Below are positions 1-64,000 of a stretch of 64,000 bases of DNA, piece by piece. The notes beneath the pieces are model-generated. The model did no database searches. It worked only from the letters and a program-made list of their open reading frames with translations, and was not told where the DNA came from. Origin of the DNA: an uncultured Desulfospira sp. Its GTDB lineage: Bacteria; Desulfobacterota; Desulfobacteria; Desulfobacterales; Desulfobacteraceae. How positions within the stretch are numbered: position 1 is the stretch's first letter; each line of letters starts with the position of its first letter. Made by a program: the position numbers and the translations under genes. The stretch covers positions 6,208,001 through 6,272,000 of the forward strand of contig OY760175.1 in assembly GCA_963663165.1 (NCBI GenBank), written 5' to 3'.

Positions 1-95
1 TGCCCCTAAACGGGGACAAGGCCGGGGGGCTGAGATGCCTTTACTAAACATTTTTTAAATGCTACTCTTTTTTAAATCATACAGGTGGGTGCCGG

Positions 96-1643
96 ATGGA
101 AAAAAATAACATTCCAGCAAATCTTGTCAACGAGACCTTTCCGCTGAATATCGCCATTGTGGGCGGGGGCCGGACCTGCCGGTTTTTCCTTGAGCTGATC
201 CATGATGATCCCCTGCCTTTTTTTGATATCAAAATACTGGGGGTGTGTGATAAAAATACCCGGGCCGAGGGGATTCTGCTGGCCCGGAAAATGGGCATAT
301 GCACAACGGACAGCCTCGATGACCTGTTGAATATTGAACATCTTGACAGTGTTCTTGAGCTGACGGGAAAGCAAAGTGTCCTTCTTGAAATTATCCGGCT
401 AAAACCCCGGGGCGTCGGGGTCCTTGAGTACAATATCAGCCGGGTTTTGCGCAACCTTCTCAAAACCCGCCGGCGGCTTGAATCAGCCGAGCAGCGGCTT
501 TCGGCTGAAAAAGATTTTTCCAACCTGCTGATTCACCAGAGTACGGCGGCCATTGTCTTTATCCAGGCGGATTTCACCATTGCCGATGCCAATGAGGCCT
601 ATCTTAAAACGGTGAAAAAGACAAAGGACCAGGTCATTGGCGCCCGCTGCTATGAAATTTCCCACGGGATAAAGGCCCCTTGCTCCAGTGCGTTTCCCGG
701 GGTGAAATGCCCCATGCTTGAGACCTTGAGAACCGGTAAAAATGTGCACGTCATCCATGAACACCCGGGGCCCGACGGACAGCGCCGGTATTGTAACCTG
801 ACCACCTATCCCGTGAAAAACGACGCCGGTGAAATCACCCAGGTGATCGAATTCTGGCGGGATATTACCGATGAGGTTTCAGACCAGTGGAACAAGCGGG
901 TAAAAGAGCTTGAATCCAATATCCAGAAAATGATTCAGGAAGACCGGATGATTTCTTTGGGGAAACTTGCCGCAAGCTGCGCCCATGAAATCAACAACCC
1001 CATCCAGGGCCTTTTGACCTTCTGCGACTATATGCTGGAGATGCTAAAGGACGGACAACCGGACCCGGATCATTTGGTAAAATTCAAAGACCATCTGAAG
1101 CTCATGTCAAGGGAGCTTCAACGGTTGGGAAATATTGTTTCCGGACTGCTCTCCTTTTCCCGGGAGTCCGGCGCAGCACATGCCCATGTGGACTTAAATG
1201 AGGCGTTAAATGCGGTTCTGAGCCTGACGCGCCACAAACTTGAGTTGGGGGACATTATACCTGAAATCAAGCTGTACCCGGCGCCGATCATGCTCGAAGG
1301 GGATATCAACCAGCTTCAGCAATGTTTTTTAAACCTGATTTTCAATGCCATTGAATCCATGCCCGACGGCGGGTCTCTGACAGTGACCTCCCGCATGGAT
1401 AAGGCCGGCAAAAAGGCAAAGGTCATCATCCGGGATACCGGGTACGGGATTCCGGAAAAGTTAAAAGGAAACCTGTTTGATCCTTTTTTTACCACAAAAG
1501 ATGTGGGGCAGGGCACGGGGCTTGGCCTGTCCATTGTCTACGGGGTGGTCAAAAATCACCGGGGAACCATCAAGATTGACAGCCACGAAAATGAAGGGGC
1601 GGCATTCACACTGACTTTCCCAGTGGTCCCTTCCATGATTTGA
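96..1643 (+). CDS. Soluble PAS sensor histidine kinase with N-terminal Rossmann-like domain
   Basis: N-terminal NIAIVGGG; PAS with CYEISH..PC..CP..HEH; H-box AHEINNP; N-box NLIFNA; G-boxes DTGYGI and GTGLGL; no hydrophobic TM segment. Confidence 0.92.
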   Translation: MEKNNIPANLVNETFPLNIAIVGGGRTCRFFLELIHDDPLPFFDIKILGVCDKNTRAEGILLARKMGICTTDSLDDLLNIEHLDSVLELTGKQSVLLEIIRLKPRGVGVLEYNISRVLRNLLKTRRRLESAEQRLSAEKDFSNLLIHQSTAAIVFIQADFTIADANEAYLKTVKKTKDQVIGARCYEISHGIKAPCSSAFPGVKCPMLETLRTGKNVHVIHEHPGPDGQRRYCNLTTYPVKNDAGEITQVIEFWRDITDEVSDQWNKRVKELESNIQKMIQEDRMISLGKLAASCAHEINNPIQGLLTFCDYMLEMLKDGQPDPDHLVKFKDHLKLMSRELQRLGNIVSGLLSFSRESGAAHAHVDLNEALNAVLSLTRHKLELGDIIPEIKLYPAPIMLEGDINQLQQCFLNLIFNAIESMPDGGSLTVTSRMDKAGKKAKVIIRDTGYGIPEKLKGNLFDPFFTTKDVGQGTGLGLSIVYGVVKNHRGTIKIDSHENEGAAFTLTFPVVPSMI

Positions 1644-1665
1644 AAAAAAATACGAGAGGACAGGC

Positions 1666-3012
1666 ATGGAATCTAAAATGAGACTCATGATCGTGGATGA
1701 CGAGCAGATTGTCCGTGAAGCCCTTTTGATCTGGTTTGACAAATACGGCCATGAGGTGGATACGGCCGCATCCGGCCTGCAGGCGTTGGAAAAGCTTGAG
1801 CAAAAGCCGTATCAGCTGTTGTTCGTGGATATTAAAATGCCGGGCATGGACGGCATTGAACTGCTCGAACGGGTAAAAGACCTTTATCCGGACACCATGG
1901 TGGTGATCATCACGGCCTACGGGTCTATTGAAAGTGCGGTCAAGGCCATGCGGGCCGGTGCCAGCGACTACCTGCTCAAACCCTTTAAGCCGGATCAGCT
2001 GTCACTGGTCATGGAGCGGGTGCTTTCCCAGCAGAAAATGGCATGGGATTATCAGTATTTAAAGGGGCATCTCGAACAGATCACCCGGTTTGACAACATC
2101 ATTGGCGAGTCCGGCCCCATGCAGAAGTTATATGCCCTGATCCCTGAAGTGGCCCAAAGCGATTCATCGGTTCTCATCACCGGAGAGACCGGCACCGGAA
2201 AAGAACTGGTGGCCAAAGCCATTCATGCCAAAAGCCAACGGGCCCAAAGCCCCTTTATTGCCATCAACTGCGGGTCCTTTCCCGATGCGCTCATGGAAAG
2301 CGAATTGTTCGGATATAAGAAAGGGGCGTTTACCGGGGCGAACCACTCCAGAAAAGGCTTTTTAGAAGTGGTCTGCGGCGGGACCCTGTTTCTGGATGAG
2401 ATCGGGGATACCAGCACCAAAATGCAGGTGGACCTGCTTAGGGTCCTGGAAGACAAAAAAATTTACAGTGTGGGCAGCAACACCCCGGTAGAGGTGGACT
2501 TTCGCCTGATTTCAGCCACCCGTCAGAATCTTGAAAAACGGATCTCAGCCGGAGCCTTCAGGGAGGATTTTTATTACCGGATCAATGTCATCCGGGTTCA
2601 CCTGCCGCCCCTGCGGGACCGGAAAAGCGACATCGCAGCGTTGGCGGATCATTTTATGGAAAAATACAGCCACGAAACCACCAAACATGTGGACCGGATC
2701 ACGCCGGATGCGGTGGCCCTGTTAAAATCCTATGACTGGCCGGGCAATGTCAGGGAACTTGAAAACGCCATTGAGCGGGCTGTGGTGCTGAGCAAGTCCC
2801 GGACCCTCACCCGGGATGATTTTTCATTTTTAAATCCGGTACCGGCATCGTCACCGGCTGCCCGGACATTAAAGGCCGTACAAAAAGACCATATCCTTAA
2901 GGTCCTTGATGAACAGGACTGGCAGATCACCCGTTCCGCCCAAATCCTTGGCATCAACCGCGTGACCCTCCATAAAATCATTAAACGGGACAAGTTAACA
3001 AAACGCTCATGA
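1666..3012 (+). CDS. Sigma54-dependent response regulator (NtrC family)
   Basis: REC domain; Walker A GETGTGKE; GAFTGA; FLDEIG; WPGNVRELEN; C-terminal Fis HTH. Confidence 0.96.
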   Translation: MESKMRLMIVDDEQIVREALLIWFDKYGHEVDTAASGLQALEKLEQKPYQLLFVDIKMPGMDGIELLERVKDLYPDTMVVIITAYGSIESAVKAMRAGASDYLLKPFKPDQLSLVMERVLSQQKMAWDYQYLKGHLEQITRFDNIIGESGPMQKLYALIPEVAQSDSSVLITGETGTGKELVAKAIHAKSQRAQSPFIAINCGSFPDALMESELFGYKKGAFTGANHSRKGFLEVVCGGTLFLDEIGDTSTKMQVDLLRVLEDKKIYSVGSNTPVEVDFRLISATRQNLEKRISAGAFREDFYYRINVIRVHLPPLRDRKSDIAALADHFMEKYSHETTKHVDRITPDAVALLKSYDWPGNVRELENAIERAVVLSKSRTLTRDDFSFLNPVPASSPAARTLKAVQKDHILKVLDEQDWQITRSAQILGINRVTLHKIIKRDKLTKRS

Positions 3013-3551
3013 AACGGTTGACCGGGGTGGTTCCGCTCGGGGTAGTGCCCCTAGGGGAGGTGCCGGCCTTTGCCGTAAAGGTGATTGCGGCCAATATCAC
3101 GGCCTATTACCAATGGCCGGTGGATATTCTGCCCATGCAGCCTGTTCCCGAATCCGCTTTTGACCCGGCAAGGCTTAAATATGATGCCGGCCGTATCCTT
3201 AACCACCTTGAAACCTCCGATTTTACCGGGTATGCCAAAATTGTTGCCGTCATGTCCCCTGATATGTTTATCCCCATCTTTAACCATGTTTACGGCCAGG
3301 CAATTCAGGGCGGCCGCCTGGCCCTGGTTTCCCTTTTCAGGTTAAACCGGAATGCCAACGGGTCAACCCCGGCGCCGTCCCTTTTTTACGAGAGGGCGGC
3401 CAAGGTCGCCCTCCATGAACTCGGCCATCTGTTTGATTTGTTCCACTGCAATGAAAACCGTTGTCTGATGCACTTTTCAGGGGCCATAGAGGATCTGGAC
3501 AACATTCCGTTTTACCTTTGCCCGGACTGTGAAAGGCGGTTAAGATTTTAA
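3009..3551 (+). CDS. Archaemetzincin-family Zn metalloprotease
   Basis: HELGHLFDLFHC followed by C..CLM and C-terminal CPDC; ATGA overlap with the upstream regulator. Confidence 0.88.
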   Translation: MKRLTGVVPLGVVPLGEVPAFAVKVIAANITAYYQWPVDILPMQPVPESAFDPARLKYDAGRILNHLETSDFTGYAKIVAVMSPDMFIPIFNHVYGQAIQGGRLALVSLFRLNRNANGSTPAPSLFYERAAKVALHELGHLFDLFHCNENRCLMHFSGAIEDLDNIPFYLCPDCERRLRF

Positions 3552-3561
3552 TGGGTTGTCC

Positions 3562-4512
3562 TTACCTTTTTTGACTTCTCAAAAAGGTCCTGGCCAGAAC
3601 GTCCCATCCGATTTCGGGAAACCGGGTGAAGACATCATCTATGGGCTCTCCGCCTGTGGCGGCCAGGTTATGGTATTCAGGCTCAATCAGGCGCAGCAGT
3701 TTCTGGCTTTCCCGGTCCGTCCACGCAAGGCTGTCTTTTCCGTAAAACAACCCCTTGACGTTTTTTTTGGGGCTGTCGGGCTCAAGGATGCACAGCCAGC
3801 CGTCTTGGTATGGATCTTCATGGATGATTTCAGGGGTGTCGGAAGCTTTGGTGTTGACGGCCACCACTGACCCCGTAATGGGTGAAAATGCGGCGGCTTC
3901 CTGGTCTTCCCGGGAGAACAGGATCCCGGCATGATCTTTTTTCAGCTCTGCGCCCAAGGGGGGAAGGCCAATTTGGGTGGGAACACCGAAAAGCCGGACC
4001 AGAAAATCATCAAAACCGATCCTGACCCGGCCCCCGTGTTCAAACCGGGCCCAGGTATGTCCCATGTGATAGTAATACCCGTCGGCCAGAAGGTACCCGG
4101 ATGCTTTTGAACAGGCCGGTCTGGCACCGGGAAGGGCCATATCCTCTTCATCAAGCATCTGGTCATACTCACAATGATAACATTCATAATTCATGGTGCA
4201 GGTCTTCGGCGCATCCACCCGGCCGGTCAGCACATGGCGGCAGGGGTTGTTGGTCCATGTGTACATGTGTTTTAAGTGGCGGGCCCATCCGGAACCGCCC
4301 ACGGAACCGCGCGCGGAACCGCCCAGGACGTCCGCCTCCTTTGCCGGGGCCTGCCTGACCGTCCGCTGCATGGCCTTGTCAAAGGGGCAGGTCATGCAGT
4401 CGTAGACATTGTCGCACAGCCTGAAGTTGACAATACCCGCTTTCATCCAGATGCACTGGTCCTCAACCACCTGGAAGCCTTTAACCCTGGTTTTTTGTTT
4501 TTTTTGCGCCAT
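3562..4512 (-). CDS. Glycine cleavage H-like protein with two N-terminal Cys4 repeats
   Basis: YYHMGHTWA, RIGFDDF, SPITGSVVAVN and DPYQDGW match GcvH; CX12CX5CX2C and CX13CX5CX2C upstream. Confidence 0.85.
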   Translation of the reverse strand: MAQKKQKTRVKGFQVVEDQCIWMKAGIVNFRLCDNVYDCMTCPFDKAMQRTVRQAPAKEADVLGGSARGSVGGSGWARHLKHMYTWTNNPCRHVLTGRVDAPKTCTMNYECYHCEYDQMLDEEDMALPGARPACSKASGYLLADGYYYHMGHTWARFEHGGRVRIGFDDFLVRLFGVPTQIGLPPLGAELKKDHAGILFSREDQEAAAFSPITGSVVAVNTKASDTPEIIHEDPYQDGWLCILEPDSPKKNVKGLFYGKDSLAWTDRESQKLLRLIEPEYHNLAATGGEPIDDVFTRFPEIGWDVLARTFLRSQKR

Positions 4513-4556
4513 AAAGCCCTCCTGATTTGGTGTTTGTTGTGGTTGCCTATTGAAAT

Positions 4557-4572
4557 TGCAAATCCGGGACCA
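4557..4572 (-). promoter_or_regulatory. Sigma54 -24/-12 promoter for the GcvH-like gene
   Basis: Minus strand TGGTCCCGGATTTGCA (GG-N10-GC), 45 bp upstream of the ATG; IHF-like AAACAACAGGTTA at 4614-4626. Confidence 0.65.
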
Positions 4573-4851
4573 GGCGGGGTTATTAGAGGGGAAAAGGTTT
4601 GTATTTATTTAAAAAACAACAGGTTATAGTTTCTTTATGCTTGGCGGATTTAGATGCGCGGTCTGGGGGGCAGCCGGGGAAATGATACAAAAAGCTACAG
4701 TTTTTATCGGTTATTTAAAGAAAAACGCTTAAACGGCCGTGGGTCGGCCGGTTTGGGATGTAGCCAAAAGCTACCTTCAGGAAGTTGCTTTTTTTACAGA
4801 AAAACAAAAGCTGCCGGCCCTCAGCCTTTAACTGCCTGCAGTGCAATGCGA

Positions 4852-4900
4852 ACAGTTAAAGGCTAAAGGCTAACAGCTAAAGGCTAAAAGCTAACAGCTT
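4852..4900. repeat. Heptamer tandem array, family A (AAGGCTA/ACAGCTA x7)
   Basis: acagtta aaggcta aaggcta acagcta aaggcta aaagcta acagctt; short inverted arm cagcctttaactg at 4822-4834. Confidence 0.9.
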
Positions 4901-4903
4901 TAA

Positions 4904-6610
4904 TCAGAGAATGTCCGGATCAACTACAATCAACATCGCATGCCCACCCTGAACATTGGTAATGTTGTCAAATCCTTTCTGGTTGAGCAGCACCTGGGTT
5001 TCATAGGACCTGGCCCCGGTTCCGCAGACCAGGCAGACCGGGCCGTCCTTGGGGATTTCATCCAAACGGTCCAGAAGCTGGGCCGGCGGGATGTTTTTCC
5101 ACTTATCCTTGTATTTGTCCAGGAACTCTTCGGCTTCTTTGGTTTCCCTGACGTCCAGGACCTTGATGCCATCATTTTTAAAGGCTTCAATAAAGTCAAG
5201 GGGATCCATGGGCGCGTTCCGGCCTTCCAGGATATTGTCCATGACGTTGCCCGCGTTGTTGAGCACATCCATGGCTGAGGCAAAGGGCGGGGCATAGGCC
5301 ACCTCAAGGGTGCAGATGTCGTCGGCATCAATTCCGGCAGGCAGAAGGGCCGCCACGGCATCCACCCGGGCCTTGACCGCATCCCCCTGGGACCCCACCG
5401 CTTCAATCCCTAAAATTTTCCGGCTGTTGCGATCGGCAATAAGGTCAATGTACATCTGTTTGGCAGACGGGTAAAAATGGGCCCTGTCCGGCTGGGAGAC
5501 CAGGGCATGGACCGGATCATATCCGGCTGCCTTGGCCTGGACAGCGGTAAGGCCGGCGGTTGCCCCGGCCATTTCAAATACCTTGATGCAGAAAGTGCCC
5601 ACCGTGCCGTCGAATTTTGAGGCCCGGCCATGGATATTGTTGGCAATAATTCTTCCCTGGCGGTTGGCCAGAGAGCCCAAAGGCATGGGCATGTTATCCC
5701 CGCTGACCAGGTTTCGGACCTCGACACAGTCCCCGCCGGCATAGATATCCGGATCCGTGGTCCGCATGCACCGGTCGACCAGAAGGCCGCCGGTTCTGCC
5801 CACGGCAAGGCCGGCTTCCCGGGCAAATTCAGTGTTGGGCCTTACCCCTGCCGAAAGGATCACCATATCGCATTCAATGGTCTGGCCGCCGACTTCAACA
5901 GAGGTCACGCCGGTCTCGGCATCCCCGTTGATTTTGTTCAGCCGCTGGGAGATCATCAGGGATACGCCGCTTTCCTCCAGATGGTTTTCAAGGATTCTGG
6001 AAAGGGTTTTACCTAAGGCCGTGGGCAAAATCTGATCCGCCATTTCAACCAGGGTGGTTTCCACCCCCCACAGATCAGTCAGGGCCTCGGCCATTTCAAT
6101 GCCAATGGCCCCGGCACCCACCACTACGGCCCGTTCCACGCTGCCCTGGGAGATTTTGTCCTTGATGGCCTTTGCCGAATGAAGGTTGGATACGGTAAAC
6201 ACCATGGGAAGGTCTGCCCCGGGAATCGGGGGGGTAATGGGGCTGGCCCCTGAGGCAATGACCAGCTTGTCATAGGCCATGGCCTCTTCTTTGCCGTCGT
6301 CCAGGTGGCGGACCAGAACGGTCTTTTCCTTCCGGTCAATACTGATGGCCTCGACCCGCGGCAGGACCGTTACCCCTTTGTTGGAATTGAAAAATCCAGG
6401 GTCCCGAACGACATGGGAGGAGGTGGAACAAAGGCCTTCAAGGTCTGCAATATCTCCCCCCACATAATAGGGAATGCCGCACCCGCCGTACGAGATAAGG
6501 TTGTCCCGGTCAATTACCGTTATTTCCACTTCCGGATCCAGGCGCCTGAGCCGGCAGGCCACTTTGGGGCCAAGGGCCACGGCGCCGATAATCACCACTT
6601 TTTTGCTCAT
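4904..6610 (-). CDS. FAD-dependent CoA-disulfide/persulfide reductase with C-terminal rhodanese domain (CoADR-RHD/Npsr family)
   Basis: SYGGCGIPY redox Cys; NAD(P) motif GAGAIG; YAPPF; rhodanese loop VCGTGARS. Confidence 0.9.
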   Translation of the reverse strand: MSKKVVIIGAVALGPKVACRLRRLDPEVEITVIDRDNLISYGGCGIPYYVGGDIADLEGLCSTSSHVVRDPGFFNSNKGVTVLPRVEAISIDRKEKTVLVRHLDDGKEEAMAYDKLVIASGASPITPPIPGADLPMVFTVSNLHSAKAIKDKISQGSVERAVVVGAGAIGIEMAEALTDLWGVETTLVEMADQILPTALGKTLSRILENHLEESGVSLMISQRLNKINGDAETGVTSVEVGGQTIECDMVILSAGVRPNTEFAREAGLAVGRTGGLLVDRCMRTTDPDIYAGGDCVEVRNLVSGDNMPMPLGSLANRQGRIIANNIHGRASKFDGTVGTFCIKVFEMAGATAGLTAVQAKAAGYDPVHALVSQPDRAHFYPSAKQMYIDLIADRNSRKILGIEAVGSQGDAVKARVDAVAALLPAGIDADDICTLEVAYAPPFASAMDVLNNAGNVMDNILEGRNAPMDPLDFIEAFKNDGIKVLDVRETKEAEEFLDKYKDKWKNIPPAQLLDRLDEIPKDGPVCLVCGTGARSYETQVLLNQKGFDNITNVQGGHAMLIVVDPDIL

Positions 6611-6630
6611 ATTGTCTCCTGTATGTGAAA

Positions 6631-6685
6631 GCTGGTAGCTGTCAGCAGTGTTTTCTGCCGGCTATCAGCAGTTAGCAGTCGGTCA
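6631..6685. repeat. Degenerate heptamer array (GCTGTCA/GCTATCA/GCAGTTA), complement-type of family A
   Basis: gctggta gctgtca gcagtgt ... gctatca gcagtta gcagtcg. Confidence 0.6.
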
Positions 6686-6878
6686 AACCGAATAGAAAAA
6701 TATACCGTTATCCATGGGAAATTCAAGGAAAAACATAAAAAGAGGGTGTTGAACATGCGCGGATTTCAAACGCCGATAAAGATGTCCCCTGAATTTGGTG
6801 GGATGGTTTTTTGTTTTTAATACGTTGGGTTGACAAAAAACAAGGTTCTATCCTAACTTCTAAAGGTAATAGGAGGCC

Positions 6879-7227
6879 ATGGACATTTAGATCCCAGAGT
6901 GATTCAATTTTTGTGGGAAATGCCTCAATGTCATTAACTTAAGCGTTAATACAAGAAACTGGAAACAAGAGACAAGAGGGTGAAGCGCCGTTGGCGCCCA
7001 TTTTATAACCCCTGCGCGCTATGCCAAATTTCTTAAGTTAATGGCATTGGGAAATGCCTGGCAACAAAAAAAATGACCTGGTTTTCTATCAAATGGGAGG
7101 ACAGGCCCCTGATGGGTATACCGGTTTAAGTAAAAATGTGTATTACTCCCGCAACGTGGACAAAGCCCCGACACAGATTGCCAAAAACCGCTATTCAAAT
7201 ATTCGTCTTAAAAATATTGGTCAATAA
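6879..7227 (+). pseudogene. Small ORF remnant interrupted by a MITE
   Basis: AGGAGG before ATG 6879, which is out of frame. Removing 6926-7049 plus one TSD gives GHLDPRVIQFLWEMP|GNKKNDLVF...KNIGQ*. Confidence 0.5.
6926..7049. mobile_element. 124-bp MITE with 18-bp TIRs and 10-bp TSD (IS4-family-like ends)
   Basis: CAATGTCATTAACTTAAG / CTTAAGTTAATGGCATTG (1 mismatch); TSD GGAAATGCCT at 6916-6925 and 7050-7059. Confidence 0.9.
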
Positions 7228-7242
7228 TAATTAACCAGGTAA

Positions 7243-7669
7243 GTGGAAACGGCGAGGCAAAATTCTGGCTGGAACCTGAAATCGAATTGGCCAGGAACCA
7301 TGGGTAATCCAGGTTGGAATTAAAACAACGCGAAAATATAATAGAGAATGTAACTATTCAGCTAATGCTGAAAACTAAGCAAAACCAGGGTCCGTAACTG
7401 TTCATCAGTGCTTCATATTTGTTTAGTCAGGACTTCGTAGCATACTTTTGCTATGTGAGACGGCCTGAATGAGCGAAGATGTGGCACTGCTGAACAGTTA
7501 CTAGAGAATTATCATGGGCAATTCAAAGCCGATTGGCAAAAACATTTCAGGGGTTGAGGTTACCAACATCTCCACCCATGGAATCTGGCTGTTATCAGGA
7601 GATAAAGAGTTATTTCTTGCTTATGACCATTTCCCCCGGTTCAAGGACGTTTCAATTGGGAAAATAATC
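7243..7669 (+). pseudogene. Truncated second copy of the DUF4160/DUF2442 pair
   Basis: Near-identical to 10543-10809; TTA>TAA nonsense change, both ends missing, MITE inserted. Confidence 0.9.
7350..7501. mobile_element. 152-bp GTAAC-ended MITE, copy 1
   Basis: TIRs GTAACTATTCAGC / GCTGAACAGTTAC; 8-bp TSD TAGAGAAT (7342-7349, 7502-7509); second copy at 41294-41445. Confidence 0.93.
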
Positions 7670-7789
7670 TGTGCTTCTGCTCTAACCCGGGGGGGGGCAG
7701 ATAAAACCGGCCATTTTTGTCTGATTGTTATCTGCCCTGAACCTGAAGAAATTGAGCGGTTTTCTACAAACCTGTTTTGGAGGCGTTTT

Positions 7790-8867
7790 ATGCAGGTATT
7801 TTTAACCGGTGCAACCGGCTTCATCGGCCAGGCTCTGGTACGCATCATGCGCCAACGCAACTGGCAGGTCCGTACCTTGGTCAGGGATCTTGACAGTCCT
7901 GCGTCACATTGGTTGAAGGCACAGGGGTGCCAACTGGTACACGGCGACGTTCTCCAGCCCAAAGGCCTGTCTCAGGCCATGGCCGGCATTGACGTTTTGC
8001 TGCACAACGCAGGCATCTACGAACTGGGGGTAACGCGCGCTGCAGAACTCAGAATGCAGCAGGTAAATGTGCAGGGGACCTCCCATGTGCTGGGCGCCGC
8101 GCTGGAGGCGGGCGTCCCTCGAACCGTGTATGTCTCCACTGTCTGGGCATTGGGGGGATCGAAGCTATCTGAGAAACCGGTGAGCATGCTTGATGAAAAC
8201 GCCCGGCATAGCGGTGTCTACCTTTCTTCCTATGAGCGCAGCAAGGCCGAGGCTCATCTGGTGGCATTGGATTGGCGCAAAAAAGGCCTGCCCATGGTAA
8301 TCGGGATGCCTAACGGTGTCGTCGGCATTAACGATCATGCCACTTTCGGCTACTTTCTTCGACTGTACTTATTGCACAAAATGCCGCCGGTTGCCTGGGG
8401 ACGAAATGTTGTATATTCGCTTGTCGAAGTAAATGCTCTGGCCCAAGGACTTTGCCTGGCAGCGGAAAAAGCACCGGTTGGAGAGGATTACGTATTCTGC
8501 GGCCCCCCCCATAACTTTGGGCGGCCTGTTTGAACAGTGGGGGCGCTATCCTGGCGGAATGGCCCCCCGCCTGTGGCTGCCCAGGTGGTTCATGGGCGCC
8601 ACAATGGCACTTCTCGAACCGATAGAGCGCCGGTTGGGTCTGCCTGCATTTCTCTGTCGCGATGCGGTGAATGTGACACGGGTGCACCTGAGCTATAGTG
8701 CGGCAAAGGCCCGGCGCGAGCTGGGCTGGCAGCATCCGGGTATTGAAGAAATGTGTAAAGCCATCGTACCGGCTGAGCTGGCCTTGATGGCAAGCCGCAC
8801 CGGCCGGCTGAACAAATTACGCCACCAAGCCGTATCAGAAAGCATGACAGCAACAAAAAACAGATGA
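7790..8867 (+). pseudogene. NAD-dependent epimerase/dehydratase (extended SDR), frameshifted at a C8 run
   Basis: GGAGG RBS; MQVFLTGATGFIG; YERSK. Removing one C at 8503-8510 joins the frames as ...FCGPPITLGGLF... Confidence 0.8.
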
Positions 8868-8884
8868 TGGGAGTTTTGATCAAC

Positions 8885-8916
8885 AAAAAAGGGTTTTGGC
8901 CGATCGGCCAAAACCC
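8885..8916 (-). terminator. Intrinsic terminator following the displaced tRNA 3' end
   Basis: Perfect hairpin GGGTTTTGGCCGATCGGCCAAAACCC followed by T6 on the minus strand. Confidence 0.8.
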
Positions 8917-8926
8917 CTGATCTTCG

Positions 8927-8986
8927 TGGTACCGGAGGTCGGACTTGAACCGACAAGGGCTTGCGCCCGGAGGATTTTGAGTCCTC
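8927..8986 (-). repeat. att site: 60-bp duplicate of the tRNA-Leu 3' part
   Basis: Identical to 14823-14882. Confidence 0.97.
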
Positions 8987-9109
8987 AGATAGTCTTTTTT
9001 ACTTTTCTTAATCTGCCTTAATAAGCGTTTATAACCGTTGACTGTAAAGGCTTTTCGTGTGATATTGAGTTTAATCAAATATTATGAAATTTAGCCGTTT
9101 TTAATGTAG

Positions 9110-9130
9110 TTTGGATGCTATTTGGATGCT
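9110..9130. promoter_or_regulatory. Putative integrase arm-type binding direct repeat
   Basis: TTTGGATGCT x2 with 11-bp period, between att and the integrase start. Confidence 0.55.
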
Positions 9131-9159
9131 GGATTTTAACCTGAGGAGGTTTGAATAAA

Positions 9160-10407
9160 ATGCCGAAAGCCCCATTAACAAAGAAGTTCATTGACGGATT
9201 GGAATTTGCGCCTGCCGGTAAACCGTTATTTTACTGGGATACTAAGCTCAATGGACTTGGGCTTAAAGTCACATCACAGAAAAAGATTTTCCTGGCTCAA
9301 GCATATGTTAAAAATCTTGGTAAAAGGCGCCGGGTTACTCTCGGTTCCTATGGGGCGTTGACCCTCAAGCAAGCCGAAGAGGCCGCCAAGAAAACACTTG
9401 GGGAAATGGCTATAGGTGGCGACCCATCAGCAGAAAGAAAGAAAAAGAAGGCTGAAAACGTGACCCTTGACCAGGTGGTGGGCTCTTATCTTAAATCAAA
9501 GACATTAAAACCCCTCTCCATTAAAGACATCAAAACCCATAGGGATTTCAATTTCAAAGCCTGGAAAAATAAGCCTTTATCACAGATAAACCGGGAGGAT
9601 GTGAAAAAGAAGTTTATGGAGATAACCAAGAGATCTCCAGCTCAGGCGAACCAGGCATTTAGGAATTTCCGGGCCTGGTGGAACTATGCCATTGCCGAAT
9701 ACCGGTACCCGAATGATACCCCCGTGTTCGGTGAAAATCCGGTCAACATCCTGTCTGAACAAAAGATATGGAACCAGGTAAAACCCCGGGATGGAAAGAT
9801 CCCAGTCAACAAGGTGGGAATTGCCTGGAATACACTTAAGGATTTGAACAGATCCCCTGTGCAGTCTCCGGCAAGCAGGACCATGGTGGATGCCGCAATT
9901 TTTATCCTTCTGACCGGTGGCCGACTGGATGAAGCCACGGCCTTGACCTGGGGCCGGGTAAACACAGAGGAGGGGTGGTGGCATCTGGATGACCCGAAGA
10001 ATCACCGGGCCGTTACTTTTCCCCTTTCAAAAGTCGCCTGTGAAATCATTGAAAGCCGTCCACGGGTTAATGAATATGTTTTCGGCTCCAAAGGAAAATA
10101 CGGGCATATCACCGAGATCCGGACTCCTATGAAAAAAATATCAGAGGCCATCGGGGTGAAGGTAACCGCTCATGACCTGCGCCGGACGTTTAAGGCCATG
10201 GCCATTGAGAACCAGATTGAATTATGGAAAGCGAACCTGTTGACAAACCATCAGGAATCCGGGGTGGCGATCAAACATTATGTAGAAACCTCAGACCTGC
10301 AATATTTCCGGCAGGAGGTGAACATCATCGCTGATTGGGTGGAGGAACAGGCCGGGATTGCTAAAACGGATAATGTTATTTCCATGGTAGAAAGGCAGCG
10401 GGCCTAA
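9160..10407 (+). CDS. Tyrosine integrase with N-terminal arm-DNA-binding domain
   Basis: YWDTKLNGLGL...RVTLGSYGALTL; catalytic R (TGGRLDE), K (PKN), HDLRR, NH, Y (KHY); GAGGAGG spacing favours ATG 9160. Confidence 0.95.
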   Translation: MPKAPLTKKFIDGLEFAPAGKPLFYWDTKLNGLGLKVTSQKKIFLAQAYVKNLGKRRRVTLGSYGALTLKQAEEAAKKTLGEMAIGGDPSAERKKKKAENVTLDQVVGSYLKSKTLKPLSIKDIKTHRDFNFKAWKNKPLSQINREDVKKKFMEITKRSPAQANQAFRNFRAWWNYAIAEYRYPNDTPVFGENPVNILSEQKIWNQVKPRDGKIPVNKVGIAWNTLKDLNRSPVQSPASRTMVDAAIFILLTGGRLDEATALTWGRVNTEEGWWHLDDPKNHRAVTFPLSKVACEIIESRPRVNEYVFGSKGKYGHITEIRTPMKKISEAIGVKVTAHDLRRTFKAMAIENQIELWKANLLTNHQESGVAIKHYVETSDLQYFRQEVNIIADWVEEQAGIAKTDNVISMVERQRA

Positions 10408-10457
10408 GTGAAAGTTATTACAAATTAACGGGATTTAATATATACTAAAAGGAAAAT

Positions 10458-10697
10458 ATGAGCCCTACAATATTACGGGAAAAGGGTTACCGTTTCTTTT
10501 TCTTTTCAAGAGAAGAAACGCGAATGCATGTCCACATTTATGGTGGAAACGGCGAGGCAAAATTCTGGCTGGAACCTGAAATCGAATTAGCCAGGAACCA
10601 TGGGTTATCCAGGTTGGAATTAAAACAAATCGAAAATATAATAGAGGGTTATCATGAGCAGTTCAAAACCGCTTGGCAAAAACATTTCGGGGGTTGA
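10458..10697 (+). CDS. DUF4160 family protein (putative TA toxin)
   Basis: MSPTILREKGYRFFFFSREE..HVH..GEAKFWLEP pattern. Confidence 0.85.
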   Translation: MSPTILREKGYRFFFFSREETRMHVHIYGGNGEAKFWLEPEIELARNHGLSRLELKQIENIIEGYHEQFKTAWQKHFGG

Positions 10698-10950
10698 GGT
10701 TACCAACATCTCCACCCATGGAATCTGGCTGTTATCAGGAGATAAAGAGTTATTTCTTGCTTATGACCATTTCCCCTGGTTCAAGGACGTTTCAATTGGG
10801 AAAATAATCAATGTTGAAGAACCCAGCCCTGGCCATTTTTATTGGCCGGATCTTGATGTTGATTTGGGGCTTGAGTCCATTGAGCATCCGGAGCGGTTTC
10901 CTCTTATCTCCAAAGGGAATGTTATATCTTCAAATCTTGAAACAGTATAA
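10654..10950 (+). CDS. DUF2442 family protein (putative antitoxin)
   Basis: ELFLAYDHFPWF...FYWPDLDVDL; overlaps the DUF4160 gene. Confidence 0.85.
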   Translation: MSSSKPLGKNISGVEVTNISTHGIWLLSGDKELFLAYDHFPWFKDVSIGKIINVEEPSPGHFYWPDLDVDLGLESIEHPERFPLISKGNVISSNLETV

Positions 10951-11599
10951 CCCCTTCCCCGGGATAGAAACTGGCTGATCACTGGTTTTGAATGGCGGTC
11001 TTCCTGAACCGTTTTTCCCGGGAAGAGGCTTTGAATACGACGAATCAAAACCGGCCACAAATAGCAGACAGATAAAATTCATCGAGAGGTATCTCTTCAT
11101 TTCCCCCCCCTGCGGGTGCAATCCCATTTAGTGGCATGAACTGACATGTATCCAATTTTTCCGTTTTTCATGCTGCATTGAATACTCTGCCCTCCCAAAA
11201 AAAGCTGGACTCCTGGCTCATGAAAGGTTATATAGATTTGCATGAGCAGGACTTTAACCATTCAAGGACGTGAATTTTCAGAAGTTGATATACAAACGAT
11301 ACGCCATTTGATTAACGACAATCCCGCCTGGCACCGCACTCGTTTATCCAAAGAATTGTGTGCTCGCTGGGATTGGCGCACGGAAAAAGGTCTGCTCAAG
11401 GACATGGCCTGTCGAAGCATGCTGAGAAAACTTGAGCAAAAAGGGATGGTCACACTTCCCGTTGCCCGTCATAGCGGTAACCGTCAGCGGCGTATTCCCG
11501 ATGTCCCCCATGATTGTAAGCCGATAGAAACCACTTTGCGTAAGATCCGCCCGATACAATTGATACCGGTATCGGGCCGTGGAGATATTGATGATTTAT

Positions 11600-12185
11600 T
11601 GTTTCTGTAAAAGGTTAAAACCCCCGCCTTTAGGCGGGTAGCATTTTGCCAGTAGTTGTTTTATAGTGCTTTACATGAGCTATCGGCAAAACAGTCATAC
11701 GAAGTTCAAAATAGAGTATCACTTTGTTTGGGTAACCAAATACCGATATCACGTATTGCAGGGGGATGTTGCATTGCGAGTCAGAGAACTCGTACGCCAA
11801 ACTTGTGAAAGGTTCGAAATCCACATTTTGCGTGGAGTTGTAAGCAAAGATCACGTTCACATCCTGGTTTCGGCACCACCGAACATTTCTCCTTCGGATA
11901 TAATGCGTCGGATCAAAGGCCGAGTGTCTCGAAAAGTGTTTGAGGAATTTCCTCATTTGAAGAAACGGTATTGGGGCAAGCATTTTTGGGCCCGTGGGTA
12001 TTTTTGTGTGACCGTTGGTGAGTTGACAAAGGAAATGATTCAGGAATATCTCGAACATCATTTTGAAAAAGACCCTAATGACCATTTTGATGTAGAGTGA
12101 CGCATTTCAACCGGCTATTGCCGGTATCGCTGGACTTTCAGTCCGCGCTCTTAAACCCACCGGCTTTAAGCCGGTGGTTGTTTAG
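11600..12185 (+). mobile_element. IS200/IS605-family element, tnpA only
   Basis: Subterminal hairpins CCCGCC-TTTA-GGCGGG and CCACCGGC-TTTAA-GCCGGTGG; inserted 3' of TTAT with no TSD (boundary +/-1 T). Confidence 0.92.
11675..12100 (+). CDS. tnpA: Y1 HUH transposase
   Basis: YHFVWVTKYR, DHVHIL, FWARGYF, catalytic Tyr in IQEYLE. Confidence 0.96.
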   Translation: MSYRQNSHTKFKIEYHFVWVTKYRYHVLQGDVALRVRELVRQTCERFEIHILRGVVSKDHVHILVSAPPNISPSDIMRRIKGRVSRKVFEEFPHLKKRYWGKHFWARGYFCVTVGELTKEMIQEYLEHHFEKDPNDHFDVE

Positions 12186-12757
12186 TCCATTGCCTTATGG
12201 ATCGATATCATTACCTTGGGTGTAAAGGGTATGTCGGAGAACATATGAAGTATATGGCTTTTGATCGCAATTCTCGTCCGGTTGCCTGCCTGCTTTTTGG
12301 CTCAGCAGCATGGAAAACGGCCCCTCGTGACCGATTCATCGGTTGGGATAGGTCGGCTCGTCGCAGGAACCTGCATATGACGACCAACAATACCCGATTT
12401 TTGATTTTGCCATGGATTCGAATTCCCCATCTTGCCAGTCATATTCTGGGTTCATGTCTTAGGCGGCTGAGCCGGGACTGGACAGCTAAATATGGTCACG
12501 ATATCTGTCTGGTAGAAACTTTCGTGGATCGATCACGCTTTGCCGGAACTTGCTACCAGGCGGCAAATTGGCAAAAAATTGGTCAAAGCAAAGGGCGAAG
12601 CCGTCAAGACAGGCACCACAGACTTCAGGTGCCGATAAAAGACATCTATGTATACCCGTTGACTTCCAATTATAAAAAGCAGCTATGCACACAACCTTGA
12701 GGGTTTCAGTCATCGAAATGACAGGTAATTTTTCAACCTGCAATTCGAGGACTGATC

Positions 12758-14158
12758 ATGAAACTTGCTTCCACTATAAGGGATATTCGAACCCTTCTAA
12801 CAAAAGCCGTAGCTGATTTCCAAAACCATCAAAATGCTAATATCCTGTGTGAGCAGGTACGGAACGGCCTCTTCATTATTGTGGAAGCATTTCTGGTTCC
12901 CGTCATTGAAAAGGCACTGTCTGACCCGGATCTTTTATCTGAACTGAAAATTGGTGCCGGTAAAAAGGGACTGCGTTTCAACGGATACCGCCCCAGCAGC
13001 ATTCGATTATTGACAGGAACTACCCTGAGCATCCGATCCCCTTACTTTTCAAAAGTTGTTTCCAAACAACGGCCAGGCCCTAAAACAAAAAAACGACAAA
13101 AGGGGACAGGCCGCCATTTTGGGCTTGATTACCTTGGTTTTATCGGCAGGTGTTCAACGCTGTTCGCTTCGTCGGTGGTCCATGCAGCATTGCTCTGTCC
13201 CTCTTTTGAAATTGCCCGAAGATCCCTGGAAAACCATGCAATCAACTTAAATGTCAAAACCATACGCCGCATAACAATGAATCTTGCACAGGAAGCTATG
13301 CCCCTGCGTGGCCGGGTATCTTTTGGAGATACTGATCGCGTTGGTGGCAAAACGGTTCTGGTTTGTATCGACGGCGGTCGCCTTCGAGAACGGAGGCCAA
13401 AACGGGGACGTAAATCAAAAGGCCAAAAGCGGCAGGGATATCATGCTGAATGGAAAGAACCCATTCAGTTTGTCATACATATTGTCGATCCGGACGGCAC
13501 AATATCCAAAAAACACTTGCCGGTTTATGATGCCACAATGGGCGGTATTGATGCCGCTTTTGATATTCTTGAGATCTACTTGCGTGAATTAGATATTCCC
13601 AAAGCCAAGCGTGTTGTTTTCTGCTGTGACGGTGCACGTAGCTATTGGAAGCGAACAGGCCCGCTGGCCAAACGGCTTGAAATCGAATCCTATTATGAGG
13701 TAATCGACTACACCCATGCAAAACAGAATTTACATGAAATCGTGGACAAATTGCCAAAGAGAATCCCTATAAAAGAAAGAAACCGGATAGCAGAATCTTG
13801 GAAGAACCTCCTTTGGGATGGCAGATTCAAAGACCTTAGAAAAGAAATTGTAAAACACATTACGTACCCTAAAAGGCGCATAGAAGCACTATCCAAATTT
13901 AAAAGTTACTTCGTGAAAAATCGAAACAGAATGCAGTATCGCCAGTTCCGCAGCCTGAAAATACCTACTGGCAGCGGCTGTGTTGAAAGTGCAATACGTC
14001 GGGTTATAAATCTCAGAATGAAATCACCGGGTATATTCTGGAAACCGGAAACATCCGAATCAATGTTGTTCTTAAGGAGTCAGCTCCTTTCCGGGAGGTG
14101 GAACATCTTGACTGACAATATCTTCATACAAATTCGGTCACTTTGCTTAGGCCACTAA
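12758..14158 (+). CDS. ISKra4/ISLre2-like DDE transposase
   Basis: CIDGG, CCDGA, DYTH (D-x2-H), GSGCVESAIRRVINLRMKSPGIFW. Confidence 0.85.
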   Translation: MKLASTIRDIRTLLTKAVADFQNHQNANILCEQVRNGLFIIVEAFLVPVIEKALSDPDLLSELKIGAGKKGLRFNGYRPSSIRLLTGTTLSIRSPYFSKVVSKQRPGPKTKKRQKGTGRHFGLDYLGFIGRCSTLFASSVVHAALLCPSFEIARRSLENHAINLNVKTIRRITMNLAQEAMPLRGRVSFGDTDRVGGKTVLVCIDGGRLRERRPKRGRKSKGQKRQGYHAEWKEPIQFVIHIVDPDGTISKKHLPVYDATMGGIDAAFDILEIYLRELDIPKAKRVVFCCDGARSYWKRTGPLAKRLEIESYYEVIDYTHAKQNLHEIVDKLPKRIPIKERNRIAESWKNLLWDGRFKDLRKEIVKHITYPKRRIEALSKFKSYFVKNRNRMQYRQFRSLKIPTGSGCVESAIRRVINLRMKSPGIFWKPETSESMLFLRSQLLSGRWNILTDNIFIQIRSLCLGH

Positions 14159-14172
14159 ATGGGAATGCACCC

Positions 14173-14314
14173 AACCGCCAGTTGCCTCTGCAAGTTGTTG
14201 ACGAGGGATACCACCTGGGAACTTCTCAGTTAATTTTTTCTCAAAAGCCTTCAAAATCGTCTCGATACCCCAAGGTTCCTGACAATTCTGATTTTCATTC
14301 GTGATGCTTTCCAT
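14173..14314 (-). pseudogene. Excisionase/AlpA-like small gene truncated by the IS
   Basis: MESITNENQNCQEPWGIETILKAFEKKLTEKFPGGIPRQQLAEATGG, cut exactly at the TIR; TGAACACCTG x2 at 14354-14373 upstream. Confidence 0.5.
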
Positions 14315-14822
14315 TTAAGATCCTTTATTCTTTTTTCAAGTTGTGTCGAAAAATGAACACCTGTGAACACCTGAAATACTATGGCATATATTCAGTCTCT
14401 ACAATCGAACAGTCATACATAGCCTTCTATGGTGGAAAAAGAGGGGGGAAGGATTTTTAACACGGTCTTTTTATTGGCCACTCAGGTTCCTGAAATTTTG
14501 ATGAGGAGTTTAAAACGGTTCCGAAAGATGTATGAAGATTGAAGAACGGTAGCAACGCAACGCTTAGAGATCGTTTCAGCGGTGAGCAGTATCATCAAAA
14601 AGGCTGTGGAGGCCGGCTGTATAAAGCCATATGATGAAGGCGCGAGTCTCAGAACGATACGGTATATTCCCTAAAAAAAGAGACGAAGGCGTCATGAATT
14701 ATAAAAACCGGAGCAATTCCTTAAAAAATAAAATATCAGCCGCTTGCTTCCTATTTGCTTCCTGGAACAATTCTCAAATAAAAAAAGGAGCGCCGTTTGA
14801 TGGCTAACTCCTTGTTTTTACT

Positions 14823-14909
14823 TGGTACCGGAGGTCGGACTTGAACCGACAAGGGCTTGCGCCCGGAGGATTTTGAGTCCTCTGCGTCTACCAATTCCAC
14901 CACTCCGGC
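14823..14909 (-). tRNA. tRNA-Leu(CAA)
   Basis: 87 nt; anticodon arm GAGGA-CTCAAAA-TCCTC; long variable arm; GGTTCAAGTCC; encoded CCA. Confidence 0.97.
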
Positions 14910-15123
14910 ATGAGGGTCTTTTAATAATGGAAAATCTGGAATTTGTCAATTGGTTTATGCAAGATTGGTTTTGAAATCAGGGCTTAAATTGTATATAGTT
15001 AAGACAGCGTTCTACTTTTCAGCATTTTTTTGAATTCAGTCAAAACTTAAAACCCGGGGCAACAGTTTTTTTTCGACCCACGATCGTATGCTTGACCAAC
15101 TCATTTCATGAAAGGATGGGGGT

Positions 15124-15885
15124 ATGAAATTCACCTTCCGGATATTGGTTCTGGCTTTGGGCCTTTGGGGTGCCTCCCTGGGCAGCGGGGTGGCCGAAGA
15201 ACAAACTCTGCGACTGGCCACCGATCCCTGGCCCCCTTATTCTATCGGGTTCTCGGGCGGCAAGCTCCAAGGGGGGTATGCCCTCGAGGTGGGAACAGCA
15301 CTGAGCCGGCATTTGAATTGTGATTTCAAAGCAGATCTTTTTCCATGGAGACGGGTTCTGCTGTATATGGAAAAGGGGAATTACGATATAACATTTCCGG
15401 TCCAATACAAACCTGACCGCGAAAGGTTTATGGTTTTCAGTGATGTGGTGCTTGAGGACCGCGTTTTTGTGTGGCTGCTCAAAGACCGGCAAGACGATCT
15501 GGTCAACTGGCAGACCATTGACGATTTGAAACCGTATAAATTCGGGATTGTCTCAGGCTATACCTACCAGGCACAAATGGATGAGGCCCTGGAAAAACGA
15601 ATTATCCGGTCTGAGCAGTCGTTCTCTGCTGAACCCAATTTTATAAAGCTTATAGGGAAGCGGTTTGATGCCGTGCTTGAGAGTGAATCCGTTGTGTTGA
15701 GCTTTTTTAAGAAGAATCCGGAATGGCGCCAACAGATCATCCACGCACCCACAGTGGTCGCCAAGGATGAGTTCCGGATCGGTATTTCAAAAAAATCAAC
15801 CTTTGCAAAGATGCTGCCGCAGATCAATCAGGTGATCCAAAAGATGAAGGATGACGGAACCATTAACCGGATCACAGGGCAATGA
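15124..15885 (+). CDS. Periplasmic substrate-binding protein (family 3), orphan
   Basis: Signal peptide; WPPY, PWRR, GIVSGYTY, KMKDDGT. Confidence 0.85.
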   Translation: MKFTFRILVLALGLWGASLGSGVAEEQTLRLATDPWPPYSIGFSGGKLQGGYALEVGTALSRHLNCDFKADLFPWRRVLLYMEKGNYDITFPVQYKPDRERFMVFSDVVLEDRVFVWLLKDRQDDLVNWQTIDDLKPYKFGIVSGYTYQAQMDEALEKRIIRSEQSFSAEPNFIKLIGKRFDAVLESESVVLSFFKKNPEWRQQIIHAPTVVAKDEFRIGISKKSTFAKMLPQINQVIQKMKDDGTINRITGQ

Positions 15886-15958
15886 CCGTGGAATCTCCAT
15901 TAAGGTATCGCTTCGGCCGGCCGCAGAACAGCATCCAGCCGGTATGAAAGGATGAAGT

Positions 15959-16609
15959 TCACCAGGGTGGTTTCAGGGTATTGTGAATTTCCAGGATGGG
16001 AATGGTTCCTTCTCTTAAAAGGGCGGGCGGGTCAGTGGTAAGATCAAGAACTGTAGAGCCGGCACCGCCTTTGAGGGGGCCCGCGTCCAGGATAAGATGG
16101 ACACCGTCAATCAGGGCCTTGCAAAGCCAGGACGGGTTTTTGCAGCCCGGCTGCCCGGAAAGGTTGGCGCTGGTGCCGGTAACCGGGGTGCCGGCGGCCA
16201 GGACCAGGGCTCGGGCCACAGGATGGGCCGGCAAGCGGATGCCGATCTTTCCGGTTTTGCCGGTTAACACTGAAGGCAGGGCAGGGGATGCCTCAAACAC
16301 CAGGGTGAGGCTGCCGGGCCAGAAGTTGTCCATGAGAATTTCAGCGGTCTGGGGGATATGCCGGACCAGGGGCGGGATGTCGTCTCGGCTGTTTACCAGG
16401 ATCAAAAGGGGCTTTTCGGCCGGTCTTTGTTTGAGGGAAAATATTTGTTTGACAGCCCCGGGGTTTAAGGCGTCTGCGGCCAGGCCGTAAAGGGTCTGGG
16501 TCGGGAAAATGACCAGGCCCTGGTGGTTGATAATTTTTCCGGCTTTTTGGATGGGTTCCGGGTCCGGGCAGTTGGGATCTACCCGGACCCATTTTGTTTC
16601 ATCAGGCAA
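15959..16609 (-). CDS. tsaC: Threonylcarbamoyl-AMP synthase (Sua5/YrdC)
   Basis: FPTQTLYGL, KQRPAEKP, FWPGSLT, TSANLSG; probable TTG start overlapping the purDE stop (start uncertain). Confidence 0.9.
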   Translation of the reverse strand: MPDETKWVRVDPNCPDPEPIQKAGKIINHQGLVIFPTQTLYGLAADALNPGAVKQIFSLKQRPAEKPLLILVNSRDDIPPLVRHIPQTAEILMDNFWPGSLTLVFEASPALPSVLTGKTGKIGIRLPAHPVARALVLAAGTPVTGTSANLSGQPGCKNPSWLCKALIDGVHLILDAGPLKGGAGSTVLDLTTDPPALLREGTIPILEIHNTLKPPW

Positions 16610-18362
16610 TGGACAGGGCCTTTTTCTGAACCTTGGCTGCCATATCTTTTTTAAATTGGGCCAGTTTTTCAGCCATTTCCGGATCAGACACACTCAGGAT
16701 CTGGGCGGCGGTAATACCGGCGTTCTGTGCCCCGGATTTGCCGATGGCCATGGTGGATACCGGAATGCCCGGGGGCATCTGGACTGTTGCCAGCAGGGCA
16801 TCCATGCCCTGAAGGGCAGACGACGGAATGGGGACCCCTAACACCGGCAAGGTGGTGTGGGCGGCCATAACCCCGGCCAGATGGGCGGCGTGTCCGGCCC
16901 CGCAAATTAATACCTTTATCCCCTTGTCCCGGGCCTCTATGGCCAGTTTGGCCGCCTGGTCCGGGGTCCGGTGGGCCGATGCCACGGTTACATAATAAGG
17001 GATGTCAAATTGCTTGAGCATGGACAAGGTCTTTGCCATCACGGGAAAGTCTGAGTCGCTGCCCATGATCACCCCGACCTTGGGGGGGATGGCGAACCGT
17101 TTAAGGGCCTTGCTGCCGATATCTTTCCGGTAAAAATGGTCTTTAAAGGAAATTTTGGCGCAGGCCTGGTAGGCAGTTTCAATGGCCTTTTCAACCGAAT
17201 CCCCAAGGGCAGTCACCCCCAGGACCCGGCCGCCGGATGCCACCACTTTGTCCCCATCCATGGCTGTGCCGGCGTGGAAGACAACCGTGTCTTCCCCTGC
17301 AGCCGCATCAAGGCCGTCAATGGGATTTCCTTTTTCATAGGAGCCGGGATACCCGCCGGCTGAAATCACAACGCAGACGGCGGCTCTCGGATCAATATCA
17401 ATGGTGTGCCGGTGCAGGGTGCCGTCGCAGCAGGCTTCCATGAGGGGCACCAGGTCATTTTTAACCCGCATGAGAATGGGCTGGGTTTCAGGATCTCCCA
17501 ACCGGACATTGAATTCCAGGACCTTGATTTTATCTTTTTTGACCATGAGCCCGGCATACAGCACCCCTTTAAACGGGGAGCCCTCTTTTGCCATGCCCTT
17601 GACCGCCGGAATCATGACCTCTTCCATGGCCTTAAGGCGCATCATGTGGTCCAGGACCGGGGCCGGTGAATAGGCGCCCATGCCGCCGGTGTTAGGCCCT
17701 TCATCATTATCATATGCCCGTTTGTGGTCCTGGGATTCGGGCAGGGCCAGAACGGTTTTTCCGTCGGTAAAAACGATAAAAGAGGCCTCTTCGCCTTCAA
17801 GGCATTCCTCTACCACGATGGTCTGTCCCGCATCCTGGAACACTTTGTCCACCAGCATGGCGTCAATGGCCTGTTCGGCCTGTTCAAGGCTCTCACAGAC
17901 CACCACCCCTTTGCCGGCAGCCAGGCCGTCGGCCTTGACCACGCAGGGAGCCCCAAGGGCCCTGGCATATGCTTTGGCCCGTTCAGGATTGGTAAAGGCT
18001 TTGCCCATGGCGCAGGGGATATTGTATTTGATCATATGGTTTTTTGAAAAGACCTTGGAGCCTTCCAGCATGGCGCCTGCCCCTGCAGGGCCGAATACCT
18101 TGAGCCCCTTTTGTTCAAACAAATCAACGATGCCTTTGACCAGGGGCGCTTCAGGTCCTACAACGGTGAGGTCAATCTGTTTGTCCAGGGCAAAGGCTGC
18201 CAGGGATTCGATGTCTTCGGCATCAATGGGGACCGGTTCCGCCAGGCTTCGGGTGCCGGCATTGCCCGGAGCACAGTAAATTTTTTCAACCAACGGGCTT
18301 TGGGAAATTTTCCAGGTCAGGGTGTGTTCGCGGCCGCCGCTGCCGACAACGAGAATTTTCAT
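16602..18362 (-). CDS. purD: GAR synthetase fused to PurE (PurD-PurE)
   Basis: GSGGREH, KADGLAAGKGV, GPNTGGMGAY, then MGSDSD, SAHRTP, QMPPGIPV. Confidence 0.97.
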   Translation of the reverse strand: MKILVVGSGGREHTLTWKISQSPLVEKIYCAPGNAGTRSLAEPVPIDAEDIESLAAFALDKQIDLTVVGPEAPLVKGIVDLFEQKGLKVFGPAGAGAMLEGSKVFSKNHMIKYNIPCAMGKAFTNPERAKAYARALGAPCVVKADGLAAGKGVVVCESLEQAEQAIDAMLVDKVFQDAGQTIVVEECLEGEEASFIVFTDGKTVLALPESQDHKRAYDNDEGPNTGGMGAYSPAPVLDHMMRLKAMEEVMIPAVKGMAKEGSPFKGVLYAGLMVKKDKIKVLEFNVRLGDPETQPILMRVKNDLVPLMEACCDGTLHRHTIDIDPRAAVCVVISAGGYPGSYEKGNPIDGLDAAAGEDTVVFHAGTAMDGDKVVASGGRVLGVTALGDSVEKAIETAYQACAKISFKDHFYRKDIGSKALKRFAIPPKVGVIMGSDSDFPVMAKTLSMLKQFDIPYYVTVASAHRTPDQAAKLAIEARDKGIKVLICGAGHAAHLAGVMAAHTTLPVLGVPIPSSALQGMDALLATVQMPPGIPVSTMAIGKSGAQNAGITAAQILSVSDPEMAEKLAQFKKDMAAKVQKKALSIA

Positions 18363-19318
18363 GTTGCCCTCCTTAAGTTTGTCCGTTTATGTTCTTCAAT
18401 GGCCAGATCAATCAGTTTATCCAAAAGTTGTGAAAAAGAGTATCCCGCCACGCTGGCTGACTGGGGAAACAGGCTGGTGGCGGTCATGCCGGGAATGGTG
18501 TTGGTTTCAAGAACAGTCAGCTCATTGTCCTTTAAGATCATGTCGGTTCTGGAATACCCTTTTAAAAACAAGGCTTTGTGGGACTGGACGGCCAGTTCCA
18601 TGGCCTGCCGGGTAATGGTCTCGTCCACCCGGGCAGGGCAGATCTCCTCGGTTTCACCGACCACATACTTGGCTTTATAATCAAAAAACTCATGGCCCTG
18701 GCCCGGGACAATCTCAATAATGGGCAGGGCTTCAAGGTCATCATTGCCCAGCACGCCGCAGGTCAGTTCAATCCCCTTGACATAGGCTTCCAGAAGAATG
18801 GTGTCATCGTTTTCGAACCCTAGTTTGATGGCCGCATCCAGATCTTTGGGGTCTTTGACAATGGTCATGCCCACACTGGAGCCGGCATTGGCGGGTTTGA
18901 CCACCAGGGGCAGCCCGATGTCACGGACCACCCGGGCGGTATCCACCTTGTCCTGAAGGGTGAAAGAACTAAAATCCGGGGTGGGGATCCCGGCTCCCCG
19001 GTAAAGCCGCTTGGCTGTCAGTTTGTTCATGGCGGCGGCAGAGCCCAAGACACCGGCCCCCTGGTAGGGGATGTCCAACAGGTCCAAAAGCCCCTGGACG
19101 GTCCCGTCTTCTCCAAAAGGACCGTGGAGGATGATCAGTGCCGCATCAATTTGGGATGCGTCATTGACCAGTTTTCCCAGATCAGTTTTGGGATCATACC
19201 GGGTAATGTCGTATTTTTCCTTATCCAGGGCCTCATATACCTGACTGCCGCTGTTAAGGGAAACCTCCCGTTCAGAAGATATGCCGCCGGATAACAGGGC
19301 CAGCCTGATTTTTCCCAT
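18359..19318 (-). CDS. ddl: D-alanine-D-alanine ligase
   Basis: GGISSEREVSL, LHGPFGEDG, GSSVG, FDYKAKY, ETNTIPGMT. Confidence 0.97.
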   Translation of the reverse strand: MGKIRLALLSGGISSEREVSLNSGSQVYEALDKEKYDITRYDPKTDLGKLVNDASQIDAALIILHGPFGEDGTVQGLLDLLDIPYQGAGVLGSAAAMNKLTAKRLYRGAGIPTPDFSSFTLQDKVDTARVVRDIGLPLVVKPANAGSSVGMTIVKDPKDLDAAIKLGFENDDTILLEAYVKGIELTCGVLGNDDLEALPIIEIVPGQGHEFFDYKAKYVVGETEEICPARVDETITRQAMELAVQSHKALFLKGYSRTDMILKDNELTVLETNTIPGMTATSLFPQSASVAGYSFSQLLDKLIDLAIEEHKRTNLRRAT

Positions 19319-19412
19319 GGTCTGCTCCTTGTTGGTTTGGGTTGGCGTTATGACCTGCCCTTAAGTTAAGATAATACTCCCGCGGCCGGGCCAGCCGGGG
19401 AGCTTAAAAGGC

Positions 19413-19901
19413 CTACCCCTGGATAATGGACTGCCGAGCCTGCTCGAGTTCTTCCCTGGAAATCAGATTCTTTTCATACAGGGTATTGATTTCCAGCATT
19501 TTTCGTTCTGCACGGTCCACGGCACTTTCAATCAGATGGGCGTTGGGGTAGTTGGTATCATGGTCAAGGAGCATGGGGGTGTTTTCCCGGGCCTTGACCG
19601 TAAACGATGCAAGCCCCCCCAAGAGCCTGACTTCCACTGTCCGGTCCTGAAATTCGGGAACGGACAGGATGTCTCTTAGCTGGGAGGTGCTGTTTCTCAT
19701 CCTGCGGTAAAACAGCCAGGCAATGGACAGGACCAGGATTCCGATGGTGCCCATGATCCAGGGCAGATAATGGTAAACGCCCCTGAAAAGGACAACGGAA
19801 AGCCCGACCCCTGCCAGGAGAAACACATGGAGGAGAAGGATGAAATATGCCACAAATACGCTTTTAAAAAGCCCGTCTTTATCTTTTTTCTTTAACTTCA
19901 T
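19413..19901 (-). CDS. Hypothetical two-TM membrane protein
   Basis: Two hydrophobic segments; SHOCT-like C-terminus; overlaps the upstream gene. Confidence 0.7.
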   Translation of the reverse strand: MKLKKKDKDGLFKSVFVAYFILLLHVFLLAGVGLSVVLFRGVYHYLPWIMGTIGILVLSIAWLFYRRMRNSTSQLRDILSVPEFQDRTVEVRLLGGLASFTVKARENTPMLLDHDTNYPNAHLIESAVDRAERKMLEINTLYEKNLISREELEQARQSIIQG

Positions 19902-20269
19902 GATATTTTCTTTATTACATTTTCCCTGTAGGCCTCCAGGGCCGAAAAGGAAAGGGTTCGCCCACCCCTCAGGGTGCTAAGTTTGGTCAACAGATAGTTG
20001 AGTTTCTTCTGAATTTCAGGCCGCTGCGCTGAGTCAAGACTGCATGCGCTCAACAGATTCCGGGTGTTCTGGATATCTTTTTTTAATTCCAGTTCCGGCG
20101 GCAGAAAGCCTGCATTCTTCAGTATCTTATAGGCCATCCGGCATTCTTCGGGCAGATTAAGGTCTTCAAGGTTCAGGGGCTTGCCGTTCCCTTCAAGATT
20201 ATCAAAGGCCCCTTCCTGCTGGGCTTTTTTTATTCTTTCTTCCACAATAGCTTGAAACCCGGGGATCAT
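19898..20269 (-). CDS. DUF1992 domain protein
   Basis: EERIKKAQQEGAFDNLEGNGKPL; RMAYKILKNAGFLPPE. Confidence 0.88.
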   Translation of the reverse strand: MIPGFQAIVEERIKKAQQEGAFDNLEGNGKPLNLEDLNLPEECRMAYKILKNAGFLPPELELKKDIQNTRNLLSACSLDSAQRPEIQKKLNYLLTKLSTLRGGRTLSFSALEAYRENVIKKIS

Positions 20270-20485
20270 AATAAAAACGGCTGCTCCTCAATGGTAAATC
20301 ATGGTTGGCAAAGGGATTTTTACAAAAGAATAAACACGCCTAATATAGGGGTAGAATTCTATTAAATCCCGACCGGTTTTGCAAGGTATATTTCTTGACA
20401 GTCCTTAGGCAATACTGTATCAAATATGAGCTTAAAAATGGGGATGACAGCCCTAAGGGCAGCATGACCACAGACCAGATAAACC

Positions 20486-21043
20486 ATGAAAAAAAAAACG
20501 GCAAAATGGGTGTGGCTGATTTTGATTTTCAGCCTGCTGCAAGGCGGCCGGGTTCAGACAGACAGTTCATGGGCCGCAGATCATGCCGAAAGCAGGCCAA
20601 AGGCATTGACCAGTGCCCTGCTGTATTTTGCCGATCCGGACCAGGCCCGGTTAACGGCTCGGGAAAGGCTGTTTTCCCCGGGCATTGGCCCCCGGGAACT
20701 GGGCATGAACATTTTAAATGGGCTTTTTGAACCCGCCGCCCTTTCAGGGGTTAAGCCCTTCTGGCCTCCCGGGACATCGGTCAGGGCCTTTTTTATGGGG
20801 CAGGACGGCAGGGCCTATGTGGATCTGGCCGTTAAGGGCTTTAAGTCGGGAGAGGCGGGAATTGAGAATACAGACACCATATCAGAGCTTCTATCGGTTT
20901 ACGCCATTGTCAACTCCCTGACCCTGAATATTTCTCAGATCCAGGAGGTCAAAATACTGATCAACGGTTCTGATGCCAAAAGCTTGGGCGGACATGTCAG
21001 CCTGGATGTTTTTTTTAAATCTAATTTAGTGTTGGTAAAATGA
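20486..21043 (+). CDS. GerMN domain protein
   Basis: [32 protein letters not shown]. Confidence 0.82.
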
Positions 21044-23094
21044 GTCAGAAAAAAAGTTCCACACAGAAAAAAGATATTTCCAAATTAAGAAATATCGGGA
21101 TTATGGCCCACATTGATGCGGGAAAAACCACGGTCACCGAAAGAATCCTGTACTATACGGGAAAATCCCATAAAATCGGGGAAGTCCATGACGGCGAGGC
21201 GGTCATGGACTGGATGCAGGATGAACAGGACCGGGGGATTACCATTACCTCGGCCGTCACCACCTGCCAGTGGAAACAGTCGGTGATCCAGATCATTGAT
21301 ACGCCGGGCCATGTGGATTTCACCGTTGAGGTGGAGCGGGCCTTAAGGGTTCTGGACGGGGCCATTGGCGTGTTCTGTGCTGTGGGCGGGGTGGAGCCCC
21401 AGTCGGAAACGGTCTGGCGCCAGGCAGACCGGTATTCGGTGCCGCGGCTTGCCTTTATCAATAAAATGGACCGGACCGGTGCTGATTTTTTCAAGGTGGT
21501 AAAGGCCATTCAGACAAAGCTTAACGCCAATCCCGTGGTGGTCCAGCTTCCGGTGGGGGCCGAGGAAAACTTCAGTGCGGTCATTGACCTGATTTCCATG
21601 CGGCAGATCCAGTGGGATGATGAGACCAAAGGGGCGGAATATACCGATTCCGATTTGGATGAGGGCCCCCTTTTGGACCTTGCCGTGGAATACCGGGAAA
21701 AGCTTCTTGAGGCGGTTTGCGAGCTTGATGACGAGATCATGGAAAAATACCTCTCCGAAGAGCCCATTTCAGAACCAGAACTCAAGGCGGCCATCAGAAA
21801 GGCGACCATTGCCCGGCAAATAGTACCGGTGCTTTGCGGTTCCGCCCTGAAAAACAAGGGTATCCAGCCCCTTCTGGACGCCATTGAAAGCTACCTGCCC
21901 AGTCCTTTGGATATCCCGCCGGTAAAGGGGATTCATCCTGAAACCGGTGAGGAGCTTGAATTCCCCCCGAGAAAAAGCGCACCGCTGGCGGCCCTGATAT
22001 TCAAGGTATCCATGATCGAAGGGCGCAAACTTTCCTTTGCCCGGATTTATTCCGGTGCCATAGAGGCCGGCGCCGATGCGTACAATCCCTTTCTGCAGAA
22101 AAAAGAAAAGCTGTCCCGGATACTCATGATGCACGCCAACAAAAAAGAGCGGCTTCAGGAAGCCTCAGCCGGGGATATCATCGGCATTGTGGGATTAAAA
22201 GATACCGGCACCGGAGACACCCTGTGCAGCCAGGATCATCCCGTATTTCTTGAAAAAATGGAGTACGCCCAGCCCGTGATCTCCATTGCCATTGAACCCA
22301 AAACCCATGCCGACCAGGAAAAACTCAACGACGTTCTGGAAAAATTCACCATTGAAGACCCCACCCTTAAGGTGTCCACAGACGAGGAAACCGGCCAGAC
22401 CATTTTGTCGGGCATGGGAGAGCTTCATCTTGAAATCATCATCTCACGGATGCTCAAAGAGTTTAACACCAACGTGAATGTGGGCAATCCCCAGGTGGTA
22501 TACCGGGAAGTCATCACGGCGCCGGCCACGGGCACCGCTGTATTTGAACGGGAAATCTCAGGCAAAGCCCATTTTGCCGAACTCAAAATCCGGCTGGAAC
22601 CCCTTGGCCGGGGAGAGGGCATTACCTTTACCAACCAGGCTTCCCCGGATCAGGTCCCGGAAAATTATGTGGCGGCCATTGAAACCGGCATCAGGGAAAG
22701 CCTTGAGGGCGGGTTCCTCAAAGGGTACCCCCTGGTGGATGTGGGCATTATCCTTGAAAGCGGACGGCAGGAAGAGGGCAAAAGCTCCGAGCTTGCCTTT
22801 TCCGTGTGCGGGGCCATGGCCAGCAAGGACGCCCTGGAATCAGCTTCCCTGGCGCTGCTTGAACCCATCATGGATGTTGAGGTGTTTGTACCCGATGCCT
22901 ATATGGGGGATGCCATTGCCGATTTAAATGCCAGGGGCGGAAAAGTCGAGGCCATTACGCCGGATGCCGGGATACAGATTGTCAAGGCCGTGGTTCCCCT
23001 GGCCAGGATGTTCGGCTATTCCACGGCCCTGCGCTCCGCCACCCAGGGGCGCGGGACGTTTACCATGCAATTCTCAGCCTTTGACAGAGTATAA
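21040..23094 (+). CDS. fusA: Elongation factor G paralogue (outside the str operon)
   Basis: [33 protein letters not shown]. Confidence 0.95.
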
Positions 23095-23098
23095 TTTG

Positions 23099-23242
23099 GT
23101 GTTTGAACCAAAAGTCACCCATCTGCTGTGTTGCAAAAAAATTTGCAATCCTCACAACCCTAATGGTTGCTTCGGTTACAAATTTTTCTGATTTCTGACC
23201 TTTGGTTACGCCTTGCATCTGGGCAACTTTTGGCCTAAACAC
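23099..23242 (+). mobile_element. GTGTTT-ended palindromic MITE/REP-like element, copy 1
   Basis: GTGTTTGAACCAAAAGTCACCCATCTGC ... GCATCTGGGCAACTTTTGGCCTAAACAC; relatives at 29203 and 36758. Confidence 0.88.
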
Positions 23243-23259
23243 GGGGGCTATTTAGACAC

Positions 23260-23356
23260 TAACGGCCACGGGCCGCCCTGGTTATCCAACCAAGCACCGC
23301 CCACAACGAATAATGAAAGTCTTCTCAGGACGTTAGTGAGACTTTTTTATAAAATT
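23260..23356 (+). repeat. ~97-bp dispersed TAACGGCC repeat, copy 1
   Basis: Near-identical to 53200-53296 and to the reverse complement of 37347-37442. Confidence 0.9.
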
Positions 23357-23363
23357 TTGAAGA

Positions 23364-24770
23364 TTAAGAATTTTTCTTGCGGTCGGATTTCTTTTCAAGC
23401 CGTTTCTGGGCATCTTTTCTTAGCTTGGGATCTTTTAAATCTTCCAACGCCTTTCTTAACAGCAGGGAGGCGTTTTTTTCATCCTTGATCTGGGCGTAGT
23501 ATACCCCGAGATAATAATCGGACAGGGCGGTTTCGTTGTGCCGGGACATGATCTGAGCCATGTAATAATAGGCTTTGGGAAAGGTGTCGGGCAGGGTTTC
23601 AATGACCTTGGACAGGTTTTTCTGGGCTCCGGGAAGGTCTCCTGATTCCAGCTGGGCAACGGCATACTGGTATCGGGCCTGGATTCCCATGACCGGCTCG
23701 TCCTGAATAAAGGCCAGTACTTCCAGGGCCTGCCGGAATTTGCCTTCAGCGATATAGACCCGGCCTAACTCCAGCAGGATCAGGGGGTCGAACAGTCGTT
23801 GGGACAAGGCTTTTTCAAAATATTCTTCTGCCTTCTGCCGCCGGTGTTTCCGGCTTTGCAACAGCCCCATGCCGTAGTTCAGCGCCGGGTTGTCAGGGGC
23901 TTTTTCAAGGTCAATGGCGATTTGGGCCATGCTTTTGTCCGGCTCATCATAAAGGCCTATGAGCCGGTATTTCACCATGTTGTAATCATAAGTCTTAGGG
24001 CATTCCGGCAGGGGATCGGGCCGGACACAGCCGGATAAAAGAGAGGAGATATGGGCGACCCGCGTGCTGGTTCCCGGATGGGTCTTAAAATAATCCGGGA
24101 TTCCCTCAATGCCCTGGTAGTCAGCGTCCCTGATCTTTAAAAGGCTGTCCAGAAGCCCTTTGGGATCATAACAGGACGATTTTAAGAACAGTATGCCTTT
24201 CTGGTCTGCTTCGGTTTCATTTTCCCGGGTATAGGCCAGCATGGCGGACTGGCCTGCGGCCACAGACCCGATGGTCAGTGCCTGTGCCGCTTCTGAACTG
24301 CCGGCGGACCCGGCAATGACCCCGGCCAGCATGCCGGCCAGGGAGCCGATGCTGACCAGCTTGGACCGGTCAATGGACTGGGACACATGGCGGCTGACCA
24401 CATGGGCAATTTCATGGGCCATAATGCCGGCAAGCTCATCAATGTTGTCCAGGGCCGTGATCAGCCCCCGGTGGATAAAAATATTGGCCGCAGGACTTGC
24501 AAACGCGTTAAACGTGTTGTCGTTGATCAAATAAAATGAATAGTCAAAGGGCTGGGGGGGCAGATTGGAAAGAATGTTTTTGCCCACGGTATTGATCATG
24601 TGGTTGGCCACGGGATCTTTTGACAGAATATTGCGCTTTTCAATCATTGCCATGAATTCTTTGGCCAGCTTTTTTTCATCGGGAATGGAGATGGCTTTCC
24701 CGGTCCCGGGGGCCAACGGGATGATGATCAGGGCAACAGCAATAACGGCGGTTATTTTAAAAGGGGTCAT
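23364..24770 (-). CDS. M48 metalloprotease with TPRs (BepA-like)
   Basis: Signal peptide; NAFA, HEIAH, E.EAD, THP; TPR-like helical repeats. Confidence 0.9.
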   Translation of the reverse strand: MTPFKITAVIAVALIIIPLAPGTGKAISIPDEKKLAKEFMAMIEKRNILSKDPVANHMINTVGKNILSNLPPQPFDYSFYLINDNTFNAFASPAANIFIHRGLITALDNIDELAGIMAHEIAHVVSRHVSQSIDRSKLVSIGSLAGMLAGVIAGSAGSSEAAQALTIGSVAAGQSAMLAYTRENETEADQKGILFLKSSCYDPKGLLDSLLKIRDADYQGIEGIPDYFKTHPGTSTRVAHISSLLSGCVRPDPLPECPKTYDYNMVKYRLIGLYDEPDKSMAQIAIDLEKAPDNPALNYGMGLLQSRKHRRQKAEEYFEKALSQRLFDPLILLELGRVYIAEGKFRQALEVLAFIQDEPVMGIQARYQYAVAQLESGDLPGAQKNLSKVIETLPDTFPKAYYYMAQIMSRHNETALSDYYLGVYYAQIKDEKNASLLLRKALEDLKDPKLRKDAQKRLEKKSDRKKNS

Positions 24771-24872
24771 GAACAATGCTTTTTTGAAAGGTGGCGGGTT
24801 TAACCAGGCCATCCGGTTCTGGCACAAGGGGCGCCTGAACCGGTACTTTAATGGCGGTAAAACAAAAAACAG

Positions 24873-25439
24873 TTATATGCGGATAAACTCGGTATGCTCC
24901 ATGGCCAGTTCAATCATGAAGCTGTAGGTTCCGATTTTCATGGAAAGCCGCCGGTTCTGGGCAGAAAGCCCGTCAATGACCAGGGTGATGGCCCGGTTCA
25001 TGGTCAGGGCTTTGGGCTGTCCAAAACTGGCGTTTAAATCAAAGGCATCTTCCACTTCTTTAACCAGGTGTCCCATGAGCTGGTTGGTCAACTCCCCAAT
25101 GGTATCAGCCACCTCAGGGGATAAAATGCTCACGTCAAGCTCATCTTCAGGCATTCCCATGGCCGTCATATAGGTTTTATAAATTTCAATGGCAGCCCCG
25201 GCTGTAAAGTTCAGGATTACCAGTCCGGCATAATCCCCGTCAAACTGGACAAAGCTGGTCAGATCCGGCCGCATGGCCACCTTGGGGATGGCCTGGATCA
25301 CAGACGCATATGACACTTCCTGTAAGGTGCTGGTTTCAAACATTTTTTGAGCGGTTTTCAAAAAAATCTTGGATATCTCATCGATGGATGCGGTGGCATT
25401 TTTTCCGGCACACTGGGTGGACGATAATGAATTTTCCAT
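24873..25439 (-). CDS. DUF3334 / CheX-like protein
   Basis: FVQFDGDYAGLVILNF, IGELTNQ, FGQPK. Confidence 0.75.
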   Translation of the reverse strand: MENSLSSTQCAGKNATASIDEISKIFLKTAQKMFETSTLQEVSYASVIQAIPKVAMRPDLTSFVQFDGDYAGLVILNFTAGAAIEIYKTYMTAMGMPEDELDVSILSPEVADTIGELTNQLMGHLVKEVEDAFDLNASFGQPKALTMNRAITLVIDGLSAQNRRLSMKIGTYSFMIELAMEHTEFIRI

Positions 25440-25463
25440 GGAAACTCCTTTTTATCTGGAACA

Positions 25464-25532
25464 TGGGGCTTGGGATTTGGGACTGTTCTGGGGTACATAC
25501 TCCATATCTCAAGTCCCAAATCCCATTTCCCA
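25464..25532. repeat. Heptamer hairpin array, family C (TGGGA(C/T)T ... TCCCA)
   Basis: tggggct tgggatt tgggact ... agtccca aatccca tttccca. Confidence 0.8.
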
Positions 25533-25622
25533 TTGAATTGGATGATCTTAAATCTTTCTTTTTATCAATGAATTCAAAGAAAAAGTCAAAAAATTTCTAA
25601 AATTGGGGCGAAAAACCCGGAC

Positions 25623-26543
25623 CTATCGCTCGCCCCTTTTGTAAGGGGCCGACAGCATGGCCGGGGCATTGAGTTTTCTGGGGTCCCTGAAACTGATGGC
25701 CAGTAAAATCACCAGGGTGGCGATATAGGGAAGCATGGCCAGAAAATTAGGGGAAATCCCCAAAGGCTGCATCAGATACTGGGCCACAAAAATACCGCCA
25801 AACAGAAACGAGGCCCAGATGGCCCGTCCCGGGTTCCACAGGGCAAAAATGGTCAGGGCAATGGCAATCCAGCCCCGTCCGGCGGTCATGCCCTCGATCC
25901 AGGATTTTGAGTAGGAAATGGACAGATGGGCCCCGGCAAGGGCTGAAAAACCGCCGCCGATGATAACGGACAGATACCGGATGAAAAACACATTGACCCC
26001 CTGGGTTTCCGTGGCTTTAGGGTTTTCTCCCGTGGATCTCACCTGGATGCCGAGTCTGGTTCTTTCAAGGAAAAACCAGGCCACCAGGGCCAGGACAATG
26101 GCCAGGTAAAAAAACGGGCTCTGGCTGAACAGCACCTTGCCCAGATAGGGGATGTCCGATAACACTGGAATGGATATGTCGGTCATTTTAGCGGATAAGG
26201 GCTGGCCCACATAGGGCTTTCCCAACATGCCGGACAGCCCTAAGCCCAGCATGGTCAGGGCAAGGCCCGAGACCACCTGATTGGCCTGAAGGGAAATAGA
26301 GGCAAAGGCATGAATCAGGGAAATGGCCATGCCCCCGGCAACGGCCGCCAGGACCCCGAGCCAGGGATGGCCCGTAATCATGGTGACCACAAAGGCGGTA
26401 AAGGCCCCGATGGCCATGACCCCTTCCACCCCGAGATTCAGGATACCGCTTCTCTCGCAGATGACTTCCCCGGTGGTGGCCAGCAGCAGCGGGGTGCCCG
26501 CCACCATGGTCCGCTGCAGTATTGATATAATTACATCTTCCAT
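25623..26543 (-). CDS. Nucleoside/sugar ABC permease
   Basis: ERSGILNLGVEG; GRGWIAIA. Confidence 0.92.
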   Translation of the reverse strand: MEDVIISILQRTMVAGTPLLLATTGEVICERSGILNLGVEGVMAIGAFTAFVVTMITGHPWLGVLAAVAGGMAISLIHAFASISLQANQVVSGLALTMLGLGLSGMLGKPYVGQPLSAKMTDISIPVLSDIPYLGKVLFSQSPFFYLAIVLALVAWFFLERTRLGIQVRSTGENPKATETQGVNVFFIRYLSVIIGGGFSALAGAHLSISYSKSWIEGMTAGRGWIAIALTIFALWNPGRAIWASFLFGGIFVAQYLMQPLGISPNFLAMLPYIATLVILLAISFRDPRKLNAPAMLSAPYKRGER

Positions 26544-26547
26544 AACG

Positions 26548-27636
26548 TTAACTTTCTGAAACCCTTGAAACCCTTATGGTTACTTTGTTGTGAAGAAAAT
26601 AGTCCCCCATGATCAAAAAGACCAGGATCACCCCGTTAACGATGTTCACCGTGGCCGCGGGCAGGCCCAGAGAAACCTGGATGGCGTCTCCGCCCACCAG
26701 GATCCCGGCAAAAAACAGGCCCGAAACAATGGCATAAAGCGGGTTGAGCTTGGCCAGCCATGCCACGATAATGGCCGTAAACCCGTACCCTGAGGAGACC
26801 GCCGCCGGATAGCCTAAGTATTCATGGATGCCGGCCACTTCTCCGATGCCGGCCATCCCGGCCAGCCCCCCGGAAATGGCCATGAGGATCAGGCTGGTCT
26901 TCATGAAGTTGATGCCGGCATACTTTCCGGCATCGGGGTTTTCCCCCACCACCCGGGCCTCGTAGCCGAACCGTGTTTTATAAATCAGCACGCACAGGAT
27001 CAGGGCCGATACCAGGGCCAGAATCAGGGTCGCATAATGGATCCGGGAACCGGGGATCACCCCGAGCAGGGCGGAGCCCGGCAGGTTTTCCGTTCCGGGA
27101 TACCCGAACCGGGATTTGCCTTTCCACGGCCCCACAATGAGCATGGTTAAAAACTCGGCACAGATATAGTTGAGCATGAGGGTGGAAATGACTTCATTGA
27201 TGGCGTATTTGATTTTCAAGAAAGCCGGGATAATGCCCCATAAAGCCCCGCCCAGAAACCCTGCGGCAAACATGACCGGAATTATAACTACAGAGGGCAG
27301 GGTGTCTCCAAAGGTCAGGGCGGCCCAGCTGCCGAAAACAGCGCCCATGAGCAGCTGGCCTTCGGCACCGATATTCCAGAACTTGGCCCGGAATGCCAGG
27401 GTCAGCCCGGCCCCGATAAGGATCAACGGGATGGCTTTGGTAACGGTTTCTTTAAATCCGTAAACCGAGCCAAAAGAGCCCATGAAGATCTCTTTGATGG
27501 CAAACCACGGGTTAACCCCGGAAAGAAAAAAGACCATGCTGATAACCAGAAGCCCGGCCCCGAGGCTGGCCACATTGGTCATCAAAGATCTGGTGCCGGA
27601 AATATGGTAACGGTCGGTGGTAGTGATTTTGATCAT
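26548..27636 (-). CDS. Nucleoside/sugar ABC permease
   Basis: WNIGAEGQ, NEVISTLMLNY, GYGFTAIIVA. Confidence 0.92.
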   Translation of the reverse strand: MIKITTTDRYHISGTRSLMTNVASLGAGLLVISMVFFLSGVNPWFAIKEIFMGSFGSVYGFKETVTKAIPLILIGAGLTLAFRAKFWNIGAEGQLLMGAVFGSWAALTFGDTLPSVVIIPVMFAAGFLGGALWGIIPAFLKIKYAINEVISTLMLNYICAEFLTMLIVGPWKGKSRFGYPGTENLPGSALLGVIPGSRIHYATLILALVSALILCVLIYKTRFGYEARVVGENPDAGKYAGINFMKTSLILMAISGGLAGMAGIGEVAGIHEYLGYPAAVSSGYGFTAIIVAWLAKLNPLYAIVSGLFFAGILVGGDAIQVSLGLPAATVNIVNGVILVFLIMGDYFLHNKVTIRVSRVSES

Positions 27637-27653
27637 GATATAAAAATTTTATG

Positions 27654-29174
27654 TTAAGATTCCATCTTTCTGGAACCGGCCATCATCAGGCCGATATCGT
27701 CAAGCTTGGGGTCATCCGCTTCTAAAATCCCCATAAACTGCCCTTCAAACATCACCGCTATCCGGTCGCACAGTTCAAAAATTTCTTCAAGGTCTTCTGA
27801 AAACAGCAGGACACAGGTCCCTTTTTTGCGAAGATCAATGAGGTGCTCCCTTAAAAACTGGGTGGCGCCCACATCAAGGCCGTAGGTGGGATGGGAGGCC
27901 ACCAGAAGCTGGGGCTGTTCACTGATTTCCCGGCCTAATATCAATTTCTGGATATTGCCGCCGGAAAGGTTTCTGATCTGGTTGTGAATGGAATGGGTGG
28001 ACACATGAAACTCATGGATCAGGTTCCTGGCATGTTCCTTCACCTGGCTGTACTTTAAAAAATACCGTTTGGAGAACTTTTTCAAGTGGTGCTGCTTTAA
28101 AATGGCATTGTCATATAGGAACAGCCCGGGGGCAATACCGAAACGGATTCTTTCTTCAGGCACATGGGAGACCCCGTTGTCATAGATCTGCCGGGCGGTC
28201 TTGTTGGTGATGTCCCGGCCGCAGACCTTTATGTTTCCCGAATCCACCTTTCGGATTCCGGTGATGGCTTCGGCCAGTTCCCTCTGGCCGTTTCCGGACA
28301 CCCCGGCAATGCCGAAAATTTCATTGCCGTACAGCTGGAAATTCACGCCCCTGACCGCCGGCAGCCCCTTGTCTCCGGTCACATGAATATGGTCCACATC
28401 CAGAATCAGTTTGCCCTGATCCAGTTTTTCTTTGGCAATATTGAAGACCACGTCCCGGCCCACCATCATCCGGGCAAGGGCGGTTTTGTCGGTGTCAGAC
28501 GTCTTGGCATGGCCCACGATTTTTCCCTTTTGCAGGACTGTTACCCGGTCACAGATGTCCATAATTTCATCGAGCTTGTGGGAAATAAAGATCACCAGAT
28601 GGCCCTGGGCCTTCATCTGCCGTAAGATATCGATAAATTCCCCGACTTCCTGGGGGGTCAGCACCGAGGTGGGCTCGTCCAAAATCAACAGGTCCGCACC
28701 GTTCATCAGGGCCTTGATGATTTCAATGCGCTGCTGCTCGCCGGCGGAAAGCTGCCAGACTTTCTGGCGTAAATCCACATTAAGGTTAAACTGCCGGGAA
28801 AAGTCATTTACCTTTTCCCGGATCTTGACCTTGGGAAGGAAAAAGGGGGTATCCTTGTACCCTAAGGCAATATTTTCAATGACCGAATGGTTCTGAATCA
28901 GCATGAAATGCTGGTGGACCATGCCGATGCCGTGGTTGATGGACTCCACCGGGTTCCGGATCACCACCGGCTTGCCGTTGATTTCAATGGCACCGGCATC
29001 GGGCTGATAAATCCCGTACAGGATATTCATCAGCGTGGTTTTGCCGGCCCCGTTTTCCCCTAAGAGCCCGAGGATTTCCCCGGACTCCACATGAAGGTTG
29101 ATATCCTGGTTGGCGTGAATCCCATGAAATGATTTGGATATCCCCTTCATTTCAAGGCGCTGAATTTTGCTCAT
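27654..29174 (-). CDS. ABC ATPase (CUT2 type, two NBDs)
   Basis: GENGAGKT, LILDEPT, LSGGNIQK; likely start MSKIQ at 29174. Confidence 0.93.
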   Translation of the reverse strand: MSKIQRLEMKGISKSFHGIHANQDINLHVESGEILGLLGENGAGKTTLMNILYGIYQPDAGAIEINGKPVVIRNPVESINHGIGMVHQHFMLIQNHSVIENIALGYKDTPFFLPKVKIREKVNDFSRQFNLNVDLRQKVWQLSAGEQQRIEIIKALMNGADLLILDEPTSVLTPQEVGEFIDILRQMKAQGHLVIFISHKLDEIMDICDRVTVLQKGKIVGHAKTSDTDKTALARMMVGRDVVFNIAKEKLDQGKLILDVDHIHVTGDKGLPAVRGVNFQLYGNEIFGIAGVSGNGQRELAEAITGIRKVDSGNIKVCGRDITNKTARQIYDNGVSHVPEERIRFGIAPGLFLYDNAILKQHHLKKFSKRYFLKYSQVKEHARNLIHEFHVSTHSIHNQIRNLSGGNIQKLILGREISEQPQLLVASHPTYGLDVGATQFLREHLIDLRKKGTCVLLFSEDLEEIFELCDRIAVMFEGQFMGILEADDPKLDDIGLMMAGSRKMES

Positions 29175-29202
29175 AATCAATCTATTGCCTGAAGGAAACC
29201 CC

Positions 29203-29328
29203 GTGTTTGGGCGAAAAGTTGCCCAGATGCAAGGCACAGAAAAATTTGCAACCGGAGCAACCTTTGGGGTTGTGAGGATTGCAGATTTTTCTGTAACGCA
29301 GCAGATGGGTGACTTTTCGTTCAAACAC
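29203..29328 (-). mobile_element. GTGTTT-ended element, copy 2
   Basis: Reverse-oriented relative of 23099-23242; abuts the BMP stop codon. Confidence 0.88.
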
Positions 29329-30485
29329 TACTTAGGGATGTCGCCCACTATGTTGTCTACATAGTACATAATACTCAACAGCTGTTCCTTGGTAGCCGTT
29401 TCCCCTTCCTTGATCTGAACATTGCCTTTGTTGTCCACAATGGGGCCGGTGAACGGCTCAAATTCTTCAGACCCTTCTTTCATTTTGCCATATATTTTCA
29501 TGACCAGGTTATATGCCGTGGTATGTCCGAATACCGGGCATTCCACCATGGCCTGCTTTAACGCAGGGACAAACTTGGGGTTGATGGGGTCTGTGGTAGA
29601 CCCTCCCAAAAGGGCGGCCTTTTCCTTTGCCAGCCACCAGATATCTTCACTTTTCCATGTGCCGTTATGGATGTCTTCCAGGACTTTGGCATACATGCCG
29701 GTCCAGTCCATGAGCTGGCCAGACACCACAGAGTCTTCTCCATAGGCCTGCATGGGGGAATAATGGGAAAAGGTATAAATCTGCTGCCCTTTTTCACAAT
29801 GATCCTGGCCGACTTCGATAACGGCGGGGGTATCTTCGGTAAAGGCTAAGGCATCGCACCCTTCCGTTATCAGTGCTTCAGCCGCTTCTTTGGCCTTGTC
29901 CGGTCCGACCCAGGCGTTGATCCACTTGACATGGACTTTGGCTTTGGGATTGGCGGCTTTAACCCCTAAGGCATAGGCATCAATATGGCGGATGACTTCA
30001 GGAATGGGGAAGGCGCCCACATAACCGATTTTATTGGTTTTGGTCAAAGCCCCGGCCATGATGCCGTTCAGATAGTATATCTGGTACAGGTCACCGAAAT
30101 AGGTGCCTAGGTTTTCGGCCCGTTTAAACCCGGAACAGTGCATGAAAATTTTATCGGGATACCGTTTGGCGGCCTTTACGGTGTCTTCCATATATCCAAA
30201 GCTGGTGGTGAATACCACATCGCACTTCTGCTGCTGGACAAGGCGGTCAATAATCCTCGCGCTGTCGGATTCACCAATGGATTCAACATAGATAAACTCA
30301 ACCCAGGGGTACTTTTCCTCAAGGGTCTTTCTGGCCTGGTCATGGGCATAGGTCCAGCCGTAATCCCCGGCTGATCCGATATATACCAGCCCGACTTTAA
30401 GTTTTTTATCCTGGGCCCATGCCCCTGCCGTAACGCACAGGAACAAAAGCGAGCAAGCCAGAAAAAGCGAAGTCCATTTTTTCAT
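29328..30485 (-). CDS. BMP-family ABC substrate-binding protein (purine nucleoside-like)
   Basis: Signal peptide; DYGWTYAHD, TTSFGY, KIGYVGAFPIPEV. Confidence 0.92.
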   Translation of the reverse strand: MKKWTSLFLACSLLFLCVTAGAWAQDKKLKVGLVYIGSAGDYGWTYAHDQARKTLEEKYPWVEFIYVESIGESDSARIIDRLVQQQKCDVVFTTSFGYMEDTVKAAKRYPDKIFMHCSGFKRAENLGTYFGDLYQIYYLNGIMAGALTKTNKIGYVGAFPIPEVIRHIDAYALGVKAANPKAKVHVKWINAWVGPDKAKEAAEALITEGCDALAFTEDTPAVIEVGQDHCEKGQQIYTFSHYSPMQAYGEDSVVSGQLMDWTGMYAKVLEDIHNGTWKSEDIWWLAKEKAALLGGSTTDPINPKFVPALKQAMVECPVFGHTTAYNLVMKIYGKMKEGSEEFEPFTGPIVDNKGNVQIKEGETATKEQLLSIMYYVDNIVGDIPK

Positions 30486-30741
30486 CTATTGTTTCTCCTT
30501 ATCATTACAGGTTAAAAATATCCCGGGATCATACGATATTTCTTTGTTTACCGTCAAGAAAAGGTCATCCTCAACTTAAAGTTATTTTCACTGAACCGCG
30601 CTTTTGAAAGATGAGTTTCAAGGCCGGTTTCAGGTCTGCCGGGCCGTTGGCGGGGCTGATATTTTTTCTCGACAGAACATTTAAAATATGGTTGTATAAA
30701 TTTTTGCGTATCAACCAATGAAAAGTGCAGTTGGGGAATTC

Positions 30742-31164
30742 ATGTCAAACTTGAAAGAAGTTCTAAAACAATCGCCCGTATTTGGCTGCCTGGATGATAA
30801 TGACCTTGACATCATGATTCCATGGTTTGATCAACGGACCTTATGTACGGCAGATGTCCTGAGCAGCCGGGGAGATCCGGCCCAGTATTTTTTCCTGTTG
30901 GAAAAAGGAACCCTGATGCTGGAGCTGGACCAGGGAAAGGCCGTTGTCCTGGACAAATGCGGGGACTTTGCCGGACTGGAACTGATGGCCGCCCGCGGGA
31001 TTTACAAAGCCACGGCCACGGCCCTTGCACCGGGACGGGTGTATACGGTTTTGAGACAAAATTTTTACGAGTTTATTCAAGGGGTCACACCGGCGGCCGC
31101 CGCCGTGATGTCTGCCTGGCAGACCGTTCTTGAACAGACGGCCGGATTTGCCAGAAATTCATGA
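30742..31164 (+). CDS. Stand-alone cyclic-nucleotide-binding domain protein
   Basis: RGDPAQYFFLLEKG, GDFAGLE, ATATA. Confidence 0.78.
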   Translation: MSNLKEVLKQSPVFGCLDDNDLDIMIPWFDQRTLCTADVLSSRGDPAQYFFLLEKGTLMLELDQGKAVVLDKCGDFAGLELMAARGIYKATATALAPGRVYTVLRQNFYEFIQGVTPAAAAVMSAWQTVLEQTAGFARNS

Positions 31165-31189
31165 ACTATCCCTGTTCCCATCAGTGGGT

Positions 31190-31317
31190 TAACAGCTAAA
31201 GGCTAACAGCTAAAGAGACTGAAGACTGAAGGTGGATAGACTGAAGGGTAATAGGACAAAATCAGTTCAGATACTTCAGCCTAAACCCCCTCAGCCTAAA
31301 AAGCTAAAAGCTAAAGG
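31190..31317. repeat. Family A heptamer array interrupted by a family B (CTGAAG/CTTCAG) hairpin
   Basis: taacagc taaaggc taacagc | actgaag actgaag ... cttcagc | taaaagc taaagga. Confidence 0.8.
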
Positions 31318-31328
31318 AGACACCGATC

Positions 31329-31769
31329 GTGTACGGATTAGAAGCCATCAATGCCAATAACGGCTGGGCCATATCAGTCGTGGGCATCACCATTGTGTTT
31401 TCAGGGCTGGTCATGCTTTCTCTGTTGATTTCCCAGCTGTACAAGGTCCTTGAGTTTTATGACAACCCTGAGAAACTCAACGCCTTGTTCCGGCAGCAGA
31501 AAAAACATTCCGAGAATCAGATGCCCGACCGGGCCGCATTAATCGAAACCCTGACCCTGGAGCAGAAGGAAACCTTTAAACAGATTGCCCTGCTTGTCCG
31601 GACCATGGAGGATCATTTTTCCCTTCCACGGCTGCTTCATTTAGCACGGATCAGCGGGTTAACAGACCCCCATTCCCATTTGAACCTTCTGCTTGAACTT
31701 GGCATTATCGCTGCCGACCAGAAGGGATATTTCTGCTGGAATCAGGACCTATTTGAACAGGCCGTTTAA
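31329..31769 (+). CDS. oadG: OadG-family Na+-decarboxylase gamma subunit
   Basis: Single TM GITIVFSGLVMLSLLI; precedes the beta subunit. Confidence 0.75.
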   Translation: MYGLEAINANNGWAISVVGITIVFSGLVMLSLLISQLYKVLEFYDNPEKLNALFRQQKKHSENQMPDRAALIETLTLEQKETFKQIALLVRTMEDHFSLPRLLHLARISGLTDPHSHLNLLLELGIIAADQKGYFCWNQDLFEQAV

Positions 31770-31814
31770 CCGGCCCACATTGAATCCGGTCTTCATACAG
31801 AAAAAGGATATGAC

Positions 31815-32942
31815 ATGGACGCCCTATTTTTAGAATTTTTTCAAAACACAGGATTCTATTTATGCGATTACCGGAACATCATCATGATCATTATCGGGAT
31901 GGTGTTTATTTATCTTGGCATTGCCAAGGATTACGAGCCCTTGCTCCTGGTCCCCATCGGGTTTGGCATGCTGGTGGGCAATATCCCCATCTTTAAAGGC
32001 CTGGGGTTAGGGATTTATGAGAACAATTCGGTTCTCCATTACCTGTATTTCGGGGTGACCCAGGGGATTTATCCGCCGTTGATTTTTCTGGGCATCGGGG
32101 CCATGACCGACTTTTCAACCCTGCTGGCCCGCCCGATCCTCATGCTGTTGGGGGCCGCAGCCCAGACCGGCATATTTATCACATTTTTAGGGGCCTTAGC
32201 CTTGGGATTTGCCCCCAATGAAGCCGCTTCCATCGGGATTATCGGCGGGGCGGACGGTCCTACCGCCATCTTTTTAACGGCCAAGCTTGCGCCCAACCTG
32301 ATCGGCCCTATTGCCGTGGCCGCCTACTCCTATATGGCCCTGGTGCCCGTGATCCAGCCGCCCATCATGAAACTGTTAACCACTAGAAAAGAGCGGCTCA
32401 TCCGCATGGAAGAACCCCGGCAGGTAACCAAAAGAGAAAAGATGATCTTCCCTGTGGTGGCCTTTTTGCTCTGCTGTTTTCTGGCCCCGGCGGCCCTGCC
32501 GCTGTTAGGCATGCTCTGTTTTGGCAATGTCTTGAAAGAGGCCGTGGTGACCGAACGGCTGGCCGTTACCGCCAGGAACGCCATCATTGATACGGCCACC
32601 ATTCTTCTGGGCCTGACCGTTGGGGCGTCCACCCAGGGGGATGTGTTCCTGACCTCAAGCTCTGTGAGAATTTTTATCCTGGGGGCCCTGTCCTTTGGTA
32701 TTGCCACAGCCTCAGGGTTGATTTTTGCCAAATTCATGAACCTGTTCTTAAAGACCAAAATCAATCCGTTGCTGGGCGCGGCCGGGGTGTCTGCTGTTCC
32801 GGATTCGGCCCGGGTGGTCCAGATCGTCGGACAGCGGGAAGATCCCACCAACTTTTTGCTCATGCACGCCATGGCCCCCAATGTATCCGGGGTCATCGGC
32901 TCGGCCATTGCGGCCGGGGTCTTGTGGAGCCTGATGGTTTAA
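31815..32942 (+). CDS. oadB: Na+-translocating decarboxylase beta subunit
   Basis: [39 protein letters not shown]. Confidence 0.96.
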
Positions 32943-32964
32943 AGCCGTTAAGGTAAAAAAGCGT

Positions 32965-33861
32965 ATGGCACAACAGATCAGCATCATCGGTATTCCCATG
33001 GACTTCGGCCAGCTTCTCAGAGGGGTTGACATGGGGCCTGCGGCGGTAAGGTATACGGAACTTGCCAGGCGGTTAAGGCAGCTGGGCCATGTTGTCCGGG
33101 ACCGGGGCGATGTGCCGGTTCCCATCCGGGATGCCGAACCGGAAACCAAACAGGGCAGGGACAAGTACCTTAAAGAAATCATCCAGATCTGCAATGCGGT
33201 ATATACCCTTGGCCGGAAGGCGGTGGATCAGGGAGATTTTCCGTTGTTCATCGGCGGGGACCATTCCGTTGCCATCGGAACCGTGGCCAGTGTTGCGGCC
33301 GATGGCCCTGTGGGGCTGATCTGGGTGGATGCCCATGCCGACTTTAACACCCCGGACACCTCACCGTCAGGAAATATCCATGGTATGCCCCTGGCGGTTT
33401 TGATGGGGGAGGGGTACCCGGACCTGGTCAATGTGGGACGGCCCGGCCCCAAAATCAAGCCTGAAAATGTGGTGCTCATCGGCCAGCGGGACCTGGACCC
33501 CGGAGAAAAAAAACGGCTCAGGGCCCTGGGAATGACCGTATTTACCATGAGGAACATTGACGAACAGGGAATTTCAGCGGTTGCGGAAAATACCCTTGCC
33601 AGGTTGTCCCATTTAAAACGGGTTCACCTGACCCTGGACATGGACGCCTTAGACCCCGTGGAGGCCCCGGGTGTGGGCACGCCGGTACCCGGCGGCATCA
33701 CCTACCGGGAGGCCCATCTGCTTATGGAAACCCTGTCTGATTCCGGCAAAATTTGTTCCATGGACCTTGTGGAGATCAACCCCATTCTGGATGTGGCCAA
33801 TAAAACCGCCGGCCTTGCCGTGGAACTGGCCCTTTCCGTCCTTGGGAAAAGCATTTTGTGA
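32965..33861 (+). CDS. rocF: Arginase
   Basis: GGDHS, DAHADFN, SPSGNIHGMP, DMDALDP. Confidence 0.94.
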   Translation: MAQQISIIGIPMDFGQLLRGVDMGPAAVRYTELARRLRQLGHVVRDRGDVPVPIRDAEPETKQGRDKYLKEIIQICNAVYTLGRKAVDQGDFPLFIGGDHSVAIGTVASVAADGPVGLIWVDAHADFNTPDTSPSGNIHGMPLAVLMGEGYPDLVNVGRPGPKIKPENVVLIGQRDLDPGEKKRLRALGMTVFTMRNIDEQGISAVAENTLARLSHLKRVHLTLDMDALDPVEAPGVGTPVPGGITYREAHLLMETLSDSGKICSMDLVEINPILDVANKTAGLAVELALSVLGKSIL

Positions 33862-36755
33862 TTCTGTCCGAGTATATTGCCTCTCTAAAAAACTACAAAG
33901 GGTTTCGGGGGGACATTGTCTGCCACCGGACCCTGGACCGGACAACGCCTTGTTTTTCTAACAAAACGCCCAGGCTTTCCCATGACCCGGAGGCTTTGCT
34001 GAAAACCCTCGGCATTGAGCGGCTGTACGCCCATCAGCAAGAGGCCGTGGACATGATCCGCAAGGGCACCCATACGGTTATTGCCACCCCGACGGCCTCG
34101 GGAAAAAGTCTGGTTTACAACCTTCCCGTCATTGATGCCGTGCTGGATAACCCGGATGCCAGGGCATTGTATCTGTTTCCCCTCAAGGCCCTGGCAAGAG
34201 ACCAGCTGGACACTGTCCGGCAGCTGTTAAAGACCGCCCGGGCCCTGACACCCGAAAAGATGAAACTAACGGCCGAGGTGTATGACGGAGATATTTCCGC
34301 CTATAAAAAGGCCAAAATCCGGCGGGACCCGCCCCAGGTGCTGCTCACCAACCCTGAGATGCTCCATCTGGCCATGCTGGCCCACCACCATCTCTGGGCG
34401 GATTTTTTTGCCCATCTCTCCTATGTGGTCATTGATGAGGTCCATACCTACCGGGGGGTCATGGGTTCCAACATGGCCTGGGTGTTTAGGCGGCTGATCC
34501 GCATCTGCCGCCATTACGGGTCAGATCCTGTCTTTGTTTTCTGCTCGGCCACCATTGCCAATCCCGCAGCGCTTTGCGGCCGCCTTACCGGCCTTGATGT
34601 AAAGGTCGTGGATACATCCGGCGCCCCGTCGGGGCAAAAGGATGTCCTGCTCATGCGCGGCCTTGAAGGGGCTGCCCAGACGGCCATTGCACTGATCCAT
34701 GCAGCGGTTCACCGGCAGTTGAGAACCATTGTCTATACCCAGTCCAGAAAAATAACGGAACTGATCGCCCTATGGGCCTCCCAGCGGGCCAAAGGGATGC
34801 GGGACAAAATATCGGCCTACCGGGCCGGGTTTCTTCCCGAGGAACGCCGGGAGATTGAACAGAAAATGGCCAGCGGCGACCTGCTGGCCGTTGTGTCCAC
34901 GTCAGCCCTGGAACTGGGCATTGATATCGGGGCCCTTGACCTGTGCATTCTGGTGGGGTACCCGGGCACCATGATGTCCACCTGGCAGCGGGCCGGACGG
35001 GTAGGGCGGGCCGGACGGGAATCGGCCATGATTCTCATTGCCCACGAGGATGCCCTGGACCAGTACTTTATCAATCATCCCGACGATTTTTTTTCAATGC
35101 CCCCGGAAACCGCCATGATCAATCCAGGCAACCCCATGATCATGGAAAACCACCTGGAGTGTGCCGCCGTTGAACTAACCTTGCGCCACGATGAACTTCT
35201 TTTGAATGACCCCGGGGTCCTGTCCTGCATCAAGGGGCTGGAACAGCAGGGAAGGCTGCTCAAAAGCCGTGAGGGAACCCTCTGGTACGGGGCCAGGAAA
35301 GCCCCCCACCGGGAGGTCAGCCTCAGGGGAACCGGAAAATCCATTCCCATTTTCAATGCCCAAACCCGGGAAAGCTTAGGCGAGATTGACCGGCACAGGG
35401 CCTTTTTTGAGACCCATGAGGGGGCGGTTTACCTTCACCGGGGCAAGACCTATGTGGTGACCCGGCTGGATTATGAAAAAGGGGCGGTTGAGGCCGAGCA
35501 GGAGACCGTGTCTTACTATACCCGGGCAAGGTCTTCCAAGACCACCCACATTATGGAAGTCCTGGATTCCAAAAGGGTTGGCGCCACCCGGGTCTGCCTG
35601 GGGAATTTAAAAATTGTGGAGCAGGTCACCGGGTTTGAAAAAAAGACCGTGGCCGGGCAAAAATCCCTTGGGATCGTTCCTCTGGACTTGCCCGAGTTAA
35701 CTTTTGAAACCCAGGGGCTATGGATCGAGATCCCGGATGAGGTCAGGGATGAAATTGAATACCGGCGCCTTCATTTCATGGGCGGAATCCATGCCCTGGA
35801 GCATGCGGCCATCGGTATCATGCCGTTGCTGGTCATGACGGACAGAAACGATTTAGGCGGCATCTCCATTCCATTTCATCCCCAGGTGGAAAAGGCCGCA
35901 GTGTTTATTTATGACGGGGTTCCCGGCGGCCTCGGGCTGTCCGGTCAGGCCTTTACTCAGGCCCAGGCGCTCTTTAACAGGACTTTTGATGCCATCAGGT
36001 CCTGTTCCTGCGATAACGGGTGTCCGGCCTGTGTCCATTCCCCCAAATGCGGCTCCGGCAACCGGCCCATTGACAAGGCAGCGGCCATGGCCATTCTTGA
36101 GTTGATCCGCGAGGACGGGCAGGGCCAGGGCAGGGCCGATGGGGATGAAACACCCGTTTACACAGGGATCCCTTTGGGGCTGGAAAAGGCTGCTGAAAGT
36201 TGTTCTGATCATAAAAAAGAGGTCCGCCGGTACGGGGTCCTGGACATTGAAACCCGGCGGTCGGCCGCCGAGGTCGGGGGGTGGAACAAGGCCGAAAGAA
36301 TGGGGGTTAGTATAGCCGTTCTTTATGATTCCGGCTCCGACACCTTTTATGATTTTCACCAGGATGAGGTGCCCCGACTGGTGGATCATCTAAAGCAACT
36401 GGACCTGGTCATCGGGTTTAACATCATCCGGTTTGATTACAAGGTCCTATCCGGTCTAAACGACTATAATTTTCACCGGCTGCCCACCCTGGACATCCTG
36501 TCAAAGGTTCATGAAGTCCTGGGATACCGGCTGTCTCTGGATCATTTGGCCCAGCAGACCCTGGGGGAAAAAAAGAGCGCAGACGGACTCATGGCGCTAA
36601 AGTGGTGGAAACAGGGGAAAATGGATGAGATCATCCAATACTGCCGCCAGGACGTACGGGTAACACGGGATCTTTACCGGTTCGGCAAAGACCATCAGTA
36701 CCTGTTGTTCAAAAACAAGGCCGGGAACGAAGTAAGGGTACCAGTCTCCTGGTAA
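33858..36755 (+). CDS. DEAH helicase with DUF1998 fused to a C-terminal DEDD exonuclease (YprA/MrfA + YprB/MrfB-like)
   Basis: PTASGKS, DEVH, SAT, QRAGRVGR, CSCDNGCPAC; then LDIET, GFNIIRFD, YCRQDV. Confidence 0.92.
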   Translation: MILSEYIASLKNYKGFRGDIVCHRTLDRTTPCFSNKTPRLSHDPEALLKTLGIERLYAHQQEAVDMIRKGTHTVIATPTASGKSLVYNLPVIDAVLDNPDARALYLFPLKALARDQLDTVRQLLKTARALTPEKMKLTAEVYDGDISAYKKAKIRRDPPQVLLTNPEMLHLAMLAHHHLWADFFAHLSYVVIDEVHTYRGVMGSNMAWVFRRLIRICRHYGSDPVFVFCSATIANPAALCGRLTGLDVKVVDTSGAPSGQKDVLLMRGLEGAAQTAIALIHAAVHRQLRTIVYTQSRKITELIALWASQRAKGMRDKISAYRAGFLPEERREIEQKMASGDLLAVVSTSALELGIDIGALDLCILVGYPGTMMSTWQRAGRVGRAGRESAMILIAHEDALDQYFINHPDDFFSMPPETAMINPGNPMIMENHLECAAVELTLRHDELLLNDPGVLSCIKGLEQQGRLLKSREGTLWYGARKAPHREVSLRGTGKSIPIFNAQTRESLGEIDRHRAFFETHEGAVYLHRGKTYVVTRLDYEKGAVEAEQETVSYYTRARSSKTTHIMEVLDSKRVGATRVCLGNLKIVEQVTGFEKKTVAGQKSLGIVPLDLPELTFETQGLWIEIPDEVRDEIEYRRLHFMGGIHALEHAAIGIMPLLVMTDRNDLGGISIPFHPQVEKAAVFIYDGVPGGLGLSGQAFTQAQALFNRTFDAIRSCSCDNGCPACVHSPKCGSGNRPIDKAAAMAILELIREDGQGQGRADGDETPVYTGIPLGLEKAAESCSDHKKEVRRYGVLDIETRRSAAEVGGWNKAERMGVSIAVLYDSGSDTFYDFHQDEVPRLVDHLKQLDLVIGFNIIRFDYKVLSGLNDYNFHRLPTLDILSKVHEVLGYRLSLDHLAQQTLGEKKSADGLMALKWWKQGKMDEIIQYCRQDVRVTRDLYRFGKDHQYLLFKNKAGNEVRVPVSW

Positions 36756-36757
36756 CG

Positions 36758-36821
36758 GTGTTTGGGCGAAAACTCACCCATCTGTTGCGCCTTGCATCTG
36801 GGCAAGTTTTCACCCAAACAC
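36758..36821 (+). mobile_element. GTGTTT-ended element, internally deleted copy 3
   Basis: Both ends kept; central core missing. Confidence 0.82.
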
Positions 36822-36848
36822 GGGTTATCGATCAGGCCAGACCTTGAC

Positions 36849-37169
36849 TCAAGACTTGATCAATCTAAGCACGTGGGTTTCCTGTAGTTTCTTCCACATG
36901 GCGTGAACAATGACCATGGTTGGGTCATCGTCCCCGGTCCCTGTCTCTTCAATGGCTTGGAGGCATTCATGGAGCAGCAGGTCATTGCCGCTCCACAATC
37001 TGAAATCTCTGGCTATTTGAAGTCCAACGACTTTATGGACTAAATGTAACTGTTCGGTTTTCATGGAACCCAGCCGGGTTCGATCTATCAATGGCAGATC
37101 AGCGATAAGGATGCTGACGGCCTCGTCAATGGTTGTGGGTAAGTTGCTGCTCAAGGGTCTTGTAAACAT
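36849..37169 (-). CDS. Hypothetical protein (DUF6794-like)
   Basis: PTTIDEAV, IARDFRLWSGN.LL, WKKLQETH. Confidence 0.65.
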   Translation of the reverse strand: MFTRPLSSNLPTTIDEAVSILIADLPLIDRTRLGSMKTEQLHLVHKVVGLQIARDFRLWSGNDLLLHECLQAIEETGTGDDDPTMVIVHAMWKKLQETHVLRLIKS

Positions 37170-37330
37170 GATTTTTGCACTGCTTTCTATCGATTCCTTT
37201 TGGTTCGCCCATTGGTTTTCCCATCCAATGCCGGGGGGCCATGGGCAAACTGTAAACATAATATTCCCCTTCGGCCGTCACCAAAGGTTGCCGGCCAATG
37301 TATGCCTTTGATTAATGAATGTCAAATGAT

Positions 37331-37613
37331 TGAACAGTTACGGACCTTTTTATATGAAAGTCTCACTAACATCCTGATAAGACTTTCATTATTCGTTGTG
37401 GGCGGTTCTTGGTTGGATAACCAAGGCGGCCCGTGGCCGTTATAAGAAACTGGAGACAAGAAACAAGAGACAAGAGGGCGAAGCACCTGCGGTGCCCAGT
37501 TTATAGCCTGCCGTTGCCGGTATCTTCAGTTTCATGATTTGTTGTGGGCCGAATGGGATTAATAATCCACGCGGCCCATGGCCGTTAGTTTTCAGCATTG
37601 GCTGAATCGTTAC
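37331..37613 (-). repeat. Nested composite of three repeat families
   Basis: GTAAC-MITE pieces at 37331-37346 and 37585-37613 enclose TAACGGCC units (37347-37442, ~37530-37588) and a GAAACAA/GAGACAA unit (37446-37505). Confidence 0.82.
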
Positions 37614-37746
37614 GAATTGTTTTTAGATAGAAGGGGGGGATAATGCAAAAACTTTAGATGCTTCATATCGCTTTACACCGTTCCGGATTATTGATATGGG
37701 TCTGTCATGAGATTGTAAACCTTAAATTCGTTAAGGAGGCTGCCCC

Positions 37747-38757
37747 ATGACCCCGCAGGAACCGTTCAAGGCCCTGGTGGTAGACAGGGATAACAAAGGC
37801 GTAACCGCTCAGATCAAACAACTGGAACTTTCGGATCTGCCCGATGAGGATGTTCTCATCCGGGTGGATTATTCCACCTTAAATTATAAGGAAGGGTTGG
37901 GGTTTGCCGACCGGAACAAGATTTTCCGTGTGTTTCCCATGGTCCCGGGCCTGGACCTTGCCGGCACCGTGGTTGAGTCGGATTCCCCTAAATTTTCCCC
38001 GGGGGACCAGGTGGTGTTAAACGGCTGGAGCGTGGGGGAACGGTACTGGGGCGGTTACGCCCAGATGGCCCGGATAAAATCTGATTTTCTCATCCCTTTG
38101 CCGTCGGGAATGGATACTAGAAAGGCCATGGCCATCGGCACGGCCGGATATACGGCCATGCTCCTGACCATGACCCTGGAAGAGGCCGGGGTCAAACCGG
38201 ACAGCGGCCCGGTCATTGTCACCGGGGCGGCCGGCGGAGTCGGCTCCAGCGCGGTGGCCATCCTTTCAGGCTTAGGGTATGAGGTCACGGCACTGACCCG
38301 GGCAGACCAGGCATCCACCCATGATTTTCTGCGCAGCATTGGGGCAAAAAATTTTGAATTCGGAGAAGAATGGTCCAAAGACCCGGCCCCCCTGGAAAAC
38401 CAGAAATGGGCCGGGGGCGTGGACACGGTGGGCACCAAAGTGCTGGCAAGGGTTCTTTCCCAGATGAATTACGGCGGATGTGTGGCCGCCTGCGGCCTTG
38501 CCGGAGGCTTTGACCTGTCCACCACGGTGATGCCCTTTATCTTAAGGGGCGTCAGCTTAAGGGGGGTGGATTCGGTCTGGTGCCCCAATGAGAGAAGAAT
38601 CAAGGCCTGGGACCGGCTGGTCACGGATTTTCCGGATGCAGCCTTAAACCACATCAACAATGAAATCTGCCTGGAACAGGTGCCGGAATATGCCAAAAAA
38701 ATCTTAAAAGGCGAGATTGTGGGCCATATCATCATTAATGTAAATAAAGAATTTTAA
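37747..38757 (+). CDS. acuI: Acryloyl-CoA reductase, YhdH/AcuI family
   Basis: YSTLNYKE, AMAIGTAGYTAML, TGAAGGVGS, TVMPFILRGV. Confidence 0.88.
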   Translation: MTPQEPFKALVVDRDNKGVTAQIKQLELSDLPDEDVLIRVDYSTLNYKEGLGFADRNKIFRVFPMVPGLDLAGTVVESDSPKFSPGDQVVLNGWSVGERYWGGYAQMARIKSDFLIPLPSGMDTRKAMAIGTAGYTAMLLTMTLEEAGVKPDSGPVIVTGAAGGVGSSAVAILSGLGYEVTALTRADQASTHDFLRSIGAKNFEFGEEWSKDPAPLENQKWAGGVDTVGTKVLARVLSQMNYGGCVAACGLAGGFDLSTTVMPFILRGVSLRGVDSVWCPNERRIKAWDRLVTDFPDAALNHINNEICLEQVPEYAKKILKGEIVGHIIINVNKEF

Positions 38758-38777
38758 CCCCATTTAGGAGACGATTT

Positions 38778-39233
38778 ATGACGACCATCGCCCCAGGCAC
38801 CCCCATCCCCTGCCGTGTGAGAAGAACCCTGGACAAGGGGGATTTTTCCATCCTTCACCAGCTGACCTGGTTTAATATGGCGGTTCACTCAGATGCCGAA
38901 TATGCCAAGGGCACCTGGTTCAAGGAACGCTCCCTGGCCGGGCCCGTGATTTTTACCGTGTCCGACGGCCTGGTTCACCATGCCGATAACATTGCCGAAC
39001 TTTTGGCCAAAGACGGGTATGAAATTTATGCCTATATCGGGGTGGACAACATGAAAATCACTTCTCCGGTCCTGTTCGGGGACACCCTGCGCGCCGATGC
39101 CAAGGTGGTGGCGCTTCGCCCGACCAAGAACCCGGAACGGTTTTTGTTTATCTATGAAAACAAGGCCTATAACCAGAGAGACGAGCAGGTCATTGAATAC
39201 CAGACCACCATGCTGGTCGTCAAAAAGGGCTGA
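38778..39233 (+). CDS. MaoC-like hot-dog-fold dehydratase
   Basis: VHSDAEYAK, SPVLFGDTL, YNQRDEQV. Confidence 0.85.
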   Translation: MTTIAPGTPIPCRVRRTLDKGDFSILHQLTWFNMAVHSDAEYAKGTWFKERSLAGPVIFTVSDGLVHHADNIAELLAKDGYEIYAYIGVDNMKITSPVLFGDTLRADAKVVALRPTKNPERFLFIYENKAYNQRDEQVIEYQTTMLVVKKG

Positions 39234-39284
39234 TTGAGTCATTTGCCAGTGCAACAGATGTCATTAAAGATGCCGTAACGAAAA

Positions 39285-40175
39285 ATGCCTGGATTGAGTG
39301 CAAAGCAGGCGTTGCCGGCCATATTGGCGGGAGCGGTCATGATCAGTTTTTCAGGGGTATGGGTAAAGCTTGCCCATGTTTCCCCGACGGCTTCCGCCTT
39401 TTACCGGGTTTTTTTCGGCAGCCTGTTTTTGTTCCCGGCTGCTTTTTTAAAAGGGGAGCTGTCCCGAAAATCCCTGAAGCAATACGGGATAGCGGCCTTG
39501 TCTGCCGCCTTTTTTGCCCTGGACCTGTTCTTCTGGCATAAAAGCATTCTGTATATCGGGCCGGGGCTTGCCACCATTGTGAGCAACTTTCAGGTCTTTG
39601 GCATGGCCCTGGTGGGGATCCTGTTTTTTAAGGAAAAGCTTCGGTCGGCCTTTGTCATTTCCCTTCCCCTGGCCATGGCCGGGCTTTACCTGATCATCGG
39701 CGTCAACTGGAAAACCCTGGAACCCGGATACGGGGCAGGCCTGTTGTTTGGGTTTGCCACAGCCGCCTGCTACCTTGGCTATTTGTTGACCTTGAGAATG
39801 CTCCAGTCCGGGCAAAAGGAGCACTCCCATTTCTTTTTCATGATGCTGGTCTCATTGATGAGCAGCCTGTTCTTAGGCGGCATTATGGCCGCATCCGGGG
39901 ACAGTGTTGTCATCCCGGATCTTCAGTCGTTTTTTTCTCTTGCCGCCCTGGGGTTTTTAAGCCAGTTTGCTGGATGGGTACTGATCGCCAATGCCATGCC
40001 CCATATCAGGGCTTCCCACACCGGCCTGGTGCTGCTGCTCCAGCCGGCCCTGGCCTTTGTCTGGGACGTCCTGTTTTTCTCTCGGCCCACGGGTCTGCTC
40101 AACTGGACCGGGGTGTTCATCGCCCTGGCCGCCATTTATCTGGGAACGATGCAGAAAAGAAATCCGTCAACATAA
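39285..40175 (+). CDS. DMT/EamA transporter
   Basis: About 10 TM segments; GLAT, LLLQP. Confidence 0.9.
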   Translation: MPGLSAKQALPAILAGAVMISFSGVWVKLAHVSPTASAFYRVFFGSLFLFPAAFLKGELSRKSLKQYGIAALSAAFFALDLFFWHKSILYIGPGLATIVSNFQVFGMALVGILFFKEKLRSAFVISLPLAMAGLYLIIGVNWKTLEPGYGAGLLFGFATAACYLGYLLTLRMLQSGQKEHSHFFFMMLVSLMSSLFLGGIMAASGDSVVIPDLQSFFSLAALGFLSQFAGWVLIANAMPHIRASHTGLVLLLQPALAFVWDVLFFSRPTGLLNWTGVFIALAAIYLGTMQKRNPST

Positions 40176-40244
40176 ATACCGGTGGATTTTGAATTTGATT
40201 AATTTTGTCTCATGTCCGGGAATTGTACCCGGCTGCTGAACCGG

Positions 40245-40658
40245 TTATCCGTCTTTGTTCCCCTCAATAAGCCCCATTTCGACAAGCAGGGAGATAAGTT
40301 TTTTTGGCCTGACAGGTTTGGGAAGATAAGAAGTGGCACCGCCCTGATAGTATGCTTCAAATACGTTTTGGGGATTATCAAGGGCTGTTGTCATGATGAT
40401 CTTAACTTCGTTGGATGGATCTATACCATTGTGCTGCTCTATTTCGCGGATCAATTTTAAGGCTTCCTGCCCATCCATTTGCGGCATCATAATATCAAGA
40501 CAGACCAGGTCATATGGAATTCTGCCAATAATAGCCATTTCAAAGGACTCGACCGCATCTTTGCCGGTACTCACAATATCGCAGGCACCATGGGGATCAA
40601 GTGTGGTTTTCATCAACCTCTGACTTATGGGATCGTCTTCAGCTATTAGAATTCTCAT
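40245..40658 (-). CDS. Single-domain response regulator
   Basis: AEDD, LDIMMP.MDG, TTA, KP. Confidence 0.92.
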   Translation of the reverse strand: MRILIAEDDPISQRLMKTTLDPHGACDIVSTGKDAVESFEMAIIGRIPYDLVCLDIMMPQMDGQEALKLIREIEQHNGIDPSNEVKIIMTTALDNPQNVFEAYYQGGATSYLPKPVRPKKLISLLVEMGLIEGNKDG

Positions 40659-40793
40659 GATGGTTCCCCCTGAAGATTTGTTAATAATGTTATTAAATCA
40701 AATATTTAAATAGGGTATCAAAAATACGAAAAAAAAACAAAAAAAATTTTTAAACTTTTGGAGTTGAATAGCACAGTGAAATCCTGTTCGGTT

Positions 40794-41279
40794 CTAAGGC
40801 ATGTTCAAATAAGTGTCAAGTTCGGCCATATCGTCTTCACAAAAAACGAGAATACCCTGCTGCCGCATCAGGGCGGCCGTGACCCCCATTCCCGGAATCA
40901 GGGTGCCGGAAAAGGTGCCGTCGTAGATTTCTGATTTCCCGCAGGAAGGGCTTCGCTGTTTTAAAATGGCCGCTTTCACCCCTTCTTTTACGGCCAAAGC
41001 AAGGGCCTGTTCGGCCCCGCTGATAAAGGCCCGGGAGACGTCCTCTCCCTGGATATTTTTTACCGGGGCACCGCCTTTTAAGACATCATCGCCGGACCCG
41101 CTGATGATTTCCGCCGGCGGCCGGGGCAGGGGAAGGCCGCCGGCCATTTCAGGACAGAATTTCACCAGCCGGCCCTGAAGTTCAAGCTGCCGGATCACGG
41201 GATGGTCCAGGGGGGCAAGCTTTCCGTCGTACCGGACCCTCTCCCCGGCAAGACAAGCTGATATAAGAATTTTTTCCAT
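40794..41279 (-). CDS. DUF523 (2-thiouracil desulfurase-like) protein
   Basis: SACLAG..RYDG, CPE..GGL..PR, SPSCG. Confidence 0.9.
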   Translation of the reverse strand: MEKILISACLAGERVRYDGKLAPLDHPVIRQLELQGRLVKFCPEMAGGLPLPRPPAEIISGSGDDVLKGGAPVKNIQGEDVSRAFISGAEQALALAVKEGVKAAILKQRSPSCGKSEIYDGTFSGTLIPGMGVTAALMRQQGILVFCEDDMAELDTYLNMP

Positions 41280-41293
41280 ATTTAAAAACCACT

Positions 41294-41445
41294 GTAACTA
41301 TTCAGCTAATGCTGAAAACTAAGCAAAACAAGGGTCCGTAACTGTTCATCAGTGCTTCATATTTGTTTAGTCAGACCTTCGTAGCATACTGTTGCTATGT
41401 GAGAAGGCCTGAATGAGCGAAGATGGGGCACTGCTGAACAGTTAC
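41294..41445. mobile_element. 152-bp GTAAC-ended MITE, copy 2
   Basis: 8-bp TSD AAACCACT (41286-41293, 41446-41453); near-identical to 7350-7501. Confidence 0.93.
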
Positions 41446-41452
41446 AAACCAC

Positions 41453-42352
41453 TCAACCCTGATTGGTATGCAGTACCCGGACAATCCCGTCGGCAAGTCC
41501 CTGCATGGGGACGTGGATCTTTTCGCACCGGCCCCAGTCCATGGCCTTAAGGTAAATTTTCGCGCCGGGGATGATGACATCGGCCCGGTCCGGTTTAAGG
41601 TAAAAGCGCATCATCCGCTCTTCTAAAGAATAAGCGGCCAGATCGGCCCGGACCTTTTTGATTTTATCCCGGGTCACCCAGGACCCCGGCCGGCCCTTGG
41701 CCAGCTTGAACAGCTTGTTGATATTGCCGCCGCTGCCGATGGCCTCTACCGGGTCATGGCCCCGGGTTATTTTTTTCAGCCAGGACTTCATATGTTTCCA
41801 GTCCTTGTCCTGGACCCGGTCGTTGAGCAGCCGGATGGTCCCGATATTAAAAGACCGGCTGGCCCTGACCCGGCCGTCGCAGAACAGGGTAATCTCCGTG
41901 CTGCCGCCGCCCACATCCACGAACAGGGCCGCCTTTTGGGGCGAGGTCATGATCCTGTGGCGGTTTTGAAACAGATACCGGGCCTCCTGCTTGCCGTTGA
42001 TGATCTCAATGTCAATACCGGTCTTTTCTTTAATCCGCCGGCAGACGTCATCCCCGTTCTCAGCCGTTCTCATGGCGGATGTGGCGCAGGCCTTGAAGGC
42101 CACGGGCTGAAACGCGTCAATCAGGTTTGAAAACCCAGTCATGGTCTTTTGAAGTTTTTCGGCCCGTTCATCAGAGATCCGCCCGGTTAAAAAGGCATCT
42201 TCGCCCAGGCGGATGGGCATCCTCATCCAGGAAATCTTTTTGACCCGAAGATCGGCTTCTGTTTGCGAAACCATGGACAACAGCAGGCGTACCGCATTGG
42301 AACCGATGTCGATGGCCGCGTATTTAGTCATTGAATCCATAATGCTTGACAT
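41453..42352 (-). CDS. ppx: Ppx/GppA exopolyphosphatase (short form)
   Basis: IDIGSNAVR, ATSAMR, DVGGGSTE, DRADVI. Confidence 0.92.
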   Translation of the reverse strand: MSSIMDSMTKYAAIDIGSNAVRLLLSMVSQTEADLRVKKISWMRMPIRLGEDAFLTGRISDERAEKLQKTMTGFSNLIDAFQPVAFKACATSAMRTAENGDDVCRRIKEKTGIDIEIINGKQEARYLFQNRHRIMTSPQKAALFVDVGGGSTEITLFCDGRVRASRSFNIGTIRLLNDRVQDKDWKHMKSWLKKITRGHDPVEAIGSGGNINKLFKLAKGRPGSWVTRDKIKKVRADLAAYSLEERMMRFYLKPDRADVIIPGAKIYLKAMDWGRCEKIHVPMQGLADGIVRVLHTNQG

Positions 42353-42410
42353 CTTAGTATAATGACGTCATTATATCAAGACAGAAAAATCATGCTAACA
42401 AGGATCTCAC

Positions 42411-42572
42411 ATGGCTAAATCCAAAAAGGTGAACACCTCTCTTCGGCTGGAAAAAAAGGTTTTAAAAGAGCTTAAAATCCTGGCCATTGAAAAAGAGACC
42501 AGTGTTCAGGCCATCATGGAAAGACTCATCCACGAATATATTCAAAAAAATAAGGAAAAAACGGACCCATGA
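42411..42572 (+). CDS. Ribbon-helix-helix protein, 53 aa (absent from the ORF track)
   Basis: MAKSKKVNTSLRLEKKVLKELKILAIEKETSVQAIMERLIHEYIQKNKEKTDP; AAGGA RBS; ATGA overlap with the CHAD gene. Confidence 0.85.
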   Translation: MAKSKKVNTSLRLEKKVLKELKILAIEKETSVQAIMERLIHEYIQKNKEKTDP

Positions 42573-44080
42573 ATCTACCCGATCCCGGAACGTTTACGTT
42601 TCCGGCCGCCATCAAATTAAAAAGCCTTAACGCCGGACTCAAAGATTCCGGGATGATCCTTGAGGCAAATCCAGTGGAACCGGAGGACGGAATCGTTCTG
42701 GATACCTTTGATTCGGCCGTTTACCATTCACACAGCATCCTGTTGCAAACCGACGGCCGTCTGATCCGGATCTGTTATAAAGCCGGCCCCACGGTTCAGC
42801 CGGCCCCCAAAGGCAGCTGGAAATTCGCCAAAGACCTTCCCGACGGGGAGATAAAAACTTTTTTAGTGTCCCTGTGCCCCTTGCGTGCCCTCATGTCCGA
42901 GGGGAAAATTAAGCTGACCCTGGACACACTGCGGCTCCTGGATGACGAGAAGAAAACCCGCTGCCGAATTGAGGTGGTCTGCATCACCCGGGAGGCGCTT
43001 TCCTGGACCTTTATGCGAACCCTTCCCATGCGTGGTTATAACGCTGCCCATGACCTGATTTGCGACCTTCTCAATAAGGATGCTTTCCCGGCTTCTCCGG
43101 CAGAAGTTTTGAACCTGCCCATTTCAAACTATACCGCCAAGCCGGAGATCCGCCTTTCCCCCAAAGTGCCCATCAAGACCAGCCTGTGTGCTATTGTCAG
43201 TGCCTATCTTAATGTCACCCGCCTTAACGAAACCGGCCTTGCCAATGACATTGACACTGAATTTTTACACCAGTGGCGGGTCAGCCTGCGGAAAGTGCGG
43301 TCCGTGCTGACCCTGTTCAAGGGGGTGGTTGAAGCCCAAACCCTTGACAGGCTGAACCAGGATTTCAAAACCATTATGCAGGACACCAACCTGATGCGGG
43401 ACCGGGACGTTTACCTTTTATCCCGGGAAGACTACATGGCCATGGTGCCCCCTAAGGCACATCCCGGCCTTGAAATCCTCTTTGACCTGCTCGGGCAGGA
43501 GAGAAACCAGGCCTTTGAAAAGGTTAAGGCCATGCTCAGGTCCAAGGCCTACAAAAAACAGTTCAAAGCCCTTCAGGACCTGTTCAACGCCCCCAAAACC
43601 CTGCCGGCGGGGCCAAAGGCGGATGCCCCGTCCCGGGAGTTTGCCGCAGAACTTATTCTCAAACGGTATAAAAAGGTGTGCAAACTGGCAAAGGCCATTA
43701 CGGCCCAGACCCCGGATGAGACCATCCATGACTTGAGGATTCAGTGCAAAAAACTGCGCTACCTTATTGAATCGTCCGCCCCCCTGTTCGACCCCCAGAA
43801 GGGAAAGGACCTGCTCAAAACCCTTAAAGGCCTTCAGGAACACTTAGGGAATTTTAACGACCAGTCGGTCCAGCAGGTGACCTTAGCCCAGTGCCTTGAC
43901 CGGTATGCCGGCAAAGATGAGACCCAAAAGGCCCTGGCCGAAAGCATCGGTGCCCTGACCGCCATGCTTTACACCAGGCAGCTTGCCGAACGTCAGTTGA
44001 TTATTGACAACCTTTCCCAGTTTTACAGCCCCGAGACCCGGGACGCCGTTAACCAGCTTTTTGACCCAAAGGAGGCTTAA
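42569..44080 (+). CDS. CHAD domain protein
   Basis: EFLHQWRVSLRKVRS, RDRDV, IHDLRIQCKKLRY, LQEHLGNFND. Confidence 0.92.
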   Translation: MNLPDPGTFTFPAAIKLKSLNAGLKDSGMILEANPVEPEDGIVLDTFDSAVYHSHSILLQTDGRLIRICYKAGPTVQPAPKGSWKFAKDLPDGEIKTFLVSLCPLRALMSEGKIKLTLDTLRLLDDEKKTRCRIEVVCITREALSWTFMRTLPMRGYNAAHDLICDLLNKDAFPASPAEVLNLPISNYTAKPEIRLSPKVPIKTSLCAIVSAYLNVTRLNETGLANDIDTEFLHQWRVSLRKVRSVLTLFKGVVEAQTLDRLNQDFKTIMQDTNLMRDRDVYLLSREDYMAMVPPKAHPGLEILFDLLGQERNQAFEKVKAMLRSKAYKKQFKALQDLFNAPKTLPAGPKADAPSREFAAELILKRYKKVCKLAKAITAQTPDETIHDLRIQCKKLRYLIESSAPLFDPQKGKDLLKTLKGLQEHLGNFNDQSVQQVTLAQCLDRYAGKDETQKALAESIGALTAMLYTRQLAERQLIIDNLSQFYSPETRDAVNQLFDPKEA

Positions 44081-44084
44081 ATCC

Positions 44085-44819
44085 GTGAAACTCATTGCCT
44101 GCTATTCCAACAAGGGCGGGGTCGGCAAAACTGCGGCCTCGGTCAACCTGTCCTATGCCAGCGCCCTTTGGGGCAACAAAACCCTGTTGTGCGACCTGGA
44201 CCCCCAGGGGGCTTCGGGATTTTACTTTCGAGTAAAGCCGTCCAAAAAGCTTACGGACCAGACCTTTTTCAAGGATACCCGGAAATTTGCAGACGCCATC
44301 CGGGCCAGTGACTATGAAAACCTGGATCTGCTGCCGGCCAATTTAAGTTTCAGGGATTTTGACATTCTGCTGTCAAGGATGAAAAAAAGCCGGACCCGGC
44401 TCGATAAACCCTTAAAATCCGTGGACGGGGAATATGATGTGATTATTTTGGACTGCCCCCCCAACATCTCCCTTTTGTCTGAAAATGTCTTTAAGGTGGC
44501 CGATCAGATTGTGGTACCGGTGATTCCCACCACCCTTTCCCAGCGAAGCCTTGAGCATCTGTACGATTTTTTCAAGGACAATGGGTATAAGACGGGTAAA
44601 ATACAGCCGTTTTTCTCCATGGTCCAGCAAAGCAAGTCACTTCATATAACCACCATGGAACAGATCCGGGCCGGCCATAAAAAAGTAATGAACACCAGTA
44701 TTCCCTTTTCCACCCATATTGAACGGATGGGCATCTACCGGGCCCCGGCCTTAAGCTATGCCGGAAAGGAGACCGCTGTGGCCGCCTATATGGACTTGTG
44801 GAAAGAAATTCAAAATTAA
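44085..44819 (+). CDS. ParA/Soj-family ATPase
   Basis: GGAGG + GTG start; KGGVGKT, DLDPQG, LDCPP. Confidence 0.93.
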   Translation: MKLIACYSNKGGVGKTAASVNLSYASALWGNKTLLCDLDPQGASGFYFRVKPSKKLTDQTFFKDTRKFADAIRASDYENLDLLPANLSFRDFDILLSRMKKSRTRLDKPLKSVDGEYDVIILDCPPNISLLSENVFKVADQIVVPVIPTTLSQRSLEHLYDFFKDNGYKTGKIQPFFSMVQQSKSLHITTMEQIRAGHKKVMNTSIPFSTHIERMGIYRAPALSYAGKETAVAAYMDLWKEIQN

Positions 44820-44826
44820 CGGCCAC

Positions 44827-44861
44827 ACAGCTAAAGGCTAACAGCTGAAAGCTAAAGGCTC
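44827..44861. repeat. Heptamer array, family A x5
   Basis: acagcta aaggcta acagctg aaagcta aaggctc. Confidence 0.85.
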
Positions 44862-44882
44862 TAAGACAAGGTCCCATTTATC

Positions 44883-45344
44883 ATGAAAGAGATTGAACGA
44901 AAATTTTTGCTGTCCCAGATGCCGGACATTCCTTTGCAATCCACCGTGTCGGTCCGGCAGGGCTATATTACCGAATCTGAGGACTCTGTGGAGGTCCGGC
45001 TGCGCCAGAAAGGGGACCGCTTTTTTATGACCGTTAAAAAGGGCCAGGGCCTTGTCCGGGAAGAGGGGGAAATCAGCATTACACCAGAAGATTTTAACCG
45101 GCTGTGGCCCATGACCCGGGGAAGACAGGTGGAAAAGACCCGGTCCAAATCTGATTTAGGAAACGGACTGGTCGCGGAAATCGATGTCTTTTCAGGGGAT
45201 CTTGAGGGCCTGATGCTTTGTGAGGTGGAGTTCAAAGACCCGGACCAGGCTGAACAATTTACTCCCCCCTGGTGGTTTGGCACCGATGTGACCCAGGACA
45301 GCCGGTACAAAAACAAGAGCCTTGCCCAAAAGGGGATTCCTTAA
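44883..45344 (+). CDS. CYTH (triphosphate tunnel) protein
   Basis: EIERKFL, QGY, VRLR, EKTR, EVEF, YKN. Confidence 0.93.
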   Translation: MKEIERKFLLSQMPDIPLQSTVSVRQGYITESEDSVEVRLRQKGDRFFMTVKKGQGLVREEGEISITPEDFNRLWPMTRGRQVEKTRSKSDLGNGLVAEIDVFSGDLEGLMLCEVEFKDPDQAEQFTPPWWFGTDVTQDSRYKNKSLAQKGIP

Positions 45345-45358
45345 CAAGGAGAAACACC

Positions 45359-46282
45359 ATGGATCGACGGGATTTTTTAAAAAAGGCTATTGGCGGCGGG
45401 ATTGCGGCCGGGTCCGCCCTTGCCCTCACAGGGGCCGGCAGGCTCTGGGCTTCGCCCCAAAAAAGCCCGGGGGAAGTGGTTGACCTGGTGGCGGTCAGGG
45501 GAGGGGAACCGGACGAGATGTTTGATGCAGCCATCCCTTCTCTGGGCGGGATTAACGCTTTCGTGCCCAGGGGCAGCCGGGTCCTGGTCAAGCCGAATAT
45601 CGGCTGGGATGCCCCGCCTGAACGGGCCGGCAACACCCATCCGGCCCTGGTGGGTCACATTATCGGACAATGCCTTCTGGCCGGGGCAAAAGAGGTGACG
45701 GTATTTGACCACACCTGTGACAACTGGCGGCGCTGCTATAAAAACAGCGGCATAGAAGATGCGGTAAATGCTGCCGGCGGGAAAATGGTATCCGGCGATA
45801 ATGAGGGGTATTACAAAAGCGTTCCCGTGCCCAGAGGGGTGCGGCTCAAAGAAGCCAAAGTCCATGAGGCCCTCCTTAATGCGGATGTGTTCATCAATGT
45901 GCCGGTACTCAAGCACCACAGTTCTTCCATGGTGACCATCGGCATGAAAAACCTGATGGGGGTGGTCTGGGACCGCTGGTCCTGGCACCGCAACGACCTT
46001 CACCAGTGCATTGCGGATTTTGCGTCCTTTAGAAAACCCGACCTCACGGTGGTGGACGCCTATAATGTGATGAAACGCAACGGCCCGAGAGGGGTGTCGG
46101 TCAGTGATGTGGTCTTATTGAAAGCCCAGGTCCTTTCCACAGACCCGGTGGCGGCCGATGCGGCAGGGGCCAGACTCTTTGGGGAAGAGCCCGGCGATAT
46201 CCGCCACATAAGGATCGCGTCTGAAATGAACCTGGGAACCATGAACCTTGAAGCCCTGTCCATCAACCGCATCAAACTGTAA
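45359..46282 (+). CDS. Tat-exported DUF362 protein
   Basis: MDRRDFLK; VKPNIGW, PVLKHH, MKNLMG, DPVAAD. Confidence 0.9.
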   Translation: MDRRDFLKKAIGGGIAAGSALALTGAGRLWASPQKSPGEVVDLVAVRGGEPDEMFDAAIPSLGGINAFVPRGSRVLVKPNIGWDAPPERAGNTHPALVGHIIGQCLLAGAKEVTVFDHTCDNWRRCYKNSGIEDAVNAAGGKMVSGDNEGYYKSVPVPRGVRLKEAKVHEALLNADVFINVPVLKHHSSSMVTIGMKNLMGVVWDRWSWHRNDLHQCIADFASFRKPDLTVVDAYNVMKRNGPRGVSVSDVVLLKAQVLSTDPVAADAAGARLFGEEPGDIRHIRIASEMNLGTMNLEALSINRIKL

Positions 46283-47869
46283 ATGAAGCTTTCCCATATC
46301 AAGCGGTTCCGGGTGTCCATGGCCATTGTTTTTTGGGTGTCCACCGCCGTTCTTTTCCTGGATCTTTGGGACACCGGGGTCAGTACCGTTGCCGGGGAAT
46401 TGCTTTTTTTGCAGGTCGTCCCGTCACTGCTCAACTTCCTGAACCATGGGGCCGTTGAGGGCGCAGGGTTTATGATTGTTCTTTTGATCACCCTGGTGTT
46501 CGGCAGGATTTACTGTTCGGCGATTTGCCCCTTGGGGATATTCCAGGATATGATTGCCCGGCTGTTTTCAAAAAAAACGCCCCCGGGCAAACAACGGTAC
46601 CGGTATGCCTTTTCACCGCCTTTCACCGTCCTGCGGTATACCATCCTGTGCCTGACAATTCTCACCTTTATGCTGGGCAGCGGACTGATACTGAACCTTC
46701 TGGATCCGTTCAGCAGTTTTGGCCGGATTCTGGCCCATGTTTTCCGCCCCATTGCCGTCGCGGTAAACAACCTTGCAGTGCCCTTGACTGACGTTCTGGG
46801 CGTCCCGGCTCTTTTCCTTGTCCAGTGGCCGGTGCTGGCCCCGGTGTCCTTAGGTGTTGCCCTGGCAGCCCTGGGCCTTTTGGGATGGATGAGTGCCCGG
46901 CACGGCCGCCTTTGCTGCAACACCATCTGCCCTGTGGGAACCCTGCTTGGCCTGGTTTCAAAGGTGTCTCTGGTCAGAATCGGCATTGACACGGGGGCCT
47001 GCAAGTCCTGCGGCCAATGCATGAGCGTATGCAAGGCCGGCTGTATTGATGTAAAGACCAAACAGGTGGATATCAGCCGGTGCGTTGCTTGCTTTAACTG
47101 CCTTTCCGCCTGTCCTGGCCAGGCCATGACCTACAAGCCGGGGCGACAGCCTGCAAAAATGAACGTCAATGTTCCGGCTGGCCGAAGGGGATTCATGCTT
47201 GCCCTTGCGGCGGGTGCTGCCGGCATGGCGTCGACAAGGCTTTGTGCCCAGCCCAACCCTTTGCCGGCTCAGGCCAGGCCCACCACCATTCCTGAAAAAA
47301 GAACCTGCCCCATATCCCCGCCTGGCTCTGTGGGTATTGACCGATACACCGGCATCTGCACGGCCTGCCATCTGTGCGTCTGTGCCTGCCCGTCCCGGGT
47401 GCTGGTGCCCTCGATGTTTTCTTTCGGGCTGTCCGGGGTCATGCAGCCGAAAATGGATTTTTCTTCTGGCCACTGCAACTATGACTGCACGGTCTGTTCA
47501 CAGGTCTGCCCCACCAATGCCATCCAGCCCCTGTCAACGCAAAAAAAACGACAGACCCAGGTGGGCACAGCCAAATTCATCAAAGAAAACTGTGTGGTCT
47601 ATACGGACCAGACCAACTGCGGCGCCTGCTCGGAACACTGCCCCACCAAGGCGGTTCACATGGTGCCCTACCTCAATGTTGACGGCCGGAAGCTGGTGAT
47701 TCCCCAGGTAAACGAAGCCATTTGCGTGGGTTGCGGCGGGTGTGAACATGCCTGCCCCACCCGGCCTTACAAAGCCATTTATGTGGACGGCAACCCGGTT
47801 CACCGTGTGGCGGATAAACCGTTAGAACAAAAACTTGATGCCGATACCGGGAAAGACTTTCCGTTTTGA
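46283..47869 (+). CDS. Membrane polyferredoxin (NapH-like + NapG-like)
   Basis: GRIYCSAICPLG; several CxxCxxCxxxCP motifs; TM segments. Confidence 0.9.
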   Translation: MKLSHIKRFRVSMAIVFWVSTAVLFLDLWDTGVSTVAGELLFLQVVPSLLNFLNHGAVEGAGFMIVLLITLVFGRIYCSAICPLGIFQDMIARLFSKKTPPGKQRYRYAFSPPFTVLRYTILCLTILTFMLGSGLILNLLDPFSSFGRILAHVFRPIAVAVNNLAVPLTDVLGVPALFLVQWPVLAPVSLGVALAALGLLGWMSARHGRLCCNTICPVGTLLGLVSKVSLVRIGIDTGACKSCGQCMSVCKAGCIDVKTKQVDISRCVACFNCLSACPGQAMTYKPGRQPAKMNVNVPAGRRGFMLALAAGAAGMASTRLCAQPNPLPAQARPTTIPEKRTCPISPPGSVGIDRYTGICTACHLCVCACPSRVLVPSMFSFGLSGVMQPKMDFSSGHCNYDCTVCSQVCPTNAIQPLSTQKKRQTQVGTAKFIKENCVVYTDQTNCGACSEHCPTKAVHMVPYLNVDGRKLVIPQVNEAICVGCGGCEHACPTRPYKAIYVDGNPVHRVADKPLEQKLDADTGKDFPF

Positions 47870-47979
47870 CCGCGGCATCGATGTTCATACGGTGGGGCAG
47901 TTTTTAAATTCGTTGTCATATCCCCGGTGTCCGGGCTATGGCAATTTTAGGCTGGAAATGGGGTTTATCTTCAAAAAAT

Positions 47980-48063
47980 TGGACTTGGGACTTGGGATAT
48001 GGGACCTGGGGATTGCGGCATCCACGGCCTCCCCAAGTCCCATATCCCATATCCCAAGTCTCA
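47980..48063. repeat. Heptamer hairpin array, family C
   Basis: tgggact tgggata tgggacc ... ccccaag tcccata tcccata tcccaag tctcaac. Confidence 0.85.
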
Positions 48064-48191
48064 ACAATATACATTATAATCCTTCCCAAAGAACACCAAA
48101 CCCAAAACCGGAGATACACCTTTGCCCTGATTCCCGGATTTGCCTGTCTGGTATCTTTCTGAAAGTTGTGCTATAAACCCCTGCCGTAACT

Positions 48192-50228
48192 ATGAATGAT
48201 TTGCAGGAAATGGTCAGCGTGGAAAAGAAAAAATACAGGTTTGATAATAACTTCCTGGTTCTGGAAACCGAATGCGGTGAATATAAATTCCAGATCAGTG
48301 GGGAGACCGGACAGGCCGACGCCGAAAAGATTGCCGGGATCATGACCGGTGAAATGGAAAAAGCAGACCAGGTCTTTGATCAGGGCCAGATGAAATCAAG
48401 CCCCTATGCCAAACTGTTGCTTGCCAACCTGAACATTTCAGACCGGTTTGTCCGCCTTGAAAACAAGTATGAAGCGCTTGCCCGGGCTTACGAAGATTTA
48501 AAGGACCGGTCGGCCCGGGTCCATGATTCGGAAAATCCCGGCCAAACGGTTTCACGAGAACCGGACACCCCCCTGGCGGCCCCGGCCCCGGAAGCCGTTC
48601 ATAATGATACGGCCGTTTCAGCCCCCCAAAAGCCGGGTCCCCTGATCCGCCAGATTCTTGGCAATCTGGCCGCCTCCCCGGCCCTTGAAGAACCGTCATC
48701 TGACGGCGGGAAAGACACCCGGCCATCCGGCAGCCGGACTGAACCTGAACCGGCCGGACAACCGCCGGCCCTGTCCCGCCCCATGCCCCCGGAGACCGGA
48801 AAGTTTACCCTGCCGTCCCTGGATTTTCTTGAACAGGGAAAACAGGAAGCCGCCGTTGACCATGAGGTCATCCGGCGGGATGCGGAACTGCTTGAGCAGA
48901 AACTGGGGTATTTCGGCATCAAGGGAGAGGTCATGGAAGTCTCTCCCGGCCCTGTGATCACCACCTTTGAATACAAGCCGGCCCCGGGGATTAAAATCAG
49001 TAAAATCGTTAACCTGGCCGATGATCTGGCCCTGGCCTTGAGCGCGTTGAGCATCCGCCTGGTGGCCCCCATACCAGGGAAAGACGTCATCGGCGTTGAA
49101 ATCCCCAACCCGAGCATGAGCATTGTTCCATTCCGGGATATTGTCAGTTCCAAAGCGTTTGAACAGATCCATTCTCCCACCCCCATCTGCCTGGGCAAGG
49201 ACATCATCGGCAACCCGGTGGTGGTGGGGCTTGAGAAAATGCCCCATCTGCTCATCGCCGGGGCCACGGGAACCGGTAAAAGCGTGGCCTTGAATGCCAT
49301 GATTGCCAGTATCCTGTACAAATCTACCCCGGACCGGGTGAAATTCATCATGATTGATCCCAAGCGGATCGAGCTTTCCCTGTTCAACGACATCCCCCAT
49401 CTGCTCACCCCGGTGATCACGGATATGAAAAAGGCCACCATTGCCCTTCAGTGGGTGGTCCGGGAGATGGAACATCGGTACGAACAGCTGGCAAAGCACA
49501 AGGTCAGAAATATCGAGCAGTACAACCGGAAAATCAGGAAAAAGGAGCTGTCAAAGGATGTGGAAAGCCCTGAGCCCTTTCCCTACATTATCGTGATCAT
49601 TGACGAGCTGGCAGACCTGATGATGACGGCCAGCAAGGATATTGAATTTTCCCTTACCCGCATCGCCCAGATGGCCAGGGCGGCCGGCATTCACCTGATT
49701 CTGGCCACCCAGCGCCCGTCAGTGGATGTCTTAACCGGCATTATCAAGGCCAATTTCCCCACCCGGATATCCTTTCAGGTCTCTTCAAAGACCGACTCCA
49801 GAACGATTATTGACGCCAACGGGGCGGAAACCCTTCTGGGCAGGGGGGATATGCTCTTTGTGCCGCCGGGAACAGCCCGGCTCCAACGGGTCCACGGCAC
49901 CTACCTGTCTGAAAAAGAGCTTGTCACCATCACCGATTTTGTCAAAGCCCAGGGAGCCCCCGAATACGTTCTGGACATCACCACGGAGAAAGACGACGTC
50001 ATGGAAGTCGTTGACATCAGTGATGATGAATATGATGAAAAATACCAGCAGGCTATAGACCATGTCATGTCCACCCGGCAGGCCTCCATATCCGGTGTCC
50101 AGCGGGCATTGAGAATCGGCTACAACCGGGCCGCAAGGATTATTGATATCATGGAAAAAAACGGGGTGGTTTCCCCGTCGGACGGGGTCAAGCCCCGGCA
50201 GGTTCTCAAGGGCCCGGATTATTTTTAA
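48192..50228 (+). CDS. ftsK: FtsK/SpoIIIE DNA translocase with ZapA-like N-terminus and no TM domain
   Basis: PHLLIAGATGTGKS, IDPK, IDELADL, RAAGIHLILATQRP, gamma domain QRALRIGYNRAAR; N-terminal LLANLNISDRF plus coiled coil. Confidence 0.93.
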   Translation: MNDLQEMVSVEKKKYRFDNNFLVLETECGEYKFQISGETGQADAEKIAGIMTGEMEKADQVFDQGQMKSSPYAKLLLANLNISDRFVRLENKYEALARAYEDLKDRSARVHDSENPGQTVSREPDTPLAAPAPEAVHNDTAVSAPQKPGPLIRQILGNLAASPALEEPSSDGGKDTRPSGSRTEPEPAGQPPALSRPMPPETGKFTLPSLDFLEQGKQEAAVDHEVIRRDAELLEQKLGYFGIKGEVMEVSPGPVITTFEYKPAPGIKISKIVNLADDLALALSALSIRLVAPIPGKDVIGVEIPNPSMSIVPFRDIVSSKAFEQIHSPTPICLGKDIIGNPVVVGLEKMPHLLIAGATGTGKSVALNAMIASILYKSTPDRVKFIMIDPKRIELSLFNDIPHLLTPVITDMKKATIALQWVVREMEHRYEQLAKHKVRNIEQYNRKIRKKELSKDVESPEPFPYIIVIIDELADLMMTASKDIEFSLTRIAQMARAAGIHLILATQRPSVDVLTGIIKANFPTRISFQVSSKTDSRTIIDANGAETLLGRGDMLFVPPGTARLQRVHGTYLSEKELVTITDFVKAQGAPEYVLDITTEKDDVMEVVDISDDEYDEKYQQAIDHVMSTRQASISGVQRALRIGYNRAARIIDIMEKNGVVSPSDGVKPRQVLKGPDYF

Positions 50229-50247
50229 CCACAGGGACAACAGGGGC

Positions 50248-50283
50248 GAAGACCCCGGGATACAGGAAGACCCGGGGATACAG
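50248..50283. repeat. 18-bp tandem duplication
   Basis: GAAGACCCCGGGATACAG / GAAGACCCGGGGATACAG. Confidence 0.85.
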
Positions 50284-50316
50284 AAAAGCCTTAACTGAAA
50301 AAAAGTCTCCCGGCCT

Positions 50317-50712
50317 TTACCTCATGGTCACCACGGGGCACTCAGCCTGGAGGATCAGAAACCGGGCCGTGGATCCAAAGAGCATTTTACTGACATTGGA
50401 GCGGCCTTTGATCCCAATGATGATTTCGCCGGCTTTTTTTTCTTCGGCAAAGGCCAGAAGGTCCTCTCCTGCGGACAGTCCCCGGATCAGCAGATGGGTC
50501 TCACAGGGAATCCCTTTCTGGTCAAACCGGGTTTTGGTTTTTTCCAGGGCAGCCTCTGTTTCGTTGATCAGCTTCTGGTCATCCTCATGCCCCTCTTCCA
50601 GAGAGGTGACAATCATAACGCTGCCCTTAAAGGCAATGGCATGGGCCAGGGCAAGTTCTAATAGATCTTCTGATAAATTTGACCCATATTTGTACCCCAC
50701 CAGAATTTTCAT
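50317..50712 (-). CDS. Universal stress protein
   Basis: MKILVG, IIIGIKGRS...FGSTA...CPVV. Confidence 0.92.
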   Translation of the reverse strand: MKILVGYKYGSNLSEDLLELALAHAIAFKGSVMIVTSLEEGHEDDQKLINETEAALEKTKTRFDQKGIPCETHLLIRGLSAGEDLLAFAEEKKAGEIIIGIKGRSNVSKMLFGSTARFLILQAECPVVTMR

Positions 50713-50730
50713 TTAAACCCCTTCTTTAGA

Positions 50731-51102
50731 TCAGATTTCTTTTTTGATTTCCTCTTGGAACACCTTTTCAAAAAACGTATCCGATTCCGTCAGGACATGG
50801 GAATGGATATGCCGGAATTCTTCTAAAAGCTTTTTGGCCAGGGGGGTGAGGGTGGAACCGCCGCCGCTGCTTCCCCCTGATTTTCTGACCAGCAAAGGGC
50901 GTCCAAGCCCCTCTTCCGTGGCTTTGATCTTTCCCCATACCGCCCGGTATCCCATTTTCAATTCCTTGGCGGCAGAATTGATGGAACCGCTTTGCTCTAT
51001 GGCTGACAGGATTTTATACCGGCCCAGGCCGAAAATGACTTTGCCGGCATCATCTTCTATCCAGATTTTGGACCTTATGGTAAACGGATTATCAGCATTC
51101 AT
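50731..51102 (-). CDS. ModE-type winged-HTH protein
   Basis: FGLGR, GSINSAAKELKMGYRAVW, GGSSGGGSTLT. Confidence 0.88.
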   Translation of the reverse strand: MNADNPFTIRSKIWIEDDAGKVIFGLGRYKILSAIEQSGSINSAAKELKMGYRAVWGKIKATEEGLGRPLLVRKSGGSSGGGSTLTPLAKKLLEEFRHIHSHVLTESDTFFEKVFQEEIKKEI

Positions 51103-51161
51103 GCCATCCTATTTACCACAACCCCTTGTAAAAGAAAATCCCCTGTCCGGTTTGAAAACAA

Positions 51162-51974
51162 TTATATTTTGTACATGGTAAGAATACCCGAAATCATGGC
51201 AAAGGCCACAAATCCCACAAGGGTGCCTAAAAACAGAATCAGAACCGGTTCGACCATGGCGTTCATCCGCTGGACATAGGTCTTTAACATTTTTTCATGA
51301 ATATCAGCGGCAATGGAAAGGCTGGTCTCCACACTGCCCGTCTCTTCTCCGACAGCCACCATGCTGGCCACCATGGGCGGGAAAATATGGCCGGCCGCCT
51401 TGATGGGGGCGGACAGGCTCTCTCCGCGCAGGATATGCTCTTCCATTGTTTCCATCACCCGCCTGGCGGCCCGGTTGCCAATGATCCCCTTAACAATCTT
51501 CAAGGATTCCAGGATGCTGATGCCGCTGCCGATCAGGGTGGACAGGTTCCGTGTAAACTGGACGATAAGGGAATAATAAAAGACCGGCCCGATAACGGGT
51601 ATCCGGGTCTTGAGAATATCGATCCCATACCGGACCCGTGAATTCCAGCGGTACAGAAGATAAAAGGACACCCCGCCTGAGCAGAGACCGGCCAGCAGGT
51701 ACCGCCAGTACACTTTGAACCATTCACTCACATCAATGATCAGCTGGGTGTTCCAGGGAAGCCTATGGGTTCTCAAGCGGAGCAGGGGTGTGATCCTCGG
51801 GATGACAAAGGAGACCAGAAAAACGACGACGACCACCACCACAATGGTGACAATGATGGGGTAAATGGCCCCGGTAATCAGGTGGCTCCTGAAATTGGCG
51901 TCCTCTTCAATGTGGTCGGCGATCCGTGTGAGCATCACCCCGAGGGTGCCGCTGGCCTCTCCGGCCGCCACCAT
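51162..51974 (-). pseudogene. N-terminally truncated T2SS GspF/PilC
   Basis: Starts at the internal motif MVAAGEASGTL; YP, MVAVGEETG, EP; no RBS and no partner genes. Confidence 0.8.
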
Positions 51975-52459
51975 TCACCCAACGCCTCCTGAAAGGTCTT
52001 TTTCAGCCGGGCGGCCGAACCGGGAGGCGGTTCAAGGTGCGCCGGCAGCGGCGGCAGCACCAGGCGCTCCGGCCCATCATCGTGGTTGCCCCGGATGGGA
52101 TACACCTTAATGCCGGATCGGTAGACCGGGGCCATGGCCTTTTTCCAGTTTTGATATTGGACCGGGTATGGTGTGCCGCCGTTCCTGAACCAGCCGTTGA
52201 TAAGGTCGCCGGAAACCAGCACAAGATCAGGTTTTTCAAGCACAATGTCATTGGCAATGGCCTGGACAACCCTGTCATTGACACAGGAATGGCCTTCAGG
52301 TGCCCGGTTAGATCCCTGGGTGTCCGTGACCACTGCAAATTTCCAGGGGGGTGGCGTTAACCGGGTACAGGAAGCACCGGCCAGGGAAAATGCTAAAATC
52401 AGGATCAATAGAACAGACAGATGTTTTTTATGGGCAAGTGATGGCATGGCCCGCTCCAA
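51975..52459 (-). pseudogene. C-terminally truncated metallophosphoesterase lipoprotein
   Basis: Lipobox-like LAGASC; DTQG, GDL and GNHD present; later His motifs absent. Confidence 0.78.
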
Positions 52460-52684
52460 CCCTACCGCTCAAACCAGGGAACTTGACGGTTTCGGTCTCC
52501 CGTCTCCTTTTCTCCGGTTTCCGTTTTTTATCCTTATCATCAAAACTGACATCGCCCGCAGGCAAGTTACATGCGATTGCCCTGGTGTGGTAATTGATAT
52601 GGCTTGACCTTTTTAATGAACAGCGGTTTAATCAAATTTTTATATGCGGTTCACCCTGTAATGATTTAAAAAAAGGAAGGTCCT

Positions 52685-53035
52685 TTGAATCCCGTACTGG
52701 CCGCTGTAGCCCTTTTGATCTGCAGCAATGTTTTTATGACATTTGCCTGGTATGCCCATCTTAAAGAACTGAATCACAGCCTTTGGATCACTGCGGCGCT
52801 GATCAGCTGGGGCATTGCATTGTTTGAATATCTGCTGCAGGTGCCGGCCAACCGGATCGGGCATACCGTGCTGTCCGTCGGCCAGTTAAAAATCATTCAG
52901 GAAGTCATTACACTATCTGTTTTTGTCCCTTTTTCAGTGTGTTACTTGAAAGAACCGTTCAAACTCGATTACGTATGGGCAGGATTTTGCCTGATGGGCG
53001 CGGTGTTTTTCATTTTCAGGAGCAAACTTTTTTAA
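52685..53035 (+). CDS. Small DMT-family protein (DUF486)
   Basis: SNVFMTFAWYAHLK, QVPANRIG, QLKIIQEVI. Confidence 0.9.
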   Translation: MNPVLAAVALLICSNVFMTFAWYAHLKELNHSLWITAALISWGIALFEYLLQVPANRIGHTVLSVGQLKIIQEVITLSVFVPFSVCYLKEPFKLDYVWAGFCLMGAVFFIFRSKLF

Positions 53036-53199
53036 TTTTGGCACAACAGATTGATGGCCGGCCACGGAACGGTCACCAGGACATAAATCGGCTGATTCGA
53101 GCGGTTGAGAAAGCCGTCTGCTGGAGGTAATCAGCTGATTTTCTCATAAAATTTCTTTGACAAGAACCCATATGATGGTCTATATCACTCTGGTTTTAA

Positions 53200-53296
53200 T
53201 AATGGTCACGGGCCGCCTTGGTTATCCAACCAAGAGCCGCCCACAACAAATATTGAAAGTCTTCTCAGGACGTTAGGGAGATTTTCTTATAAAAAT
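53200..53296 (+). repeat. ~97-bp dispersed TAACGGCC repeat copy
   Basis: Near-identical to 23260-23356. Confidence 0.9.
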
Positions 53297-53545
53297 TATG
53301 ACAGAACAGTTTAACCGGTTGATAAAGTTTTTAAGATGTTGTTTGGTGTTATGATGTTGTCTATTTTTCCCAGGGGATTATGCCGCCTCAATGTTCTGAT
53401 CCCTTCGGGCTGTCCTGCCTTTTTATTATGCCTTTTTCGGTATGGATTGTCTTAGATCATCTTCCTGTTCCAAGAAACAGAAATCGAATATTGCAATGCC
53501 GGAATAAGGCTTCCGTAAGGTCAGGATCAGGACAAAGGCAACACC

Positions 53546-56500
53546 ATGTTCAAAAGCAAAGATACCCCACGCAGCAACACCTGCCACAAAACCCCTAACA
53601 CCATATTGGAAAACTCATTAAGGGTTCTTGTTCCCCTGTATCTAACCTACTTTATTTTCCTGTTAAGTATTTTTTTTATTTTTATTCCCCAGCAAAAACA
53701 GCAGGTCTTAAATCAAAAAAAGCTGGTCATCCTAAAACTCGCGGAAGTTGGGGTAAGCCTGATTGCAGAGTACAACGCACGGGTTGAACGAAATGAGATT
53801 TCCCTGTCAGCAGCCCAAAAAGAGGCCAGAGACCTCTTAAAAAACATTGCATACAGCACCAATGGAAAAGGGTATTTCTGGATCGGCGACATGTCCGGAA
53901 AAATTATAATGCACCCGCATATAGACCGGTCCAGATGGAAAGAACTTGGGCAAATTAAACTGCCGGATCAAAAAAGCCTTACGGACACCATACGGGGAAT
54001 CGTGGAAAAAAACGGCCAGGGGTACATTACCTATCCCTGGATGAAAGATGGAAAAATTTCCCCATCCGCTTCCAAACTCTCATTTGTAAAAGGTTTTCCC
54101 CCATGGCACTGGATTCTGGGGACCGGGATTTACCAGCATGAGATAGACCATGAAATCGGGTTGATCACCCATAAGTTTGTTAAAATTTTTAAGGCAATTT
54201 TTATTTTCTTAATCATTTTATCGGGGTATATCACCTGGCAGATTATCCACATCAACCAGAAGAAAAACCGGGCGGAGCAGGCCAAGGCCCTTGAAGAACA
54301 AGGGACCAAAAAACTGCTTCAGCTGGTTCAGCTCGAACCCAAAACCCGGAATTCCATTATCGGATTTACCCTCAGGCAGATCATCGACTTAACCCAGAGT
54401 GACTTAGGGTATCTGGCCATAGTGGATGAACCCTGTCAGCGAATGGACCTCTACATATGGCAGGGACAGGATCTGGAACCGGAATGCCGCCAGGTTGAAT
54501 ATACCCCTGACACCATAGACCTGTGGGCAACACCGCTAAAGGACAGGCAAAGCACCATCATCAACGGGTGTCCCGGCCACGCCCGTCTTGCCTCCGAAAA
54601 ATGGCCCGGCCGCCATACAGGGATCACCCGGTTTTTAGGGGTGCCGGTGTTTGATCAGGCGCATATTGCCGTTCTGGCCGGCGTGGCCAATAAGAAGCAG
54701 GCCTATGACAGCTTAGATGTCCGGTTGCTTCAGCTGATGGCCGAAGGCATGTGGAAAGTCCTTGAAACCATAAAAGCCCGGGAAAAACTGGAAAAAAGTG
54801 AGCGCAAATACCGGCTGCTGGCTGAAAACGCCAATGATGTCATCGGCATTATTGACTTTCGGAAATTACAGGCCTTATATATTAGCCAATCCATTGAACA
54901 ATTACTGGGGTATCACTTTAAAGAAGCGGTTAAGCTTCCACCCGAGGCGATTTTTACCGATTCATCATTGAAAGCGCTGCGCCAGACCTTGCATCACAAC
55001 CCGGAACATTTTTTCTCATCTTTGACCGGTAAGCCCCGGTCCATGGTAATTGAACTGGAAATGGTAAAAAAAGACGGTTCTGTGATCTGGACGGAACATA
55101 CGATACGCCCGGTCATGGGAAACCAACGCGAACCCGACAAGATGGTGGTTGTGTTCAGGGACATCACCCAGCGAAAGGCTTTGGAAAATGAACTGATTCA
55201 AAGCCACAGGACCCTTGAGCTTGCCCAAAAAATATCCCAAATAGGCTCCTGGTCTTTTGACCCTGAGTCCGGCACCTGGAGGTATTCAAAGGAGTGCTTC
55301 CGAATATATGAAAAAGCCCTTGATGAAAAGCCCTACTCTCTGGAAAAACATTTTAAAATTTTTTCTTACCGGGGCAGGGACAAATTGGAGACGGCGTTAA
55401 AGAAGGCGGTTACCCAAGGCATTCCCTTTGAAATTGAAACCCTGTTAACCCTGCCGTCAAAAAAAGAAAAGTGGGTTCATATTATTTGCAATCCCCAGGA
55501 AAAGCCGGGCCCCAAAGGATATTCTCTGAGCGGTACCACCCAGGACATTTCCCAGAGAAAAGACATGGAACGTCAAATAAGGCAAAGCCAGAGATTAGAG
55601 GCAATGGGAACCCTTGCCGGCGGTATTGCCCATGATTTTAACAACATCCTTTCATCCATCATGGGGTTCACGGAGCTTGCCAGGCTGGATTTGGAAGACC
55701 GCCCTGAAGTCCTCAAGACCCTGGACCATGTTATGGCCGGCGGGATCCGGGCAAGGGAGCTGGTCAAACAGATCCTTACCTTCAGCCGGAAAACAGACGC
55801 CCAGCAAATCGCCGTAAAACCGGCCATTATGATCAAAGAAAGCCTTAAGTTCCTGAAAGCCTCTGTCCCCAAGAATATCGAAATTAAAAGCCGGATCGCG
55901 GATCATGGCTGCATGGTTTTTGCCGATCCCACCCAGATCCACCAGGTGCTCCTGAACCTGTTGACCAATTCCGTCCATGCCATGAAGGAGAACGGCGGAT
56001 GTCTTGAAGTTTCTTTAAAAACCATCCGTCTTGACCACAGGGATGTCCTGTGCAAGGAAATTTTTCCGGGCCGTTATGTTGAGATATCTGTCAGCGATAC
56101 CGGGTACGGCATCCCCCGCCATTTACTGGATAAAATATTTGATCCTTTTTTTACCACTAAAAAACGGGGAGAGGGAACCGGGTTAGGCCTTTCCACCGCC
56201 TATGGCATTGTGAGTTCGTTGAAAGGAAAAATTCTGGTTCACAGCCGGCCGGACAAGGGGACACGCTTTAACCTTCTCATCCCGGAACATACCAGCGAAA
56301 CCATAGAGATCCCGGATGAACGCAGCATCCCAATGATAACCCGGGGAAACAGCCATCTGCTCATCGTGGATGATGAAGCCGACATCCTGGACTGGACATC
56401 ACAAATGCTCTCCGCCCACGGCTATCAAATTTCAACCGCCTCGACCGCCGAAGAAGCGTTAAAACAATTCAATGCCCACCCGGACCGGTTTGACCTGTTG

Positions 56501-56722
56501 CTGACCGACCTGTCCATGCCGGGAATGGACGGCATTTCGCTGTCTAAACAAATAAATGCCTTAAGGCCCGGCATTCCCATCCTTTTGTGTACGGGAATGC
56601 TTGAAGGAAAAACCCAGGAAATAATTGCAAACACCTGCATTTCAGGTATTATCATGAAACCCGTCATCGCAGGGGAACTGGCCGGGGCCATCGAAACCGC
56701 ATTGGAGGAAGCCAAAGGATGA
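53546..56722 (+). CDS. Hybrid histidine kinase (Cache, GAF, 2x PAS, HisKA, HATPase, REC)
   Basis: GYFWI..MHP, GVANK..YD, AHDFNN, GTGLGL, LTDLSMP. Confidence 0.93.
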   Translation: MFKSKDTPRSNTCHKTPNTILENSLRVLVPLYLTYFIFLLSIFFIFIPQQKQQVLNQKKLVILKLAEVGVSLIAEYNARVERNEISLSAAQKEARDLLKNIAYSTNGKGYFWIGDMSGKIIMHPHIDRSRWKELGQIKLPDQKSLTDTIRGIVEKNGQGYITYPWMKDGKISPSASKLSFVKGFPPWHWILGTGIYQHEIDHEIGLITHKFVKIFKAIFIFLIILSGYITWQIIHINQKKNRAEQAKALEEQGTKKLLQLVQLEPKTRNSIIGFTLRQIIDLTQSDLGYLAIVDEPCQRMDLYIWQGQDLEPECRQVEYTPDTIDLWATPLKDRQSTIINGCPGHARLASEKWPGRHTGITRFLGVPVFDQAHIAVLAGVANKKQAYDSLDVRLLQLMAEGMWKVLETIKAREKLEKSERKYRLLAENANDVIGIIDFRKLQALYISQSIEQLLGYHFKEAVKLPPEAIFTDSSLKALRQTLHHNPEHFFSSLTGKPRSMVIELEMVKKDGSVIWTEHTIRPVMGNQREPDKMVVVFRDITQRKALENELIQSHRTLELAQKISQIGSWSFDPESGTWRYSKECFRIYEKALDEKPYSLEKHFKIFSYRGRDKLETALKKAVTQGIPFEIETLLTLPSKKEKWVHIICNPQEKPGPKGYSLSGTTQDISQRKDMERQIRQSQRLEAMGTLAGGIAHDFNNILSSIMGFTELARLDLEDRPEVLKTLDHVMAGGIRARELVKQILTFSRKTDAQQIAVKPAIMIKESLKFLKASVPKNIEIKSRIADHGCMVFADPTQIHQVLLNLLTNSVHAMKENGGCLEVSLKTIRLDHRDVLCKEIFPGRYVEISVSDTGYGIPRHLLDKIFDPFFTTKKRGEGTGLGLSTAYGIVSSLKGKILVHSRPDKGTRFNLLIPEHTSETIEIPDERSIPMITRGNSHLLIVDDEADILDWTSQMLSAHGYQISTASTAEEALKQFNAHPDRFDLLLTDLSMPGMDGISLSKQINALRPGIPILLCTGMLEGKTQEIIANTCISGIIMKPVIAGELAGAIETALEEAKG

Positions 56723-56942
56723 TCAACATACTGGTTATTGATGATGATCCGGGCGTTTCTCAATTTTTAGCCGCTTTACTGGACACCATGGGGGCTGAGC
56801 ACAGCATTGCCCACAATTTTTTTCCAGGCCAGATCCCTGATCGCGGCCCAGGCATACGATCTGGTTCTTCTGGATCTCGGGCATGTCCCGCTAAAGGCTG
56901 TATGGATTGCTGGATAAGTATGCCCTCCCGCAATTCAAATAA
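56719..56942 (+). pseudogene. Internally deleted NtrC-type response regulator
   Basis: REC start (ILVIDDD...YDLVLLDL, frameshift at T7 56817-56823) joined to HTH tail ISGMSR*RLYGLLDKYALPQFK*. Confidence 0.78.
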
Positions 56943-57097
56943 GGTTTGGACCTGTTCAAAAACAGGACAGTTTCCCATAAGCAGGAACCAAACACTTCCT
57001 GTTTATGGGAAATTTTGCCCCCCTCCCATCCCCATTGAGCTGCCGTTTTAATCAGCTGAAATCGCACTGGTTTATGGATTTCGGCGATATCCTTTCC

Positions 57098-57113
57098 CGG
57101 CACATTTTTTGCT
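57098..57113 (+). promoter_or_regulatory. Sigma54 promoter for the MCP gene
   Basis: CGGCACATTTTTTGCT (GG-N10-GC), 68 bp upstream of the ATG. Confidence 0.75.
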
Positions 57114-57180
57114 TAGTTTTATTTTAGTTTAAACCACACAAACTGTTTTTTAACCTAAGCTAAGAAAGGAAAACTTTAGG

Positions 57181-59178
57181 ATGAAGATGTCATTAAAATC
57201 CAAGTTGCTCATCGGGGGCATCCTGGCCTCCATGCTCCCGCTGGCCGTCACCGGTTACTTTTCGGTAACCAAATCCACTCATGCCCTGGTCAAAAGCGCC
57301 AAATCCCAGTCTGTTCAGATTGCAAATGATCTGGCCGCCCTGTCCGAAGAGGTCATCAAACAGGAAAAAGCCTTTGCCCGGGCCATGGCTCAGGTTCCTG
57401 TCATAAGGGAAACCGCCTCAGCCATATATGACAATGAAATCTATAATTCGAGCCGGGAGATCGGCGAATTAAAACAGTTTCTAATTGACACTTATGGTCA
57501 AACCAATGGCAAATATGAGACACTTCTTGTATTGGATAAGACCGGAACGGTGGTTGCCGACAGCCGAAAAGAAGGGACCAAAATTTTTTCCCTGGCAGAA
57601 CGGCAGTATTTTATTGACGCCAAAAAAGGAAATGTCTGTTTGGGCGACCCTATTCTATCCAAAGCCAGCGGACTTCCCATTTTTGTTATTGCGGCACCGG
57701 TGAAAAAAAACGATGGAACATTTACCGGCGTCTTTGTCACCATCATTACCATGAACGAGCTAAGCCATACCGTCACTAAGGTAAAAATAGGGGAAACCGG
57801 TTATCCCTTTGTTATCAACGGAAAAGGAATGGTCATTGCCCACCCCAAACCTGAAAACATATTTAAAACCGATATTTCCAAATCCGCCGGGATGGAAGCG
57901 GTGGCCGCCAGTATGACCGGCCAGGAAACCGGGGTGCAGTATTATACATTCAAAGGCATTGATAGAATCGCGGGCTTTGCGCCCATCAAGTCGGCGGGCT
58001 GGAGTGTCTGTGTTACCCAGGATGAACACGAGTTCCTGGCCGCAGCCAGGTCCATTCAGAAGGTGGTGTTTATCATCGGCGCGGTCTCCCTTATTATCAT
58101 TTTTGCCGGCGTCCTCTTTTTTGTCAAAGGTATCATGACCCAATTGGGCGGGGAACCTGAGGATATAGCCGGTATCGCCAACACCATTGCCAGCGGGGAT
58201 CTGACCACTCAGTTTAAAGGAGATACCGGAAAACTCACCGGCGTTTATGCGGCCATGAAGAAAATGTCGGAAAACCTGACCCATATGCTCAGAGAGGTTA
58301 CCGGCGGGGTCCAGACCCTGACCACCTCCTCAACAGAGTTATCCGCCATTTCAGAACAAATGGCATCCAATTCCGAAGACACCTCGGCAAAAGCCAACAG
58401 CGTGGCTGCCGCTGCGGAAGAAATGAGCGCCAACATGAATTCAGTGGCTGCGGCGACCGAACAGACCTCTGCCAATATTCACATGATCATTGCCGCGGCT
58501 GAGGAGATGTCCTCCACCATTTCTGAAATTGCGTCCAATACGGCCAAAGGCAGCCAGACCACCATTGATGCCGTCAAAAAGGCTGAAGAAGTCTCCGGGA
58601 AAGTCAATGAACTCGGGGCGGCGGCCTCCCAGATCAGTAAAGTGACCGAAACCATAGCCGATATCTCCGAGCAGACCAACCTTCTGGCCCTTAATGCCAC
58701 CATTGAAGCGGCACGGGCCGGTGAAGCCGGCAAAGGGTTTGCCGTTGTGGCCGCAGAAATCAAGGCCCTGGCCCATCAGACAGCTCAGGCCACCGATGAA
58801 ATCGGGACCCGGATCGGCGAGGTGCAGAAAAGCACCAATGAATCCGTCACCGCCATTAATGAAATCGTTGATGTTATCAATGAGGTGAACACCATCGTGA
58901 CGTCTGTGGCCGCGGCCATTGAAGAACAGACCGCCACCACCCAGGAGATCTCCCACAATGTGAGCCAGGCCGGAACCGGGGTTCAGGATGTCAATGAAAA
59001 CGTCAACCAGGCGTCCGTGGTATCCGGGGAGGTCAGCCAGGATATCCACCAGGTCAGCCGGGCAGCCGACGAAATGAAAAACGGCAGTCTCCAGGTTAAT
59101 GAGAGCGCCGGCGAGCTCTCACGGCTTGCCGAAAACCTTAACCAGTTGATTTCCCAGTTCACCCTGGAAAAATCTTAA
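57181..59178 (+). CDS. Methyl-accepting chemotaxis protein with dCache domain
   Basis: Two TMs; [33 protein letters not shown]. Confidence 0.97.
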
Positions 59179-59186
59179 GGGAATCA

Positions 59187-59256
59187 GGCTGAAGGGGGTT
59201 GGGCTGAAGGGATGCACAACCCTACGCCCCTTCAGTCTTCAGCCTAATCCCCTTCA
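59187..59256. repeat. Family B CTGAAG/CTTCAG hairpin repeat
   Basis: ggctgaag..gggctgaag ... cttcagt cttcagc ctaatccc; resembles 31218-31298. Confidence 0.75.
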
Positions 59257-59308
59257 TACCTTGCTGCTGCCCCTTTGGGACATTGACTTAAAAGAAAATA
59301 AATGTTAT

Positions 59309-59329
59309 TTGGAAATAATTATTATCTAA
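59309..59329 (+). promoter_or_regulatory. Possible Fur/PerR box (autoregulation)
   Basis: TTGGAAATAATTATTATCTAA imperfect palindrome downstream of TTGACT. Confidence 0.5.
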
Positions 59330-59344
59330 AGAGAAGGGTTCCCG

Positions 59345-59785
59345 TTGAAAACTGCTCAAAAAAGATTTAAAACTATCATCAAAACGCTCAAAGAAAACGG
59401 CCATAAAATAACGCCCCAGCGAATGGCCATTGTCAGAATTCTGGCCGAAAGCCAGACTCATCCCAGTGTAGAAGATATATATACAAAGGTCAAAGCCGAT
59501 TTTCCCACCATGAGCCTGGCCACGGTCTACCGGAATATTTTATTGATCAAATCCCTTGGAGAGGTCCTTGAACTCGGATTTCCCGACGGGAGCAACCGGT
59601 ATGACGGGCAGAAACCCTTTCCCCATCCCCATGTGATCTGTATCAAATGTAAACAAATCGTTGATCCTGATCTGGACAGCCTGGATGCCATGCAAAAAGA
59701 AGTTTCCAATGAAACCGGCTATACCATATTAAATCACCGGCTGGATTTTTTTGGGATATGCAACAGCTGCAAGGCCAAGGAGTAA
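59345..59785 (+). CDS. perR: Fur-family regulator, probably PerR
   Basis: TPQR, HPS, SLATVYR, HPHVICIKC, CNSC; directly upstream of katG. Confidence 0.82.
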   Translation: MKTAQKRFKTIIKTLKENGHKITPQRMAIVRILAESQTHPSVEDIYTKVKADFPTMSLATVYRNILLIKSLGEVLELGFPDGSNRYDGQKPFPHPHVICIKCKQIVDPDLDSLDAMQKEVSNETGYTILNHRLDFFGICNSCKAKE

Positions 59786-59841
59786 TCCCCTCCTCCGGTT
59801 TCGAGTCTCCTGTCTTTGTTCAAAATTTTTCTTGACAGATA

Positions 59842-59860
59842 AATAATAACTGTTATCATT
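59842..59860 (+). promoter_or_regulatory. Fur/PerR box overlapping the katG promoter
   Basis: AATAATAAC-T-GTTATCATT 9-1-9 inverted repeat (1 mismatch) just after TTGACA at 59832. Confidence 0.72.
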
Positions 59861-59907
59861 TGATAAAAATTTCCCTAAATAGGAAAATCCCTGTCACTCC
59901 ACTGTAA

Positions 59908-62163
<2,256 letters not shown>

Positions 62164-62174
62164 TCCTTCTTGCT

Positions 62175-62237
62175 TCATAATCATGCTCTTACTCAAATCG
62201 TTTAGAGCAAGAGCATGATCAAGATTAAGAGAATGAT
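62175..62237. repeat. Hexamer-period hairpin array
   Basis: tcataa tcatgc tcttac ... gagcaa gagcat gatcaa gattaa gagaat. Confidence 0.75.
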
Positions 62238-62418
62238 GCTGATCCCCGAGGTTGGCTTCCGGTTTCCGATCTCCTTTTTTCCTTGCTTTTAATCACGGCG
62301 TTTGTTATTTAAGCGGGTTATAAATATTTCTATTTATGTTGCGGACGAAAGCCGGTTCCAAAACCCAATCCGCTCGTGACAGTTATATTTAAATACACTA
62401 TGAAAGGGGCGATGTTTT

Positions 62419-62628
62419 TTGAAAGAGATTACAGTCACGGTTATTGACAACGATGTGGAAAAGGCTTTACGGATTTTGAAGAAAAAAATCCAGAATGACG
62501 GCCTCTTCAAACGTCTTAAAGTGAAAAAGCACTATGAGAAGCCATGCCAGTACAGACGACGTAAGATGAGAGAAGCAATGAGAAGACAACGGATTGCTGC
62601 CTCCAGATCTCGCAGAAGACAAAAATAA
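62419..62628 (+). CDS. rpsU: 30S ribosomal protein bS21
   Basis: VEKALRILKKKI..GL, HYEKP, Arg-rich tail; TTG start. Confidence 0.93.
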   Translation: MKEITVTVIDNDVEKALRILKKKIQNDGLFKRLKVKKHYEKPCQYRRRKMREAMRRQRIAASRSRRRQK

Positions 62629-62640
62629 CCACCGACCGAT

Positions 62641-62698
62641 AAAAACCCCGGCAGACCGGCCCCTTAATACCCATCAGGGAATGGATGCCGGGTTTTTT
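62641..62698 (+). terminator. Probable intrinsic terminator after rpsU
   Basis: CCCGGCA ... TGCCGGG-TTTTTT with a large loop. Confidence 0.55.
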
Positions 62699-62723
62699 AC
62701 GTCTTTAAAAAGTTCAACCGATA

Positions 62724-64000
62724 ATGACACATACCGCCTATCAGGAATGCCTTGATAAAATTTACCAACTCGGCCGTTTCGGCATCAAGCTCGAACTTGA
62801 GACCATCCAGAATATTCTAGGCCTTCTGAACAACCCCCAGAAAAACTACAACACTGTCCATGTGGCCGGCACCAACGGCAAAGGCTCCACGGCCACCTAT
62901 ATTTATTCCATTCTAAGGCAGGCCGGTTTCAGAACAGGCATCTACACCTCTCCTCACCTGGTCCGTTTCAATGAACGGATCAGTGTCAACGGCGTTGATA
63001 TCTCTGATGACCAGGTGGTCAAGGCCTATGAGGCGGTTAACCGGACCGATGTGGGAGACCGGAGGGCCACGTTTTTTGAAATTGCAACGGCCATGGCCTT
63101 TTACCACTTTGCCCTGGAAAAGGTGGAATGGGCTGTGATTGAAACCGGCATGGGGGGACGGTTTGATGCCACCAACATCATTGACCCCAAGGTTTGCGTC
63201 ATTACCAACCTGTCCATTGAGCATACCGATTACCTGGGATCCACCATTAAAGACCTGGCCCGGGAAAAAGCAGGGATTATCAAAAAAAATACCCCGGTGG
63301 TCACGGCAGTATCCCAGCCTTCGGGCATTCAGGTGATCCAGGCCAGGGCCAAAGACCAGGATGCGGGCCTGTACCGGTTCAAACAGGCGTTTTCCGCCAG
63401 GAAACAACGGGAGGCACAGGTCCTGGACTACCAGGGGATTTTCAACAATTTCAAAGGCCTTGACATGCCCCTTCCCGGGGACCACCAGAAAGAAAACTTA
63501 AGCCTGGGGATCGCGGCCTGCGAATTGATTTTCAAGCCGCTGGCGTCCCATGATCCCCGGTATGCCCTGACCCCGGACCTGGTTAAGCAGGGGCTTTCCC
63601 ATGTCAAATGGCCCGGCCGCCTGGAAGTCGTTAAGGAAAAGCCGCTGGTCATCCTGGACGGTGCCCACAACCTTAAAGCTGCCCGGCTTCTGGCCAAATA
63701 TCTGGCGTCGGGCCTGAACAACAGACCCCTGACCCTGGTGATCGGCATTCTGGACGACAAGCCCTATGAAGATATGCTCAAGCACCTGGCCCCCTGTGCA
63801 TCCCGGATCATCATCACCCGGCCGAAAATCAACCGGAGCATGGACACCGGCATCTTAAAGAAAGCCGCCCAAGCATATTTTTCAGGACCGATATTGGAAA
63901 TCCAGGATGTCAAAGAAGCCACCGCCCACGCCATTGCCTCGGCATCAGACACGGAAGCGGTCTGCATCGCCGGATCACTTTATGTGGTGGGTGAGGCAAA
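62724..64000 (+). CDS. folC: Folylpolyglutamate/dihydrofolate synthase (runs off the window end)
   Basis: MTHTAYQECLDKIYQLGRFGIKL, HVAGTNGKGS, YTSPHL..FNERI, ETGMGGRFDATN, WPGRLE, LDGAHN. Confidence 0.95.
   Translation, partial: MTHTAYQECLDKIYQLGRFGIKLELETIQNILGLLNNPQKNYNTVHVAGTNGKGSTATYIYSILRQAGFRTGIYTSPHLVRFNERISVNGVDISDDQVVKAYEAVNRTDVGDRRATFFEIATAMAFYHFALEKVEWAVIETGMGGRFDATNIIDPKVCVITNLSIEHTDYLGSTIKDLAREKAGIIKKNTPVVTAVSQPSGIQVIQARAKDQDAGLYRFKQAFSARKQREAQVLDYQGIFNNFKGLDMPLPGDHQKENLSLGIAACELIFKPLASHDPRYALTPDLVKQGLSHVKWPGRLEVVKEKPLVILDGAHNLKAARLLAKYLASGLNNRPLTLVIGILDDKPYEDMLKHLAPCASRIIITRPKINRSMDTGILKKAAQAYFSGPILEIQDVKEATAHAIASASDTEAVCIAGSLYVVGEA

Follow-up and report, generated by a model that had tools for sequence, protein, structure and literature searches.

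It is an open question how DNA pumps that lack a membrane anchor reach the septum, and equally why certain bacteria maintain two pumps (PMC5357621). In Bacillus subtilis, SftA is a second FtsK-type motor, devoid of transmembrane helices, that exists beside the membrane paralogue SpoIIIE; its N-terminus recruits it to the Z-ring, and its tether, an amphipathic helix that acts with SepF or FtsA, does not depend on ZapA (PMC9320952, PMC5357621). Canonical FtsK/SpoIIIE proteins (E. coli, P. aeruginosa; PDB 2IUS, 2IUT, 2J5P, 2VE8/9) combine a long variable linker with an alpha-beta-gamma motor and its catalytic motifs, and in E. coli FtsK residues R1300, E1303 and E1306 read KOPS (PMC2680272). ZapA (PF05164; PDB 1W2E/1T3U, 4P1M, 2MMV, 9ISJ/9ISK) is built from a beta-hairpin, two helices and a coiled coil, and in the ZapA-FtsZ complex the dimer head sandwiches the tail at the N-terminus of FtsZ (PMC12216130; PMC12754632), with contacts that include Asn60, Gly12 and Arg16 of ZapA, and with Phe2 of FtsZ as the hook (PMC12216130). 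The dimer-only ZapA variant I83E binds protofilaments sparsely (PMC12216130), and dimer-only ZapA is diffuse in vivo in E. coli (PMC7246612).

The window analysed here, a stretch of 64,000 nucleotides from the 6.74 Mb single-contig genome of an uncultured Desulfospira sp., encodes a protein in which elements of both families are joined, and this ZapA-FtsK architecture is certain. We consider it fairly probable, with room left for other readings, that the protein is a chromosomal, non-membrane FtsK paralogue in which the four-TM anchor has been replaced by a ZapA-derived head that tethers the motor to FtsZ. The fusion occupies a single unbroken 678-codon ORF (48192-50228, + strand) that contains the FtsK alpha, motor (aa 315-511) and gamma (aa 613-672) domains, each far above its Pfam cut-off, as the sequence-only reading had claimed in placing motor and gamma domain in one frame. 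That reading had the gene begin at 48192, but the GTG at 48219 (V10) is the likely start, since alignment across the full set of 41 heads of alignment A2 begins there, with a GTG in 11 of the 12 orthologue loci displayed; the upstream ATG is common only to the window gene and its closest relative. The features are collected in Table 1.

Table 1. Features of the ZapA-FtsK fusion gene (window coordinates; residue numbers count from the ATG at 48192).
Feature	Position	Strand	Basis
Possible 9-codon N-terminal extension with ATG start, probably untranslated	48192..48218	+	Orthologues align from GTG 48219
Diverged ZapA-like head, aa 10-104	48219..48503	+	Profile retrieves free ZapAs; hhalign 98.9%; fold matches; coil analysis
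N81, which corresponds to Asn60 of ZapA from E. coli/Klebsiella	48432..48434	+	Asn in 41/41 A2 rows and 49/51 wider rows
Pro-rich low-confidence linker, aa 105-206	48504..48809	+	pLDDT <50 over aa 107-224; dN/dS 0.38-0.89
Short amphipathic linker helix, aa 148-160	48633..48671	+	Modelled helix 150-160; hydrophobic moment 0.58
FtsK alpha domain, aa 207-306	48810..49109	+	PF17854, E 9e-33
FtsK beta (RecA-like ATPase) domain	49134..49961	+	PF01580, E 6e-72
Walker A within FtsK beta domain	49260-49283	+	
FtsK gamma winged helix	50028..50207	+	PF09397; aligned to 2J5P/5DCF

The N-terminus had been read as lacking a hydrophobic segment and as followed by a proline-rich linker, and both descriptions hold. 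The highest 19-residue Kyte-Doolittle mean over aa 1-210 was 0.43, compared with peaks of 2-3.1 in the membrane FtsK of the same genome, and the 4-TM domain PF13491, present in that paralogue, had no match in the fusion protein. A manual count gave about 18 prolines per 100 residues for aa 105-204. The linker is long and variable, as in canonical FtsK, with a length that differs widely among orthologues, and its amphipathic helix is kept in a subset of them (strict pattern in 11/54 loci); the full-length AF2 model (pLDDT 48.7) served solely to gauge linker disorder. Promoter and terminator scans yielded no signal above chance level. A frameshift or assembly chimera was ruled out, given that in 53 of the 57 family genomes that carry the fusion the open frame containing the head spans 680 codons or more, the remaining four being short frames in draft assemblies. 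A mobile or defence gene was likewise ruled out, because 18 fusion loci compared share no neighbours beyond close kin; unlike the membrane ftsK, which follows rnj in the genomes checked, the fusion is a solitary gene.

The gene is preceded, in the gap on its upstream side (47979-48062), by an imperfect inverted repeat made up of units of 7 bases, and a short direct repeat comes directly past its stop codon (50240-50285). Farther away, a cluster at 41453-45344 comprises CHAD, ParA-like and CYTH genes together with what we take to be a Ppx/GppA-like gene and is probably concerned with polyphosphate handling, while at 51162-52459 there are two seemingly truncated ORFs that we presume to be PilC/GspF-like (270 aa) and metallophosphoesterase-like (174 aa).

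On profile and model comparisons, the first ~100 residues are best described as a diverged ZapA domain, an assignment that rests on family-level tests. Taken singly, the window protein reached 16.9 bits against Pfam ZapA (PF05164), under the 23.8 cut-off, the E value being 0.008 when aa 1-123 were taken as a fragment and 0.56 at full length, whereas 26 of the 41 heads matched the family at E <0.01 and six orthologous fusions passed the cut-off. NCBIfam had no match on the head, and the head profile matched none of the PDB sequences. The top Pfam match on the head fragment was JAKMIP_CC3; a chance coiled-coil match of this kind was ruled out, as searches with the head profile return ZapA almost exclusively. 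Among 60,429 ORFs, the genome's own ZapA was the sole non-self match of the fusion-head profile with E <1 (E 2.2e-4), and 75 proteins were retrieved from 1.84 billion representatives; 61 of these 75 were scanned, where 54 of the 55 short proteins were Pfam ZapA above cut-off and all six long ones were FtsK fusions. The comparison by hhalign of the head alignment with an alignment of mostly free ZapAs gave 98.9%.

The AF2 model of the head (pLDDT 84) shows an extra N-terminal strand, a beta-hairpin, helix 1, and helix 2 continuing into a short coiled coil, with strands at aa 15-18, 21-26 and 29-34 and helices spanning roughly aa 39-64 and 71-106. The order strand-strand-helix-helix-coiled coil proposed from the letters was thus right for the helices and the coil but one strand short. 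Foldseek placed ZapA entries at ranks 1-4 (E 0.04-0.17; 1T3U, among these matches, is listed as ZapA alongside 1W2E), and VIA at ranks 1, 3 and 6 (Z 7.5, rmsd 2.8 Å, 82 residues); these scores are modest, with Foldseek E never <0.001 and VIA Z <8, and none is significant alone. Family profile searches, hhalign and fold matches nevertheless agree with the ZapA identity earlier given to the first ~105 residues, and the ZapA-type helix sequence on which it drew, LLLANLNISDRF, lies at aa 75-86.

The head shares with ZapA the hairpin Gly and the Asn60-equivalent, both found in 41/41 A2 heads, and a basic residue (Lys/Arg) stands at the Arg16-equivalent in 29/41; the equivalence of these positions, N81 to Asn60 among them, was chained through two comparisons. 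The hook is represented in this genome's FtsZ by an aromatic Phe close to the N-terminus, as it is in 24 of the 27 FtsZs of the order displayed (manual count), and the extra strand of the head is located near the surface that contacts FtsZ. The coil of the head departs from that of ZapA. The hydrophobic residues of the ZapA bundle end, at Asn+26, +27, +30 and +34, were counted in 82, 65, 82 and 63 of 83 free ZapAs as against 28, 6, 8 and 5 of 51 fusion heads (two of the 51 rows being mis-anchored), and the coil end that forms the tetramer (four-helix bundle) is lost in fusion heads of the window's type, although some less diverged fusions, P0120 and L088-L091, retain the tetramer helix. Because this hydrophobic pattern is lost, the head is ZapA-derived rather than a complete ZapA: unlike ZapA, it has an extra N-terminal strand, no tetramer helix and a fused motor, and the host keeps a separate free ZapA. 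Of the proposal of a built-in ZapA module, the ZapA ancestry stands but the tetramer-forming end does not; as tetramer loss abolishes midcell localisation in E. coli, a simple built-in ZapA would be insufficient, and avidity has to be invoked.

Across seven pairs, pairwise dN/dS ranged from 0.15 to 0.42 in the head, from 0.38 to 0.89 in the linker and from 0.00 to 0.13 in the motor domains, indicating that the head is under purifying selection at the sequence level. A predicted complex of two heads and two FtsZ scored 0.43 against 0.00 for the best control, with contact agreement between runs of at least 88% and partner pLDDT of at least 78. The mark for this score was reached by 116/157 solved pairs and 2/215 mismatched pairs, and the passes at or below 0.60, where 0.43 falls, comprise 18/157 solved pairs and both passing mismatches; a similar complex has already been solved, and the score is weak and possibly derives from likeness to it.

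Recruitment of the fusion through FtsZ is plausible from these sequence and model comparisons, and was weighed against a reading in which the head is an assembly module only, its FtsZ binding having decayed, so that a parallel dimer clamp would pre-assemble a motor that is free in the cytoplasm and acts on DNA at any place, e.g. on catenanes, dimers or stalled forks. This would fit the invariant head positions, most of which are hydrophobic core or coil residues, the switch of the coil to a plain dimer register (Asn+22 is hydrophobic in 38/51 fusions and in 2/83 ZapAs) and the diffuse dimer-only ZapA of E. coli. Yet the entire globular head, hairpin Gly and Asn60-equivalent included, is under purifying selection, which argues against it since dimerisation would need no more than a coil, and the predicted complex, weak as it is, scored above its controls. 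We regard this reading as unlikely.

As regards the motor, the Walker A, Walker B, arginine-finger and ATQRP motifs were intact in 48/48 fusions, and the window's motor is 61% identical over 481 residues to the membrane FtsK of its own genome. The comparison of sequences assigns the fusion to the FtsK motor family; it is no canonical membrane FtsK, differing from these in having no FtsK_4TM domain and in one KOPS-reading residue. In the gamma domain, R649 and E655 correspond to E. coli R1300 and E1306, while the E1303 position is Asp (D652); it is Asp in 48/48 fusions and Glu in 59/59 membrane FtsKs, and since the change is found in every fusion, KOPS reading may be altered. Among 10,411 gapped octamers of the genome, the one with the strongest skew to the leading strand is KOPS itself, GGGNAGGG (66%, and 75% near the terminus). 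A single candidate dif-like match was observed at G000:C1:574141, some 180 kb away from the terminus that GC skew places at 755,625. Among the tyrosine recombinase genes of the genome are three equal-scoring sets, of 4, 8 and 4 copies, which are probably mobile elements.

The joining of a terminus-seeking DNA motor and an FtsZ-binding fold in one chain could also be read in the reverse direction, the motor following KOPS to the terminus and delivering FtsZ-binding heads that help to place or time the Z-ring, a job that in E. coli belongs to MatP-ZapB-ZapA. The strong KOPS polarity, the lack of a MatP match in the host genome and the part played by ZapA in linking the terminus, in both E. coli and Caulobacter (PMC12754632), would agree with it, while MinC is present and the fusion is patchy across family genomes; we hold it to be rather improbable. 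The absence of MatP says little, as to our knowledge MatP is not expected outside some gammaproteobacteria.

The separate zapA and TM-ftsK genes that the sequence-only reading proposed to look for were both found in the host genome. A normal four-TM membrane FtsK lies ~100 kb from the fusion gene, after rnj, and a normal free zapA is preceded by what we take to be glmU and a zapB-like gene; XerD is also present. A third FtsK-type ATPase of ~500 aa (L006; G000:C1:3886874-3888397, - strand) was observed, without a hydrophobic segment and apparently without a gamma domain, with a possibly DndE-like N-terminus. An indirect tether, in which the head would be brought to the ring by a partner, either free ZapA (in a mixed dimer or tetramer) or ZapB, would suit the zapB-like ORF upstream of zapA, the ZapA matches in 139/161 family genomes and the tetramer helix of the less diverged fusions, but we judge it likewise rather improbable, because the tetramer/ZapB-recruiting end is gone in the window's type and the head is only 22% identical to the genome's own ZapA.

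Direct tethering to FtsZ, the favoured reading, probably needs avidity from the motor hexamer, given that non-tetramerising E. coli ZapA binds FtsZ poorly and leaves midcell; from the loss of the tetramer end, and by analogy, we infer that hexamerisation of the motor supplies it. The head, unable to tetramerise, would neither bundle FtsZ nor recruit ZapB, and at most three dimer heads per motor hexamer would provide the avidity to remain on the Z-ring. The motor would then load under the ring on KOPS-oriented DNA and clear the septum by pumping the terminus region away from it, acting before the membrane FtsK or together with it; it could also activate XerCD. With a soluble pump at the ring, one lineage could lose its membrane ftsK.

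Among the family genomes at least 94% complete (n = 89), the fusion was found in 42, of which 40 show two FtsK-type matches. For G015 the two listed FtsK matches both fall in the membrane FtsK, as pieces of it, and both genes are nevertheless present; the G029 assembly is fragmented, and its TM domain falls where a contig ends. In three genomes, Desulfocicer vacuolatum DSM 3385 (G651, locus L128), an uncultured Desulfocicer (G652, L127) and G653 (L131), rnj adjoins a methyltransferase gene without ftsK, with gaps of ~190, 670 and 100 bp, respectively, that contain no Ns. FtsK_4TM was matched in 0/3 of these genomes and in both positive-control genomes; the fusion is the only canonical-scoring FtsK in each, G652 having one extra weak, distant FtsK-domain ORF, and XerD was above cut-off in all three. 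The three are related (their fusions are 65-84% identical) and probably reflect one loss of membrane ftsK; in G103 the ftsK flanks are also joined without ftsK, and it was not counted as an additional case. The fusion is likely to be the sole FtsK-type pump of the Desulfocicer clade, on the evidence of three draft assemblies, in which membrane ftsK may conceivably have been relocated. A repeat of 140-240 bp (L271:6090-6330) occurs in dozens of copies in G103 and at the 3' end of the membrane ftsK in G100, and by eye the ftsK-less gaps of G652 and G653 (L279, L281) contain similar sequence; repeats of this type might have mediated the loss. The fullest form of the proposal, a motor-driven terminus-ring link made of one protein, in which KOPS-guided hexamers bring three FtsZ-gripping heads to the terminus, tie the position or timing of the ring to segregation with no contact to the membrane, and in the Desulfocicer clade take the place of membrane FtsK entirely, we consider doubtful.

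Conservation in relatives was borne out within limits. Head matches were obtained in 58 of 161 family genomes, one of which (G084) was a free ZapA, leaving the 57 carriers, which fall in at most 10 of 19 genera; no head match was found in 104/161 family genomes, indicating that the fusion is dispensable. The same diverged fusion type is present in Desulfosarcina, Desulfococcaceae and several Desulfobulbia, and a second set, whose ZapA head is closer to the usual form, was seen in other families of the Desulfobacterales. In a 201-genome sample of the phylum, long-frame ZapA matches were limited, among the 150 of 152 matches listed, to three Desulfobacterales. A split fusion, with the head in a 115-codon frame and the motor in a separate frame, was observed in G362 (L093/L141), an assembly with 15% contamination.

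In a motor tree of 42 chosen rows (LG+G4), the diverged fusion type formed one clade (100/100) and all fusions grouped with Desulfobacteraceae membrane FtsKs (92/95). The best tree nests these membrane FtsKs among the fusions, and a single origin of all fusions, compatible with the motor sequences, was not rejected (AU p 0.37). The Desulfobulbia fusions L139 and L142-L148 nest beside Desulfamplus copies and far from the membrane FtsKs of their hosts, a placement that suggests transfer of the fusion between classes.

By analogy, the fusion would work most like SftA but with a different tether. On the available description of SftA (PMC9320952, PMC5357621), the fusion is set apart in that its N-terminus is the ZapA fold itself, and unlike SftA its motor groups with Desulfobacterales membrane FtsKs (in the tree above, which holds no Bacillus sequence) and its host is Gram-negative. 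Automatic annotation already assigns the Pfam architecture ZapA+FtsK to three fusions of the second set, and NCBI names one of them ZapA. Crozat et al. 2015 reportedly surveyed FtsK N-termini and could mention the architecture. In agreement with the earlier statement that no characterised example was known, a search of the openly accessible literature, judged in part from titles and abstracts, returned no description of a ZapA-FtsK fusion, and text passages of PMC7873302, from the ZapA/FtsK/desulfo literature, make no mention of it. The fusion is real and under selection and appears to be undescribed in papers, though three of its members stand in automatic Pfam architectures.

Since the tether of this protein is legible from its sequence, single mutations can test tethering. 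The head is a natural dimer-only ZapA, with which it can be tested whether avidity replaces tetramerisation. A Gram-negative type strain that seemingly has the soluble pump alone is a natural experiment on the need for the FtsK membrane domain, both in division and in Xer recombination, and the fusion as a whole suggests an undescribed way to couple DNA segregation directly to the division ring.
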